Of a stretch of DNA of 64,000 nt, positions 1 to 64,000 are shown piece by piece. Each line of letters starts with the position of its first letter. Positions within the stretch are counted from its first letter, which is position 1. Under the pieces are notes generated by a model, which saw only the letters and a list, made by a program, of their open reading frames with translations, made no database searches and had not been told where the DNA came from. The translations under genes were made by a program, and so were the position numbers. Source of the DNA: Ascoidea asiatica JCM 7603 (lineage: Eukaryota; Fungi; Ascomycota); the NCBI GenBank assembly GCA_001600695.1, contig BCKQ01000003.1:1028654-1092653 (forward strand), written 5' to 3'.

Positions 1-1470
1 ACTTTCCACTTTCCACTTTCTACTTTCCACTCTTCAAAGTTACTTCTCTATTATTTTAATCTCTTTCATTTAATGTACAGAAAAGGAGTACTATCGTTAT
101 TTAAGACTAATTCTTTATTTATCTTTTAATTTCTTTTTCGGTTATAAATAAGGTTAATTTATATTAAAGCCTCAATATCAAATTTCTAGGAATTAAAATA
201 CATCTTGATTTATAAAAAAAAAAACAAAAAAAAAAATTGATCGACGAGTATTATTTTTATTCTTCTTGATCTTCTTTTCTATCCTTGATCTTCAATTCAT
301 TGAAATTGTTAATCATTGTTCTTTTCAATAACAATTTCGGAAAAAAAAAAAAAGGGAATAAAAAAATGGAAATCAAAACAAAAGTAAAAAAAAAAGAAAT
401 CTAATCTGTTTACCTAATTTTACCGGCACTGTACAATAATAATTTATAAATTTACTTAATTATTAAAATATTTAACAAATGATTAAACTCAATCATTATG
501 ACCAATCTTGTTCTGACAATACTGACCGTACATTTCTTTTGAATTCTACAGTTACATTTTTTTTTTCAAAGTAACGTAATTTTAATTACATCGTGCTAAT
601 TATGAATAGCCAATCAAGTGAATTTGAATAAAATATATCTCATTCATTTCAATTCATTTCGATATATTCCAAATTATCTCACTTCATTTTTAAAAGGGGG
701 TTCAACACAATATTCAAAAAAATAGGGGGGAATATAAAAAATAAAACAAAAATAAAACAAATGTAAAATCAAACATTAACGTTAACGTTATCAATACTGT
801 ATGTAAAATGTACAATTTAATCCAAACGTAATACTTACTTATTATTTTTAATAATTTTGAAGAATAAAAATACTTTTAACAAATAAAAAATCTATAAATT
901 TGACTATGGAATGGAATATAAAAAAAGGAAACAACAATAAGCACAACATCAAAAAAAATAAAAATAAAAATAAAAATAAAAATAAATAATACGGAACAAA
1001 ATGCAAAAAAAGAACAAAGCAAAACGATAAAAATAAATTTGAAACTGAAATTGAAAAGGAAATTGAACAAAAGGTAAAAACAAAACAAAATAGAAGAAAA
1101 GAAGTAAATCAGAAGAATATATAGAAGTAGAAACAGAAGCAATTGTAGAAATAGAAGAAAATAAAAATAAAAACAAATAGAAAAAGAAAAGCTAGACATA
1201 ATAAAACCCCCAAATTTGTAAATAGAACAGCGTAAACTAATTAAATTAAAATAATAATTATATGCTTATACAATACAATATTATATATTTCAATTAATTC
1301 ATTCATTTATAACTCATCCAGGCAAATTTTATTGAATCTTGGATCTTTCTTTCAGGAAATTGAAAAGGTCATCAGGAAAAACGTTAAAAAGTTTTTTTTT
1401 TTTTTTTACGTATTATATGTATACATTTGTAACAATTAACACTTAAAAACAAAAACTAAGAGAAAATGAA

Positions 1471-3441
1471 TCAAGAAATTGAAGATATCTGATAGTAATC
1501 AACTATAAAGCTAACCTTTTGAGAATATGAATAAGTATCATTTAATAAATAATTATGAAATATTATATTTGATTGAATTTCATTTGAAATTATAGCTAAA
1601 AAACTTTGTGGAATATCTTTATTTAAAATCATTTTCATTACTAAATCACTTGCAATTTTATAAAGTTCTCTACTTTGTTTTAATTGATTACTTAATGCTT
1701 CTAAAGTAGCTTCATATTTTTCTTTCAATTGTGAAGAATTTCCTGAATTTAAATTTGAAGTAAAATTAGGTTTAGATATTCTTGAATTATTTGGTGCTGT
1801 ATATTTTTCATGAATTATTCCAAGACTTGGACTTTGTGTAAAATCGGTCGAATAATAAGGATTAGAAAAATTAGTTATATCAGATTGAATATGTTGATTA
1901 TTTAATAAACTATTACTATTATTGTTATTACTGATATTATTATTATTATTATTATCCATATTACTAAAACTGTTCAATCCATTAGCAAAGGAATTAACCT
2001 GAAACTGTTGTCCAGTTTGAAGTTGAATAGAAGAAGAATTATTGAATGTATTCGAATATAATTCATTTGAAAGTCCATCTTTATATGTTTGCCCATAAGG
2101 CATTAATTCTTGACTTGTAGTTGAAGATATTTGAAAATTTATTATATTGTTATCAAACTGATTATTTTCATTTGTTAGACCTGTAGTGTTTAATATCGGA
2201 GCTTTAGCTGAAGGATATGTTAATTGATTAGAATCAAATGTATTTAATTCAGTTTGGCTTAAATCAAACGTTTGATTAAAAGGAGTTGAACCTGAATTAG
2301 TACTTTCTGTATTATTCATATAATAAAACTGATTTGGAAACTGATTTGGTTCTAAACTGGATGTTTTGAAAGCATTAAAAGTATTTCCAATATTTACGTT
2401 AGAGTTTATATTGACATTTACATTTGAATTATTAATAATGTTTTTGTTTTCATTATTATAAGAGGATAAGTTTGATTTTTCTTCATTTATGAATAAAACA
2501 TTATCTGCCATATTTGCAGATTCATTTGAGCATAATGATATAGAAGAACTTGGAGTTGGAATATTGAGAGAAATAGAACTTGAAGCAGAATTTGTAATTG
2601 GACTATTATTTTGATTATGATTTTGATTTTGTATTTTATCAGTAAAATCGATCGATGATTTACTATTATTTTCCCTAATGATATTTAAATCAACAGATGA
2701 AAGTCTTGCTTTAGAATTTTCTTTTTGTTGATTAGAAAACTTTTGATAAATAAAATTATGATATAAATAAAGGTATTCAGCTTTACCCTTTTTAGTTAAT
2801 TTTGAAATTAAATGCTTTTTTTTACTTAAGATAAATTTTATATCACCAATAATTCTATGACTTTCAATTGGAGAATTTTTATTAAAATTTGGATCAATGG
2901 AACCCTTGATTAGATTATCAAATTTTTCAAAATGATTTATATTTATAGTAAAACAATTATTAACTAAATCATAATTGAATCCCAAAATTACTGATAATTC
3001 TTGTAATAAAATAAAAGTATCATGTTCATGAGCAATAACTTTATGTAATTCGGCTCTTAATTTTTTAACTTGAAATTTAGATGATAAATTTGGATATAAT
3101 TGAATTAATTTATTTTGTGCAAAGATATAAGTTGATCTTTGAAAATCTGAAGATTTTTCTTTAGTTAATGAATTATTCAATGCCTTTGGGAGCTTATCTG
3201 AAGATATTTTTTTATTTGAATCAATTTTTACAGGTATATTCGAATTATTAATATCATTATTTTGACTATCTAATTTAATAATCTTTGAAGTATTTAAGTT
3301 TAAATTTGAATCTGAATTTGCTTTTGATTTTGAATTTAGAATTGAATTTGAATCACTTAATAAAAATTTTATAAAATTTAATTTCATATCTGTTGTCCAT
3401 CTGGAATGATCTTGAGTTGAAGCTCCTTTTCCTTGTGCCAT
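1471..3441 (-). CDS. Uncharacterised Asn/Ser-rich protein, 656 aa
   Basis: Long ATG-initiated ORF with AAA upstream of the ATG. Helical-looking N- and C-terminal blocks surround a low-complexity middle. No family recognised. Confidence 0.85.
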   Translation of the reverse strand: MAQGKGASTQDHSRWTTDMKLNFIKFLLSDSNSILNSKSKANSDSNLNLNTSKIIKLDSQNNDINNSNIPVKIDSNKKISSDKLPKALNNSLTKEKSSDFQRSTYIFAQNKLIQLYPNLSSKFQVKKLRAELHKVIAHEHDTFILLQELSVILGFNYDLVNNCFTININHFEKFDNLIKGSIDPNFNKNSPIESHRIIGDIKFILSKKKHLISKLTKKGKAEYLYLYHNFIYQKFSNQQKENSKARLSSVDLNIIRENNSKSSIDFTDKIQNQNHNQNNSPITNSASSSISLNIPTPSSSISLCSNESANMADNVLFINEEKSNLSSYNNENKNIINNSNVNVNINSNVNIGNTFNAFKTSSLEPNQFPNQFYYMNNTESTNSGSTPFNQTFDLSQTELNTFDSNQLTYPSAKAPILNTTGLTNENNQFDNNIINFQISSTTSQELMPYGQTYKDGLSNELYSNTFNNSSSIQLQTGQQFQVNSFANGLNSFSNMDNNNNNNISNNNNSNSLLNNQHIQSDITNFSNPYYSTDFTQSPSLGIIHEKYTAPNNSRISKPNFTSNLNSGNSSQLKEKYEATLEALSNQLKQSRELYKIASDLVMKMILNKDIPQSFLAIISNEIQSNIIFHNYLLNDTYSYSQKVSFIVDYYQISSIS

Positions 3442-6400
3442 TTTGAAAAATAATTTAAAAATACTATTTATTTTTCAAAGTCCTTTAATTTCTTTTATTT
3501 TTTCTTTCTATATGTATTATATGATAATAGTATATAAAAGGGGTTATATTAATAAACAATAATAATAATTTTGATCTATTTATTGATAACAATAAGTATT
3601 ATCTTACTTTCATTTGGTTATTATTGAGAATAATTTGAAAAGAAAGAAATAAAAAATTAGGGATGGGAAATGTAATTAATTTATAATAAGAATAGATATT
3701 AGATTTTCTTCAATTTAGTAGAGAAAAAATACGTTAAAAAAATATTAAATATGTTAAATAAATATTAAATAAATATAATAGATAATAAATTAATATTATT
3801 TAAAAGTTAAATAAGTATATTAATATCAAATTAATCTAATTTTATTAGATTAAATTAAATTAGAAATTGATAGGATTCTAGAAGAAGAAATATTTGCATA
3901 AATATATTTAAACTGAAGAGATAAGTTGAAATACAGACTTTTAAATATTTTTATATAAAATTGAATAAAGTAATTTGATTTTAAAATAAATTGATAATGT
4001 AAGAGCCAATTTAAAAAGTTTTTAAATTTAAAAATATCCAAAATTTAAATATTTTCAAAAATTTAAAAATTTAAAAATTAATTCTAATTATTATACTTAA
4101 AACTTTGAAAATTAGAAAATTAGCATAGATTGTATTAGAAATACTAAATCAAAAACCAAAATAAAATACAAATACAAACTATTCTCTATTGGACTGTTCT
4201 CATAATCTTAGTCTTATGAAGATTCAAAGGAACTTCAAAATATATGAATGCTGCTACTTTTATGCATAATTATAAAATATCAGTAGATTATTAGATTGAA
4301 AAATGAATATGAATATCAATTTGAATAGCAGTGTGAATATTAAAAATGAATATGAAAATGAATTCTAATACCAAGATTCTAAAGATAATATCGGAATTAA
4401 CTACTAATATTGTTTCTCATTTGTAATTGTAAATCTTCTATAAAATAATAAACAAATATCATACATAGTAAAGTGATTTAAATTTTTAGAAATAATAAAA
4501 AAAGCCTTATTGGGGTGAATTTGAAATACTGTATAATGAAAAAAAAAGAAACGGGATTTGAATAGATTTAATTTGAACGATGGTGAGAGAATAATACAAT
4601 TGGTCTTCAGTCAGATTATTTTGATAATAGCCAATTGGTTATTATTGATAATAATTAAGAGTACGTTTCCCATTTAATGCCCATTCCCATAACTCCAAAT
4701 GGAGAAATTGAGAACCAATGAAAATAATCCCATAAAACAAAACTGGGTCTAAATAACATTCAACTTAAGTTAATTAATGTTATCGGCGGGCCTACAATAT
4801 TGTATTGGTACGTACTACGTACCAATTGTTCAAGATCTACCAAGTTTTATGGTCTACAGTACTAGTATATGTTTGTGATGCACTGCGCTGTACAAATGTT
4901 TTTTGGTTGTTGTTAGGCGAGTGGTAGCTGCGCACTTTTCCGAAGAAAATAATTAAACAGCGTAGCCTAGCAGCCAAAATGTGCATGAATGTACTCACTT
5001 TTTACCAATATAGGTTTCACTCTGCTTGATAATTGTGGCATGTGGCTTATTAATTGAACTTTGGGTTCAATCAATTTACCATTACAGCATTAATTAGTTC
5101 AAATATGGGAAACATAAAACAAGCACTACTCAAGGTTGAGTGTAAGTACTGCAACTAGCAGTCTTAAATATACTTACCCACGCTGCAAACGAAAACCTAA
5201 GCCTTCTGGGCACTTTTGAGACAATTATTTTGTTGTAACGTTACTGTAAGGTAGCATCAGAACCAAAACGGTTGGGCAAACGGTGATACGTTCATAAATT
5301 GACCCGGTTACTGTTGCAAAAGTAATTGATTGCGGGTAACCCTGCTTGGATGTACGTGAGTACAAATAACAATGCATGTCTGAGTACCTCATGCTCGTAT
5401 TTGCCAATTACTTCACTGAATTTACACTAATAGGAGAAAAGTGACCGACATAGTATGGTTATGTCACTAAAACTCAGTAGTGTATTTTAAGGTTTTTTTA
5501 ACTGTTGATCAAAAGCTTACGGTACATAAGTCTATTGGCAAATTACAGAGGTGTACACAAAACCAAACATATTTAGCGAATGAGGTAATTGATTATGGTA
5601 GTGAAAGCGAATAATTCTGAATATATTACACTAATTTTTTGCTTTTAATGTATTTGGTGTTTATTCTCTGTTTAATGCCTTAACGTTTGAAGCCTTCCAG
5701 TATACTTTTTGAAAATTGAGTAATAACTGTTGAATTTTAAAGAAACTAGAGATCTTGGATAATTGATACTACTTTTCAAGCTTAGGCGATAAAAAAATTA
5801 ATTTGAAAAAAAAAAAAACATTAAAGAACCAGTTTTTTATTTTGTAATTTGTAAGGCAAAAATCTCAAGGTTCTGTATATTTCAATAATAACAATGAAAA
5901 AAATATTCATTTATTGAATGATTTTGATGATTGAAAAATGCGAAACTGAGAAGTAAGGTATTTTGCTAATTTATAAGCAAATGTACAGAATTTACAATTG
6001 AAAAGAATTGGAATTGTGAAAAAAGTACAGAAGTACCTTAATTGGTACAATACGTTTTTCTACCAATATTATTCAGTCAATCAGAGTCAAACTATCCTTT
6101 ATCATAATTTAGAATGAGCCGCTTTTTAAACCACCTCTTCCACCATTTATTCTATAAATATTCATAATTAATTAAAAAACAATTTTTACTTAATTCAAAG
6201 AATTTGTCTGAAAGACATAATCTTTATTTTCTTTTTTTATTCGGATTCTATCGAATTTATTTTTAAAAAAAATAATAATTATAACTGCTAATACGATTAA
6301 TGTTATTGATAGGAGAGTAATTTAAAGATTGATGAAACTATTAACAGTTATTACATAAGCTTATGTTAATTTTACTCCATTTCCGTTTCGGATAATATGT

Positions 6401-8079
6401 TGCAAAACCAAGTATATTCTTGGTTAAGTGCGAAATAATTCCTTATAGATCAATCATAAATTATATTTATGGTTCCATAATAATAAGAAAAATATATTAA
6501 CAAACAGCTTTAGACAGTGGGTTACAGGATTATAACCAGTTATACAGAAAAATACCTTAGAGTACCAGTATTAATGGTGACCAATTGAACCAAAGAAAAC
6601 ATTTCAAAGACTCATAGGCTAAATATCTTTTGAAAGCGATTGTAAATTTAATTATTTATCTTTTATCCAGTAATTTTTATTAGTTGCACTAAAGTGGAAC
6701 TAAGCATTTTAACATACGGTAGTGTGTTTTCAATTCAAATATCTAATATTACTACACTTCATTTTTATTGTCTATCTTTCAAATTTGAAAAGATATGTTT
6801 TGCTAATTTTTTTTTTTACAAAGCCATACTGACCTTAAAGTCATTAAAAGTTTATCATTTTTGATCAGCTTCAAATAACAATTATTGTCAATCATATTAC
6901 GCTTTTAAAAAATTCAAGGAAAGTAAATATTCAATAATTTGAGTGTTTTAGAAAATACTTTAAGTTTGGGATTAATTATCCAAAATCTTTGGAAATCAAA
7001 GATTCACATCAATTGCTTTTTTTTTCAGTAATTACATAATATTTATACCAGTATATTGACTATTCTTATTAAAAAAAAAGCACCTAAAATGTTCTAATCA
7101 TGATTAGCGATAATTGTAAATACAGTGAGGTTGTAATTCACTTATTAATGTTAGGAATAACATTGACATTAATTAAATCAAAATTTTCAAAATGGTATCG
7201 CCGAGAGATTCTCTAACAAAAGTTTATGGTTCTTGACTATAAAAAAAGGAATACACCCTCGGCAAACTCAGTGTCTGAGTCAAGTCATGTGGTAAGCGAA
7301 AACCGGGAAACAATATCTTATTTACCAAAACGAGATCCCGAAATTAACCCACAGAGTTTTACAGCTACCCACTTTTTTAGTGACCGGTAATTTAACAACT
7401 CGGCGATTCAATGATTTGGAGAATAATTCACAACACGTGAACAGTCTTGAAAAAAAAAACCCCGGAGTGCTTACATAAGCGATACTTTTAATTCCAATTA
7501 GAAGATTGAACCATATCAACCAGTTAAACAAAAGTTTCAGGTCACGGGACTTTTTTTTTCGCACCAAAGCAATGGAGCTCAATTCTAGTCATTTATTCAT
7601 GATGATATTTTGCTTTATCATGCAGGCTTCCTTACTCTTATCTTAATGATTACATAATCCGCAATATCCGCCAACACTGAAGGGAGTTTGATAAAGGAAA
7701 ATTGCCACCACCCATCGAGAGCAATCCCAGGTTGAAGGAATGCTCTGTGGTGAATTTCAGAGGCGAAACATAGTAAAATCTAGCATTCAAAACCTGCCTT
7801 TTTAAGAAATTTTTATATCGCACTACTATCGACTTATCAGTGATAGAGCTGAAACTACACTATAATATGTATTTTGCGGGCTAAATTTCTTGCTTTCCTT
7901 AAAAACTCCACTATTTAATCTCTTTGAATATTTTCGATTCTTCTTTTCTCTTTTTCTTCCATTTATTTTCCTTTTCTTTCGTATCACTCAGTATTTATAA
8001 ATCAATTCTTTTTAGTTCAGATAAATTTATTAATACTTTATTGATCCTTATTATTTATAATATCCTGTCCCAATCAATT

Positions 8080-8120
<41 letters not shown>

Positions 8121-8214
8121 CTTGCCAAATAAAATTACTCTTAGTTCTTTATTATTTTAATTTATTTAAATCTATAATTAGCAAGTAATAACTTAATCAT
8201 ATTTTAAATCAGCC

Positions 8215-11200
8215 ATGCAACCTGTTAAGGCTGGGCCTAAAAAGCCTAAGAAATCTTCTTCTCTTGCTTCATTATCCTCATCATGGTCTACTGCTTCTTC
8301 ATCTCCTCCTTCTTCATCTGCTTTTTCAGCTACTACTAATAATACTAATGCTCCTCCTACTACCACTCATAAAATCAAATCTAATCCTTCACCATTGTTA
8401 GATTTAAAGACAGACTCTTCGGTTAAACAAAATCTGGATTTTATCAATTGTAAATTTACTTACTATAAAACCAAGAAAGTTAATATTACCAAATACATCA
8501 ATATCTCAAAATATGATCTTTCAAATAAATCTGCTATGGTAAAAATCTTATCATTGGCTTTCAATTTTCCTAAATATATTAAGGATATTTTTGATAATGA
8601 AGCCAATAATCATGATAATAATATCTCCAATGATAATGAAAATGATTTTTTAATGTTCAGAAAATCAAAAAGAACTAAAAATTTTGTCCCAATTATTTCA
8701 ACTTCTGATTTCAAAAATTTAAAAGGTTTATGTGATTTTAAATCTTCTTTATATTTCATTTTCTATTTCAAAAATTCTAATAAAGATGATTTAAGTCCTT
8801 CTTTAGATTATTTTATGAAAAATATTATTTTAAAAGGTACAGATACTACTACTTCTCCATTTGCTAATAGTTTATTCAATCAAATCCCAGATCAAGATGA
8901 ATCGTTACAAGCGGTTAGGAATGCTCAAGCTGTATCAGACCCTTTCCTTTCTACAAGAGATTCTTTAAAATCCCCATATACCTCTCTTTTAGATCAAATC
9001 AAGACTCAAAACCCAATCAAAAATCCTATTTATCAAAGCCACTATTCATCAATTATCAACCCCGAAGTAAAATCTCAAACTTTTAGTAATGAATCACCTA
9101 AAGCATGTGTTTTATCTGATGGTTCAATTAATAAAATTGTTGCTGAATTATTAAAATCTGACTACTTTCAAAATCTTAACAGTAAAATTAACTCTATGGA
9201 AACTTTATTAAAAGTTCAAGATCAAAGATTAGAAAGATTAGATGAATCAGAAAGATTAAATAAATTAGAAAGATTAGATGAATTAGATGAATTAGAAAGA
9301 TTAGATAAATTAGAAAAGACCAAAAACTTAGAAAATGCAGAAGATGAAGAAAATACATTTAATAATCATGCTGAAACTTCCTTCAATTCTTATAATAAAA
9401 ATTCATCTCAAAAGTTATGTAACTTGAATACAAATGTTGATATTGTTCATTATGATATAGTTTGTGATTCATGTTATCCCCCATACAAACGAAACAATGA
9501 TTCTCAGTTTATCAAAGGTATTCGTTATAAATGTATTGATTGTTTTAATTTAGATATTTGCTCAAAATGTATTGATAATCCTTTTGAAAATAATTATGCT
9601 AATAACTCTCATACTTCAAAACATAATATGATTATCTTTGATAATAAAGTATCAAATGCTCATTATTTTGTTTCAAAAGGTTTAGATTTCATTTATTATG
9701 TTCAAAAATTTAGTAATCAAATTTGTACTTCATGTTTTAATGAAATCGATTCAGTTGGTTATAAAAGTTTAGCTTCTAACGATCAAAACAATTTATGTCA
9801 CAATTGTTATACTGATCAATTTCCTGATTTACCTTTTCCTATTTTAAGATATAATTTTATAAATAAATTTATCAATCCTTCAATTGTTAAAGATTTAAGA
9901 CACAATAAAATCACAAAACCTTCATTAAATCAAAAATTCAGAAAGCCAAAATGTACAAGATCTCCATTTCCTTTAGTATTAGATGAATTAAAAATGTTCA
10001 AAGAGTCAATTGATTCAAAAAATTCAAAAGCTGATTCAGACTTAAATAATTCCAAAAACTCAAAATTTTCCCTTCAAGAAAAGAACTTACTTGTCCCAAT
10101 TCCTTTCGTTCCAATTGATATCTATTCAAGGCCTAAAACTAATCATTACTGCGATAATTGTCATTTGGATATTATTTCTTCACGTTATCGTTGTACAGAT
10201 TGTGAAGATCTTGATTTATGTCAAACATGTTATTTTAAGTTCATCGAAAATGAAACTAGTTGTGGAAACTTATTATCCACTGATCATAAAAAATCTCATT
10301 CAATGGAACTTTTAGGCAATAATATTCAAAAACCTAATACTTTATTTGAACTAAAAACATTTTCTTGTGATAATTGTAATTCAGTTATTTCTAATGAACG
10401 TTATCATTGTGGTAGTTGCTATGATTTTGATTTATGTCGTGATTGTAATTGGACCTTCATGAGAGATGCGTTGAAATGTAAGACCTTATTGCAAAGTTCT
10501 AATCATAAACAATCTCATAATTTTACTGTTTATTATAATGATAAATTATCATCAGTCTCAGGTTCAAATAAGTCAGACAATTCATTTATTAATTCTTCTG
10601 CTAAATCGCCTTCAGTTGAAAAGGTAACTTCCAATGGACAAGGTAAATTTGAATCTAAACTTGAAGAATTGTTAGGGAAAGTCATTAGTCATTATTCTAA
10701 ATCTTTAAATCCTGATGAAGACACTGAAATGATCAATGATGATACCACAAGGACTGATTCTGGAAAGGTTAATTCAAAGAATAATTCTATAGTTGTTGAT
10801 ATTGATTCCACAGAGCTCAATGAATTAATTTTTAGTAAATTCAATAGTGTTTCCAATTCAATCAAAGCACTTGAAGAAAATGTTTCAGATATGAAAAAAA
10901 TGCTCAGCTCTCATGAATTAGATACAAAATCATTAGCTGAAACTATGGAATTCACTATGGATCCAAGATTACGTATTTTATCTGAAGAAAATGATGATAT
11001 ACTCCTCAATTTTGACTATTTATTAGAGAAGGTTAGTGGAGTTATTAAAGAATCACAATCCGATCTAGAAGAAAAAGTTGAAGATTTGAAAAAGCAAATC
11101 AATAGTAAAATTAGTTATGATGAATTTGAGGCTATGAAAATTAAAGCATCTAAGTATGATGAATTGGCCAAAAAATTGGAAGAAAATAAAAATTCTTTAG

Positions 11201-12006
11201 ATGAGAGTATTATGTTCAATTACATGTCACCTTTCAAAGTTCCACATTTGGATGCATCTGTTGCAACTGTTGATATTGAAGGTGGAGAGAAAGAGAAAAC
11301 AGCAACCAGTACATCTTCACTTACCTTTAGCTTACCATGCTCTTTCCCACCTTCTGATAGTTCTGCTCAACCAGTTTCCAAATCGGTTTCATCCACAGTG
11401 ATTTTACCAACCTTACCCAAAGAATCTATTGCATTTTTAGATGCTAGCTCAACCTTCAAAAATGCCAAGGAAACAGCTTCGAATTTGGTTACAAATGAGG
11501 CATCTTCAGTAAAACCCAGAAAGGTGAATGAAAATGAGCATTACAATAATGATGCCGATGATGAAAATGACGGAAATGATTCTAAGGAAGATATTGAAAA
11601 CGATGAAGATAATGAGGAAAATGAAGAAGAATACTTTGATAATTTCAAATCTATCATTCTTCAATCTGAAGACAACAAATTAAAAAAATCTGAAGATTTA
11701 AATTCAAATTCTTTTGTTACGTCTACTGCTGATGAAAGGGTTGTTACCGAAAATCTTGCTAATATGGACTCTCAAATCTCGTTGGGTAAAAGCATTCTGT
11801 CTGAAAATAAAAATGAGTCAGTCATTTCAAATTCAATTGAAGCTGCTGGCGAAAAAGATGTAGATTCTTCTCGTTCTACTGAAAAGTTTGAGCCTTTTAA
11901 TATGGATTCTGTCAAAAAGGCTAATACAGCTGAATTATTGGATGAAAATGATTTTAATTCTGATTATGAAATCTTATCAGTAACCGAATCAGGAGACGAA
12001 TTTTAA
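8215..12006 (+). CDS. NBR1: Nbr1-like selective autophagy receptor with multiple ZZ zinc fingers
   Basis: Three clear ZZ domains (CDSC..RYKCIDCFNLDICSKC; CDNC..RYRCTDCEDLDLCQTC; CDNC..RYHCGSCYDFDLCRDC) and one degenerate one (CTSC..LCHNC). Also coiled-coil segments and an acidic C-terminal Atg8-interacting motif DYEIL (YEIL at 11965-11976). Confidence 0.75.
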   Translation: MQPVKAGPKKPKKSSSLASLSSSWSTASSSPPSSSAFSATTNNTNAPPTTTHKIKSNPSPLLDLKTDSSVKQNLDFINCKFTYYKTKKVNITKYINISKYDLSNKSAMVKILSLAFNFPKYIKDIFDNEANNHDNNISNDNENDFLMFRKSKRTKNFVPIISTSDFKNLKGLCDFKSSLYFIFYFKNSNKDDLSPSLDYFMKNIILKGTDTTTSPFANSLFNQIPDQDESLQAVRNAQAVSDPFLSTRDSLKSPYTSLLDQIKTQNPIKNPIYQSHYSSIINPEVKSQTFSNESPKACVLSDGSINKIVAELLKSDYFQNLNSKINSMETLLKVQDQRLERLDESERLNKLERLDELDELERLDKLEKTKNLENAEDEENTFNNHAETSFNSYNKNSSQKLCNLNTNVDIVHYDIVCDSCYPPYKRNNDSQFIKGIRYKCIDCFNLDICSKCIDNPFENNYANNSHTSKHNMIIFDNKVSNAHYFVSKGLDFIYYVQKFSNQICTSCFNEIDSVGYKSLASNDQNNLCHNCYTDQFPDLPFPILRYNFINKFINPSIVKDLRHNKITKPSLNQKFRKPKCTRSPFPLVLDELKMFKESIDSKNSKADSDLNNSKNSKFSLQEKNLLVPIPFVPIDIYSRPKTNHYCDNCHLDIISSRYRCTDCEDLDLCQTCYFKFIENETSCGNLLSTDHKKSHSMELLGNNIQKPNTLFELKTFSCDNCNSVISNERYHCGSCYDFDLCRDCNWTFMRDALKCKTLLQSSNHKQSHNFTVYYNDKLSSVSGSNKSDNSFINSSAKSPSVEKVTSNGQGKFESKLEELLGKVISHYSKSLNPDEDTEMINDDTTRTDSGKVNSKNNSIVVDIDSTELNELIFSKFNSVSNSIKALEENVSDMKKMLSSHELDTKSLAETMEFTMDPRLRILSEENDDILLNFDYLLEKVSGVIKESQSDLEEKVEDLKKQINSKISYDEFEAMKIKASKYDELAKKLEENKNSLDESIMFNYMSPFKVPHLDASVATVDIEGGEKEKTATSTSSLTFSLPCSFPPSDSSAQPVSKSVSSTVILPTLPKESIAFLDASSTFKNAKETASNLVTNEASSVKPRKVNENEHYNNDADDENDGNDSKEDIENDEDNEENEEEYFDNFKSIILQSEDNKLKKSEDLNSNSFVTSTADERVVTENLANMDSQISLGKSILSENKNESVISNSIEAAGEKDVDSSRSTEKFEPFNMDSVKKANTAELLDENDFNSDYEILSVTESGDEF

Positions 12007-12730
12007 ATCAAAAAATTTTCATTTCTTCTCTTTTCTAAATTAAGAACAATCAATTTTTTATATTCTTATCAAAAAAACAAACTTTTTTTTTTTTACTTCT
12101 TTTCAAATTAAACAATGTGTCTATCTGTTTTTGTCTTATTTATGTGATTATTTTTTAGTGGTTTTATTTTTATTATATCTGGTGTCTTGCAATGAAATTG
12201 CGTATATATATTTGATTGTATATACTTTTTTTTTATATAACTATGAATTTTATTATGATAATATATGGAACTTTTCTCTATAACCTTCAATTTTCCAGTT
12301 TTTTGTAGTGTTAAGTTTCTCAGTTTATATCCTAGGACAATGATGTCCTTAAATACTAGTTGCACGACACCAAAATTTTTCTAGGTAAACGTGATCTCGG
12401 CTCTGGCATGTTGAAAGAAGTCATAAAGAATACTGTAACATTAGTAACGTTGGCTACCATATTATTAAACGTTAGCGTTTATCGTTTATAGAATGGAGGA
12501 AATGAATCTCTTTGGAATTTACTTGCCAACAAAAATATATTTATTTCTCTAGGTATGAGAAATTAAAGAATTGAATTGTAACTTATGATATCAATATTAA
12601 CAAATAGTAGATAATTTCTCGTTTAGCCATTGTTGAAGAAAGAGGTCTTTTATGCGAAATTGGCCATCAATTAAGTTATTAGCTTAACATAAAATTGAAT
12701 ACATAATTTATTTTGATATGATAATCAAAC

Positions 12731-15700
12731 ATGAAACCCTTGCAGATAGATGGTACTGAACCAAAGCTTTTAAATCATAAATCAAGTATTGATGACAACA
12801 AATCTGTAACTACAACTATAGCATCAGAATCAGAACAACAAGATTTAGAAAGTGAAAAGGACAAAAGTAGTATGAACATAAAAGACAATCAGTTAAATGC
12901 AAACTTTTTGAATCAAAATGATCACAATTCATTTGAAAAAGATAGTCAAACAATAATAAATCAGACCAAATCAGATTCACTAATGAAAGTGATAAAGTCT
13001 AATAAAATTCAAGAACCAGTAACAGATGAACTTTCAAAACCTGATTCTTCGAAAGGGACAACAGATGAGGACAAAGACTTAGATAAAGGTAAAGCTGCAA
13101 ACCCTTCAACAACCAATTGTGATAAAGATTTAAAGCAAAACAACGGTTCAATAAGTCTTACTGAGAATAAAAATAATTCTAATGAGCTTGATAATGAGCT
13201 TATTGATCAAAAATCTATTGGGAAAAGCTCAGATGGAAGATTGGCTTCGTCATCATCAGAAGGACAATCTGAGTATGCTTATGAAGACTCTTATAATTAT
13301 GAAGAAGATGAGGAAATAGAGGAGCCACCAAAATTAAAATATTCCAGATTAACTGGATTGCCTCCTGCATTTTTTGTCAAGGATCCTGTTTCAACATGTT
13401 TATTTCATGAATCTATATTTGCATTTGCTACGCATTCTGGTGTTTTACACTTAGCTAATCCTGATTTCACACCAATAAGGACAGTGCGAATTCACAAAGC
13501 ATCTATTTTATCAATTCATACTGATGGTCTTTTTATTGCAACAGCTTCAATGGATGGTACTGTTGTTATTGGTTCAATAAAAGAACCCACGGATATTACA
13601 AGATTTGATTTCAAAAGACCTGTACATTCAGTTGTAATTGATAAAAACTATAAACTGTCAAGAATATTTATTTCAGGTGGAACTGCTGGAAAAGTAATTT
13701 TATCTCATAGAAATTGGTTAGGGTCCAGAATTGACACTGTAATAGACGAAGGAAATGGTCCAATAGTTGCTATTGAAAGAATTGATGAAATTGTTTTATG
13801 GATGAATGATAATGGTATTTCGATATTTAATGTACCTACAAGAACTATTATTTTAACAATACCGAGACCAGAGAATTCTCCAAGGGCAGATCTTTATTGG
13901 CCCAGGTGTAATTTCACAGAAACAAATCGATTAATAATTGGTTGGGCTGATCATATATGGTCAGTAAAAGTAACAATAATAAAATCTGTTGAGCCTAATA
14001 GGTCAATACTTACATCGGCAGCCTCTTCCTTTAGAGCGCCACCAACTGAAAGAAAAGCGGAAATCGAAAGTGTCTTTCAAATTGATTGTTTAGTAGCTGG
14101 TCTTGCATCTTTTAAGGATGATTTATTGATGATTTTAACATATTTACCACCTGAAAAAGGACCAAAAGGAATTAAAGCATTTCCACCAGAAATACGATTG
14201 ATTTCTGCTTCAACAGGTGAAGAAGCTGCTGCTGATGAAGTGACAGTGAAAGGATTTGAAGCATTAGGTTTAAATGATTATCATTTAGGACAATATATTG
14301 GTTTAAATTCCACAAAATATTTTTTGATAAGTGCCAGAGATGGTGTTGTTGCGGAAGAGTTTAATTTAAATGATAGATATAATTGGTTTTTAGAGAGAGA
14401 AGATTATTATGAAGCATGGTTAATGAGTGAACATTTAGTAAATGCTCAAAAGAGATCAGAAATTGGTTTAAAAGAAGTAGATAAATTGATTTTAGATGAT
14501 AAATGGGAAGTTGCTTCAAAAATTTTAAAAAAAGTTTTATTTATAGGGTTTTTACCTCCAGATGATTCAGAAGTTGAATTAACAGAATTTCAAAAATTTA
14601 TTTTAAAAAAATGGGAAGAATATACTTGGAAATTTATTCAAAATGATAAATTAGAAATAATTTCAAATAAAATACCGTTTGAAAATTTAAAATTCAAGTT
14701 AAATCGTAAAATTTATGAAACAATTTTAGCATATTTTTTAGAAAATGATCGAGATGAATATTTAAAATTAAGTTCAAAATGGAATACATCATTATATGAT
14801 ATAAAACATATAGCAACATTATTAGAAGAAAAAATTAAATACGGTAGTTTTAATAATAAAGAAGAAGAAGATAAAGAATATGAAGATGGAGATTTAAATT
14901 TAAGAGAAATATTATCAAGTTTATATATTGAAATGCAAGAAATTGAATTAGCTATTCCACATTTGTTAATTTTAAAAGATAAGAATTTATTATATTTAAT
15001 TGCAAAAAATCATTTATTAAGTGAATTTATTAATGATATACCACAAATATTATTAAATGAATTAAGTGAAGAGGAAATTGAAGAAGCACCAATTGATTAT
15101 TTAAAAGATAAATTAAAAAATTTAATTGATATTTTAATAAATAATAGAAGAGAATTAAAACCAGAGAAAATAATTGAAGTTTTTAAAAAAAATGAAAAAA
15201 TTAAAAGTGGATATTTTTTATATTTAGAGAAATTATTTAAAATTGAAGATTGTAAAAAATTTGAAAATGAAATGATTGAATTATTATCAATATATTGCGC
15301 TAGTTCAGAAGAGAATATTAAGAGAAAAAAAAGCAAAGCTAATATAAGAAATGATAATGATAATGACAAGAAAAAGAAGAATAATAAACATACGAATAAT
15401 AAGAATGAAAACCTTGAGAATGATAATGAAGATTTTAATAATAATGATAATAATAGTGAAGATAGTAATAATATAGGAAATAATGGAGGAAATGGTATTG
15501 GAAATGGTATTGGAAATGGAGAATTATTAAAATTTTTAAAAAATCGAAATAATTATAATATTGAAAAAGCTATAAAAATTTGTGAAAATGGAGAATTTAT
15601 TGATGAATTAGTTTATTTATTATCAAAAGTTGGACAAAACAAAAAAGCATTGATGATAATAATTGAAAAGAAAAAAAATGTAAAAGATGCAATATTTTTC

Positions 15701-16447
15701 ACGAAATATGAAAAAGATAAAGAATTATGGGATTATTTATTAGATTATTCAATGGATAAACCAATTTATATTAGAACAATAATTGAATTAGCTGGAAATA
15801 TTATTGATCCAATTAATTTAATTAAAAAAATTCCAGAAGGAGTTAAAATTGAAGGATTAAATGAAACATTATATAATATTACATTAAATAATGAAATTAA
15901 TTTAATTTTAAATTATAAAATTCTAAAAATTGTTGAACATGAAAGTGAGAAAATTGGTAAAAATTTTGAATATTTAAAAAATAGAGGATATGGAATTTGT
16001 ATTGAAGATAATAGAGAACTAATTGATAAATTTGATACATTAATCAAACCAATTAAAAGTTTCAAAACTCAATTTAATTCAAATGATAATTCAAATGATA
16101 ATGATAATAATAGTCATATGGATGATAATTATGATAAAGAAAATGGTAATAGAGATAAAGGAAATATGGATAAAAATAATAATGATAAAGATTTAATTAA
16201 AAAAGAAGAAGGAACTGGAAATATTGGAGGATTATCAATAGTTAGTAAAATTGAAGAAGATATTAATGATGAAGATTATTTACATGAAATTTATAATAAT
16301 GGTGGAGAATTAATTACAGAAAGTGATTTATTAGGAGAAAATGAAATTTGGAAAGGTTTTACAAAAGGTTTAGCAGAAAAATTAACTCATTTAGCATATA
16401 TTAAAGAAAAATTAAGAATCAAAAATCTTACAAAGCTTGGAAAATAA
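12731..16447 (+). CDS. VPS41: HOPS complex subunit Vps41
   Basis: Typical motifs EEPPKLKYSRL, ATASMDGTVVIGS, FISGG..RNWLG and LIIGW, plus a C-terminal clathrin-repeat region (ELVYLLSKVGQNKKAL..ELWDYLLDYS). Confidence 0.95.
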   Translation: MKPLQIDGTEPKLLNHKSSIDDNKSVTTTIASESEQQDLESEKDKSSMNIKDNQLNANFLNQNDHNSFEKDSQTIINQTKSDSLMKVIKSNKIQEPVTDELSKPDSSKGTTDEDKDLDKGKAANPSTTNCDKDLKQNNGSISLTENKNNSNELDNELIDQKSIGKSSDGRLASSSSEGQSEYAYEDSYNYEEDEEIEEPPKLKYSRLTGLPPAFFVKDPVSTCLFHESIFAFATHSGVLHLANPDFTPIRTVRIHKASILSIHTDGLFIATASMDGTVVIGSIKEPTDITRFDFKRPVHSVVIDKNYKLSRIFISGGTAGKVILSHRNWLGSRIDTVIDEGNGPIVAIERIDEIVLWMNDNGISIFNVPTRTIILTIPRPENSPRADLYWPRCNFTETNRLIIGWADHIWSVKVTIIKSVEPNRSILTSAASSFRAPPTERKAEIESVFQIDCLVAGLASFKDDLLMILTYLPPEKGPKGIKAFPPEIRLISASTGEEAAADEVTVKGFEALGLNDYHLGQYIGLNSTKYFLISARDGVVAEEFNLNDRYNWFLEREDYYEAWLMSEHLVNAQKRSEIGLKEVDKLILDDKWEVASKILKKVLFIGFLPPDDSEVELTEFQKFILKKWEEYTWKFIQNDKLEIISNKIPFENLKFKLNRKIYETILAYFLENDRDEYLKLSSKWNTSLYDIKHIATLLEEKIKYGSFNNKEEEDKEYEDGDLNLREILSSLYIEMQEIELAIPHLLILKDKNLLYLIAKNHLLSEFINDIPQILLNELSEEEIEEAPIDYLKDKLKNLIDILINNRRELKPEKIIEVFKKNEKIKSGYFLYLEKLFKIEDCKKFENEMIELLSIYCASSEENIKRKKSKANIRNDNDNDKKKKNNKHTNNKNENLENDNEDFNNNDNNSEDSNNIGNNGGNGIGNGIGNGELLKFLKNRNNYNIEKAIKICENGEFIDELVYLLSKVGQNKKALMIIIEKKKNVKDAIFFTKYEKDKELWDYLLDYSMDKPIYIRTIIELAGNIIDPINLIKKIPEGVKIEGLNETLYNITLNNEINLILNYKILKIVEHESEKIGKNFEYLKNRGYGICIEDNRELIDKFDTLIKPIKSFKTQFNSNDNSNDNDNNSHMDDNYDKENGNRDKGNMDKNNNDKDLIKKEEGTGNIGGLSIVSKIEEDINDEDYLHEIYNNGGELITESDLLGENEIWKGFTKGLAEKLTHLAYIKEKLRIKNLTKLGK

Positions 16448-17519
16448 TGAAATGGTTATGAAATTGATAAAAAAATGATTGAAATTGTATATTTAAAACT
16501 CCAAAAGACAATACAAAATTTAACAAATATCAATCCATCAATAGATATAATAGATATAAATACACAGTAATAGTAATAACAACCCTGAGTAGAAAACCGC
16601 GGAAGTGATGATATAACCGGGTATCCGGAACCCATGGCAAGTTGACGACCGTTGACGACCTTGTTCGGATCCCTGATCTGGAAGAGACACAAACGAGGGG
16701 ACTCGCCAGGCCGGTTCTCGGTTTTAACAGGCAGATTATCGATATTCTGTTACGGAACTCAGTTTGGTCACACTGTGGTGTCCGGAAATAACTAACCGAC
16801 CAAGGTCTGTCAAAAGAAAGACCCGCTTTTCCTGAGAAGTGCGTCCCGCTGTTGTGTTGAGTAGATTCAAAGCAGAAAATGTGCGGCTTTTAAAGTAAAA
16901 TCAGTTGTTATTGGTCAGAATAGTGGCTCGTGGGTAGAAATAAAAGAAACGGGGCAATCAAACAAGACTCAGAGTTATCCCAAAGATGTGAGACTGGAAT
17001 CAGAAAACACCCGATTTGGCGGCTGAAAATCGGTTTGGAGCTCGAAACAGTAAATGCGATGAAAACAAAAGGAGCAACCCGGTTTTGCGAGTGGGATCTG
17101 ACCGGAAAGAGGCGAGAGTCCATGAAGTTAGTTTTGTGCCAGTGATAAGAATCGAAGAAGCAGCAACTGAGTTCAATGAGTTTACCATGCTAAAGCGTGA
17201 GTGAAACTGAGTGAAGTTGAGTTCCGCTCCACTTTCGGTTGGTTTCTGGGTTATAACCGGGCGCTTGAGTCAGCCTTGACTTTGACTACCGCACCGTATA
17301 AAAAGTGTTTCACCCCCGGTTCTCTTTCCTCTTTGCTCATGGCAATTTTAATCCATATTACTTTAGTATTATTATTAATTTTATTATTATTTTTTTCTAT
17401 TTTCATTGGTAAATATTGAATTAGATTTTTATATATATATTGATATTTACTGTTTTTGAATAAACTCTAGTCTTCATTTCAATTAAAAAAGAATTCTCAA
17501 AGTATTTCGTTTCTTTGCC

Positions 17520-19607
17520 ATGTCTTCAAATGCAGAAATTGAATCAACTTTAAGTCAAGCTTTAAAAAATTTCAATGCTCCTTTTGAGAATCCATCAAAT
17601 AAAAATAATTCAAATAATAATTCTAGTTTGACTGCTGTTACTTCAGTCAATTCTCCAACAGTTGAGAGCAGGACTCTTAAAAGTGAAAATAATAATAATA
17701 ATAATATTACAACTAATAGTATCAGTAATACCAACAGTAACAATAACAACCATTCTGAAAATAATGTTCATTCAACTCCAATTTCAAATCAAATTCGTAT
17801 TCGAAATTTAGATCAAAATGATACTCCTAAGGTTAAAAGTCACTCAAAAAGATTACAAGGAATACCTGGATTATCAGTAATTAAAGGTTTATCAAATATG
17901 AATTCAATTCATCCTTCAATTCCAACAATGCAATCCGCAACTGTAATATCTCAACATTCTCCAAATAATCAAAATCAATCAACTTCAAATCAAAATCATT
18001 CAACTCCAAATCATCAATATAATACAACTCAAAGAAGAGCAAGAATAAATAAACCTGGTCAAAGATTTGGTGCAAAAAAAAAAAGTTGGGTTTGGAATTG
18101 GTTTATTCAAGATGAAGAAGATCCAAATAATGCAACTTGTGATTTTTGTAATAAATTAATTATTAGATTACCAAGTGATAAAGGTTCTCCAAAAAAATTA
18201 TGTGAACATTTAAAAACTCATAGAATTACAAAAGATACTTTAAATCAAAGAAGATCTTCTTTTATACAAGATGATAATGATACTATTAATTCTTTAACTA
18301 ATATTAATAATATCAATTCACTTAATCCAATAAATAATTTAAATAATTTAAGTAATATGAATAATTTAAATAATTTAAATAACTTAAGCAATATAAATAA
18401 TATGAATAATATGAGCAATATGAATAACATAAGTAATATGAATAGCATGAATAATATCAATAATCTCACCAGTTCAAATTTCATTAATAGTAGTACATCT
18501 GGAACTCAACTTATTTCCAATTCTAATTCAAATTCAAATTCAAATACACATTCAAATGCAAATACTTCTGCGAATACTAATTCAGAATCAAATCCAAATT
18601 CAAATTCAAATTCAAATCACAACAATAATAATAATACTTCCTCAAATAATAATATGAATATGAGTTTCACTAATTCTTCTAATAAAGGTAATGATAATCA
18701 TGCTGCTATCAATGCCATTAATAAAACAAATTTGCTTTTACATTCAATTTCTGGTATAAAAACTGAAAATAATAATAATACCACTACCGCCAATAACAAC
18801 AATAGTAATAATAACAATAATAATAATAATGATACTAATAATATGCCATTGGGTTTACTAGGTATGAATAGAACTGTACCATTTTTAGATCATAAAGAAT
18901 TTGATAATAGTAATTATACACAAATGAAATTTCATAAAAATATAATGAATTTTTTAACTGAAAATAAATTACCAATAAAAGTTGTAAAAACTCCAAGTTT
19001 TAGACAATTAATTTATACTTTAAAACCACAAAGTGTTTTAGATTTAAATGAATTAAATAATTTATATTCTTCTTTATTACAAGTTATTAAAAATGATCAT
19101 AGAGTTCCTGATGAATATCAAATTAATCCAAATAATTCAATTAATAATGATGTTGATGTATCTTTAAATGATGTTAATACTATCAATGATGTTAATACTG
19201 TTCATAATAATGATAATAATAATAGTGATCATAGTAATGAACATAACATTGAACAAAATATTGATCCTAATATTGAACAAAGTAACAATAATAATAACGA
19301 TAATAATAATATTTCCAAGAATGATAGCAATGAAACTGATGTTGATCTCGATGATGTTAATAATCCTAGTATTCTCAATGCTGTAAGTATTGTAAGTAAT
19401 ATGACTAATTCAAATGAAGTCAATGATGATACTGATGCTAATGTCCTCACAAATACTAATAATAATCTCAATGATGGTGATGAGGACCTCAATAATGTCA
19501 ATAATTCAAACATCACCACTAACGATCAAGATATCAACGATACTTCAAATAATAATGGAAACTCCAATGGAAATAATAATAACACAAATGCTACTTCATG
19601 GATTTAA
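17520..19607 (+). CDS. BED zinc-finger protein with a hAT-like helical domain, Asn-rich
   Basis: KKSWVWNWF..ATCDFC..LCEHLKTH is a BED finger. FLTENKLPIKVVKTPSFRQLIYTLKP resembles the motif that follows BED in hAT transposases. Confidence 0.85.
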   Translation: MSSNAEIESTLSQALKNFNAPFENPSNKNNSNNNSSLTAVTSVNSPTVESRTLKSENNNNNNITTNSISNTNSNNNNHSENNVHSTPISNQIRIRNLDQNDTPKVKSHSKRLQGIPGLSVIKGLSNMNSIHPSIPTMQSATVISQHSPNNQNQSTSNQNHSTPNHQYNTTQRRARINKPGQRFGAKKKSWVWNWFIQDEEDPNNATCDFCNKLIIRLPSDKGSPKKLCEHLKTHRITKDTLNQRRSSFIQDDNDTINSLTNINNINSLNPINNLNNLSNMNNLNNLNNLSNINNMNNMSNMNNISNMNSMNNINNLTSSNFINSSTSGTQLISNSNSNSNSNTHSNANTSANTNSESNPNSNSNSNHNNNNNTSSNNNMNMSFTNSSNKGNDNHAAINAINKTNLLLHSISGIKTENNNNTTTANNNNSNNNNNNNNDTNNMPLGLLGMNRTVPFLDHKEFDNSNYTQMKFHKNIMNFLTENKLPIKVVKTPSFRQLIYTLKPQSVLDLNELNNLYSSLLQVIKNDHRVPDEYQINPNNSINNDVDVSLNDVNTINDVNTVHNNDNNNSDHSNEHNIEQNIDPNIEQSNNNNNDNNNISKNDSNETDVDLDDVNNPSILNAVSIVSNMTNSNEVNDDTDANVLTNTNNNLNDGDEDLNNVNNSNITTNDQDINDTSNNNGNSNGNNNNTNATSWI

Positions 19608-20335
19608 TAATCCAATCCTTTATATCCTTTTAATTTTTATTCTTTTCTTGTCTTTTCTTTCTTTTTTTAGTTCTTCTCTCAATACTTCTTCTGTCTGTAT
19701 TAATCCACGTCTATTTTATTGTCTTCTTTCCTTGCGCTTCTTCTTCCACAATTGTAAACAACCCTTTATTGTAAAAAGTAAACAACGCCAAATTTTATAT
19801 TTTTTTCAACACCAAAACACAAACAAACAAAACAAACAAACCGGAACTCTATTAAACACATGATTAAACACTTTCTTGCTGTGCCGGGATGCTGAGCTCC
19901 GTTTCAATCTCATAAAACTTTGTTCATACGAATTTTGTCTTGGTTTTTGATTTTGAATTTTTGGTTTTTTGGTTTTCTTTTAGGAACAATAAATAAAATA
20001 ATTGTTAACGTTAAATAACTCAAACTCCAGAATAATATCAAATTCAAATTCAAATTCAATTATTATCAAAGCTTTATTCAATCTTCTACTAATTTCTCAA
20101 TTAGTTATTATAAATCCTACTCATATAATATATATTACAATACATCTTATCAAAATTCACTGATATTACAAATATTATATTTCAAACTAATCTCCTATTC
20201 ATAGATTAGCTCACTATCCCAACTTTTTTTTTTTTTTTTTTTTTTTTACAATAAATATAAATCATTATATAAAAGACAATTCGTTAAGTTAATTTTGTCT
20301 GAACTACCTAAAAGCTATCAGAAAGATATTAAGGT

Positions 20336-23300
20336 ATGAATAAAATTAATAGCAAGCTTAATAAATCTTTAAAACGTGTGAACGCGTTACATAAACAAAT
20401 TTATAAAAATAATATAATTATTGATAGACTTATTTATTCAAATAAATTAGTTTCTGAGAACTTACTTGGAATACAAGAAGAACTTATGGAAATTAAAAAT
20501 TTCTGTCAAAGTAATAATATAAATACAAATTCTAAAAAAAATAATCAAAAAGGAAATAATTCGAAAAATCAAACAGGCAAAAATAAAAATAAGAATACTA
20601 AAAGCCTCGAGCACGATAAAGAAGATCTGGAGAAAGAAATAGAAGTAATAGAGGAAGAATCAGAGGAAAGTTCAGACTCTGAGCCAGAAAGTGAAGAAAA
20701 TGATGATATAAGTAATGACAATATTAATAACAACTATAATAATTCTAAAGCTTTAGTTAGAATATCAAACTCAAAACTAGATAATTCTAGTAAACAGTTA
20801 CATCAAGTGAATAACCAATTAGCAATTGGATATTTAAAAGATAACACATTCTCTAATCTAGATTTCAATCCAAATAATAACTCAAATCCAAATCCTTTTG
20901 AAATTTCAAATGAAAAACAAAATGATAATAAACATTCCGATATTTCAATTCAAGAAAATTATATATTAGAATTATCTAATAAAACTCCAAAACGATTAAC
21001 TAGAGCTTTAACGAAAAAATTATTAACTCCAGATATTGAAAATCCAAATAATATTACAAATGATATTATAAATGATCAAGAAAATAGCATATTGAATAAT
21101 GATCAAATACATAGTGTGAATTATGGTAAACAGTTTAAACCTGGTGATTTTGTTCTAGCTAAAGTTCTTACATACCCACCTTGGCCATCATATATAATTC
21201 CTGAAAAACAAATACCCGCATTTTTATGGGAAAAAAGATCTAATTTTATTATCTCACAAGGAAATACTCAAGGAACTTTAATTCCAATTGTAATGTTTGC
21301 AGATATTTCTTATTATTGGTGCCAAGAAAGTGATTTAACTATAATAAATTTAAATTCTAAAAAAATCATGATGAAAAATTGTTTAGATAGATTAATTCCT
21401 GCAGTAGAATTATTTGAACAAAATTTTGAAAAAGAAAGATCAGCATTGAATATGGAAAAAATTTCATTTTTAAGAAAAAGACAGCGGGATCAAGATTATA
21501 GAAATTATAAAGCAAATCGTCAATTAATATTGGCTTATCAACAAGCTACAAATTGTCAAGACCTTGAAGATTTCTGTAAAAATTATATGCATTCTAAGTT
21601 AATAAATGGAAAAAAATCTCGACATTCAAAAAATGAAGTATCGAAAAAAACAAATGGAATTAATGAGAATTTAAATAATAAAATATTACCAAAGAAAGGT
21701 AAAAAAAGAGGAAGAAAACCAAAAAAGAATATTGATTCAGATGAACATTTAGATAATCTAGATCTCGATTTTGATTTTGAATTTAATTATCATCCTACAA
21801 AAGCCAGACACTTAACAGTAGAAAATTTAAATGCTCATAGGCAACAACTATTGATTACAAATGAATCACCAAATCCATCAAATCAACTAGAAGATCTAGA
21901 AGGAAAAGATTATGTCAGTATAAGTAGTGATACTGATTCTGAAAGTGATTTTTCTATTCTGTCTGTTATTCCAACTAAAAATTTAAGATCTCGACCATTA
22001 GATTCTCTGACAAATGGGACTTCTACCAAAACTAATAATCCGAAAGAAAATAACAATCAATTGACTTTAACAAACTTCTTTTCAACTCATACAGATGATA
22101 TTGATTCAGATAATTTTAGTGATATAAGTATGAACTCCGACAGCGACTTTATGGACGACAGTGATAATTCTCAAAATAATATAACCACAAATAATAATAA
22201 CAATCAAAATGTGACTCATTCAATATCTTCTAACTCGGATCAATTGTCATCTAAAAGTAACATTTTAGAGAATGGGCTTCAAAAAGATACTGAAGATGAA
22301 GAAGATGATGATAGTGATGTAGAGCCTGTTGATAAAGATACCTATAATAACACCGTTAATAATGTGGCATTGACCTCTAGTAAAAATATCGCACATCAAA
22401 TAGAATCTGAACAAACTGAAATTACTTCTGCAGAAAACATCAATAATAAAGAAAGCATTAATGATGACTTTATTAATGATAATAATAATAGAAATATTTC
22501 TCATACTAATAGTTCTACAGGTAATAAAAGAAAAAGTGTTAGATTTATACCGAATGAAAATATTCAATTAGAAAACAATGAACTTGTGAATAATAATGAG
22601 GTTGTTCCAAATGAAAAACCAAGCAATAATGATGAGCCTTTACTAAATAATGACATCCAATTGCCATTACATAATTATCCTTTTAATAGCAATAATTCAG
22701 ATATTAATGAAGTAGATATTGGATTTCAAGAGGAGTTTATAGAAACAAATATTTCTAATATTAATTCCACAAATGATAAGCCTGATTCAGAAGATAATAA
22801 CCCTCATTTTGATGAAAGTTTAAGTAGAATTTATAATGGAAAACAAGATATAAACATAAATAGAGAAAGTACAAATGATGAAAATCGTCAATTTTTAATT
22901 ACTGATCCATTAATTTTAGTTAAGAGAAATATAAATCAAAGTAATCTTAAAATAAATTCACCAACAAAAAATAATTTTCCATCAAATACCATTGATTCAA
23001 TTACTAAAGAATTTGATTATCATACTGGTTTTGAATCTTATTTTGGAGAAAGTAAGAACTTACAAATACCTTCTACATTTAATAATTCAAAAACCACAAA
23101 TACTAATTTTAATACTCCTGGATTTAATCCTAGTGATTTTCTTGTTGATTATTCTGAGCAGACGAGTAATTCTAATATTGAAAGTACTGCTAATATGAAT
23201 TTATCTATTGAAAATAATGCTCCTGTTAATAAAAATTCATTGATTGAGACTATAATATCACAAAATTCAGTTTCTAATAATAGTATTGTACAAACAAATA

Positions 23301-23809
23301 ATATTGAGTCATCAAGCTTAGTGATACCAAATGAAATACTAAAAAGTATAACGGATCATATTGTCACAATTGAAAACAAATCTTTGGAAGAAGATGTACA
23401 AAAAAAAGAGGAAAAAAATAATGAAAATAATAAAAATAATGAACAAAATGAAAAAAATGAAAAAAATGAAGAATCAAATGAAAAGACAAAAAACATTTCA
23501 ATACAAAATTCAAATGAACAGTCAAATGTAAGTTCAAATGAAAAATCAAATGAAGACTATATTGATCTTACCAGTGAAAAAAGCTTAGTAAATTCAAATA
23601 TTCAAAAAGTGGTAGAAAATGCTGAAAAGACAAATGAAAGCTCGGAACCTTTAACGAGTTATAATATTGAATTAGAAACTAATAGAGGAAGTTTGACTCC
23701 TGATTCAAGTAATATAAGTAATCCTCAAAGTAGAACGAGAAATAGAATCCATAGTGATGCTGCCTTTGCTATTCCAAAAAGAATGAAATTAAATCCAATA
23801 AAAAGTTGA
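20336..23809 (+). CDS. PWWP-domain chromatin protein (Ioc4/Pdp3-like PWWP) with an AT-hook-like basic motif
   Basis: FKPGDFVLAKVLTYPPWPSYII..VMFADISYYW is a PWWP domain; KKRGRKPK follows. The rest is acidic or Asn-rich low-complexity sequence. Confidence 0.85.
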   Translation: MNKINSKLNKSLKRVNALHKQIYKNNIIIDRLIYSNKLVSENLLGIQEELMEIKNFCQSNNINTNSKKNNQKGNNSKNQTGKNKNKNTKSLEHDKEDLEKEIEVIEEESEESSDSEPESEENDDISNDNINNNYNNSKALVRISNSKLDNSSKQLHQVNNQLAIGYLKDNTFSNLDFNPNNNSNPNPFEISNEKQNDNKHSDISIQENYILELSNKTPKRLTRALTKKLLTPDIENPNNITNDIINDQENSILNNDQIHSVNYGKQFKPGDFVLAKVLTYPPWPSYIIPEKQIPAFLWEKRSNFIISQGNTQGTLIPIVMFADISYYWCQESDLTIINLNSKKIMMKNCLDRLIPAVELFEQNFEKERSALNMEKISFLRKRQRDQDYRNYKANRQLILAYQQATNCQDLEDFCKNYMHSKLINGKKSRHSKNEVSKKTNGINENLNNKILPKKGKKRGRKPKKNIDSDEHLDNLDLDFDFEFNYHPTKARHLTVENLNAHRQQLLITNESPNPSNQLEDLEGKDYVSISSDTDSESDFSILSVIPTKNLRSRPLDSLTNGTSTKTNNPKENNNQLTLTNFFSTHTDDIDSDNFSDISMNSDSDFMDDSDNSQNNITTNNNNNQNVTHSISSNSDQLSSKSNILENGLQKDTEDEEDDDSDVEPVDKDTYNNTVNNVALTSSKNIAHQIESEQTEITSAENINNKESINDDFINDNNNRNISHTNSSTGNKRKSVRFIPNENIQLENNELVNNNEVVPNEKPSNNDEPLLNNDIQLPLHNYPFNSNNSDINEVDIGFQEEFIETNISNINSTNDKPDSEDNNPHFDESLSRIYNGKQDININRESTNDENRQFLITDPLILVKRNINQSNLKINSPTKNNFPSNTIDSITKEFDYHTGFESYFGESKNLQIPSTFNNSKTTNTNFNTPGFNPSDFLVDYSEQTSNSNIESTANMNLSIENNAPVNKNSLIETIISQNSVSNNSIVQTNNIESSSLVIPNEILKSITDHIVTIENKSLEEDVQKKEEKNNENNKNNEQNEKNEKNEESNEKTKNISIQNSNEQSNVSSNEKSNEDYIDLTSEKSLVNSNIQKVVENAEKTNESSEPLTSYNIELETNRGSLTPDSSNISNPQSRTRNRIHSDAAFAIPKRMKLNPIKS

Positions 23810-24132
23810 TATGAAATGAAATATTACATAAAATAACTATATTATGTTATGAAATATTATACGTATTTATATTTTTACCGAAGTTGCTAAAAATAATTTA
23901 TCTCAGAGTTCTTAATCATTATTGCTAGTTTTTATTTATTTATTTAATTTTTTTTTTTTTTTGTTTGATATTATTTTTTAAATTCAATTTTTATTTGGAG
24001 TGAGAAAGATCGTTTATGAATCCAGGCGGAAAAAGAAGTATTTGAAATACTTTTTTTGTATAATATAAAAGTTTTAAACTTTTTAACAATTTATTAGTGT
24101 ATTATAGTTAATTATTTATATAAAATGTATTT

Positions 24133-26307
24133 TTACAATTTAGAATTTATTTTAGAATTTATCTTAGATGATATTTCAGAAGATAAAGAAGTTGAAGATA
24201 ATAGAATATCTTTTTGTTCTTGTTTTAAATTCCATAAATTTTTTAATTTTGAATTTAAATAATTCAATTGAGGTTTACTTAGAAAAATATTTGAATTTAA
24301 ATTTGGGTTAAATTTAAAATAGTTTAGATTTTTAAATTCATTGATTAAAATAAGACATAAATTTATAATATGGTAAGGTATAATAATTGAAAAATTATTT
24401 AAAATTTCAAAATTATTTTCTAGGTTATTATTATCATTATTTGATAATTTCCCATTACTTGTAATCAAACCAATTAAATTATTATTATTATCTAATATTG
24501 CACCACCTGAAGATCCATTAAAAGTTGTTGAAGAAGTTATTAATAAAGAAGGTAAATTTATATTATATTCAAAAGGTTTTGAAGTTGAAGATATTGAAAT
24601 ATTTAAAACTGATAATAAATTAATATGACCAATTGTAATTAAAGGATTGAATTTATTGAAGAATAAACCATAACCTAAAGATTTTATAATTTTACCTGAA
24701 TCATAAATAGTTCCATTTTCATTTTCATTTTCATTTTCATTTTCACTTAAATTGAAATCATTTGAGTATAATTTAATTGAATTTTTGGAATTTAAATTTA
24801 AGTTTAAATTAAAATTTATTAATTTTATAAAAATTATATCTAAATTTTTTATTGGAGATTTAATTAAGATTATATTTTTTTCAGATATGAAAGTAGTTGA
24901 ATTTAACCAAATTTTTATTATTTGTTTTTCATTATTTAAATCAGAATTTGAATCAGAATCAGAATCAGAATCAGAATTTGAATTTGAATTTGGGAATATA
25001 ACATGATTATTTGTAATTAATAAAGTTGAAGAAATAGGTACAATTGAACCCCAAAATAATTGAAAATCTGAATAGATTGAGATTGGGAATACATTGAAAG
25101 ATATATTGTTATTATTGAAGTTAGGATTATTAGTGATTATACTATTAATGTTGTTATTAATGATATCTTTATTTAAATCAATGAATAAATTTGAAAGTAT
25201 TGGATAATTAATTAAATTTATAAAATTTTTATCAAAATTTAAAAGAATATTAAAGATTTCAAACCAAGATATAATTAAAGATAAGTTACCATTACCATTT
25301 AATTTATTAATTGAACCAACTATCAAACCAATACTTTCATTATTTTTGTTATGAATATTAACAATACTTCCAATAATATTATCAAGATATTTTAAATCTG
25401 AGAAATATGCTATATTTTGATTATTGTTAAAACTAAAATTTAAATTATTTATATATTGTTTATGTAATTTATTATGTGATTTAAGTTTTTGATTGTGATT
25501 ATGTGATTTATTACGTAATGCAATTTGATTATTATTAATTGAATAAATTAAATTTGAAAATAAGATGAATTTTAAGAATTGAAAAGTATTTGATAAACTA
25601 AAAGGACAAGATTTGATAATAATTTTTAATGGAAAAGTAATGTTGTTTGAATCATTATATAATTTAATTCTTAAAGGTAATAGATCATTATTTAGTTGAT
25701 TTAATAATATATTATTACTGTTGATAATGGAAGTTTCATTTAGTTTAAATTTAATCAAAGATAAGTGTAAGTCAAATCTATTTAAATTTAAATTGGAATT
25801 AGAATTAGAATTAGAATTAGAATTGGAATTTGGTATGAAATTGAAACCATTATTTAGAAAATTTGATTTTAAATAGTTTAGGAAATTTGAGTTGAATTCT
25901 TTTATGAAAGATAATTCTAAAGGTAACCAAAATAATTTTTCATTTTCATTATTATTATTATTATTTTTGAAAATATTATCAGTGTTATTAGTAATATTAG
26001 TATTATTAGTAATATTAGTATTATTAGTACTAAAAGTGAAATAAAATTTATAATTTGATCTGATCAAATTTATATCTAAGTTTATAATTGATAGTATAAA
26101 AGATAATAAGATTTTATTTTTATTATTTTTTATAACTATATAAATACCGGAAACTGCAATATTCTTGATATTTTTATTGTCTTTTTTAATTAAAGATTTT
26201 GGTAATAGATGAATAGAAACAGGTTTATAAAACCAATTATATTCATTATGTACATTATTTGAATACGAATATGAACTTGATTTTGATTTTAATTTTGATT
26301 TTGACAT
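24133..26307 (-). CDS. Peroxisomal trypsin-like serine protease (TYSND1/DEG15-like)
   Basis: Triad motifs LLITNNHVI (His), LDI (Asp) and GSSGGAILD (Ser). C-terminal SKL peroxisomal targeting signal at 24136-24144. Confidence 0.8.
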   Translation of the reverse strand: MSKSKLKSKSSSYSYSNNVHNEYNWFYKPVSIHLLPKSLIKKDNKNIKNIAVSGIYIVIKNNKNKILLSFILSIINLDINLIRSNYKFYFTFSTNNTNITNNTNITNNTDNIFKNNNNNNENEKLFWLPLELSFIKEFNSNFLNYLKSNFLNNGFNFIPNSNSNSNSNSNSNLNLNRFDLHLSLIKFKLNETSIINSNNILLNQLNNDLLPLRIKLYNDSNNITFPLKIIIKSCPFSLSNTFQFLKFILFSNLIYSINNNQIALRNKSHNHNQKLKSHNKLHKQYINNLNFSFNNNQNIAYFSDLKYLDNIIGSIVNIHNKNNESIGLIVGSINKLNGNGNLSLIISWFEIFNILLNFDKNFINLINYPILSNLFIDLNKDIINNNINSIITNNPNFNNNNISFNVFPISIYSDFQLFWGSIVPISSTLLITNNHVIFPNSNSNSDSDSDSDSNSDLNNEKQIIKIWLNSTTFISEKNIILIKSPIKNLDIIFIKLINFNLNLNLNSKNSIKLYSNDFNLSENENENENENGTIYDSGKIIKSLGYGLFFNKFNPLITIGHINLLSVLNISISSTSKPFEYNINLPSLLITSSTTFNGSSGGAILDNNNNLIGLITSNGKLSNNDNNNLENNFEILNNFSIIIPYHIINLCLILINEFKNLNYFKFNPNLNSNIFLSKPQLNYLNSKLKNLWNLKQEQKDILLSSTSLSSEISSKINSKINSKL

Positions 26308-28566
26308 AATTGAACCCTGATATTAAAATATTAAAATATTTAAAGATTTAAAGATTTGAAGATTTAAGGAATATTGAATAATAGATCGTTTAAGGGAATA
26401 TCATGTCATAAGATTCAATAGAATTAGAATTAGAATTAGGATTGATAGAATTAGAATTTGTTCAATTCAATAGAAATATTCTGGTTATCATATCATTATT
26501 TGAATATCGTATGATTTAAAGGAATATACTTTGATTATTTATACATTATTAGAAATTTGATAATATTTAATAATATTTTACGAAAATACTTTATTTAAGA
26601 AGGTTAACGTTAAATGAAAAAAAAAATAGGATTTGCATAAAAATGGAATTTTCAACCAATTAAAATGAAGACTCGAATATTAACCATATTAAGAATTTAA
26701 ATTAAATGTGGTGTGTCCTATAATTAATAAATATATGTCCTGTAAGTGACCCACGGGGATCGGACATTGAAGTGCAAGCGGAAATGTCGCCAGAATTGGG
26801 GATCTCCTAGATTATAGGGGTTGAAATTGAATTGAGATGTGAAATTAAATTGAACAATTTAATTTGATTTATGCAAACCAGGAACGGAGCGCAGAACAGC
26901 ACTGGAGAATACAGAATAAGGATTATTATACTATGCACAGTACAAAAAGTGTGATGATCTAAATTATCACAGTTTCCGAATATTTGAATTAATTTGAAAT
27001 AAATATCATAAATTGATATCAATTCAATTTCATGTCCCTTGTTCTCTTTCAAAATTGTCCAGAAATGAGGAGTTTTCATTAACCGCTTTCAAAGTTTTTG
27101 AAAAATAAAAGCCCGCTTTGAGTTTAAGGTTGCAGGCGGGAAGCGGTTAGATAAATAATATTTCTAATAATTGCCCTGGATATGGAAGATAATTTATTCA
27201 ATTGTTTCTGAAACCGAGAGATGGTGCGCATACGTGGTGCATTGGGTTACTTTAGGCTTTCTGGAAAGGGAATTGAGGATTCAAAGTTTTGACACAGTCC
27301 GGAGAACAGACCATAAAAACTTAAGTTAATCAGCCAACCGAAGAAGATTTGAATGAGTGAATGGGTGAAGAGCTGCTTAAACAGGATCCTCGACTGGACT
27401 GATCGGATATTGCAGCGGGAGGGTAATGTCCCGGTAGCTGAGGGGTATGTGTGTGGGTATGGACATGGCGAAGATGCAGCGAGTGCACCCTTGCGATAAG
27501 AGCAGGTTTTGCCTTTGTGAGATATCTCGATGGAAAACAGACTGGTGGTTTTGCTGCCATTTGTGGTGGGTTTGGTGGTTGTGGTGAAGACGCTTTTGGG
27601 CTTGCTGTGCTTGTTGCGCTTGTTGCGCTTGTTGCAGTTTTCCCTGGACCCACAGCCAGCTCGCTCTTCTCAAATACATTCACCATCGGCAAAAGCACTG
27701 CTCATAAAATGTAACAGATTCACAAACAACTTCGAAGTAACAGTATCTCTTTGTTTTCTAAGCGTATAAATGTAAATCTACAGGCATTCCACATACAAAT
27801 CCACATACAAATATTCAAATATACAAATATTCAAATCTACAGAAGTAAATGCTGTAAATGCTAAGAGAACGCTAAGAAAACGCTTAGAAAAATATGTGAA
27901 ACTACTTAAAACTGCTAAAATGTTGAAAAGTTGTAAAAATTTGCTGGATTTTATTATTTGATTAGTAAATTTTTATTTATATTTTTTTATCTTGAAATAT
28001 TTTCCAATTTTATTCTATTCCACTATCAATCCAATATAAAAGGATATAAAGACATACTAAAAATTCAATAATATATTATTAACATATTAACATATTAAAA
28101 TATATTAAAATATGTTAAAAGACAGACGAATATAATAATATATAATATATAATATATAATAATAATAATAATAATAATACAATACTCTATTTAAAACAAG
28201 TCTTATATTCATAACTATATTCCCAACAATATTCATATCCAAATTCATATCACTTACTGATAGCAATCTCGACTATTTAATTCAAATTTGTAACTAATTT
28301 CTATAAATTATATATTACTATACAATCTAAGATTTTTTTTCTTTCTTTATCTCTATTATAATTATATATAGAATCAATTAATCTAGTACAATTTATCTAT
28401 TATAACTAGTCCTTTTCCCTTTTTTTTTATATTAAAATTAATAATCTATTCATTTATTTAATCATTTAATCATTTAATTATTTAATCATTTTACAAATCT
28501 TTAATTATTATATTATATTATATTTATTTATAAATAAATGTATTTTTTTGTAATTCAATTTTTAAT

Positions 28567-30391
28567 ATGTTTAAGGATAATAATTTAAAAAAAAATTCTC
28601 CAATTAATAAAGAAAATAATAATAACAATACTCATAATAATAATATATTACCTTTTAATGTTTATAATAAAGAAAACAATTTATCAAATTTTTCAAATAT
28701 AAATACCATTAACAATAACCATAACAATAACAATAATAATAATAATAATAATAATACTAATAATAACAAGAAAGTAAATGAACCTTTATCTTTATCTTTT
28801 CTTCATAAAAAACCAAGAAATTATTCTCAAAATGATAAATATAATCCATTTTTAATTGCTCAAAATATTAAAAAAGTTACAAATTCAAATACTTTATATA
28901 ATAAATCTTTATCAATATCTTCTTCTCCTTCTCCTTCTCAATCTCCATCAAATTCTTCATCTTCAAATCCTTCTTCTAATTCTTCTTCAATCTCATCTTC
29001 TCCATCTTCTTCAATTAATTCTTCTTCAAATTCTTCTCCTGATAATATTTTACAATCTTCAATATCAAATAATACCATTACTCTAGCAAATGCTAATTCT
29101 ACTAATAATATTAATAATATAACTCGTTCTCCAATTATTTCTATGATAAATTCTCCAAATAGAAATTTAATTAATAATAATAATAATATAATTGATAATT
29201 TCAATAATCTCAACTTTAATCTACATCTCAATAATAATAATAATAATAATAATAACAACAACAACAACAACAATCAATCCTCAAATCATTCAAGAAATAA
29301 TTCATTCCCAATTCAAAGTAATTATGATATTGATCCTCCATTTCCAGTTTCAAAATATGAATTACCTCCTTTAATTCGTAAAAAAAGTGGTCAATTAGTT
29401 AAATCTTCTTTAAAATTATCTTCTTTAAATAAATCAATTTCTTTACCTTCTACTCCAACTTATAAATCTGTTCATTTTAATGAAAAAAATGTTGTAAATA
29501 TTAAATATTTTAATGAAAAAGATAAACCACTTGCAATTTCTGCTAATTCTTCTCCAATTTCAAATTTTAATCAAAATAAATTTTCAAGTTCTTTAATTTC
29601 AAATTCAAATTCAAATTCAAATTCAATGATTCCAAAAAAGAAAAAATCTTCTTGGAAAATTGGTTCTGATGATGAAGAAGATCAAGATGATCAAGATGAT
29701 GATGATGAAAGTTATTATATTGATAGTGAGTATTATGATGAAATTGAAGATAATTATAAATATCAAGGTACAATTCCAAATAACAATAATAATCTCATCG
29801 ATAATTATCAATATGAATCCGATGATGATTCAGAAATTGATGAAACTGAGACAGAAACTGAGACAGAAACTGAAACAGAAACAGAAACAGAAACAGAAAC
29901 TGAAACTGAGAATGAAGTAGATTCTGATAATGATAATGATAATGAGAATTATATATTATCTTCATCTAATAAAAATAAAAATAATAATAATAATAACAAT
30001 AATAATAATAAAAACAAAATTAAAAATAAAAATAAAATAAAAATTAAATGGGATTTATCTTTACCAAATTTTATTAAATATAATTCTTCAAATATATCTC
30101 AAAAAGGTAATGTATTTCTTGAAAATTGTTTTATTTCAAATAATCAAAAATTTTTAATGGGTTATATAGCTGCAAAAAATTTATCTTTTCAAAAATTTAT
30201 TTGTATTAGATATACTTTAGATAATTGGAAATCAATAACTGAAGTTGAAGCAAATTATTTCTCAAATTATAATAATATTTCAAATATTTTAAAATTATCA
30301 AATTTTGATAGATTTATATTTAAATTACCTTTAATTACTCTTTTAAGCAATAATAATAATAATAATAATAATAATAGTAATAATAGTAATA

Positions 30392-30422
<31 letters not shown>

Positions 30423-31548
30423 TACAGATAATAATAATAATAAAAATAATATATCTTTATGCATTAAATATATAACTGATGGTAAAGAATTTTGGGATAA
30501 TAATAATGGTAATAATTACTTAATTCAAATTAAGAAAAATATATTAAAATCAAAATCAAATTCTCATTCAAATTTAACTTCAATTACAAAATCTTTTTCA
30601 AATGCATTTTCAAATAATGTAAGATATAATGAAAAATATAATGATAAATTTTCTAAGCATGATAATGATAGTTATTTTCCACCAAAAGATATTATTGATT
30701 CAATGATGAGTGAAGGTATAATTAATAATCCATCTTTTGATCAAATTCAAGAACCAAATTCTTTTAATTTTAATTTATCAAATAATTTATTAAAAAATAC
30801 CAATATCATAAATAATAAAAATAATATCAAAACTTTAGAAAAAAATGGTTTAACTTTAACCGCTGATAATTTCAATAAACCAAATTTAGATACTAATAAT
30901 GGTAAAAAAACTTCTTCTACTACTACTACTACTACTACTAATAATAATAATGATAACAATCATTCAATTCCAATTCCAATTCCTAAATCAAATAATTCAA
31001 TATTTAACGCTGATACTAATTCAACTGATATAAATAGTGGAGTTTCTGCATCAAAATTTTATTTTCATTCTCCTTTAACTTCAACTATGGAAAATTTAAT
31101 ATTTAATACATCTTCATCTCCATCAACTTATAAATCCCCAACACTGGATTTTGAAGTTTTATCACAAAAATTAGAAGGTTTAAAAGCTGATGATAGTTAT
31201 AAAGATAATTATAATTTAAATTCAGAATCTTGTTCAAATTCTGTTTTTTCTCCAAATTTTAAAAATGATTCAAATAATATTTCTAAAGAAAATTCAAATA
31301 AAACTTCAAAATCTCCTGTTAATACAAAAATCTCAAATAATTCTAAAAATACAAACAATTCAAATAATTCAAATAATTCAAACAATTTCCGAAATTTAAC
31401 ACCAAGAAGAGATATTACTTCTCCAACTCATGAAATTAAAAAAGTAACTGCTCAAAGACCACCAATTGGTTCTAAAACTTATCAAGAATTATTGCAATCT
31501 TATTGTTTTTTTCAAGGTAGTCCAACTACAGATATTAAAAGTTCATAA
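28567..31548 (+). CDS. Glycogen-targeting PP1 regulatory subunit (Gac1/Pig1/Gip2 family, CBM21 domain)
   Basis: LIRKKSGQLVKSSLK, RVxF motif KSVHF (29464-29478), CBM21 motifs (VFLE, KNLSFQK, IRYTLDNW, EFWDNNNGNNY) and C-terminal YQELLQSYCFF. Confidence 0.9.
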
Positions 31549-32596
31549 AAATAATTTTAAAATTAGATTTAAATCTACAAATAAATCTTTAATTAATGAG
31601 TTTTTAATTAACATATTACATAATTTATCACTTTTCAACAAAGCTTTCATCCCTAACCTTCAACAATTTATATGGTCATATTTAGTTTTTATATAAAATA
31701 AGTTATACGTAATAAAAGAGATAATTCAATAAATTAATGACAAAAAGGTCAAAAAGGAACTGTTATCTACTATTTTGTTACAAGCTTTTTTTCTTCATTT
31801 TTTTTTTTTTTAGTTTTACTTATTTTAATCAAATGTTTATTTTTATTAACTGGAATGTTTATTTATTTTTAGCAAAAATATTTACTTATTTTAATATGAA
31901 AATTTGAACTCTAATTACTGTCCTTAAATCACTAAAATTAAATTCAATAAGAAAATGTTAAATCTCAATTCAACAGGTTAAAAACTCAGCTTAAACTTCA
32001 AACTTATTTACAATTAATTAGATGGAGTTCAAATTTAATTTTAAGCTAATATGATTTCATAGTTTTTGTTTTGCATTAGTTTTTTTTCTTTCATCTTCTG
32101 TATTTTTCTTTGACAAATTTTCCTTTTTTTTAATTCAAACTTATTTTTTTACTCACTCTTTTTGTTTCTTTTTCAATATCAGTTAAATTACAATTTTTTG
32201 TCTTTTATATATTTAAGATTTCATTTTTTGACATCTTTCAATTACACCTAGATCTAGTTTTTACTTTTTTGTTTGTGATAAATATCTGTATTTTGTTGTT
32301 TTGGTAAAAGAGAAAAGAAACCTTTATTTAAATTTTGTAGTAGCCAGCCTTTAAGCGCCCACAGTTAAAAACTCAAGATCTGGATTGATAAACACACACG
32401 CACGTGACTTGAATCCTAATTTACTGCACTTAAATTTATTATTATTACTAAACTATCAATACTAACACCATTCAATGGAAATTCGATTAAAAGTGAACAA
32501 AATTATGAATAATAAACATAATCACAACTTCTGACTGTAAAACTTCTGTTGAGTGAACAAGTTGATTATATATTTATATTACTTGATAATTCATAA

Positions 32597-34534
32597 ATGA
32601 AAGATCAAATGGCTGGAAATAAAAGACAGAAAATTGATAAGTCTTACTCTGGTACTCCTGCTTCTGGTACTCCTGCTTCTGTTTCAAATATAGCAAATAA
32701 TAATATAGGTAGGAGCTCATCGAATAGAAACAATTCAAATAAAAATACTAGTTCAACTCAATCAAATGCTAATAAAAACAAAGTTAATAACCCTGTTAAC
32801 AATACCAATAAGCAAGTAAACACTCCAGTTTTATTAAATTATCCAAGATCTGTCCTGAGTGGGAAAACAACAGATGGTGAATTAGCTCGTGTTTCTTTAA
32901 AATCATTAATTGCTGTTGATCATGTAAATTCAACTGAATTAATGTTAAGACTTTTTAATTTGGTTAAATATGATAATGATGATGATAGTATACTATTAAA
33001 TGATAAAATCAATATTTTAAAAACTACTAAGGACTCTATAGAATTAGAAAGGTTTGATGATTTTGATAGATTGAATATGAATGTAATTAATAATCAAATT
33101 GATAAATTAAAAGAAGAAATTCATTTTTTAGAAAAAGAAAATTCAAAATTAACAAATAATTCTAATTTTTTTACATCTGGTTTATTTTCTACTGATAATA
33201 ATAGTGATGATGAAACTAATAATATTTCTGAAATTAATGAGAAAAATAATAGTTCTTCAATTGATAAAAATGATAATAAAAGAAAAAATTTCAATTTAAC
33301 TGAAGAAATAAAAATGTTATCAAAAGAATTTTCAATGCCTGTAGGATCTATCAATTTCAATACATTTTCATCTTCAAAATCAACCTCCCTTAAAGATAAT
33401 GATGATAATCATGGTAATGATGATGACGAAGAAGATGATGATATGGAAACAAATAAAGATGATGATGAAAAAAATGAAGAAGAAATTCAAAAACAACTTC
33501 AGTATGATCAAGTATTTTTACACAATAATAAATTAAAAAAAAATTATGAGATTGAAAATAATTGTGATATTGTTATTCCTGAAGATTCTCCAATAACAAA
33601 TAATCATGTTGATGTTGTAAGATATGGATTTGTAAATTATATCAAAAACAAGAAAAAAAGCTATTTAGTTACACCAATAATAGAAGATAAAACTACAATT
33701 GAAAAAATTACTAATAAACTTCCTCCAATAAATAAATCTGAAAATGATTCTTCTCATAAATCTGTAAGTGATTTGGCAAAAGATCCTACTATAGAATTAA
33801 ATAAAGAATCTTCTAAAGAATCTTCCATAGAACTTAATAAAGAGTTTAATAAAGAGTCTATCAAAGAACCTATCAAAGAGCCAGCTAAAGTATCCAATCA
33901 AGAATCCATAAAAGAACCTAATAAAGAGTTTATAAAAGAACCTTTAAAAAACTCTATTGAAATAACTAACGAAGAGCCTAAAGAGCCTGTCAAGGGAATA
34001 CTTAAAGAACCTACAAAAAGTGTCATTGAAGAGCCCGTTGAAAAATCCGTTAAAAAACCGATTGAAGAACAGGTAGAAGGACATGTGGAAGATTTAGATG
34101 TACTTTCTAATAAAGAATCTGTCAAGGAAATAATTCCTGACGAAAACAAAGAAAATCTGAATTCCAGTGCCAATCAAAATAATAATAATATTCAGAAGAA
34201 TGATAATTTTTCTAATGATTCAAACACACTTAATTCAAATGAAGCCACCAACAAGCCTAATGACATGCCTTTGCTTAATATAATAAATAATCAATCTAAT
34301 ACAACAATGAATCTAATTGATTCAAATAAAAAGGATTCAGAAAAAGAAGTAGAAAATGTTGAAGAAAGAAAGACAAATGTTAGTACTGATTCTATTTCTA
34401 GAAAAGATGTAACAGATTCTAGTAACGCAAATGAAGTTGTTGAAGCAAATCAAAAAACAAAAATAGTAAATAAGATTTTGAAAGATAAACCTGAAACAAT
34501 AGAAAAAGTAATTCAAACAACTGATGAAAGGTAG
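32597..34534 (+). CDS. Uncharacterised acidic/coiled-coil protein; the same frame stays open past the TAG to 34807
   Basis: 645-aa ATG ORF with KEP-type repeats. TAG at 34532-34534 is followed by 90 in-frame sense codons of similar E/K/D composition. Confidence 0.8.
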   Translation: MKDQMAGNKRQKIDKSYSGTPASGTPASVSNIANNNIGRSSSNRNNSNKNTSSTQSNANKNKVNNPVNNTNKQVNTPVLLNYPRSVLSGKTTDGELARVSLKSLIAVDHVNSTELMLRLFNLVKYDNDDDSILLNDKINILKTTKDSIELERFDDFDRLNMNVINNQIDKLKEEIHFLEKENSKLTNNSNFFTSGLFSTDNNSDDETNNISEINEKNNSSSIDKNDNKRKNFNLTEEIKMLSKEFSMPVGSINFNTFSSSKSTSLKDNDDNHGNDDDEEDDDMETNKDDDEKNEEEIQKQLQYDQVFLHNNKLKKNYEIENNCDIVIPEDSPITNNHVDVVRYGFVNYIKNKKKSYLVTPIIEDKTTIEKITNKLPPINKSENDSSHKSVSDLAKDPTIELNKESSKESSIELNKEFNKESIKEPIKEPAKVSNQESIKEPNKEFIKEPLKNSIEITNEEPKEPVKGILKEPTKSVIEEPVEKSVKKPIEEQVEGHVEDLDVLSNKESVKEIIPDENKENLNSSANQNNNNIQKNDNFSNDSNTLNSNEATNKPNDMPLLNIINNQSNTTMNLIDSNKKDSEKEVENVEERKTNVSTDSISRKDVTDSSNANEVVEANQKTKIVNKILKDKPETIEKVIQTTDER

Positions 34535-35186
34535 ATTCCAGATATTGACGTTGAAATGAAAGAAGTTGGACCAGGTATTTTGAAAGATCAAGCTGATGAA
34601 AAGATTAATAATAGTTTGGAAAGTGATAAAATGGTAAAGCTAATTAAAGAAGTCAAAAGCGATGCAAAGGTGGTCTGTCCGAAAGCAGAAGAACTGAAAG
34701 TTTTCGAAGTAGATGATAATCAACAAGGGAAATCACCCAAGGAAAATAAAAAATTTCCACTTTCAAAAGATACAGATACAGATACAGAAATGACTAGTAC
34801 GATTTGAGCTCAATAATCATTTTATAAATCTTATTGTAATTGTAATTGTAATTTTAATAAAAATAAAATGTATATTAAACATTTTTTCTTGTAGAAAACA
34901 ATTCGAATAAGGATAGATAAGGTTTGTATGTAAATATAATAATTTGAAAAGTACAAAAACAGTTAAAGTTGAGTTTTAAAAAAAGAAAGAAAGACATAAA
35001 ATAAAAAATTCTGTTGGAGAAGAAGTAAACAAAAAATTAAAAAATAAAATACGATTTACATACAAATTTGAAAAATAACAATACTAATAAAATATAATAA
35101 GAATAAAAATAATAAAAACAATAATAACTAAGCCAATTGAAAAATTAGGTTGAGATAAAATTAATGAAAATAAAGAGATTTGATAA

Positions 35187-36413
35187 TTATTTATTACTAA
35201 TAATAGCTTTTAATCTTTTAATTTCATCTTGTAAATTTAAATTTTCTCTTGATAAATTTGAATTAATATTTAATAAATTTTCAACTTTATCTTCTAATTG
35301 ATTCATTCTTTCCATTTTTCTTGCTCTTGATCTTCTTGCAGCTTCAGTATTTCTTGCTCTTTTTAAAGCAATAGGATCTTTTGAATTTAAATTGATTGGA
35401 TTTAAAGGTAAAGATCTCTGTTTTCTATTATAGGAAATACAACCTAAATGATCAACTTTTAAATTTTGAGGATTACTTTTCTTTTTTTTTCTTTGAATAT
35501 CATCTAAGTTATCAAAATTATCCAAATTATCAAAATTATCAAAATTTTCTTCATTAGCGTTGTTGTTGATATTTAATTTTGGTGATAAATTTGGAGTAAC
35601 TGATTGAGAATTTTTAGATTCATTAAAGTTAAAGTTAAGATCATTAATATTAAAATTTAAGTCCAAATCATTTAAGGATTGTTTTGAAGAATGTTTTGAA
35701 AAGTTTGAATCTGATTCAATAGTTTGACTATAAGCTCTTTTTTTATTGCTCTTATTGTTATTGTTACTCGATGATTGTTGAGCTAAAGTAGATAATAAAG
35801 ATTGGGTTTCATTATTTTCTTCAGTTTTAATATTATCAGAAGATAAAGAAGAAAATAAATCACCAGCATTTGATAAAAATTCATTAAAAACTTCATCAAT
35901 ATTATCATTTAAATCTTTATTTGAAATTTCATTAGAAATATCATTTGAAATATCATTTGAATTAGATTTAATATCATTATTTGAAAATAAAGAAGTGAAA
36001 TTTTGAGAATCATTATTATCTAAGTTATCTAAATCATTAATATTATCAAACATTGGAATTGAATCATTTGCAAAGATATCATCAGTTACAGATAATAATA
36101 AAGCATTTGGAGAGATAGTTGAATCATTATCTAAATTATTTGAGATTGAATTATTAAATAAATCATTTTCAAAAGATAATTTATCAACTGAATTGTTTTT
36201 ATAGTTATTGCTGTTATTATTATTATTGTTATTATTGTTATTATTGGTATTAGTACTAGTATTGATTAAATTATCATCAAGTAAAACATTTGGTGAAAAA
36301 GAAGCAAAAATTGATTCACCAACAATTACTTGATTAGATAATGGAATTTCTTTAAATTCAGAAACTGAATCGAAAATATTATTATTTTTAGTTGTAGTAG
36401 AGGCGATTGGCAT
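35187..36413 (-). CDS. GCN4: bZIP transcription factor Gcn4
   Basis: [36 protein letters not shown], the [15 protein letters not shown] block, and a uORF-containing leader. Confidence 0.97.
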
Positions 36414-36580
36414 TTTTAATTGATTATTAATCCTAGGTGGTGTAAAAAAGATATATAAAGTATTTAAGATAAATAGGTAAATTGAGAGATAGATAGATTG
36501 AGATATAAAAATATATTTAATAGTAGATTTTATATTATTGATTTTTAATTGATAATAATATTATGTTATATAAAATTGAT

Positions 36581-36974
36581 TTAAAACATTTTTTTTTAAA
36601 TTGAGTATAAAAAAACTAATTTAGTTTATTTAATTTGGAGATTCACGGTAGATAAGACATTTTTAATAGTATATATATATATAAGTATATATGAGATAAT
36701 TTTAATATTTAATTATAATAGTAGATTTTATAATTAATTTGATTTAATATAGAAAAACAAAGTTTGATTTATTTAATTTATTTAATTTATTGAGACATTT
36801 TAAAAGGGTTTGATTGATATGTAAACGATAAAAAGTTAAGACTTAATTATGATTTATTAATTTTTTTTGATTATTTCTTATAATTTTAATATTTCTTGTT
36901 TAAATTTATTAAAATATAATTGATTTAATACATTTTGATTATAACTTGATTCACAATAAGATTTAGGCACACAT
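36581..36974 (-). promoter_or_regulatory. GCN4 5' leader with five short uORFs
   Basis: ATG TGT GCC TAA (36963-36974), ATG TAT TAA (36925-36933), ATG TCT CAA TAA (36787-36798), ATG TCT TAT CTA CCG TGA (36643-36660) and ATG TTT TAA (36581-36589). All are preceded by AAA. Confidence 0.9.
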
Positions 36975-37161
36975 TTTGATTATAAATTGAATAAAATATA
37001 TATGTAAAAAATCTAGTAGTAAAAAATTGGCGTTTAAAAGGTCTGAGTTAAAAAAAAGGAAGAAAAAGAAAAAATTTTAATTTCAAAATTTAAGGGAATT
37101 TCTCTTAATTTATAACAATTTGAAATTTGAAAATTTTAAAAAACAACACACAAAAAAAACA

Positions 37162-37314
37162 GTCACGTGGATTTTACCGTTGGGATGCGCTGGCAGGACC
37201 CCGTGTTTGGCCGCGCTGTCAAACATGGCACAACGCTCAGGCCCAGCCCCAAACAATGAGAAAGGGATTCTATTGGTCCATGCCACAACTTTTTTCACCT
37301 CGAGAGTTGAGTCA
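37162..37314. promoter_or_regulatory. GCN4 promoter motifs: Cbf1-type GTCACGTG (37162-37169) and Gcn4/AP-1-type TGAGTCA (37308-37314)
   Basis: Exact consensus matches inside a GC-rich island upstream of the uORF leader. Confidence 0.55.
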
Positions 37315-37737
37315 CGCTGAGCTCGAGTCCCCAGAGCCAATCAAAAACGGCAAGGGATTAGATTCCCGAGAGGTTGCAGCAACCTCCTGCAGTTATGTAA
37401 TCTTTACTGGTTTTTTTGGTGACTGGTACCCCAAAACTGGTCTCTGTTACTTTTTTTGAAAATGTTCTCGTTCTTTGTGATTATAAACCTTTTGCTTACT
37501 GAAAAATTGATTGAATATTTTATTTACCCATTACTTTATTAACTAGAAATAGAATCATTATAAGTTGAAATACTTTGTTAGTAATGAATTCTGAAGACTC
37601 TTAACTTTCAATATTACCAGTTGAAGTCATGAATACTGAGTGAAATTTGTCAGAAGTATTACAAAAATTATTTGAAAAAGTGTTGTTAGATAATTTTTAT
37701 GAAAGGTTTATTAATATTTGTATTAAATTACTAATTT

Positions 37738-37746
37738 TATTTACAG
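37738..37746 (-). promoter_or_regulatory. Puf3-type element (CTGTAAATA) in the MAS2 3' UTR
   Basis: UGUAAAUA with a 5' C, about 50 nt after the stop codon of a mitochondrial-protein gene. Confidence 0.6.
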
Positions 37747-37796
37747 ATGAATTTGATTGTGATATATTTGAATAGAGTTATAAATAGTCAAAAAAA

Positions 37797-39374
37797 TCAA
37801 GAAAACCATCCTTTCTTTTTAACAATTGGTTCTGTAGTTTTTATATCAAATTTTCCTAATCCATATCTTTTACAAACACCTTCAATATCACCAAATGCTT
37901 CTCTATTACCTTGAATAATAATTGTTGGTTTACCTGTACCATTTCCAATATTATTAACATTACCAGTGATAACTCTTTCTGCTACATTTCTAATATCTTT
38001 GATTGTAACACTTTCAATTTTTTCAATCATTTCTTTTAATGCAATTTTTTTATTATGAACTTGTAATTGTCTTCCAATATCTTCTAATTCAACCATTTTA
38101 CTTTCTAAATTCATTAATAATGAAGATTTTAATTGATTTTTAGCTCTATTAACTTCATTTATTTTTAATTCTCCTTTACCTAATGTAAATGTATTAAATA
38201 ATTCTTTACAAATAACTTCAACAAGATATGGTTCTGCTTTTGGTATACATGCTGAACTTATACCAAATAATCCTGAATCTGTATATGAATGATTAAAAGC
38301 TTGACAATTTTCAATATATCCAAATTGATTTAAAACTTGAGTATATAATCTTGAATACATTCCTTTTCCAGGTCCACCTGCAGAAAATGATCCTCCTCCA
38401 CCAAGTAATGTTTGTAATGTTGCTAATGCATAAATATCTGGATCATTTAATGATAATCCTTCAAATCCAATATAAAATTGTGCAAATTCTGGTAAATTTC
38501 CAAATGATGGTGGTAATGGTAATGAATATTCTCCACCTATATAATGAGAAATTTCTTTTTTTGGTTTAATAATATTTGAATTTAAAATTGAAGATTTCAT
38601 TTCTGAAAAATATTTTTCACTTAATTTTATTGCTTTTGATTTTTCAACTCCAATAAATGAAATAACTAAATTTTCTGGATTATAAAATAATTTTCTATAT
38701 TTTAAAAAATCATCTCTATTAATATAATTTAATCTTTCTTTTGGACATAATAATGGTGAACCTAAAGTTAAATTATTATAAGCAGTTGTATGTAAAATTT
38801 CTGGTAAAATAATATCTGATTTCATCCAAATTTCTCCAATTTCATAATCTGCAATTTGTTTTTGTTCATTAATTTCATCATTTGTTAAATTTGGATATAA
38901 AATTGATTGTGAAAATAATTTTAACAATTTTTCTAAATCTTTATTAAAAACTGATCCTTGATACATTATTGATTCTCTTGATGATGCACACATAAAATTT
39001 CCACCAAGTTTTTCTAAATTTTTTATCATTTCTGTACCTGAATAATCTTTTGTTGAATTAAATGCTAATCTATCAATTAAATGTGATATACCAATTAATC
39101 CATTTTCTTCATTTTCATATCTTGAACCTGCATCAATATAAATTCCTAAAGCTGAAAAATGTCCAGGTAATGGATTTGTTGCAATTCTTATACCATTTGA
39201 TAATGTACTAAATTCATAAGGTTCTTTATTATCTATTGAATATGATGGAAGTGATGATAAATTTCTTATATTACTTAAATTTGATCTATTTATTTTATCT
39301 GTTTTAAATATATTATTATTATTATTTAAACCTTTAAAAGATTTAGATAAATTAAGTACTTTTCTATTAAACAT
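37797..39374 (-). CDS. MAS2: Mitochondrial processing peptidase alpha subunit
   Basis: Glycine-rich loop GGGGSFSAGGPGKGMYSRLY and GISHLIDRLAF. First ATG at 39374 gives a basic presequence MFNRKVLNLSKSF. The track start at 39503 is a non-ATG codon. Confidence 0.97.
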   Translation of the reverse strand: MFNRKVLNLSKSFKGLNNNNNIFKTDKINRSNLSNIRNLSSLPSYSIDNKEPYEFSTLSNGIRIATNPLPGHFSALGIYIDAGSRYENEENGLIGISHLIDRLAFNSTKDYSGTEMIKNLEKLGGNFMCASSRESIMYQGSVFNKDLEKLLKLFSQSILYPNLTNDEINEQKQIADYEIGEIWMKSDIILPEILHTTAYNNLTLGSPLLCPKERLNYINRDDFLKYRKLFYNPENLVISFIGVEKSKAIKLSEKYFSEMKSSILNSNIIKPKKEISHYIGGEYSLPLPPSFGNLPEFAQFYIGFEGLSLNDPDIYALATLQTLLGGGGSFSAGGPGKGMYSRLYTQVLNQFGYIENCQAFNHSYTDSGLFGISSACIPKAEPYLVEVICKELFNTFTLGKGELKINEVNRAKNQLKSSLLMNLESKMVELEDIGRQLQVHNKKIALKEMIEKIESVTIKDIRNVAERVITGNVNNIGNGTGKPTIIIQGNREAFGDIEGVCKRYGLGKFDIKTTEPIVKKKGWFS

Positions 39375-39694
39375 TTTTAAGAATATAAACAAAATGGGAA
39401 ATTTTTCTTTAATGAATATTTTCAAAATAAAAAATTTCAAATCTGAGATTTTTAAATTGAAGATTAAATTTAAATTCAAATAATTATCAGTGATAATCTC
39501 CAAAATTTCATTGAATATTTCAATATTTCACTTATTCATCACTCTCAATCAACAAAATCAAAGTTATTTTCTTTACACTGCAAAAGAAACAAAAAGATTA
39601 AAATTAAAATAAAAAAAAAAGTACTTTATCACGTGATACAAACATTTGGTAAATGACTACATAAATTATTTTCTTTCAAAAAAGAACAGCTTCA

Positions 39695-39793
39695 CTCCCG
39701 GTGGCCAAGCTGGCTAAGGCGCGAGACTGTAATGTTTCACTTTGTGAGAACAAAGTAATCTTGAGATCGGGTGTTCGACTCACCCCCGGGAGA
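39695..39793 (+). tRNA. tRNA-Tyr(GUA) with a 25-nt intron (39733-39757)
   Basis: Acceptor stem CTCCCGG/CCGGGAG, D arm GCCAAGCTGGCTAAGGC, anticodon GTA at 39729-39731, T arm GGGTG-TTCGACT-CACCC, followed by an oligo-T Pol III terminator. Closely resembles yeast tRNA-Tyr genes. Confidence 0.97.
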
Positions 39794-39975
39794 TTTCTTT
39801 TTTTTTATCCACTTTATTATTCAATAATAAATTACATCTTCTATCATTAACTCAATTTGATTTACAAAAATTACAATAGAAATCGATAATTTGACTCATA
39901 AACATTATCTAGAAAAGGATATATTATATTGAATTAAGTAAAGAATGAAATTAAAAAAAAATTAAGCACTACACA

Positions 39976-40069
39976 TTACAGCCTCCAGTTTGAATGAATA
40001 TTTAAATCATTTTTTTCCAAATTATTTGTCGGATTTATTACTGGATTTGGTGAAATATTATTATGTGCA

Positions 40070-40107
<38 letters not shown>

Positions 40108-43100
40108 GTTTATATTATGAGAATTTATATTATTGTTATTTAAATTATGAGAATTTAAATCATTTGAATTTATATTAGAATTCATATTTGAAGTATTAGT
40201 AGAATTCATATCATGATAATTATCATAATTTGTATGATATGGATTAATACTAAAATTTGTATCAAAAGAAAAAGGTAAAGAATTAATTCCTGCATATAAA
40301 TTTGAATTTGTTTCTTGATTTATAATTGAATCTAATTCATTTGGATCAAATAAATCAACTGAATTATAGTTAAATATTCCACCAGCTTTACTAAAAATAT
40401 TTAAATCATTTATTATATTAGAATTATTATCAATTGCATTGTTATTACTATTATAATTATTATTATTAGTATTATTAATATTATGAATATTATGAATATT
40501 AATAGGATGAGAATTAAGATTATCATTGTGATTATGATTGAAGTTGTTATTATGAATAATATTGTTATTAGTATTATTATTATTGATATTATCATTTTCA
40601 TTATTATTAACAAAATATCCAAGAGGTAATGAATATGAATCTTTTATTTCATTATTATTTTCATTTTGCAGTATTGAAGTTGAATTTAAATTTGAATCTA
40701 AATTTGAATCTAAATTTGAATCTAAATTTGAATCTAAATTTGAATCTAAATTTGAATCAGTACGTGAATCTAAAATAGTACTTGAATTACTTTCATTTGT
40801 ATTATAACTTTCTGGAGTTAATGCAGTTGGAATACTTGCTAATGAATTATTATATAAAGAATTTAATAAAGCATTAAATTGTCCAGTATCAAATTTATTA
40901 TCATTTGAATCATTATTATCATTCATAATTTCTGGAGTTGAATCTTCATCAAGATCATTTAAATTTGTTAAATAATTTAAATCTTTTTCAGTTTTTAAAA
41001 TATCTTCATTTTCATCTATTGAAATTTTTTTATTTGTTAATTTTGACATAATTAATAATAATCTACCTGTAATAATTTTAAGTAAAGAAAATTTTGAATT
41101 ATTTACAAAAAAATTTTCATAACTTGTAATTAATAAATTTATATCATTTTTTGTATCAATAGAATTTGGAAATAAAATTATAAATTCAAATAAAATTGCA
41201 AAAGCTGGTAAAAACCAAGAAAATACAACTAAATCTCTTGCAAATGCATTTTTTAAAAATTTTGAACATTTTAAAATTTGTCTTGCAGAATCTGCACATC
41301 TAAATAAACCAACACCATTTTTACCATTTAAATTTAATTTAAAATTATTTGAAGACCATGGTACATTAACAATAATTCTATTTATTATCATAATTTGATA
41401 ATAATAAGATAAATGTAAAACTAAAATATTTGAATTTATATCTTTTTTTGCAACAGATTGTTGTATTGAAGTTAAAGAATTATCATTTAAATTCCAAGAA
41501 ATATTATAACCAGGTCTAATTTGTATTGGAATATTATCTTTCCATTCATCTAAATCATTTGATAAAGATAATACATGATTAATAATGTTATTATCATTAT
41601 TATCATTATTATTATCAAAATTTGTTGAAGAAGTTGCAGAAAATAATTTTAAATAACATTTTGAAGCTAATTTTGTAAAAGTTGAAATTGAATAACCAAA
41701 ACATAATAAAAATCCTTCAAAAGAATTTTCTAATAATAATTTATTTAAATAAAAAGATAAATTTGAATTAAATTGTTTTAAATTAATTTTAAATTTTTTT
41801 AATAATTTATATTTAAAAAATGAATCAGTATCAACATTAACATCTAATTCATTAACAATTGGTGGTTTACCAGTTCTATAACAAGACATTTTATCCATAT
41901 AATAACAAATATTCCAACATAATCTTCTTGAATCAATTTCAAATTTATTTAAACCATAATAAGATTCTTTTCTATGAAGACCCATAGATTGAGCTAATCT
42001 AATTGCAGTTGAAGTAAACATATAATTTGATTGTAAACAAATTGTTGAAGAAGAATGAATTGATAATAATAAAATACCTTGAATAGATTTTAAACCTTCA
42101 CCAATTAAAGAAATTCTATGATAATAATAAATTGAATTAATTAAATAATCATTTTCCATTTTATGTAATTGATTAATAGAAATTGAAGAAGCAAAAGAAA
42201 AAGTATTATCATTTTTATGAACTTCTTTTAAATCAGCTAATAAAGAAGAAGTTTGAGATATTAAAATATTAATTATTAATAAATCAGAAAAAGTTAATTT
42301 ATCTTTTTTAAATTTTATTTTATTATTTTTTGAATAACATTTTTCAAAAATTTTTTTAATTTCAATTATTGATAAAATTCTAAATGGAGATTCAATTTGA
42401 TAAATAAAACCAAAAATTATCATTGCAATTTTTTTATTTGGTAATGGAGTTAAATTTAATTTTGAAATTGGAGAACTATAAATTTTAGATTGAAAAGTTT
42501 CAAGTTTATGATATTTTATATGTAAAGATTTTAATGGATCTAATAAAATTTTTGAATCAATTTTTGATAAATTTTTTTTTAAATAATTTAAACCATTTTG
42601 ACTAAAAATTGAATAACAAATTTGAGGACCTATAAAAGTTTTAATTGTTGAATTTGAATTAAGGTATGTATTTGTATTTGAATTTATTAATGAAGATGAA
42701 TCACTAGATTCATGAGATGTACATATTGGATTTTGAATATATTCAGAATCATGATTTATATAATCTAAATCATCTATTATATTGTTATCGAGATTGTTAT
42801 CGAGATTGTTATTAATATTATTATTTGAATTGGGATTATCATCAATATCATTATTATGATTATCATCAATATCACTATTATGATTATCATCAATATGATT
42901 ATTATGAATATGATTATTATTATCATTGGTAATATTATGTGGAATATTTTGAATTAATTTATTTATTAAAGTTTCCATTTTAGATAATCTTGTTGATAAA
43001 GTTTTTACAGCAATTGAAGTTGTAATTTTTGGAGAAGATCTTCTTTTTCTTTTTCTTTCTTTATTTGTTAAAAAAGTACAATTAATTTTAGAAATTTTAC

Positions 43101-43317
43101 AATTATGACAAGGTATACCACCAAAACATTTTATTTTTCTTTTTCTACAAAGATCACAAGCTTTTGTTCTTGTAGTTGTAGACATTGTTATATTTGTATT
43201 AGTTATATTTTGATTTGAATTTATTGAAGATTCTGATTTTTTAATATTTTTAATTTCATCCATTTTATTAATTTTATTAATTTTATTCATATTTATTATG
43301 TCTTTACTTGTTTCCAT
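39976..43317 (-). CDS. Zn(II)2Cys6 transcription factor with a fungal middle-homology domain (probably Hal9/Tac1/Pdr1-like group)
   Basis: ACDLCRKRKIKCFGGIPCHNCKISKINC; AIRLAQSMGLHR..RRLCW..YYMDK..TGKPP. The subfamily is suggested only by the FIGPQ..YSIFS block. Confidence 0.9.
40687..40758. repeat. Coding 12-bp tandem repeat, 6 copies (DSNL repeats)
   Basis: TAAATTTGAATC repeated six times. Confidence 0.9.
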
Positions 43318-43654
43318 TTTGAGAAATTTACTACTTTTTTATTGATCCATTAAATGATTAAGTAATTGAATTATCAATTCATTTGAATTTACTAATATAT
43401 ATATATATATATATATAAAATTAAATTAAGCGCTGATAAGAAATTGATTAACAAAGATTGAGATCTGGAACTGGAGTCTCAAAGAGCGTGGAGCTCAGAG
43501 TCTTAAGTCTAGAGCTTGAGTGGAACTGGAAAGTGGCTCGTTCCCGTCTTCGCACCACGCCCCAGCCCCAATCCTAGTTTCTTTGTCTGTTTCTTTGTTA
43601 CTTCTTCTTTGTTTCTTCTTTTTCTGTTCTTTGTCTGTTTCTCTATTTTCCAGC

Positions 43655-43817
43655 CCGGATTCAGAACTTATCCGGCATGCGGCGAGCTCGGACTTTTCAA
43701 AACGATTCCTTCCGGCAATGCTCCGGCACTGCTCCGGCACTGTCAGGGTAGCCATTTGTCTAATCCGGTTGCATTCCGGTTGCATTCCGGTTATTACTTA
43801 CTCTTTTTTATTTCCGG
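43655..43817. promoter_or_regulatory. Cluster of TCCGG motifs in the divergent promoter
   Basis: TCCGG at 43671, 43711, 43722, 43733, 43764, 43775, 43786 and 43813, plus a further CCGG at 43655. Confidence 0.65.
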
Positions 43818-43947
43818 AATTGGATTGATTTTTCATTTATTAATAATATTTTATTTTTCATTTTTTCACTTTATTGATATTGATATTGATTCAATTGACT
43901 TAATTATTAAATAATTTAATAAAGAATATAAATAAAAATCTATAAAA

Positions 43948-44472
43948 ATGGTTAGTTTTAATTGTGAAGTATGTAAATTATTGATTTATATATATATATA
44001 ATAAATAAATGAATACTAATAAATATTATTTAATTAATAGATTTGTAATGAAACAATAATTAAAAGAAAATTAATTAATCATTTTAATAAATGTCCTGAA
44101 GCTTATTTTACATGTATTGATTGTTCAAAAACTTTTTATGATAATGATTTTAATACTCATATAAAATGTATTTCTGAAGATGAAAAATATCAAAAGAAAT
44201 TATATAAAAATAAAAATAAAAATAATAATAAAAATACAATCAAGGAAGTTATCAAAGAAGTTATCAAAGAGGATAATAAAGAAGATGATAAATTATTATT
44301 ATCAAATGAAATTAAATCTTTAATATCTAAAAAAAATAATAAAAAAGATAATTCTCTTTATAAAATAATTAAAAAAATTAATAAAAACAATAAAATTGGA
44401 AATAAAAAATCAATATTAAAAAATTTAAAATTATCTTTATCCACTGATGGTAAAATTATAATTGATATATAA
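43948..44472 (+). CDS. LYAR-type C2HC zinc-finger protein (YCR087C-A-like), 150 aa, two exons: 43948-43968 and 44041-44472
   Basis: Spliced product MVSFNCE|ICNETIIKRKLINHFNKCPEAYFTCIDCSKTF..HIKCISEDEKYQ. The 72-nt intron has a GTATGT donor (43969), a TACTAAT branch site (44014-44020) and a TAG acceptor (44038-44040). Confidence 0.93.
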
Positions 44473-44670
44473 TATATAGTGTTAGTTAAATATTTGATTA
44501 CGTAATGTATTACATAACTACTTATTAATAGAAGTGCTGCTCTGTCGTTAATTACAAATATTATTTACTTTAAAGGATCTTAAAGTTATAAAATTTAACT
44601 TTAACTAAAGTGAATATGAAATAAAAAAAAAAAGATTTAAATATTAGTATTAACAAACAAACAAATGTAA

Positions 44671-44727
44671 TTAGTAATTAGTAATTAGTAATTAGTAATT
44701 AATAATTAGTAATTAATAATTAAGTAA
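44671..44727. promoter_or_regulatory. Tandem array of Yap1-type elements (TTAGTAA)
   Basis: TTAGTAA at 44671, 44678, 44685, 44692 and 44706, with degenerate copies in register, about 200 bp upstream of the reductase ATG. Confidence 0.7.
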
Positions 44728-44896
44728 TTAATATGAATAAAGCTCATTTTTTCAATTATAAATTGAATTCAATTTCCGCAATTTTTTTAATAAATTTTAT
44801 TTAATTTCTTTATCTCTTACTTAAAATATTATTTATTATATTTATTAAATAGTTTATTAAATAGTTTATTGAATAGTTTATTGAATAGTTTATTGA

Positions 44897-46087
44897 ATGA
44901 GTAAATATCCAGAAGAATTTCAAGGTTTAGATATTAGTAAAGATTGGCAACATCCAACTTTAGAATATTTTAAACCAAAAGAATTTGGTTTAAATGATAT
45001 TGATATTGAAATTGAATGTTGTGGAATTTGTGGATCTGATTTATGTACAGCAAAAAAATCATGGGGTGAATTATTAGTTAATAATAATAAATCTAATAAT
45101 AATAAATTTAATCAAAATTCTCAAATTATTGGTCATGAAATTATTGGTAAAATTATAAAAATTGGTAAAAATGTAACTTTACATAAAATTAATGATAGAG
45201 TTGGTATTGGAGCTCAATGTTATTCATGTTTAAATTGTAAAAGATGTAAAAATAATTTTGAACAATATTGTAAAAATTGGATTTTTACATTTAATTCAAT
45301 TTATTCAAATGGTTATATTTCTCAAGGTGGTTTTGCTTCTCATATTAGAATTCATGAATATTTTGCATTTCCAATTCCAAAATTATTAAAAAGTAAATAT
45401 GTTGCTCCATTATTATGTGGTGGTATAACTGTTTATAGTCCATTAATTAATATTTCAAATAGTAATGATAATGGTAATGGTAATGGTAATGAAAAAAATT
45501 TAAAAGGTAAAACTATTGGTATTATTGGTATTGGTGGTTTAGGTCATATGGCAATAATGATTGCTGTAGCTTTAGGTGCAGAAGTTTATGCATTTTCAAG
45601 ATCAAATTCAAAAAAAGATCAAGCTTTAAAAATGGGTGCAAAATATTTTATTGCAACTGATATTAAAAAAAATTGGAATGAAAATTTAAATGATACTTTT
45701 GATTTTATTTTATCTTGTACTTCTAGTATTAATGATAATTTAATTAATCAATTTTTATCAATTTTAAAAATTAATGGAACTTTTTGTTCAGTTTCTATAC
45801 CTGAAGGTAATCAAACTTTTAATATATCTCCATATAGTTTATTATCAAATGGTAGTAAAGTTACAGCTTCTGCTTTAGGTTCAAGAAAAGAAATTATTGA
45901 ATTATTAAATTTAGCTGTAAAATTTAATATTAAACCATGGATTGAAGAAATTCCAATAAGTGAAATTGGTCTTTCTCAAGGTTTAACTAGATTAGATAAA
46001 GGTGATGTTCGTTATAGATTTGTTTTAACTAATTTCCATGATGCTTTCAAAACAGGTGGTGATTCTGATAATACCACCATTGATTAA
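44897..46087 (+). CDS. ADH6: NADPH-dependent cinnamyl-alcohol-type dehydrogenase (Adh6/Adh7 family)
   Basis: CGICGSD, GHEIIG, structural-zinc cysteines, APLLCGGITVYSPL, GIGGLGHM and GDVRYRF. Confidence 0.92.
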   Translation: MSKYPEEFQGLDISKDWQHPTLEYFKPKEFGLNDIDIEIECCGICGSDLCTAKKSWGELLVNNNKSNNNKFNQNSQIIGHEIIGKIIKIGKNVTLHKINDRVGIGAQCYSCLNCKRCKNNFEQYCKNWIFTFNSIYSNGYISQGGFASHIRIHEYFAFPIPKLLKSKYVAPLLCGGITVYSPLINISNSNDNGNGNGNEKNLKGKTIGIIGIGGLGHMAIMIAVALGAEVYAFSRSNSKKDQALKMGAKYFIATDIKKNWNENLNDTFDFILSCTSSINDNLINQFLSILKINGTFCSVSIPEGNQTFNISPYSLLSNGSKVTASALGSRKEIIELLNLAVKFNIKPWIEEIPISEIGLSQGLTRLDKGDVRYRFVLTNFHDAFKTGGDSDNTTID

Positions 46088-46250
46088 ATAACCAAACCAT
46101 TGTATCTTGTTTATCTTTTATTTCTTTGATATTTCAGTTATTTCAATAAATAAATAATCTCGTGCGTGTTACCCTCCCGGTTTGCGCTTACGTAAGCACT
46201 GATTACGTAAAATGCCAAATATCAGATTATTTTTGGCTGTTTTCGAAAAC

Positions 46251-46481
46251 GAATAAAGAATAAAGAATAAAGAATAAAGAATAAAGAATAAACAGATATA
46301 GATATAGATATAGATATAGATATAGATATAGATATAGATATAGATATAGATATAGATATAGATATAGATATAGATATATATAATAGAGTTTGATAGATTA
46401 GAGCAATTGAAGAAGTTTGAGGAAGTGAATTGAAGAAGTGAATTGAGGAAGTGAATTGAGGAAGTGAATTGAGGAAGTGAA
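46251..46481. repeat. Three adjacent tandem repeats: (GAATAAA)6, (GATATA)14 and about 5 copies of GAGGAAGTGAATT
   Basis: Directly visible at 46251-46292, 46295-46378 and 46419-46481. Confidence 0.95.
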
Positions 46482-46488
46482 AATAACA

Positions 46489-49023
46489 ATGTCTAAAATA
46501 TATTCATTATTCTATTTCTTATTTTTTTTTTTATTAAATTTATCACAATCAACTAAAATCAATTCAAATGAAAAATTTCAATTAGGTAGTTGGCATTTAC
46601 CTTATATTGGATATAATTTAAATTCAATAATAACTAAAGATAATAAAAAAATAATTTCAATCTCAAATGATTTAAATTTAAATATTTTATCAATAATAAA
46701 TAATCAAAATAATGGTACTATAGATTGGAGAATTGACATAGATGATTTAAATTTAATTAATTTAAATAATAATAATAATAATAATATTATCTCAAAAGAT
46801 CTTATTTTAATTAAAAATAGTAATAATATCTTATTAGGTTTTAATTTAATTAATAATAATTCAATTTATTTAATTTTTAATATTTTTAATAAAAATTTAT
46901 TAAATAAATTCATAATTTATGATTATAATTTTAAAAAATTTTTAAATATTAATAATATTACTTATATTTATTTAAATAATAATATTTTAATTCCAATTAA
47001 TGAATTAAATATAAATTATAATAATCAAATTGATTTAAATCCTTATATTAATGAAAATTCTAATTTATTAAAAATTATTAATAATAATTTTTTTTTTTAT
47101 AATGAATTTTCAATTGAAAATTTTCAAATCTTATCAATAAATAATAATAATAATAATATCATTGAAAATAATTATTACTCTTTTCCATTTAATATAAATG
47201 ATTTACAAATAATTTCAAAAAATTTATTCTTATTAAATAATCAAAATTTAATAACTTTTAAAAATAATTCAATTAAATTCATTAATAAAAATTTTTTAAA
47301 TTTTTTAAATCTTTCTTCAAATTCTTTTAAATTTTTTCAAATTAATTCAAATATTTTACTTATATTATCAAATAATTTCATTATTAATATTTTTGATATA
47401 AATAAAAATAAATTATTATTATCAATTTATAATCCAAATTTACCAATAAATTTAAATTTAATTAATTTTAATTCTTTTAAATTTAATTATAATTTAAAAA
47501 AAAATTCATTAAATTATTTAATTCAATTTTTAAATAATCAACAATTAAATTTTTATCAAAATGATAAATTAATTTGGTCAAGAAATGAATCTTTATCAAA
47601 AATTAATAATTATTTAGTTATAAATTTATTTGAAAAATTTAATTTAAATTCAATTTCAAATATAAATTCAAATTCAAATCATTTATCTTTTTATTCAAAT
47701 AAAACTTCTTTATTTAATTCTTATTTAATTAGATTAAAAAGATTTTTTAATCTTTTTAAAAATTTAAATTCATCAAATAATATTATAATCAATAAAGATC
47801 ATTTTGGTTTTCAAAAATATTTAATTTTAGAAAATGAATTTAATCAATTATTTAAAATTGATATTCAAACTGGTTTAGTAATAGAATCTATTAATGGAAA
47901 TTTAAAAAAAGATTATAAAAAACTTTTTGATTTAAATAAATTTACTTCAGAAATTATTGATTCTTCATTAAATTCATTAAATCAATTAAAACTTTCAAAT
48001 TTTAATTCAAATTCTGATAATTTATCAATAATTTTTAATGAAAAAAAAAATGAAATTTGTGGTTTAAAAAACTTAAATTTTAATATTTGGTGTAAAAATT
48101 TATTAAATAAAAATGAAAATTTAATTATTCAAAAAACTAAATTTACTAATGATATTGCTTCAATTGGTTATGTATTACCTGATAGATCCGTTCTTTATAA
48201 ATATTTAAATTCTCCTTTAATTGCTTTAGGAATTTATAATAATGTTGAAAATTATTTAAAAATTCAAATTATTGATTTAAATAATGGTAATTTATTATAT
48301 TCTTCTATACATGATTCTTCTGAAAATTTAATTATAAATGATTCAAATAAAGTTTCTTTAATATTTGAAGAAAATTGGTTGATTTATTCATTTTATAGTT
48401 CTAAACCATCACTTTCAACAAAAATTATTGCAATTGATTTATTAGAATCTTTAAAACCAAATGAAAAAATTAAGAATAATGAATTACCTGTTGTAACTAA
48501 ACAAATTCATCAAATTCATCAAAATATTAGAAGTTTATCTATTTCTAAGACTAGATTTGGAATAAGTAATAAAGCAATTATAGCAGAGCCAAATAATGCT
48601 CAAATTTTTTTCTTACCTAAACTCTTATTAAATCCAGGTCCACCTAAAAAATATTTCCCAATTAAAAATCTAAAAAAGAATAAAAATAAATCAAAAAATG
48701 TAGATGAAACTCAAAATAATTCAACAATACAAATTTCCCCTAAAAATTTTATTTATGGTAAAAGACATGTTCTCATAGATAAAAGTAAAGAAAGTTTTAT
48801 TTTCTCAATTCCAACAGATTTAGAATCAACCTCATATATTTGCTTTATAAATAATGATATTTTATGTACAAAGATATACCCTTCAGGTCAATTTGATATT
48901 CTTAGTAAATCTTTTAGTAAATTTAAATTAATATTAACATTGGTTATTTTGGTATTAACTTGTTATATTTTGAAACCAATTGCTGCAGATAAAAAATTGA
49001 ATGCAATGTGGACTATTAAATGA
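46489..49023 (+). CDS. EMC1: ER membrane complex subunit 1
   Basis: Signal peptide from the ATG at 46489; C-terminal motifs GYVLPDRSVLYKYLN, ENWLIYSF, PTDLEST and PSGQFDILSKSFSK, then a transmembrane helix and KKLNAMW. Confidence 0.92.
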   Translation: MSKIYSLFYFLFFFLLNLSQSTKINSNEKFQLGSWHLPYIGYNLNSIITKDNKKIISISNDLNLNILSIINNQNNGTIDWRIDIDDLNLINLNNNNNNNIISKDLILIKNSNNILLGFNLINNNSIYLIFNIFNKNLLNKFIIYDYNFKKFLNINNITYIYLNNNILIPINELNINYNNQIDLNPYINENSNLLKIINNNFFFYNEFSIENFQILSINNNNNNIIENNYYSFPFNINDLQIISKNLFLLNNQNLITFKNNSIKFINKNFLNFLNLSSNSFKFFQINSNILLILSNNFIINIFDINKNKLLLSIYNPNLPINLNLINFNSFKFNYNLKKNSLNYLIQFLNNQQLNFYQNDKLIWSRNESLSKINNYLVINLFEKFNLNSISNINSNSNHLSFYSNKTSLFNSYLIRLKRFFNLFKNLNSSNNIIINKDHFGFQKYLILENEFNQLFKIDIQTGLVIESINGNLKKDYKKLFDLNKFTSEIIDSSLNSLNQLKLSNFNSNSDNLSIIFNEKKNEICGLKNLNFNIWCKNLLNKNENLIIQKTKFTNDIASIGYVLPDRSVLYKYLNSPLIALGIYNNVENYLKIQIIDLNNGNLLYSSIHDSSENLIINDSNKVSLIFEENWLIYSFYSSKPSLSTKIIAIDLLESLKPNEKIKNNELPVVTKQIHQIHQNIRSLSISKTRFGISNKAIIAEPNNAQIFFLPKLLLNPGPPKKYFPIKNLKKNKNKSKNVDETQNNSTIQISPKNFIYGKRHVLIDKSKESFIFSIPTDLESTSYICFINNDILCTKIYPSGQFDILSKSFSKFKLILTLVILVLTCYILKPIAADKKLNAMWTIK

Positions 49024-49281
49024 TTCATTTTCTTCATATATATAAACTGTATATGTAATCTACATTATTAAATAATAAATAATAAACAAAAAATAAAATA
49101 CTAAAAATTAGTTAATATTAAAACATTAAATATTAATACATATTGAAAGACAAGATGATTTTTTAAAAAAGAATATGGCCTATACAGTTAAATGATATAA
49201 ACGAAATACTATATATATATATAAAAATATGCAGTTTCAGAAGAAAAAAAAAAAAAGAAGAACTCAAAATAATTGTTTTTT

Positions 49282-50649
49282 TTATTTAGGAATAAGATTA
49301 AATAATATCTTATTATTAGAATTATTTTCAAACTGATTGAAAGAAATCAATACCCTTTCATTTAATTCATCTCTTATAAGTTTTAAATTGTTTCCGAATA
49401 TTGTCTTTCTTGGAGGTTCTCGACCAAACAAATCTGAGATTGCATATATTTCAACAACTTTTCCAGAGGCAACAATAAGATGATTATTTGAAACACTCGC
49501 TTTTTCACAACTGATATTGAAATATAATATATTCTTTATGCTTAAAACACGTCCATGAGAATCACAAATTATTGCTAGTAATGAAAAGATAATAATTATT
49601 GTATCATTATCTAAAGAAAGAACAGTAATAGGTTTAGTTGTATCAGATTTAAAAATGTCTTTATTAAGTGGTTCAATTTCTTCTCTGGTAAATAAATTTT
49701 TACTAAAAGAAGGAATTGTTCTAATGCTGTTAAGATTCAATAAATCTAAAAGTTGAAAATTTCTTTCTAAACCACAAATGAAATGAAATTTGTTTAAAAT
49801 TGTAATACTAGAACAATTTCCTGGTAATATTATACTTTCCAATAAACTTGGTTTAAATACAATTGTTTCAGGAGGTATTGTATAAATCAGAATAAAGGAA
49901 TTAACAGCTGCAGAAGATCCCGAGAATCTAGTTTTGACAATAAATAAAAATAAACATCCCTCACTAAAACCAGTTTTAAAGAATTTCAAATCTTCAACAA
50001 ATTCATTAATTTTAAAATCAATAATCTTATTTTGTTCATTTTTAAATAAATTTTTAACTTTACAATATTTTAATTTATTTTTAATAGTCATTAATAAAAG
50101 ATCATTACTTTTTATGTATTGTAATTGAGTTATGTTTTGAATATTATTAATCGGACCCCAATATTCTGGAAATATACTTGGACAATTTATATAAAGAGCA
50201 TCTTTAGTTGCAACTAAATGATATTCCATTGATTCAAAGATTACAGAACAAGTACAACGTATTTCACCAATTAATGGGCAATTTTTTAATTTATCAAATT
50301 TTGAAAGAAAAGAATTAGAATTAGAATTAGAATTAGAATTAGAATTAGAATTAGAACTGGAATTAGAATCCGAAGTTTTAATTGACTTTATTTTATTATT
50401 ATTAAATAATTTCCTAATATTATTCGAGGAATTTTGATTTGAAGAAATTGAAGATGAAAGAGAATGATTATAAGCAATTGGATTTAATTTGAAAAATTCT
50501 TTATTTTCTTTTGATTTAAAATATTCATCTTTTAATTTTTGAAAAGGTTTTGCTAATTCTTGAATAGGATTTGAACATTCAAAAGAATAAAACTGATTAT
50601 TTAAAATATTTTTAATAATAACTTTATTTTCAATAAAATTAGAATTGGA

Positions 50650-50682
<33 letters not shown>

Positions 50683-52122
50683 TTTAATATTATTATCAAT
50701 TTTTTGAGAAATTGGGATTTCTATAGAAAGATATTCCATTGGAATTGGATCATCTTTAACAATAAAAGTAAAATTATTTTCATCAACAGTACAATAAATT
50801 AAACAATTTGTGAATAAAAAAATTATATCATTTTTAAAAAATTTTTCTAATTTTATACCTTTTAATTTTGATTTTTCAATTGGAATTATTATATATTTAT
50901 TTAATAACATTTGATATAAATTTGTATTAATATTACCTTTATAAGTTGATTTAAAGATTAATCTTGATTTTATAACTTTACTTAAAGAAGAAATTTTATA
51001 TTTTTTAATTAAATTATTTAAAATATAAAAATTAGATTGAGTTAAAAGGTAAATATTAATTTCATTATTTGAATTTAAATTTATAAATTTTTTTAAAGAA
51101 TTAAAATAAATTAATGAATTTATATTAAAAGAATCTAAATTATTAAAAATTTGATAAAAAGAATTTTCATTAATTAAATTTTTTTTAATAATTTTTAATT
51201 TCCAATTTATAAAATTTATTGAAAATTTTGAATTTAAAAAATTTTTTAAATAAAATTTTATAAAAAATTTTAAATTTGAAAAATTTAAAATAAATTCAAT
51301 CCAATGAGATTGAGAAATTGAGATGAAATTATTAAAGATTTTAATAATTGAGAATAAATTTAAAAAAATTGAAATTGAATGATTAATTAATTCAGATAAT
51401 GGATTAATTAATTCAATTTTATAAAAATTATATAAATTTGAAAATGAATTTATAAAAATTGAATAAAAATTATTTAAATTATATGGTTTAAAATAATTTT
51501 TATCATTAATTAATAATAAATCATTAGAAATTAATAAGACTTTATTAATTAAATTAAAAAATTCGAATTGAGTTTTAATTAAAGAATAAATTATATTTTG
51601 TTCTTCAATTTCAATTGAATTTTCATTATTTAAATTTGATAAATAATCAGATTTTAAATTCCAAAAAGTTTGCCATGAATTATTTGATAGAATTTTATGA
51701 AATATTGAATCATAAGATAATGAAGATATATTAGTATTAGTATTAGTATTGGAGTTTATATTTGTATTAAGAGTATTAAGAGTATCAGCGGTAATATTAT
51801 TTTCATTTTGAAAAGAGATTGAATTAAAAGAAGTTTTACTTAAATCTCTTAAATGATAAAATTGTTTTTTAAATTCATTATTATTATTATTATTATTATC
51901 ATTAAAAGAATATTGAAAAGAATCTTGAGAATCATTTGAATTTAAAAGAGAAATTGGTTCTTTATTTACTTTTGGTACAAGTAATAAATCTAAATTTACT
52001 GTTGAATTTACATTGATATTATAATTTGAATTTGAAGTATTATCAGTATTAGGAAGATTATTGACATTATTTGAATTTGAATTTGAATTTGAATTTGAAG
52101 AAGTTTTAGTTAGCAAAGACAT
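49282..52122 (-). CDS. Diverged Rom1/Rom2/Tus1-like protein (DH-like, PH-like and CNH domains)
   Basis: QNIIYSLIKTQ resembles a DH start; IIFLFTNCLI..PIPMEYLSI resembles the Rom/Tus PH domain; the C-terminal beta-rich region (ITQLQYI, FFKTG, KPITV, CDSHG, VVEIY) resembles CNH. Confidence 0.65.
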
Positions 52123-52660
52123 ATTATATTATATTATATTGTATAGAATTGTAAACATTGATTCTTGAATAAGATTTAATAAATATTGAATGAAGAAAAT
52201 TAAAAGGATTAATTTATATTCTTTTAATATATTAAAAAGATTTTAAAAGAACAAAGAAAGTAAAAGGAATTAAAGAAAATGACTAAATTCTATTTACAGA
52301 TAATGAATATAAAAGATAATTGTTAGTTCTATAGCCTCTTCATCAGGAGAATTTAATAAAGATAACGAAATTCAAGTTGTTGAAAAGTATATTATATTCT
52401 TTTTTATGTTCTTTATTTCATATCATTTCATATCATTTCAGATTATTATTATTATTATTTGATCCATTTTTTATATATTCAGGTTAAATCTAAGGTTAAA
52501 GTCCTAATAAAAGGATAATTTCGATGAGTTTTAACAGTAAAAGGAGTATCAAGAGACAAAAGAGACAAAGGAGACAAAGGAAAACAGAAAAACAGAAAAA
52601 CACGTTAAAACACCATAAAGCAGGAAGGCTTTTGAAGCTTCAGTGTTGCAAATGGCAGTG

Positions 52661-52704
52661 GACCGGGGAGTAGACCGGGGGGTAGACCGGGGAGTAGACC
52701 GGGG
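52661..52704 (+). repeat. 12-bp GC-rich tandem repeat (GACCGGGGAGTA), about 4 copies
   Basis: G-runs at 52665-52668, 52677-52682, 52689-52692 and 52701-52704. Confidence 0.9.
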
Positions 52705-53182
52705 CTCTGTTCCTGGGCTCTGGTAGACAAGCACCGCACACGCCACAAAACACAGCCCACACAAGCCATCACAAGCCATAACAATAATATAAAATAAAAG
52801 GAACCGTGTAGCTGGCGTCGGGATATTGCACCACAAGACATGGAGCTGCGTACGCTGCATTATTCCAAACAAGGCATTAGAACGTCAGCTCAGGCAGTCA
52901 ATGAGAGCTACCAAACATATGGTTTCAAGAGTGAAAATACCAAAATTACTGTTCAATGTTTATGAAAAAAATACTTCTTTTAATTTTAATTAATAATTGC
53001 AAATATCTTTTTACTGCAGTTAATTGATAAAAAATTTCAATTTCTGTTTCAAATATGTGAAAAATTATTTATTAAATATAAAAGTATGGGGTATTGAAGA
53101 TAAAATTACTATTTTAAGTATGAAATATAATGAAATTTTTTGAACTTTATATCATTATAATTATTATTATTATTATTACTTA

Positions 53183-53434
53183 CTATTTAACTTTTCTACC
53201 TCCACTAATTTTTAAAACAAGATAAATTACAGAATTATCTTTAATATTATAAGATTTTAATGAATTATTATTATCTTCTAATCTTTTACCAGAATAAAAA
53301 AGTCTTTGTTTTTCTTTTTCAATTCCAATTTCTTTGAAAAGTTTATCTTTAATAACACCTAGAAATTCCTCTTCTGAAATATTTTCAATAATTAATAATG
53401 TTACTTCACTTAACGATTTAATTGTAAGCTTCAT
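53183..53434 (-). CDS. Diverged ubiquitin-like protein with C-terminal Gly-Gly plus RKVK extension, 83 aa
   Basis: Aligns with ubiquitin end to end: KSLS, IKDKL, GI..KQRLFYSGKRLED, SLKSYNI..SVIYLVLKISGG. Confidence 0.88.
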   Translation of the reverse strand: MKLTIKSLSEVTLLIIENISEEEFLGVIKDKLFKEIGIEKEKQRLFYSGKRLEDNNNSLKSYNIKDNSVIYLVLKISGGRKVK

Positions 53435-53507
53435 ATTATATATACCTTTTATTATTTTTTAATTTACTTTATTTCTAATAACACTTTAATAAATTTTGAT
53501 TATTTAC

Positions 53508-53543
<36 letters not shown>

Positions 53544-53779
53544 ATCCATTCCAAACTACTTTTACCTCATCGCTTCTTTTTCTTTTTCTTTTGCTTCTGT
53601 TTTTCGGATCTCCTGAATCCGCTTCTGGTGTTCCGTCCGGTTATACCTTCCATATTCACGGAAACACCACTAATAATACCGGTGGTAGTACTACTTACTA
53701 CAGTCAATTTCCCATAAATTTCCTATTTATTACATAAAATTTCATTTTTATATACTATTGAAATTTTAAATATCAAATA

Positions 53780-54139
53780 TCAAATATCAACATCTTTCAT
53801 TCCAGTAACATAAATTTTAACTTTTAAATAAATAATTGAATCATTATCAATTTTATAATATCCTAAATCATAATTATCTTTAAGTAATTTACCATGATAA
53901 AATAAAATTTGTTTCTCTTTTTCAATACCAATCCTTTCATAAATTTTATTTTTAATAATTCCAATCATATCTTTTTTTATAAGATTTTCAATTTCCATTA
54001 TTTGAACTTCACTTAATGATTTAATTATAATTTTAAATTTTGGTTTAATTAAAAATTTAAATTCTTCAATTTTAGGATAAATTAAAATATTTTGACGAAT
54101 TGTTGAAATATTTTCAAATTTTTTTGTTAATTTTGACAT
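53780..54139 (-). CDS. Tandem paralogous ubiquitin-like protein with an N-terminal extension and no di-glycine, 119 aa
   Basis: Shares IKSLSEV, IEN, IGIEKEKQ, LFYxGK and SxIYL with the neighbouring gene. Ends KIYVTGMKDVDI. Confidence 0.82.
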   Translation of the reverse strand: MSKLTKKFENISTIRQNILIYPKIEEFKFLIKPKFKIIIKSLSEVQIMEIENLIKKDMIGIIKNKIYERIGIEKEKQILFYHGKLLKDNYDLGYYKIDNDSIIYLKVKIYVTGMKDVDI

Positions 54140-54518
54140 ATCTATTATATTATATAATATAATTATATTATACTTTATATTTCCTTCTAAGCTTATATTT
54201 ATTTTATCTTTATAAAATCAATTAAATATAATTCATACTCCTTTCATTACTTCACCAATTCTCACTCTCATCTCACATTTATTTTTTTATTCTGCTAAAA
54301 GAGTTAAAAAAACTGGTTTATAAATTAAAATTCGCGGTAATCAAACCCGGGTAACTTCAAAAAAAATTATTATTTTATTTTCAAAAACGTCTCAATGCGC
54401 CACTTCTTCCCTAATTAGGAAATGCCTATAAAGAAGAACATAAAAATTACCATAATTGGAAAATTATTATATTTCTTCCAATTTCTATTTATTATAAACT
54501 ATTTAATTATTTGATTAA

Positions 54519-56795
54519 TTATTTGATTAATTCTTTTATTATTTTAAATCCTTTTTCATTAACTTCTTTAATTTCTTCTCCATTAGATTTTTCAATTATT
54601 TTAATACTTTTTTTAACATTTTTTAAAAAAATTTTATTTATTTCTTCATTTTTATTTTCATTTTTTTTAACATTTTCAATTAATGAAATTATAACAAAAT
54701 TACCTTCTGATAAAATCCAATTTTTAATAATTTTTTCATCTTTTAAAATATTTTTAATAAAATTTTCACAAAATTCTTTATTATTTATTTTACTTTCTTC
54801 AATTTTTTTTTCTTTAAAATTCCAATTACCACCTTGAATTAAAGTTTTTAAAAATCTAATTAAAAATTTATTTTCTTTTAAAATTTCAATATTTTCAAAT
54901 TTTAAAATTATTAAATTTATAATTTTTTTTTTTTCTTCTTTAATTTTATTATCATTATCATTATCATCAATTTTTAATAAAATTTCTAAAATTAATTGAA
55001 TTCCAATATTTTCATTAAAAATTAAATTAAAATCATTATTAATAATTTCAAATAATTTTGGTAAAAGTTTTTTTAATAAATCTATTCTACTATTTTCAAT
55101 TGGTTTTTTAGTTTTACCTTCATTTCTTGCTAATTTATTATAAAAATTTAATTTTTTAATAATTTCTGGTCTTAAATATTTACCATTTAATTTACCTTCT
55201 AATAAATAAAATATTGGTCTTCTACCAAATTTATCAATTAAAATTTTTGAATTTAATAAATTAAAAAAATTTTTAAAAATTAAAATTGAATCATCAACTG
55301 TTAAAAATATTAATAAAATTATAATATTACCATATTCATTTGTAATTAATTTTTGAAAATGAATTTTAAAATTTTTTAAAATTTTTTTTTTATTTTTATT
55401 ATTTAATTTTGAAATAAAATTTAAACAAACTTCACTACCTTCTTTTGTATGAATAATTTCATTTAATTGATCATTTAAAATTTCAAATAATTTTTCAATT
55501 TCTTTTTCATTTGCAATTTTAACATATTCTAACATTATACCATGTAAAACTTGAAAACCAGTTGAACCTTTTTCAATTGATCTATTTATACTATCAAATA
55601 AATTTTTTATAATCATATCTCTTTTATCATTATTATCTTTAATAATTTCTTTAATTGATAAATCATTACCATTATTATTAAAAATTGAATATTCATTACC
55701 ATAAAATTCTCTTAAAATTTGTTTTTTTTGATCATTATTTGAATATAAAACATAAATATCTTCTAAAACATAAGCACCTTCTTTATGTTTAATTAATTTT
55801 TTAAAAGTTCCATGTAAAGAATTAATAATTATTTGATTTGATTCTTTTGTACCATAATGTAATAATTTAATTAATAAATATTTACCATAAATACTTGTAG
55901 CTAATTTATAAAATAAATTTTCTTTAATTTTATCTTTTTCACCAGAAATTTTTTTAAATTCTTTAACAATTTCTAAAATTTGAGATTTATTTGATAATTT
56001 AACAATTGTTTGAATAATTCTTGATGCATCATGTTTTAAAATTAAATCTTTTAAATTTTTTTTTGATAATTCCCAAATTTCTTTATAATATTTATCTTTT
56101 AATTCTTTTGATAATAAAATTTTATTATTATTTTCAGTTTTTGATCTTAATTTTTCCCAAATTATTTTAATTTGTTGAATTTCACTACCTGAACTTCTTT
56201 GCAATTTTCTTTCAAGTAATAATTTTCTTTGTTCTATATGTTTTTCAGCAACTTCAGAAATTTTTTGTCTTTTACTTAAAGGTTCTTCAATTAAATTATC
56301 ATTATCATTATCATTATCATTTTCTTCAATATTTTTTGAAGTATTTGAAGTTTTTGAAGATTCTATATCAATAGTATCTAATTCATCTTCACTTTCTTCA
56401 TCATCAAGATCATCATCATTGATTAATCCATTACTTTCAGCTTCACTTTCACTTTCAAATTCATTTTTTTGATATAATTTTGTTTCTTTTTTAATTATTT
56501 TTCCATTATCTTTATTACTAAATTTCTTACTAAATTTCTTGTCTGATTTCTTATCAGAATTCTTATCAGAATTCTTATCAGAATTCTTATCAGATTCTTT
56601 ATCAAATTTAAAACTAGATTCATTTATTGACTTATTATTTAACTTTTTATCATCTTTTTTTTTATTAAATTTTTCTATATTTTTATCATTTTTCAAATTT
56701 TCAATAGGTTTTGAATATTTTAAAAAAGTTTTTGAATTTACAATTTTTCCACTTGAAGAACGTTTAGTACCCTTTTTGGCAACTAAAGATGACAT
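54519..56795 (-). CDS. PUF6: Nucleolar Pumilio-family protein Puf6
   Basis: EQRKLLLERKLQR, LILKHDASRIIQT, YGKYLLIKLLHYG, HKEGAYVLED, IEKGSTGFQVLH, EIIHTKEGSEV and KFGRRP. Confidence 0.95.
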   Translation of the reverse strand: MSSLVAKKGTKRSSSGKIVNSKTFLKYSKPIENLKNDKNIEKFNKKKDDKKLNNKSINESSFKFDKESDKNSDKNSDKNSDKKSDKKFSKKFSNKDNGKIIKKETKLYQKNEFESESEAESNGLINDDDLDDEESEDELDTIDIESSKTSNTSKNIEENDNDNDNDNLIEEPLSKRQKISEVAEKHIEQRKLLLERKLQRSSGSEIQQIKIIWEKLRSKTENNNKILLSKELKDKYYKEIWELSKKNLKDLILKHDASRIIQTIVKLSNKSQILEIVKEFKKISGEKDKIKENLFYKLATSIYGKYLLIKLLHYGTKESNQIIINSLHGTFKKLIKHKEGAYVLEDIYVLYSNNDQKKQILREFYGNEYSIFNNNGNDLSIKEIIKDNNDKRDMIIKNLFDSINRSIEKGSTGFQVLHGIMLEYVKIANEKEIEKLFEILNDQLNEIIHTKEGSEVCLNFISKLNNKNKKKILKNFKIHFQKLITNEYGNIIILLIFLTVDDSILIFKNFFNLLNSKILIDKFGRRPIFYLLEGKLNGKYLRPEIIKKLNFYNKLARNEGKTKKPIENSRIDLLKKLLPKLFEIINNDFNLIFNENIGIQLILEILLKIDDNDNDNKIKEEKKKIINLIILKFENIEILKENKFLIRFLKTLIQGGNWNFKEKKIEESKINNKEFCENFIKNILKDEKIIKNWILSEGNFVIISLIENVKKNENKNEEINKIFLKNVKKSIKIIEKSNGEEIKEVNEKGFKIIKELIK

Positions 56796-57054
56796 TTTAA
56801 AGTATTATTATTATTATTTGTTTATCAAAATGAATGTTTATTAAGTTATAAACATCAAATATTATCATTATAAATTTCTTTGAAAATATTTCCTAAATGA
56901 AATCTGATAAAAAAAATTTCGTTGATGAAAAAAAAAAAAAAAAAAAAACAAATTTAAAAAAACAATCACGGGAATATGTGAGACCAGAAATGTGGTGTTT
57001 GTTGTTCTATTTTTTTATTGATCACAAAACTGTACAGTAGAATTATTCCCAAGA

Positions 57055-57061
57055 TTACCCG
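57055..57061 (+). promoter_or_regulatory. Reb1-type site TTACCCG (further copies as CGGGTAA at 54348-54354 and 5333-5339)
   Basis: Exact consensus matches, all in intergenic GC-richer islands. Confidence 0.5.
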
Positions 57062-57179
57062 CCGTGGCAAAGGCCCACTGCCTTCCAGCAATATCAGCAA
57101 TATTCTTGATAAATTATTTCTATTTTATCTATATTGAAAGTAAGTAAATTTGAAAGTTGTTGAAGTATAAATTATTTAA

Positions 57180-58514
57180 TTAATTACCAAAAGAATAATC
57201 ACCAGAAATCCATCTATTAAGCATATCTAAAGAAACTTCAGGTTTATCATATGGAACCATATGACCAGCATCAAAAATTCTTAAAAATGTAAAATTATTA
57301 AAATTTTTAACATTACCTGCAAGTTCATTATCTAAAGTTAAATATGGTAACATTGGAGATTTTAAAAAATTTTTATGATTTGAATAATCTAAAGCACTTG
57401 ACCAAGCTTCATTACCAAGCCAATTACAAATAAAATCTTTATCACCAGAATATAATAAAACTGGATAACCATTATTTAATAATTCTGCAATATATTGTTG
57501 AAATGGTTTCATTTCATCACCAGTTAAAGCAAATTGTGTACCAACTTTTTCATTACAACCAACATATTTATCAACTTCAACACCTAATGATTTCATAACA
57601 TAATCTTGATTTAAATAATTTTCAATATATGATAAACCTTTATAACAAAGTGAAGTTTCTGGATCACATTTTTTTCTAATATCATAAATATTTAAACCAG
57701 TTTTTTCAAAAGCAGTCATCATTTTTGATGAACAATATATACCTGCAGGTATACAAGTAAATGGATTTTGATTTAAATAACAAAATTCAATTAATTTTTT
57801 ACATCTTGGATATGATTTTCTCATATTTTCACATTCTTTATCAGAAATTATTTGTTTATAACCACCTTTACCACATGCCATTGGTTCATAATAACCATAT
57901 TGAATTAAAGAATCTGTTAAACCATTACCAATCATTATTGAAGATAAATTAAAAGTTTTATCTTTATGATTAATAATTTCTGAAGCAAATTTTGGTATAT
58001 AATGACCACCATAAGATTCACCAGCAATATGAAAATTATTTTTTCTTAAATTTGGAAAATAATCAAAAAATAATTCTAAAAAATTATAAACATCAATTGA
58101 AGCATCATTTGTTGTTGAAATTGGTTTTGCAGAATTTGAATATGAATAACCAACACCAATTGGTTGTTCAAGAAATATTATTGAAGCATTTGAATTCCAA
58201 GAAAATTTATTATAAATTGGTTTAATTTCTTGATCAATACTTGAAGGACCTAATTCAAAAAATAAACCTGTTAATGATGAACAACCTGGTCCACCATTTA
58301 ACCATAAAATTAAAGGATCATTAATTGGATCATTTCTTGATTCAAAATACCAATAAAAAAAATGTTTATCTTCAGATATAGCATCTAAATAACCTGCATA
58401 TTGATTAACAATATCAATACCTAAAATTTCTGGATTTGTTTTTTTAATTCTTAAATTATAATTTGAAAATTTATCATTTTTAACAATTTTAAAATCATTT
58501 TTTTCTTTTAAACT

Positions 58515-58551
<37 letters not shown>

Positions 58552-58706
58552 TGCATATAATTAGTTTTAATATTATAATTATTTAAAGATGAAAAATCAT
58601 TTCCTAATTTAAATATTGAAGATAAAGGTGATTGAAAATCTAATGGAAATGATAAAGATAATTTAGCAATTGATAAAGTTGTTAATAAAAGTGAAGACAC
58701 TTTCAT
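57180..58706 (-). CDS. ATG42: Vacuolar serine carboxypeptidase (S10 family), closer to Atg42/Ybr139w than to Prc1
   Basis: Signal peptide, WLNGGPGCSS, GESYGGHY and AGHMVPYD. The short pro-region and the blocks IFLEQPIGVG, PMACGKGGY and KPFQQYIAELL resemble Ybr139w as I recall it. Confidence 0.8.
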
Positions 58707-59526
58707 TTTTAATAAATTTTATTTGAATTTTTTACTTTTCAATGTTTGATTTTTCTTTTTTTTTTTTTATTATTATGATTGAAATTGTAGTTACAATTAT
58801 AATTTCAATTAAATTAAATTAAGACTGGTATTTTTTTTTTAAGTATTGATTATGGAGAATGAAATGAGAGTCTAAGTTAGATAGTTATCTTAAATGAGAG
58901 AACTATCCGAGATATAGTAAGTCATGTGAACAGCCTCGGAAGTGTATAATTTCTTGATTCGTAAGAAAGTTTTAAAATGCATTACAATGTACAGTGGTGT
59001 CACGCACTTTGACACTTATGTCCATAAGCCTCTTTTTTCAATAAGCACCGAGGGTGATTTCGAGGGCTAGTTTTTTTTTCATGTGATCGGAAGTTGTGGC
59101 GGTGAGGTGTTCTCCTTGCCGATTGGCGTTAAATTTGCATGTGAAGAAGCACCACAAAGAAAAAGAAGCGTTTGTTCCAGTGGGTTCTTAAGTGAGTGCA
59201 GTTGTGAAGCGCTCTGGATTTATTCTAGAAGAAGGAGCAACAACGTTAGCTCCATGACTTGACTTGACTTGCGTTGCACTGGTGAACACGCGAAACGTTA
59301 GCTGATAACTTAACTCGCTTTATCAAATTGCAAAGATGTGTGAAGGTGAATATTTTTAATTTTTTGTAAAAGAATATAAATATAAAATAAATCTCCCTTT
59401 TCTCTTTACTTTCATATTTATATTTCTCATTACATCCATTTCCCATCAATAAACATTTATATTAATCAACCAATCAATCAATCATCAATCAATCATCAAT
59501 TAATCCTTTAATAATATATAATAAAG

Positions 59527-60402
59527 ATGTCTTCAGAAACAGAAATTGAAACTAATACAAGTTCAATTCCAACACCAGCTTCAACTTCAAGTTTTAAAAC
59601 TTTAAATCATTTAAATAAATATCCAATTATTAATAATACAAAAGAATACTTAAATTCATTTAATTCAATAAAATATTTTAAAACTTTTTCAAAAAATATA
59701 TCAAATTCTATTACAAAAAATTTAACTAATAATACAATTTTAAAAAATTATTATGAAAAATTAGATAATAAATTTAATTTAAATTCAAATGTTAAAAAAA
59801 TTGATTTAATTATTGATAAATATTTTTTTAATTCATTTATTGATAAATATTTTATTTTTTTACAAAAAGATATAAATTTAAAAGATTTAAAAAATTTAAA
59901 AGATTTAAAATTTTCAAATTTTAAAAAAATTTTAAATAATTTTCAAAATCAAGCAAAAAATTATCAAAATAATGCAAAACCAATTGTTTTAAAAAAAGTT
60001 AATCCAATTGTTAATCCTGTTAATGATAAATTAGAAAATTTAATTAATACTTATTTACCAATTGAAAATAAAGAAATTAATGAAATTACTGAAAATACTA
60101 AAGAAAATGTTGAAAATGTTGAAATTTTAAAAGATTCTGATGAAATTACAAGAATGTATTCATTAGCAACTTCTGCTTATAAAAGAGTTAAACCAATTGC
60201 AAGTGAAAAATCAAATGAATTATCAAAACATATTAATGATATTTATAATTCAAATTTATCAAAAAGTTCAAATAATAAATCAATTGCAATTAAAAATACA
60301 ACTTTTCAATTAGTTTCTCCAATTGTAAATGAAGTTTTTGATACAACTAAAACTAATTTTGATAAATTAGTTACTGATATTAAATCAGCAAAATTATCTT
60401 AA
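59527..60402 (+). CDS. Perilipin-like lipid-droplet protein (Pln1/Pet10/Sps4-like)
   Basis: N-terminal TLNHLNKYPII motif, amphipathic helical body, PVNDKLENLINTYLP, 291 aa. Confidence 0.65.
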   Translation: MSSETEIETNTSSIPTPASTSSFKTLNHLNKYPIINNTKEYLNSFNSIKYFKTFSKNISNSITKNLTNNTILKNYYEKLDNKFNLNSNVKKIDLIIDKYFFNSFIDKYFIFLQKDINLKDLKNLKDLKFSNFKKILNNFQNQAKNYQNNAKPIVLKKVNPIVNPVNDKLENLINTYLPIENKEINEITENTKENVENVEILKDSDEITRMYSLATSAYKRVKPIASEKSNELSKHINDIYNSNLSKSSNNKSIAIKNTTFQLVSPIVNEVFDTTKTNFDKLVTDIKSAKLS

Positions 60403-61994
60403 TTTCTCCTATTATCTTTATCATTCATTATATTTATCTTATTCCTTATCTATACTTTACTTACTTTACTTTTTTATCTATATAGCAATAATACAATTAT
60501 TCAAATATTAAACTTTTATAATTTCCTTTATAATACAATTCCAGATAAAGCACAAGCAACATCATAATACATGCATCCGTGTATCTGGTTTCAAAAACTT
60601 TTTCTCTTCAACCTCACCCACAAACCTGGTTTTCTTTCTTCTTTCCAACTAATAAAAAAACATAACATAAAAACCCGCACTAGCCACGCAACCAGATTAA
60701 CTTCATCCAACCATTCTCAGTCTACCCAAAGTTCCTCACCCGCTTTTTTTTGCTGCTTTCTGCCGTTGACGTAAGCTCACTTTTTTTGCTTTGTGCACTC
60801 TGGTTTTTATAATTTGCGTACTTTTATTACTTGCTGCTTTAAAGCTCAATCCTCAAAGATTGTCAAAATTCCTTATCAGTAAAACTTCATAAAAACTACA
60901 TCAAAAATTCATTAAAAATTCATTAAAAATTCATAACTGTAAATATAATAATAATAATAATAATTATTGATAAAGTTACTAGAATAATTTTAAAATCCCA
61001 AACCTTATAAGCCATGAAAAAAAAACATAAAGGCAAAAAAATATGAATATAAAGAAAGAATAATGATAATAAAATTGAATATAAATTCAAAAGTGACAAT
61101 AATTTAAAAAGTGACTTTAAAAATGAATACTTTTCAGTAAAAATTCAGAAGTTTAACATTTTGAAATCTAAGATGGAAAAATCTAAGATAGCAATCTTAA
61201 AACTTACTTATCTCTACATACAACCAGTGCTTATACTAAATACTGTATAATAATATTGTATATAAAATAATTGAATCGTAATAGTTAATTATGTTATAAT
61301 AATCAAAAATATATTTAAAAAATTTCATTAAGAAGATTAAAGATTAAGTTAAGTTTAGAAACATTGAATTTAGATAAAAAAACAAAAAGAGAAGGCACAC
61401 TATCATTTATAAGGAAAAAATAAAGAAAACTAAAAGGAAAGTAAAAGTAAAGTAAAAGTAAAGTAAAAGGGGTAAAATGTTCAAAAGAAAAAAATAAAAA
61501 ACTGAACTACCAAAATAACAAACAATATAAATAAATAAATAAGTAACTAATAAAGTAAAATAAAACATAGAGATTTGTGAATTGTAAAATTTAAGATTTC
61601 AAAATCACTTGGAATAAAATCGATTTCGAAAATAAAAAACGAAAACGAAAACGAAATTTTAAATAAGACTGTAAACTAAACGTAAACTAAACGAAAGCAA
61701 AAACTAAGAAAAAACTAAGAAAAAACTGAAATAAAACTAAAACAAAAGAAAAGAATACTGAATACTAAACATTGAATAGTGAATAAAAGTAAGAATAAGA
61801 ATAAGAAGTTGAATTTAAAGAATTAAAGCATTTGAGAAATTGGTTACGATTGAAGAGATTTATAAGATTTGATAAGATTGAGAGGACTGATAAGATTGTA
61901 AAGAAAAAAAAGATTGAAGATTGAAGATTGAAGTTTAAGGATTAAAAATCGAAGATCGAAGATTAATAAGGTTCATATAATTGGAATGATAACT

Positions 61995-62500
61995 TTAATG
62001 ACGACCATTTAAATTTGTTGGAGGAAAAAATGACAGAGTTCCAGGAACTGCATAACCAAAATTAGAATTTGTATTATATGGATTTGATTCATAATTTGAA
62101 TAATTAATTCCTGGAATCTGAGATGATAATGGAGAATTTGTTGAATTATTAGATAATGTTGAAGGTGATGAAGAATTATTATTAATATTATTACTATTAC
62201 TGTTATTGTTATTATTATTGTTAATATGATTTGAGTTATAAGTATTTGGTGTATAATAACTATTTGAATTTCTATTTAAGTTTCTATTAATATTTAGGTT
62301 TGAATTTGGATTTAAATTTATATTTGCTTCATCTAATGATCCATATTGAGAGTTTGAATTATTTGAAGAAGAAGAAGAAGAAGATGTAAAATATTGATTA
62401 TTTGGATTTGGATGATTTTGATTGTAATTTAAAGTAGATATGGAATTATTTGAAGAAATACTACTTGATTTTGAAGAAGGAGGAGTTAATAAATTTGGAT

Positions 62501-62532
<32 letters not shown>

Positions 62533-62932
62533 GTATTTATACTTAAATTATTCATATTATTATTCATATTATTATTCATATTATTATTCATATTTGAATT
62601 TGAATTTGAAGAATAAAACATATCATTTGATAAAGAATTTTGATTAATATTTTGATTAATATTATTTGAAATAGTTGGTAAAGAATTAGACCTTTCTTTT
62701 TGTTGTAATTTTAATAATTCTGAATTTTTTTTCTTTTTTTCTCTTAATTTAGCTCTAATTTCTCTAAATTCTTCTGGTTTTCTTTTTAAACCATGATTTT
62801 GTGTTAAAACATGAGCATTTAAATGATTTAAAGTTCCATAACCTTTTGTACAACCATTCCATTTACATAAATAAACTCTATCAATTTCATCATGTTTACG
62901 TCTTGGTCTTTTTTTCTTTTCACTTGATTGAA

Positions 62933-62977
<45 letters not shown>

Positions 62978-63743
62978 TTTCGTTATTATTATGAATAATA
63001 TTTTCATTTTTATTTAATGAAGTTGGTGAAGTTGTTGGAGAAATTATTGAATTTATAGAATTTATTGGATTTATTGGATTTATTGGATTTATTGAATTCA
63101 CTTGATTCATTTGATTCATTGAAGTAAGTTGATTAACTGAATTGATTGAATTCATTTGATTAATTGGATTAATTTGATTATAATTATTAATTGGATTGAT
63201 TGGATTAATTGTATAAGATAATTTTGAAGAATATCTTGAATTCAGATTATTTAAATTACTCAGATTACTATCCATATTATTAAGATTAATATTACTTAAA
63301 TTATTTGAAGAATTATTATTATTATTATAAGAATTATAATTATTATAATTTGAATTATATGAATTCATTGAAGATTGATTATTTATATTTGAAGATTTAA
63401 TTGTTGAAGGATTAGAGATTGAAGATGAATTTGAATTTGAATTTGAATTTGAGGTAGAAGTAGAAATAGAAGTTGAAGTTGAATTTGAATTTGGAGTTGA
63501 ATTAGATATAATTGGATTAATAGGAGTATTATTATTTAAATTTGATTGAAAAGTTGGATAAGAATAAGAGTTACTATTAATATTATTAGTATTAATATTA
63601 TTATTATTATTAATATTATTTAAGTAAGATTGATTCATTTGAATTGATTGTTTATTAGGTAAAGGTAACAGAATTGGATTAAAATGATTTGAAATTGGAT
63701 CTGATATTTCAGCACAAATTAAAGTATTAATTCTTTCTGGCAT
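61995..63743 (-). CDS. CON7: Con7-type single C2H2 zinc-finger transcription factor
   Basis: KKRPRRKHDEIDRVYLCKWNGCTKGYGTLNHLNAHVLTQNHGLKRKPEEFREIR embedded in Asn/Ser-rich sequence. Confidence 0.85.
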
Positions 63744-64000
63744 AATATTAGTTGTAATATTATGTTTATGGTTAAAATTAGTTCAGAAATTAATAATTGG
63801 TTGTGTATATAATTGGATGATTTATTATATATTCAATATATATTTAATGTATTCTTAATATTAATATATTCTTTATATAGTTTTTAATATAATATATAAA
63901 TATGTATATTTAATATATAAATAAAGGTTTATTATAAAGACTACAAATTACAATAAAATAAGTAAATATATACAATATATATTCGGGGCTTTTTTAAAGA

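What the first reader, a model, noticed from the sequence alone, without database searches (positions are those of the whole stretch)
53183..53434. Candidate new conjugatable ubiquitin-like modifier
Seen: a stand-alone 83-aa ubiquitin-fold ORF ending LVLKISGG-RKVK. Known: a Gly-Gly followed by a short tail is how ubiquitin, Rub1/NEDD8 and SUMO precursors look. Ubiquitin and Rub1 are strongly conserved (KTLTG..GIPP..LRGG) and this protein is far from both. It also does not resemble Smt3, Urm1, Hub1, Atg8 or Atg12. By-eye alignment to ubiquitin: L8, R42, G47, K48 and V70 kept; I44>F, H68>Y, K63>D, R72>K, R74>S. Inference: this is a lineage-specific modifier. A basic residue at 72 would favour the ubiquitin E1 over the NEDD8 E1, and the altered hydrophobic patch and tail could change reader and protease specificity.
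Basis: partly seen in the sequence, partly recalled or inferred. Interest (0 to 1): 0.9.

Follow-up and report, generated by a model that had tools for sequence, protein, structure and literature searches.

The report
Orphan ubiquitin offshoot with glycine tail
This yeast has, besides its normal ubiquitin and Rub1 genes, a far-diverged ubiquitin-shaped gene that selection has kept intact with the Gly-Gly end used to attach such tags to proteins, so it may be a new protein tag, but attachment is not shown.

Summary
The 83-aa ORF (53183-53434, minus strand) is real. It has a ubiquitin fold (pLDDT 88.5; 1.4 A rmsd to ubiquitin), 34% identity to ubiquitin, and ends in Gly-Gly plus four residues. 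It is not this species' Rub1: the genome (probably Ascoidea asiatica) has canonical ubiquitin genes, a three-intron RUB1, SMT3 and HUB1 elsewhere. It is not alone: an old tandem paralogue 345 bp upstream (53% identical) lacks Gly-Gly, Arg42 and Val70. The pair evolved under purifying selection (dN/dS of 1 rejected, p<0.001; neutral survival without a stop about 0.3%), so these are not drifting pseudogenes. No dedicated E1 or E2 exists; E1 gates are canonical, and Lys72 points away from the Rub1 E1. Best reading (about 45%): a lineage-restricted ubiquitin offshoot that is clipped after Gly-Gly and borrows Uba1, poorly. Lys72 and Ser74 are changes reported to weaken activation or transfer, so a non-conjugated binder or decoy is nearly as likely. 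No orthologue was found, but Ascoidea relatives seem absent from the databases. The scan had not reported this protein on other DNA; it had noted the paralogue in this window.

The parts
53183..53434 (-). 83-aa ubiquitin-like ORF (the finding); intronless; no CUG codon
53198..53434 (-). Predicted mature ubiquitin-fold protein, residues 1-79, if cut after Gly-Gly
   Evidence: AlphaFold2 model; Foldseek top hits all ubiquitin; the cut itself is inferred
53198..53203 (-). Gly-Gly codons (residues 78-79 = ubiquitin 75-76)
53186..53197 (-). Four-residue basic tail after Gly-Gly, disordered in the model (pLDDT < 50)
53210..53212 (-). Lys at the E1 gate position (ubiquitin Arg72, Rub1 Thr72)
   Evidence: PMC3731359
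53303..53305 (-). Arg42 equivalent, kept here and lost in the paralogue
53550..53700 (.). GC-rich patch (up to 46% against about 17%) between the two ORFs; promoter-like, as upstream of neighbouring genes
   Evidence: function inferred
53780..54139 (-). Tandem paralogue, 119 aa: about 35-aa N-terminal extension plus ubiquitin fold, without Gly-Gly, Arg42 or Val70
54250..54450 (.). Weaker GC-rich patch upstream of the paralogue with one Reb1-like 8-mer at 54347-54354 (0.08 expected in the window)
   Evidence: function inferred
53178..53183 (-). 5' splice-donor consensus hexamer overlapping the last base of the stop codon; use unproven

Best explanation
An old duplicate of ubiquitin (less likely of Rub1) escaped ubiquitin's extreme conservation, drifted under the genome's AT pressure while keeping its fold, and was then duplicated in tandem. 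This copy kept the activation face (L8, R42, G47, V70, L71, basic 72, Gly-Gly); its neighbour lost it. Most likely it is made as a precursor, clipped after Gly79 by Yuh1 or a USP, and charged at low efficiency by the only ubiquitin E1, Uba1, giving a minor variant tag: a single modification or a chain cap that I44-patch readers and deubiquitinases see differently. Shown: ORF, fold, selection on the pair, canonical Ub/Rub1 elsewhere, no extra E1. Inferred: expression, clipping, charging, conjugation, targets.
For: Fold. Purifying selection between the paralogues: codon models reject dN/dS = 1 (p 8e-4 to 1e-10); second codon positions differ at 12/74 against 31/74 first positions (p 0.001); 5 of 6 four-fold sites differ; neutral stop-free survival 0.002-0.004. 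Gly-Gly kept: 3.4% under neutral drift from ubiquitin; 0 of 8 ubiquitin-derived repeats under 45% identity and 4 of 30 under 60% keep it. Of ubiquitin's GC-rich-codon residues, six outside the E1 face and the two structural glycines are all lost while R42, G75, G76 stay (3/5 against 0/6, p 0.06, post hoc). Where the paralogues differ, this copy holds the ubiquitin residue at T12, R42, V70, L71, G76 (p 0.075, post hoc). Uba3 keeps the gate Arg that rejects Lys72; the Uba1 pocket is canonical; Yuh1 is intact (PMC3731359).
Against: Uba1 selections retained Arg72 in all clones and non-native residue 74 blocked E2-to-E3 transfer (PMC3731359); Ub R72K is activated less well. The LRGG-type tail read by ubiquitin proteases is changed at 72, 73 and 74, so clipping is uncertain (own knowledge of DUB subsites). 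No co-diverged E1, E2 or UCH. No orthologue to show that Gly-Gly is conserved. The two Gly-Gly enrichment tests are post hoc and not significant at 0.05. Selection was measured on the pair, not on this copy alone.
Confidence: 0.45

Rival explanations
1. A functional but non-conjugated ubiquitin mimic. Both paralogues act by binding (decoy or regulator of a ubiquitin-binding protein, E1 or deubiquitinase); Gly-Gly is a leftover or fits an active site without productive transfer.
For: The paralogue keeps the fold without Gly-Gly, so the family can be useful without conjugation. Both share the changed surface (F44, Y68, K72, I73, the charged 37-40 loop). K72 and S74 weaken activation and transfer. 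The same genome holds another ubiquitin-derived domain without Gly-Gly (L009).
Against: R42, V70 and Gly-Gly are kept together only in this copy and are rarely kept in equally diverged ubiquitin repeats.
Confidence: 0.33
2. A duplicate now under relaxed selection or silent, with the selection signal dating from the past.
For: Strong shift to AT-rich-codon residues (FYMINK 0.43 against 0.27 in ubiquitin); the genome sheds ubiquitin copies (pseudogene at L006); simple NG86 dN/dS is only about 0.6; no expression data.
Against: Both frames are open after about 30% nucleotide divergence in 80% AT DNA; core residues are kept; each has a promoter-like GC patch and an ordinary start context. The true pseudogene L006 gained a stop while still otherwise identical to ubiquitin.
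Confidence: 0.12
3. A second Rub1-like modifier that runs through Uba3-Ula1 and Ubc12.
For: Residues 2-4 and 45 match this species' Rub1 (7 of 35 diagnostic sites against 9 for ubiquitin); the tree cannot separate a ubiquitin from a Rub1 origin (AU p 0.52).
Against: Lys72 is selected against by the NEDD8 E1 (PMC3731359) and the gate Arg is present; BLOSUM sum at diagnostic sites 53 to ubiquitin against 19 to Rub1; canonical RUB1 exists.
Confidence: 0.05
4. The ORF is the first exon of a ubiquitin-like fusion, spliced at the donor that overlaps its stop codon.
For: Donor consensus at 53183; weak branch at 52880 with acceptors at 52855/52846 gives an in-frame 80-83 aa extension.
Against: That extension has GC3 0.50 against 0.03-0.08 in real genes here and lies in the next gene's GC-rich upstream patch; the only strong branch point (52326) leads to an acceptor that restores a stop, so the protein is unchanged.
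Confidence: 0.05

Closest known systems
Ubiquitin (yeast UBI1-4 type)
   Same: Beta-grasp fold, 1.4 A rmsd to 1UBQ; 26 of 76 positions identical; L8, R42, G47, K48, V70, Gly-Gly, K6, K27, K29 kept; precursor-like tail.
   Different: 34% identity where real copies here are identical to each other; I44F, H68Y, R72K, L73I, R74S; K11, K33, K63 lost; not fused to a ribosomal protein, not a polymer.
Rub1/NEDD8
   Same: Free-standing single unit with Gly-Gly and a short tail; similar N-terminal residues and Tyr45.
   Different: Basic residue 72 instead of Thr/Ala; intronless; the species' own RUB1 (three introns, Thr72) is on another contig.
UbKEKS from human UBBP4 (PMC7066184)
   Same: A ubiquitin duplicate that acts as a variant tag through existing machinery; the closest model for how it would work.
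   Different: UbKEKS differs from ubiquitin at 4 residues; this one at about 50, including the tail and the I44 patch.
Divergent ubiquitins of Plasmodium and Giardia (PMC10457151)
   Same: Escape from ubiquitin conservation with the fold kept.
   Different: Those are heads of RPS27a or RPL40 fusions, thought to chaperone the ribosomal protein; this one is free-standing and more diverged than the RPL40 cases.
Non-conjugated ubiquitin-like proteins and domains (Hub1, Dsk2/Rad23 heads)
   Same: Similar level of identity to ubiquitin; the paralogue is of this non-conjugated kind.
   Different: They lack Gly-Gly in register; this genome's Hub1, Dsk2, Rad23, Ddi1 and Ubp6 are elsewhere.

Membership tests
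Conjugated (type I) ubiquitin-like modifiers | Beta-grasp fold | tested here: met
   Pfam PF00240; model pLDDT 88.5, built on an alignment of ubiquitin-like hits, so not fully independent; Foldseek TM 0.84-0.91 to ubiquitin
Conjugated (type I) ubiquitin-like modifiers | C-terminal Gly-Gly in register, exposed on a flexible tail | tested here: met
   Residues 78-79 align to ubiquitin 75-76; last strand ends at 74
Conjugated (type I) ubiquitin-like modifiers | Expressed as RNA and protein | not tested
Conjugated (type I) ubiquitin-like modifiers | Precursor cleaved after Gly-Gly | not testable with these tools
   Yuh1 with catalytic residues and about 15 USPs are present; tail subsites are changed
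Conjugated (type I) ubiquitin-like modifiers | E1 thioester and isopeptide conjugates | not testable with these tools
   Needs biochemistry
Conjugated (type I) ubiquitin-like modifiers | Dedicated E1/E2 pair | tested here: not met
   One each of Uba1, Uba2, Aos1, Uba3, Uba4, Atg7 and a Tcd-type protein, named by eye from the translations; an ordinary E2 set. Ula1 was not scored, so counts are lower bounds
Conjugated (type I) ubiquitin-like modifiers | Gly-Gly conserved among orthologues | tested here: inconclusive
   No orthologue found; the only relative, the paralogue, lacks it
Ubiquitin proper | Near-invariant 76-residue sequence, LRLRGG tail, seven lysines, L8-I44-V70 patch | tested here: not met
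   34% identity; four of seven lysines; F44; changed tail
Rub1/NEDD8 | Small or uncharged residue 72; being the species' RUB1 orthologue | tested here: not met
   Lys72; canonical RUB1 at L013
SUMO/Smt3 | N-terminal extension, acidic surface, Rad60-SLD as best family | tested here: not met
   Ubiquitin family far stronger; Smt3 and a second SUMO are elsewhere and form their own clade
Ubiquitin pseudogene | Stops, frameshifts or neutral divergence | tested here: not met
   Open frame; dN/dS = 1 rejected

The most novel reading that the evidence does not exclude
A budding yeast has evolved a new covalent modifier from ubiquitin that is clipped, charged by Uba1 despite a Lys72/Ser74 tail and attached to its own targets, with the tandem paralogue that lacks Gly-Gly acting as its non-conjugated regulator: a young modifier caught before it gained its own E1.
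Probability: 0.25. Interest if true: 0.85.

Novelty: new variant of a known kind. Interest (0 to 1): 0.55.

Why it matters
The set of ubiquitin-like tags in budding yeasts is regarded as fixed (own knowledge). A selected, free-standing ubiquitin offshoot with Gly-Gly would be a living intermediate in how new tags (such as NEDD8 or ISG15) split from ubiquitin before they gain their own enzymes, and a natural test of how far Uba1 and ubiquitin proteases tolerate changes at 72-74. It is cheap to test in baker's yeast, has no CUG codon to confuse expression, and public proteomes of the probable species exist. If it is not conjugated it is one more orphan ubiquitin-fold pair, of modest interest.

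Tried and rejected
Being the species' Rub1: rejected. Opposite-strand or frame artefact: plus strand is full of stops. Fusion of the two paralogues into one ISG15/FAT10-like double domain: the paralogue ends in a stop, with no donor inside it and no branch point between them. Remnant of a ribosomal S31 fusion behind the tail: downstream frames show no S31; the likeness of the basic tail to the start of S31 is only four residues. Homologue searches: word-index search with the protein and with the two-paralogue alignment, nothing; exhaustive search returned only multi-repeat ubiquitin-like proteins at 28-42% identity in its best 150, a ranking that would hide a single-domain orthologue; metagenome and viral contigs, nothing; ESM Atlas gave generic ubiquitin-like clusters. 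Synteny through PUF6 in Saccharomycopsis crataegensis: different neighbours, no such gene within 8 kb. No Ascoidea Puf6 was named among the best 120 hits, so these blanks say little about close relatives. Trees group the pair firmly but do not place it. The bacterial promoter scan is not applicable.

Full report
Observation. The minus strand of 53183-53434 is an uninterrupted ATG-to-TAG frame of 83 residues ending in Gly-Gly plus four residues. It matches Pfam ubiquitin PF00240 at E 4.4e-15. AlphaFold2, given an alignment of ubiquitin-like hits, returns a beta-grasp at mean pLDDT 88.5 with a disordered tail, and Foldseek ranks ubiquitin chains first (1UBQ rmsd 1.4 A). In addition L73 is Ile, and K11, K33 and K63 are lost while K6, K27, K29 and K48 stay.

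Organism. The genome has 20.3 Mb in 71 contigs; the Ascoidea asiatica assembly has 71 records (PMC6041473), and neighbouring genes are budding-yeast genes. The species call is an inference. The ORF has no CUG codon, so that species' ambiguous code does not affect it.

Not Rub1, not another known tag. A whole-genome search finds a four-unit polyubiquitin, ubiquitin-S31, ubiquitin-L40, Smt3, a second divergent SUMO, Hub1, Dsk2, Rad23, Ddi1 and Ubp6 heads (named by eye from translations), and a three-intron RUB1 with Thr72 and its own Gly-Gly tail. The RUB1 exons were joined only inside local scripts for pairwise comparison and trees; no search was run with the joined model.

The tandem partner. 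A 119-aa paralogue lies 345 bp upstream on the same strand, 53% identical over the domain, folded in the model, with a low-confidence N-terminal extension and no Gly-Gly. The two form a firm clade and share the altered surface (F44, Y68, K72, I73, charged 37-40 loop). Each has its own GC-rich upstream patch like other genes here. Origin: at sites where ubiquitin and Rub1 differ, the protein matches ubiquitin at 9 and Rub1 at 7, BLOSUM sums 53 against 19; the tree cannot tell the two apart (AU p 0.52). A ubiquitin origin is favoured, not shown.

Selection. Between the paralogues 67 of 222 bases differ: 31 first, 12 second and 24 third positions (p 0.001 for first against second); 5 of 6 four-fold sites differ, so the duplication is old. 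Four codon models reject dN/dS = 1 (p 8e-4 to 1e-10); the value itself is not reliable because synonymous sites are saturated, and NG86 gives about 0.6. In neutral simulations with local base composition, staying free of stops has probability 0.002-0.004 between the paralogues and 0.0006 from ubiquitin. By contrast the genome's true ubiquitin pseudogene took a stop while otherwise identical to ubiquitin. The pair is or was functional as protein.

Is Gly-Gly itself selected? Suggestive only. Neutral retention from ubiquitin is 3.4%. Among diverged ubiquitin-type repeats, 0 of 8 under 45% identity and 4 of 30 under 60% keep it in register (a biased sample). AT pressure removed G10, P37, P38, A46, G53 and R54 but not R42, G75, G76 (p 0.06), and where the paralogues differ this copy holds ubiquitin's T12, R42, V70, L71 and G76 while the partner holds ubiquitin's core residues (p 0.075). 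Both tests are post hoc, and the list of E1-facing residues is from my own knowledge. Without orthologues this is as far as sequence can go.

Machinery. The ThiF search finds single Uba1, Uba2, Aos1, Uba3, Uba4, Atg7 and a Tcd-type protein; the E2 set is ordinary apart from one E2-like ORF without the active-site motif; there is one UCH, Yuh1, with its catalytic residues. So any conjugation must borrow existing enzymes. Uba3 keeps the gate Arg and Uba1 the Asn/Gln/Tyr/Asp pocket (compared with the residues named in PMC3731359). That paper reports that the NEDD8 E1 selects against Arg, Lys and His at 72, that all ubiquitin-E1-selected variants kept Arg72, that both E1s are relaxed at 71, 73 and 74, and that replacing Arg74 blocks E2-to-E3 transfer. 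Ub R72K is activated with reduced efficiency, and Rub1 routed through the ubiquitin E1 tends to cap chains (10.1101/2020.06.18.159145). So Uba1 is the only plausible E1, but the protein would be a poor substrate, and clipping of the tail is not assured.

Mechanism and odds. Best reading (0.45): precursor clipped after Gly79, weakly charged by Uba1, minor single or chain-capping tag with altered readers. Rivals: non-conjugated mimic or decoy (0.33), relaxed or silent duplicate (0.12), Rub1-type route (0.05), first exon of a fusion (0.05). For the last, a donor consensus overlaps the stop codon, but the in-frame extension has GC3 0.50 against 0.03-0.08 in real genes and the only strong branch point leads to a restored stop.

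Distribution. No orthologue was found in any collection, and the PUF6 neighbourhood of Saccharomycopsis crataegensis lacks the gene. These blanks are weak: the searches need shared words or were swamped by polyubiquitins, and no Ascoidea protein was named even for Puf6.

I did not resend or trim it and did not use read laying, so expression and splicing are untested.

Comparison and novelty. It would work like UbKEKS (PMC7066184), a ubiquitin duplicate used as a variant tag, but is far more diverged; divergent protist ubiquitins are ribosomal fusions (PMC10457151). It fails membership of ubiquitin, Rub1 and SUMO, and meets the sequence and fold criteria of a conjugated modifier but none of the functional ones yet. 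I found no paper on it.

Noticed in passing
window 53780-54139 (-): The paralogue's N-terminal extension shares an exact in-frame 14-base stretch with the start region of the 83-aa gene (54104-54117 and 53375-53388; codon-shuffle p 0.02); it may be the remnant of a third partial copy.
   Followed up: partly
window 53183 and 52283-52326 (-): A donor consensus overlaps the ORF's stop codon; a strong branch point at 52326 with acceptors at 52290/52283 has no canonical donor between 52900 and 52122. Joining 53183 to 52290 restores a stop. Could be an 894-nt intron at the stop codon or chance.
   Followed up: partly
L056 (G000:C3:359726-360109, -): E2-fold ORF of about 280 aa (PF00179 E 4e-7) with no HPN motif or catalytic Cys visible; an orphan inactive E2-like protein.
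   Followed up: partly
L058-L063 (G000 C11, C13, C14, C23 twice, C37): Ulp/C48 SUMO-protease family has five clear members plus a fragment, together with a second divergent SUMO (L018): the SUMO system looks expanded in this genome.
   Followed up: no
L009 (G000:C3:402896-403102, -): Long protein ending in a ubiquitin-derived domain, 47% identical to ubiquitin, cut off before the Gly-Gly tail: a second independent ubiquitin offshoot.
   Followed up: partly
L006 (G000:C8:254695-254910, -): Young ubiquitin pseudogene: no start Met, one TAA at Gln31, otherwise identical protein.
   Followed up: yes
G000:C25 and C31: UBC4-type E2 and a USP gene occur with identical scores on both contigs at similar spacing; probably a duplicated segment or an assembly haplotig.
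   Followed up: no
window 49282-52122 (-): 946-aa Asn-rich ORF just downstream with no Pfam match at E 0.1; by eye perhaps a very diverged Rho-GEF/CNH-type protein, not tested.
   Followed up: no
L013 (G000:C4, about 1033250-1033810): RUB1 has three introns and two 18-nt first exons, which simple ORF callers would miss.
   Followed up: yes
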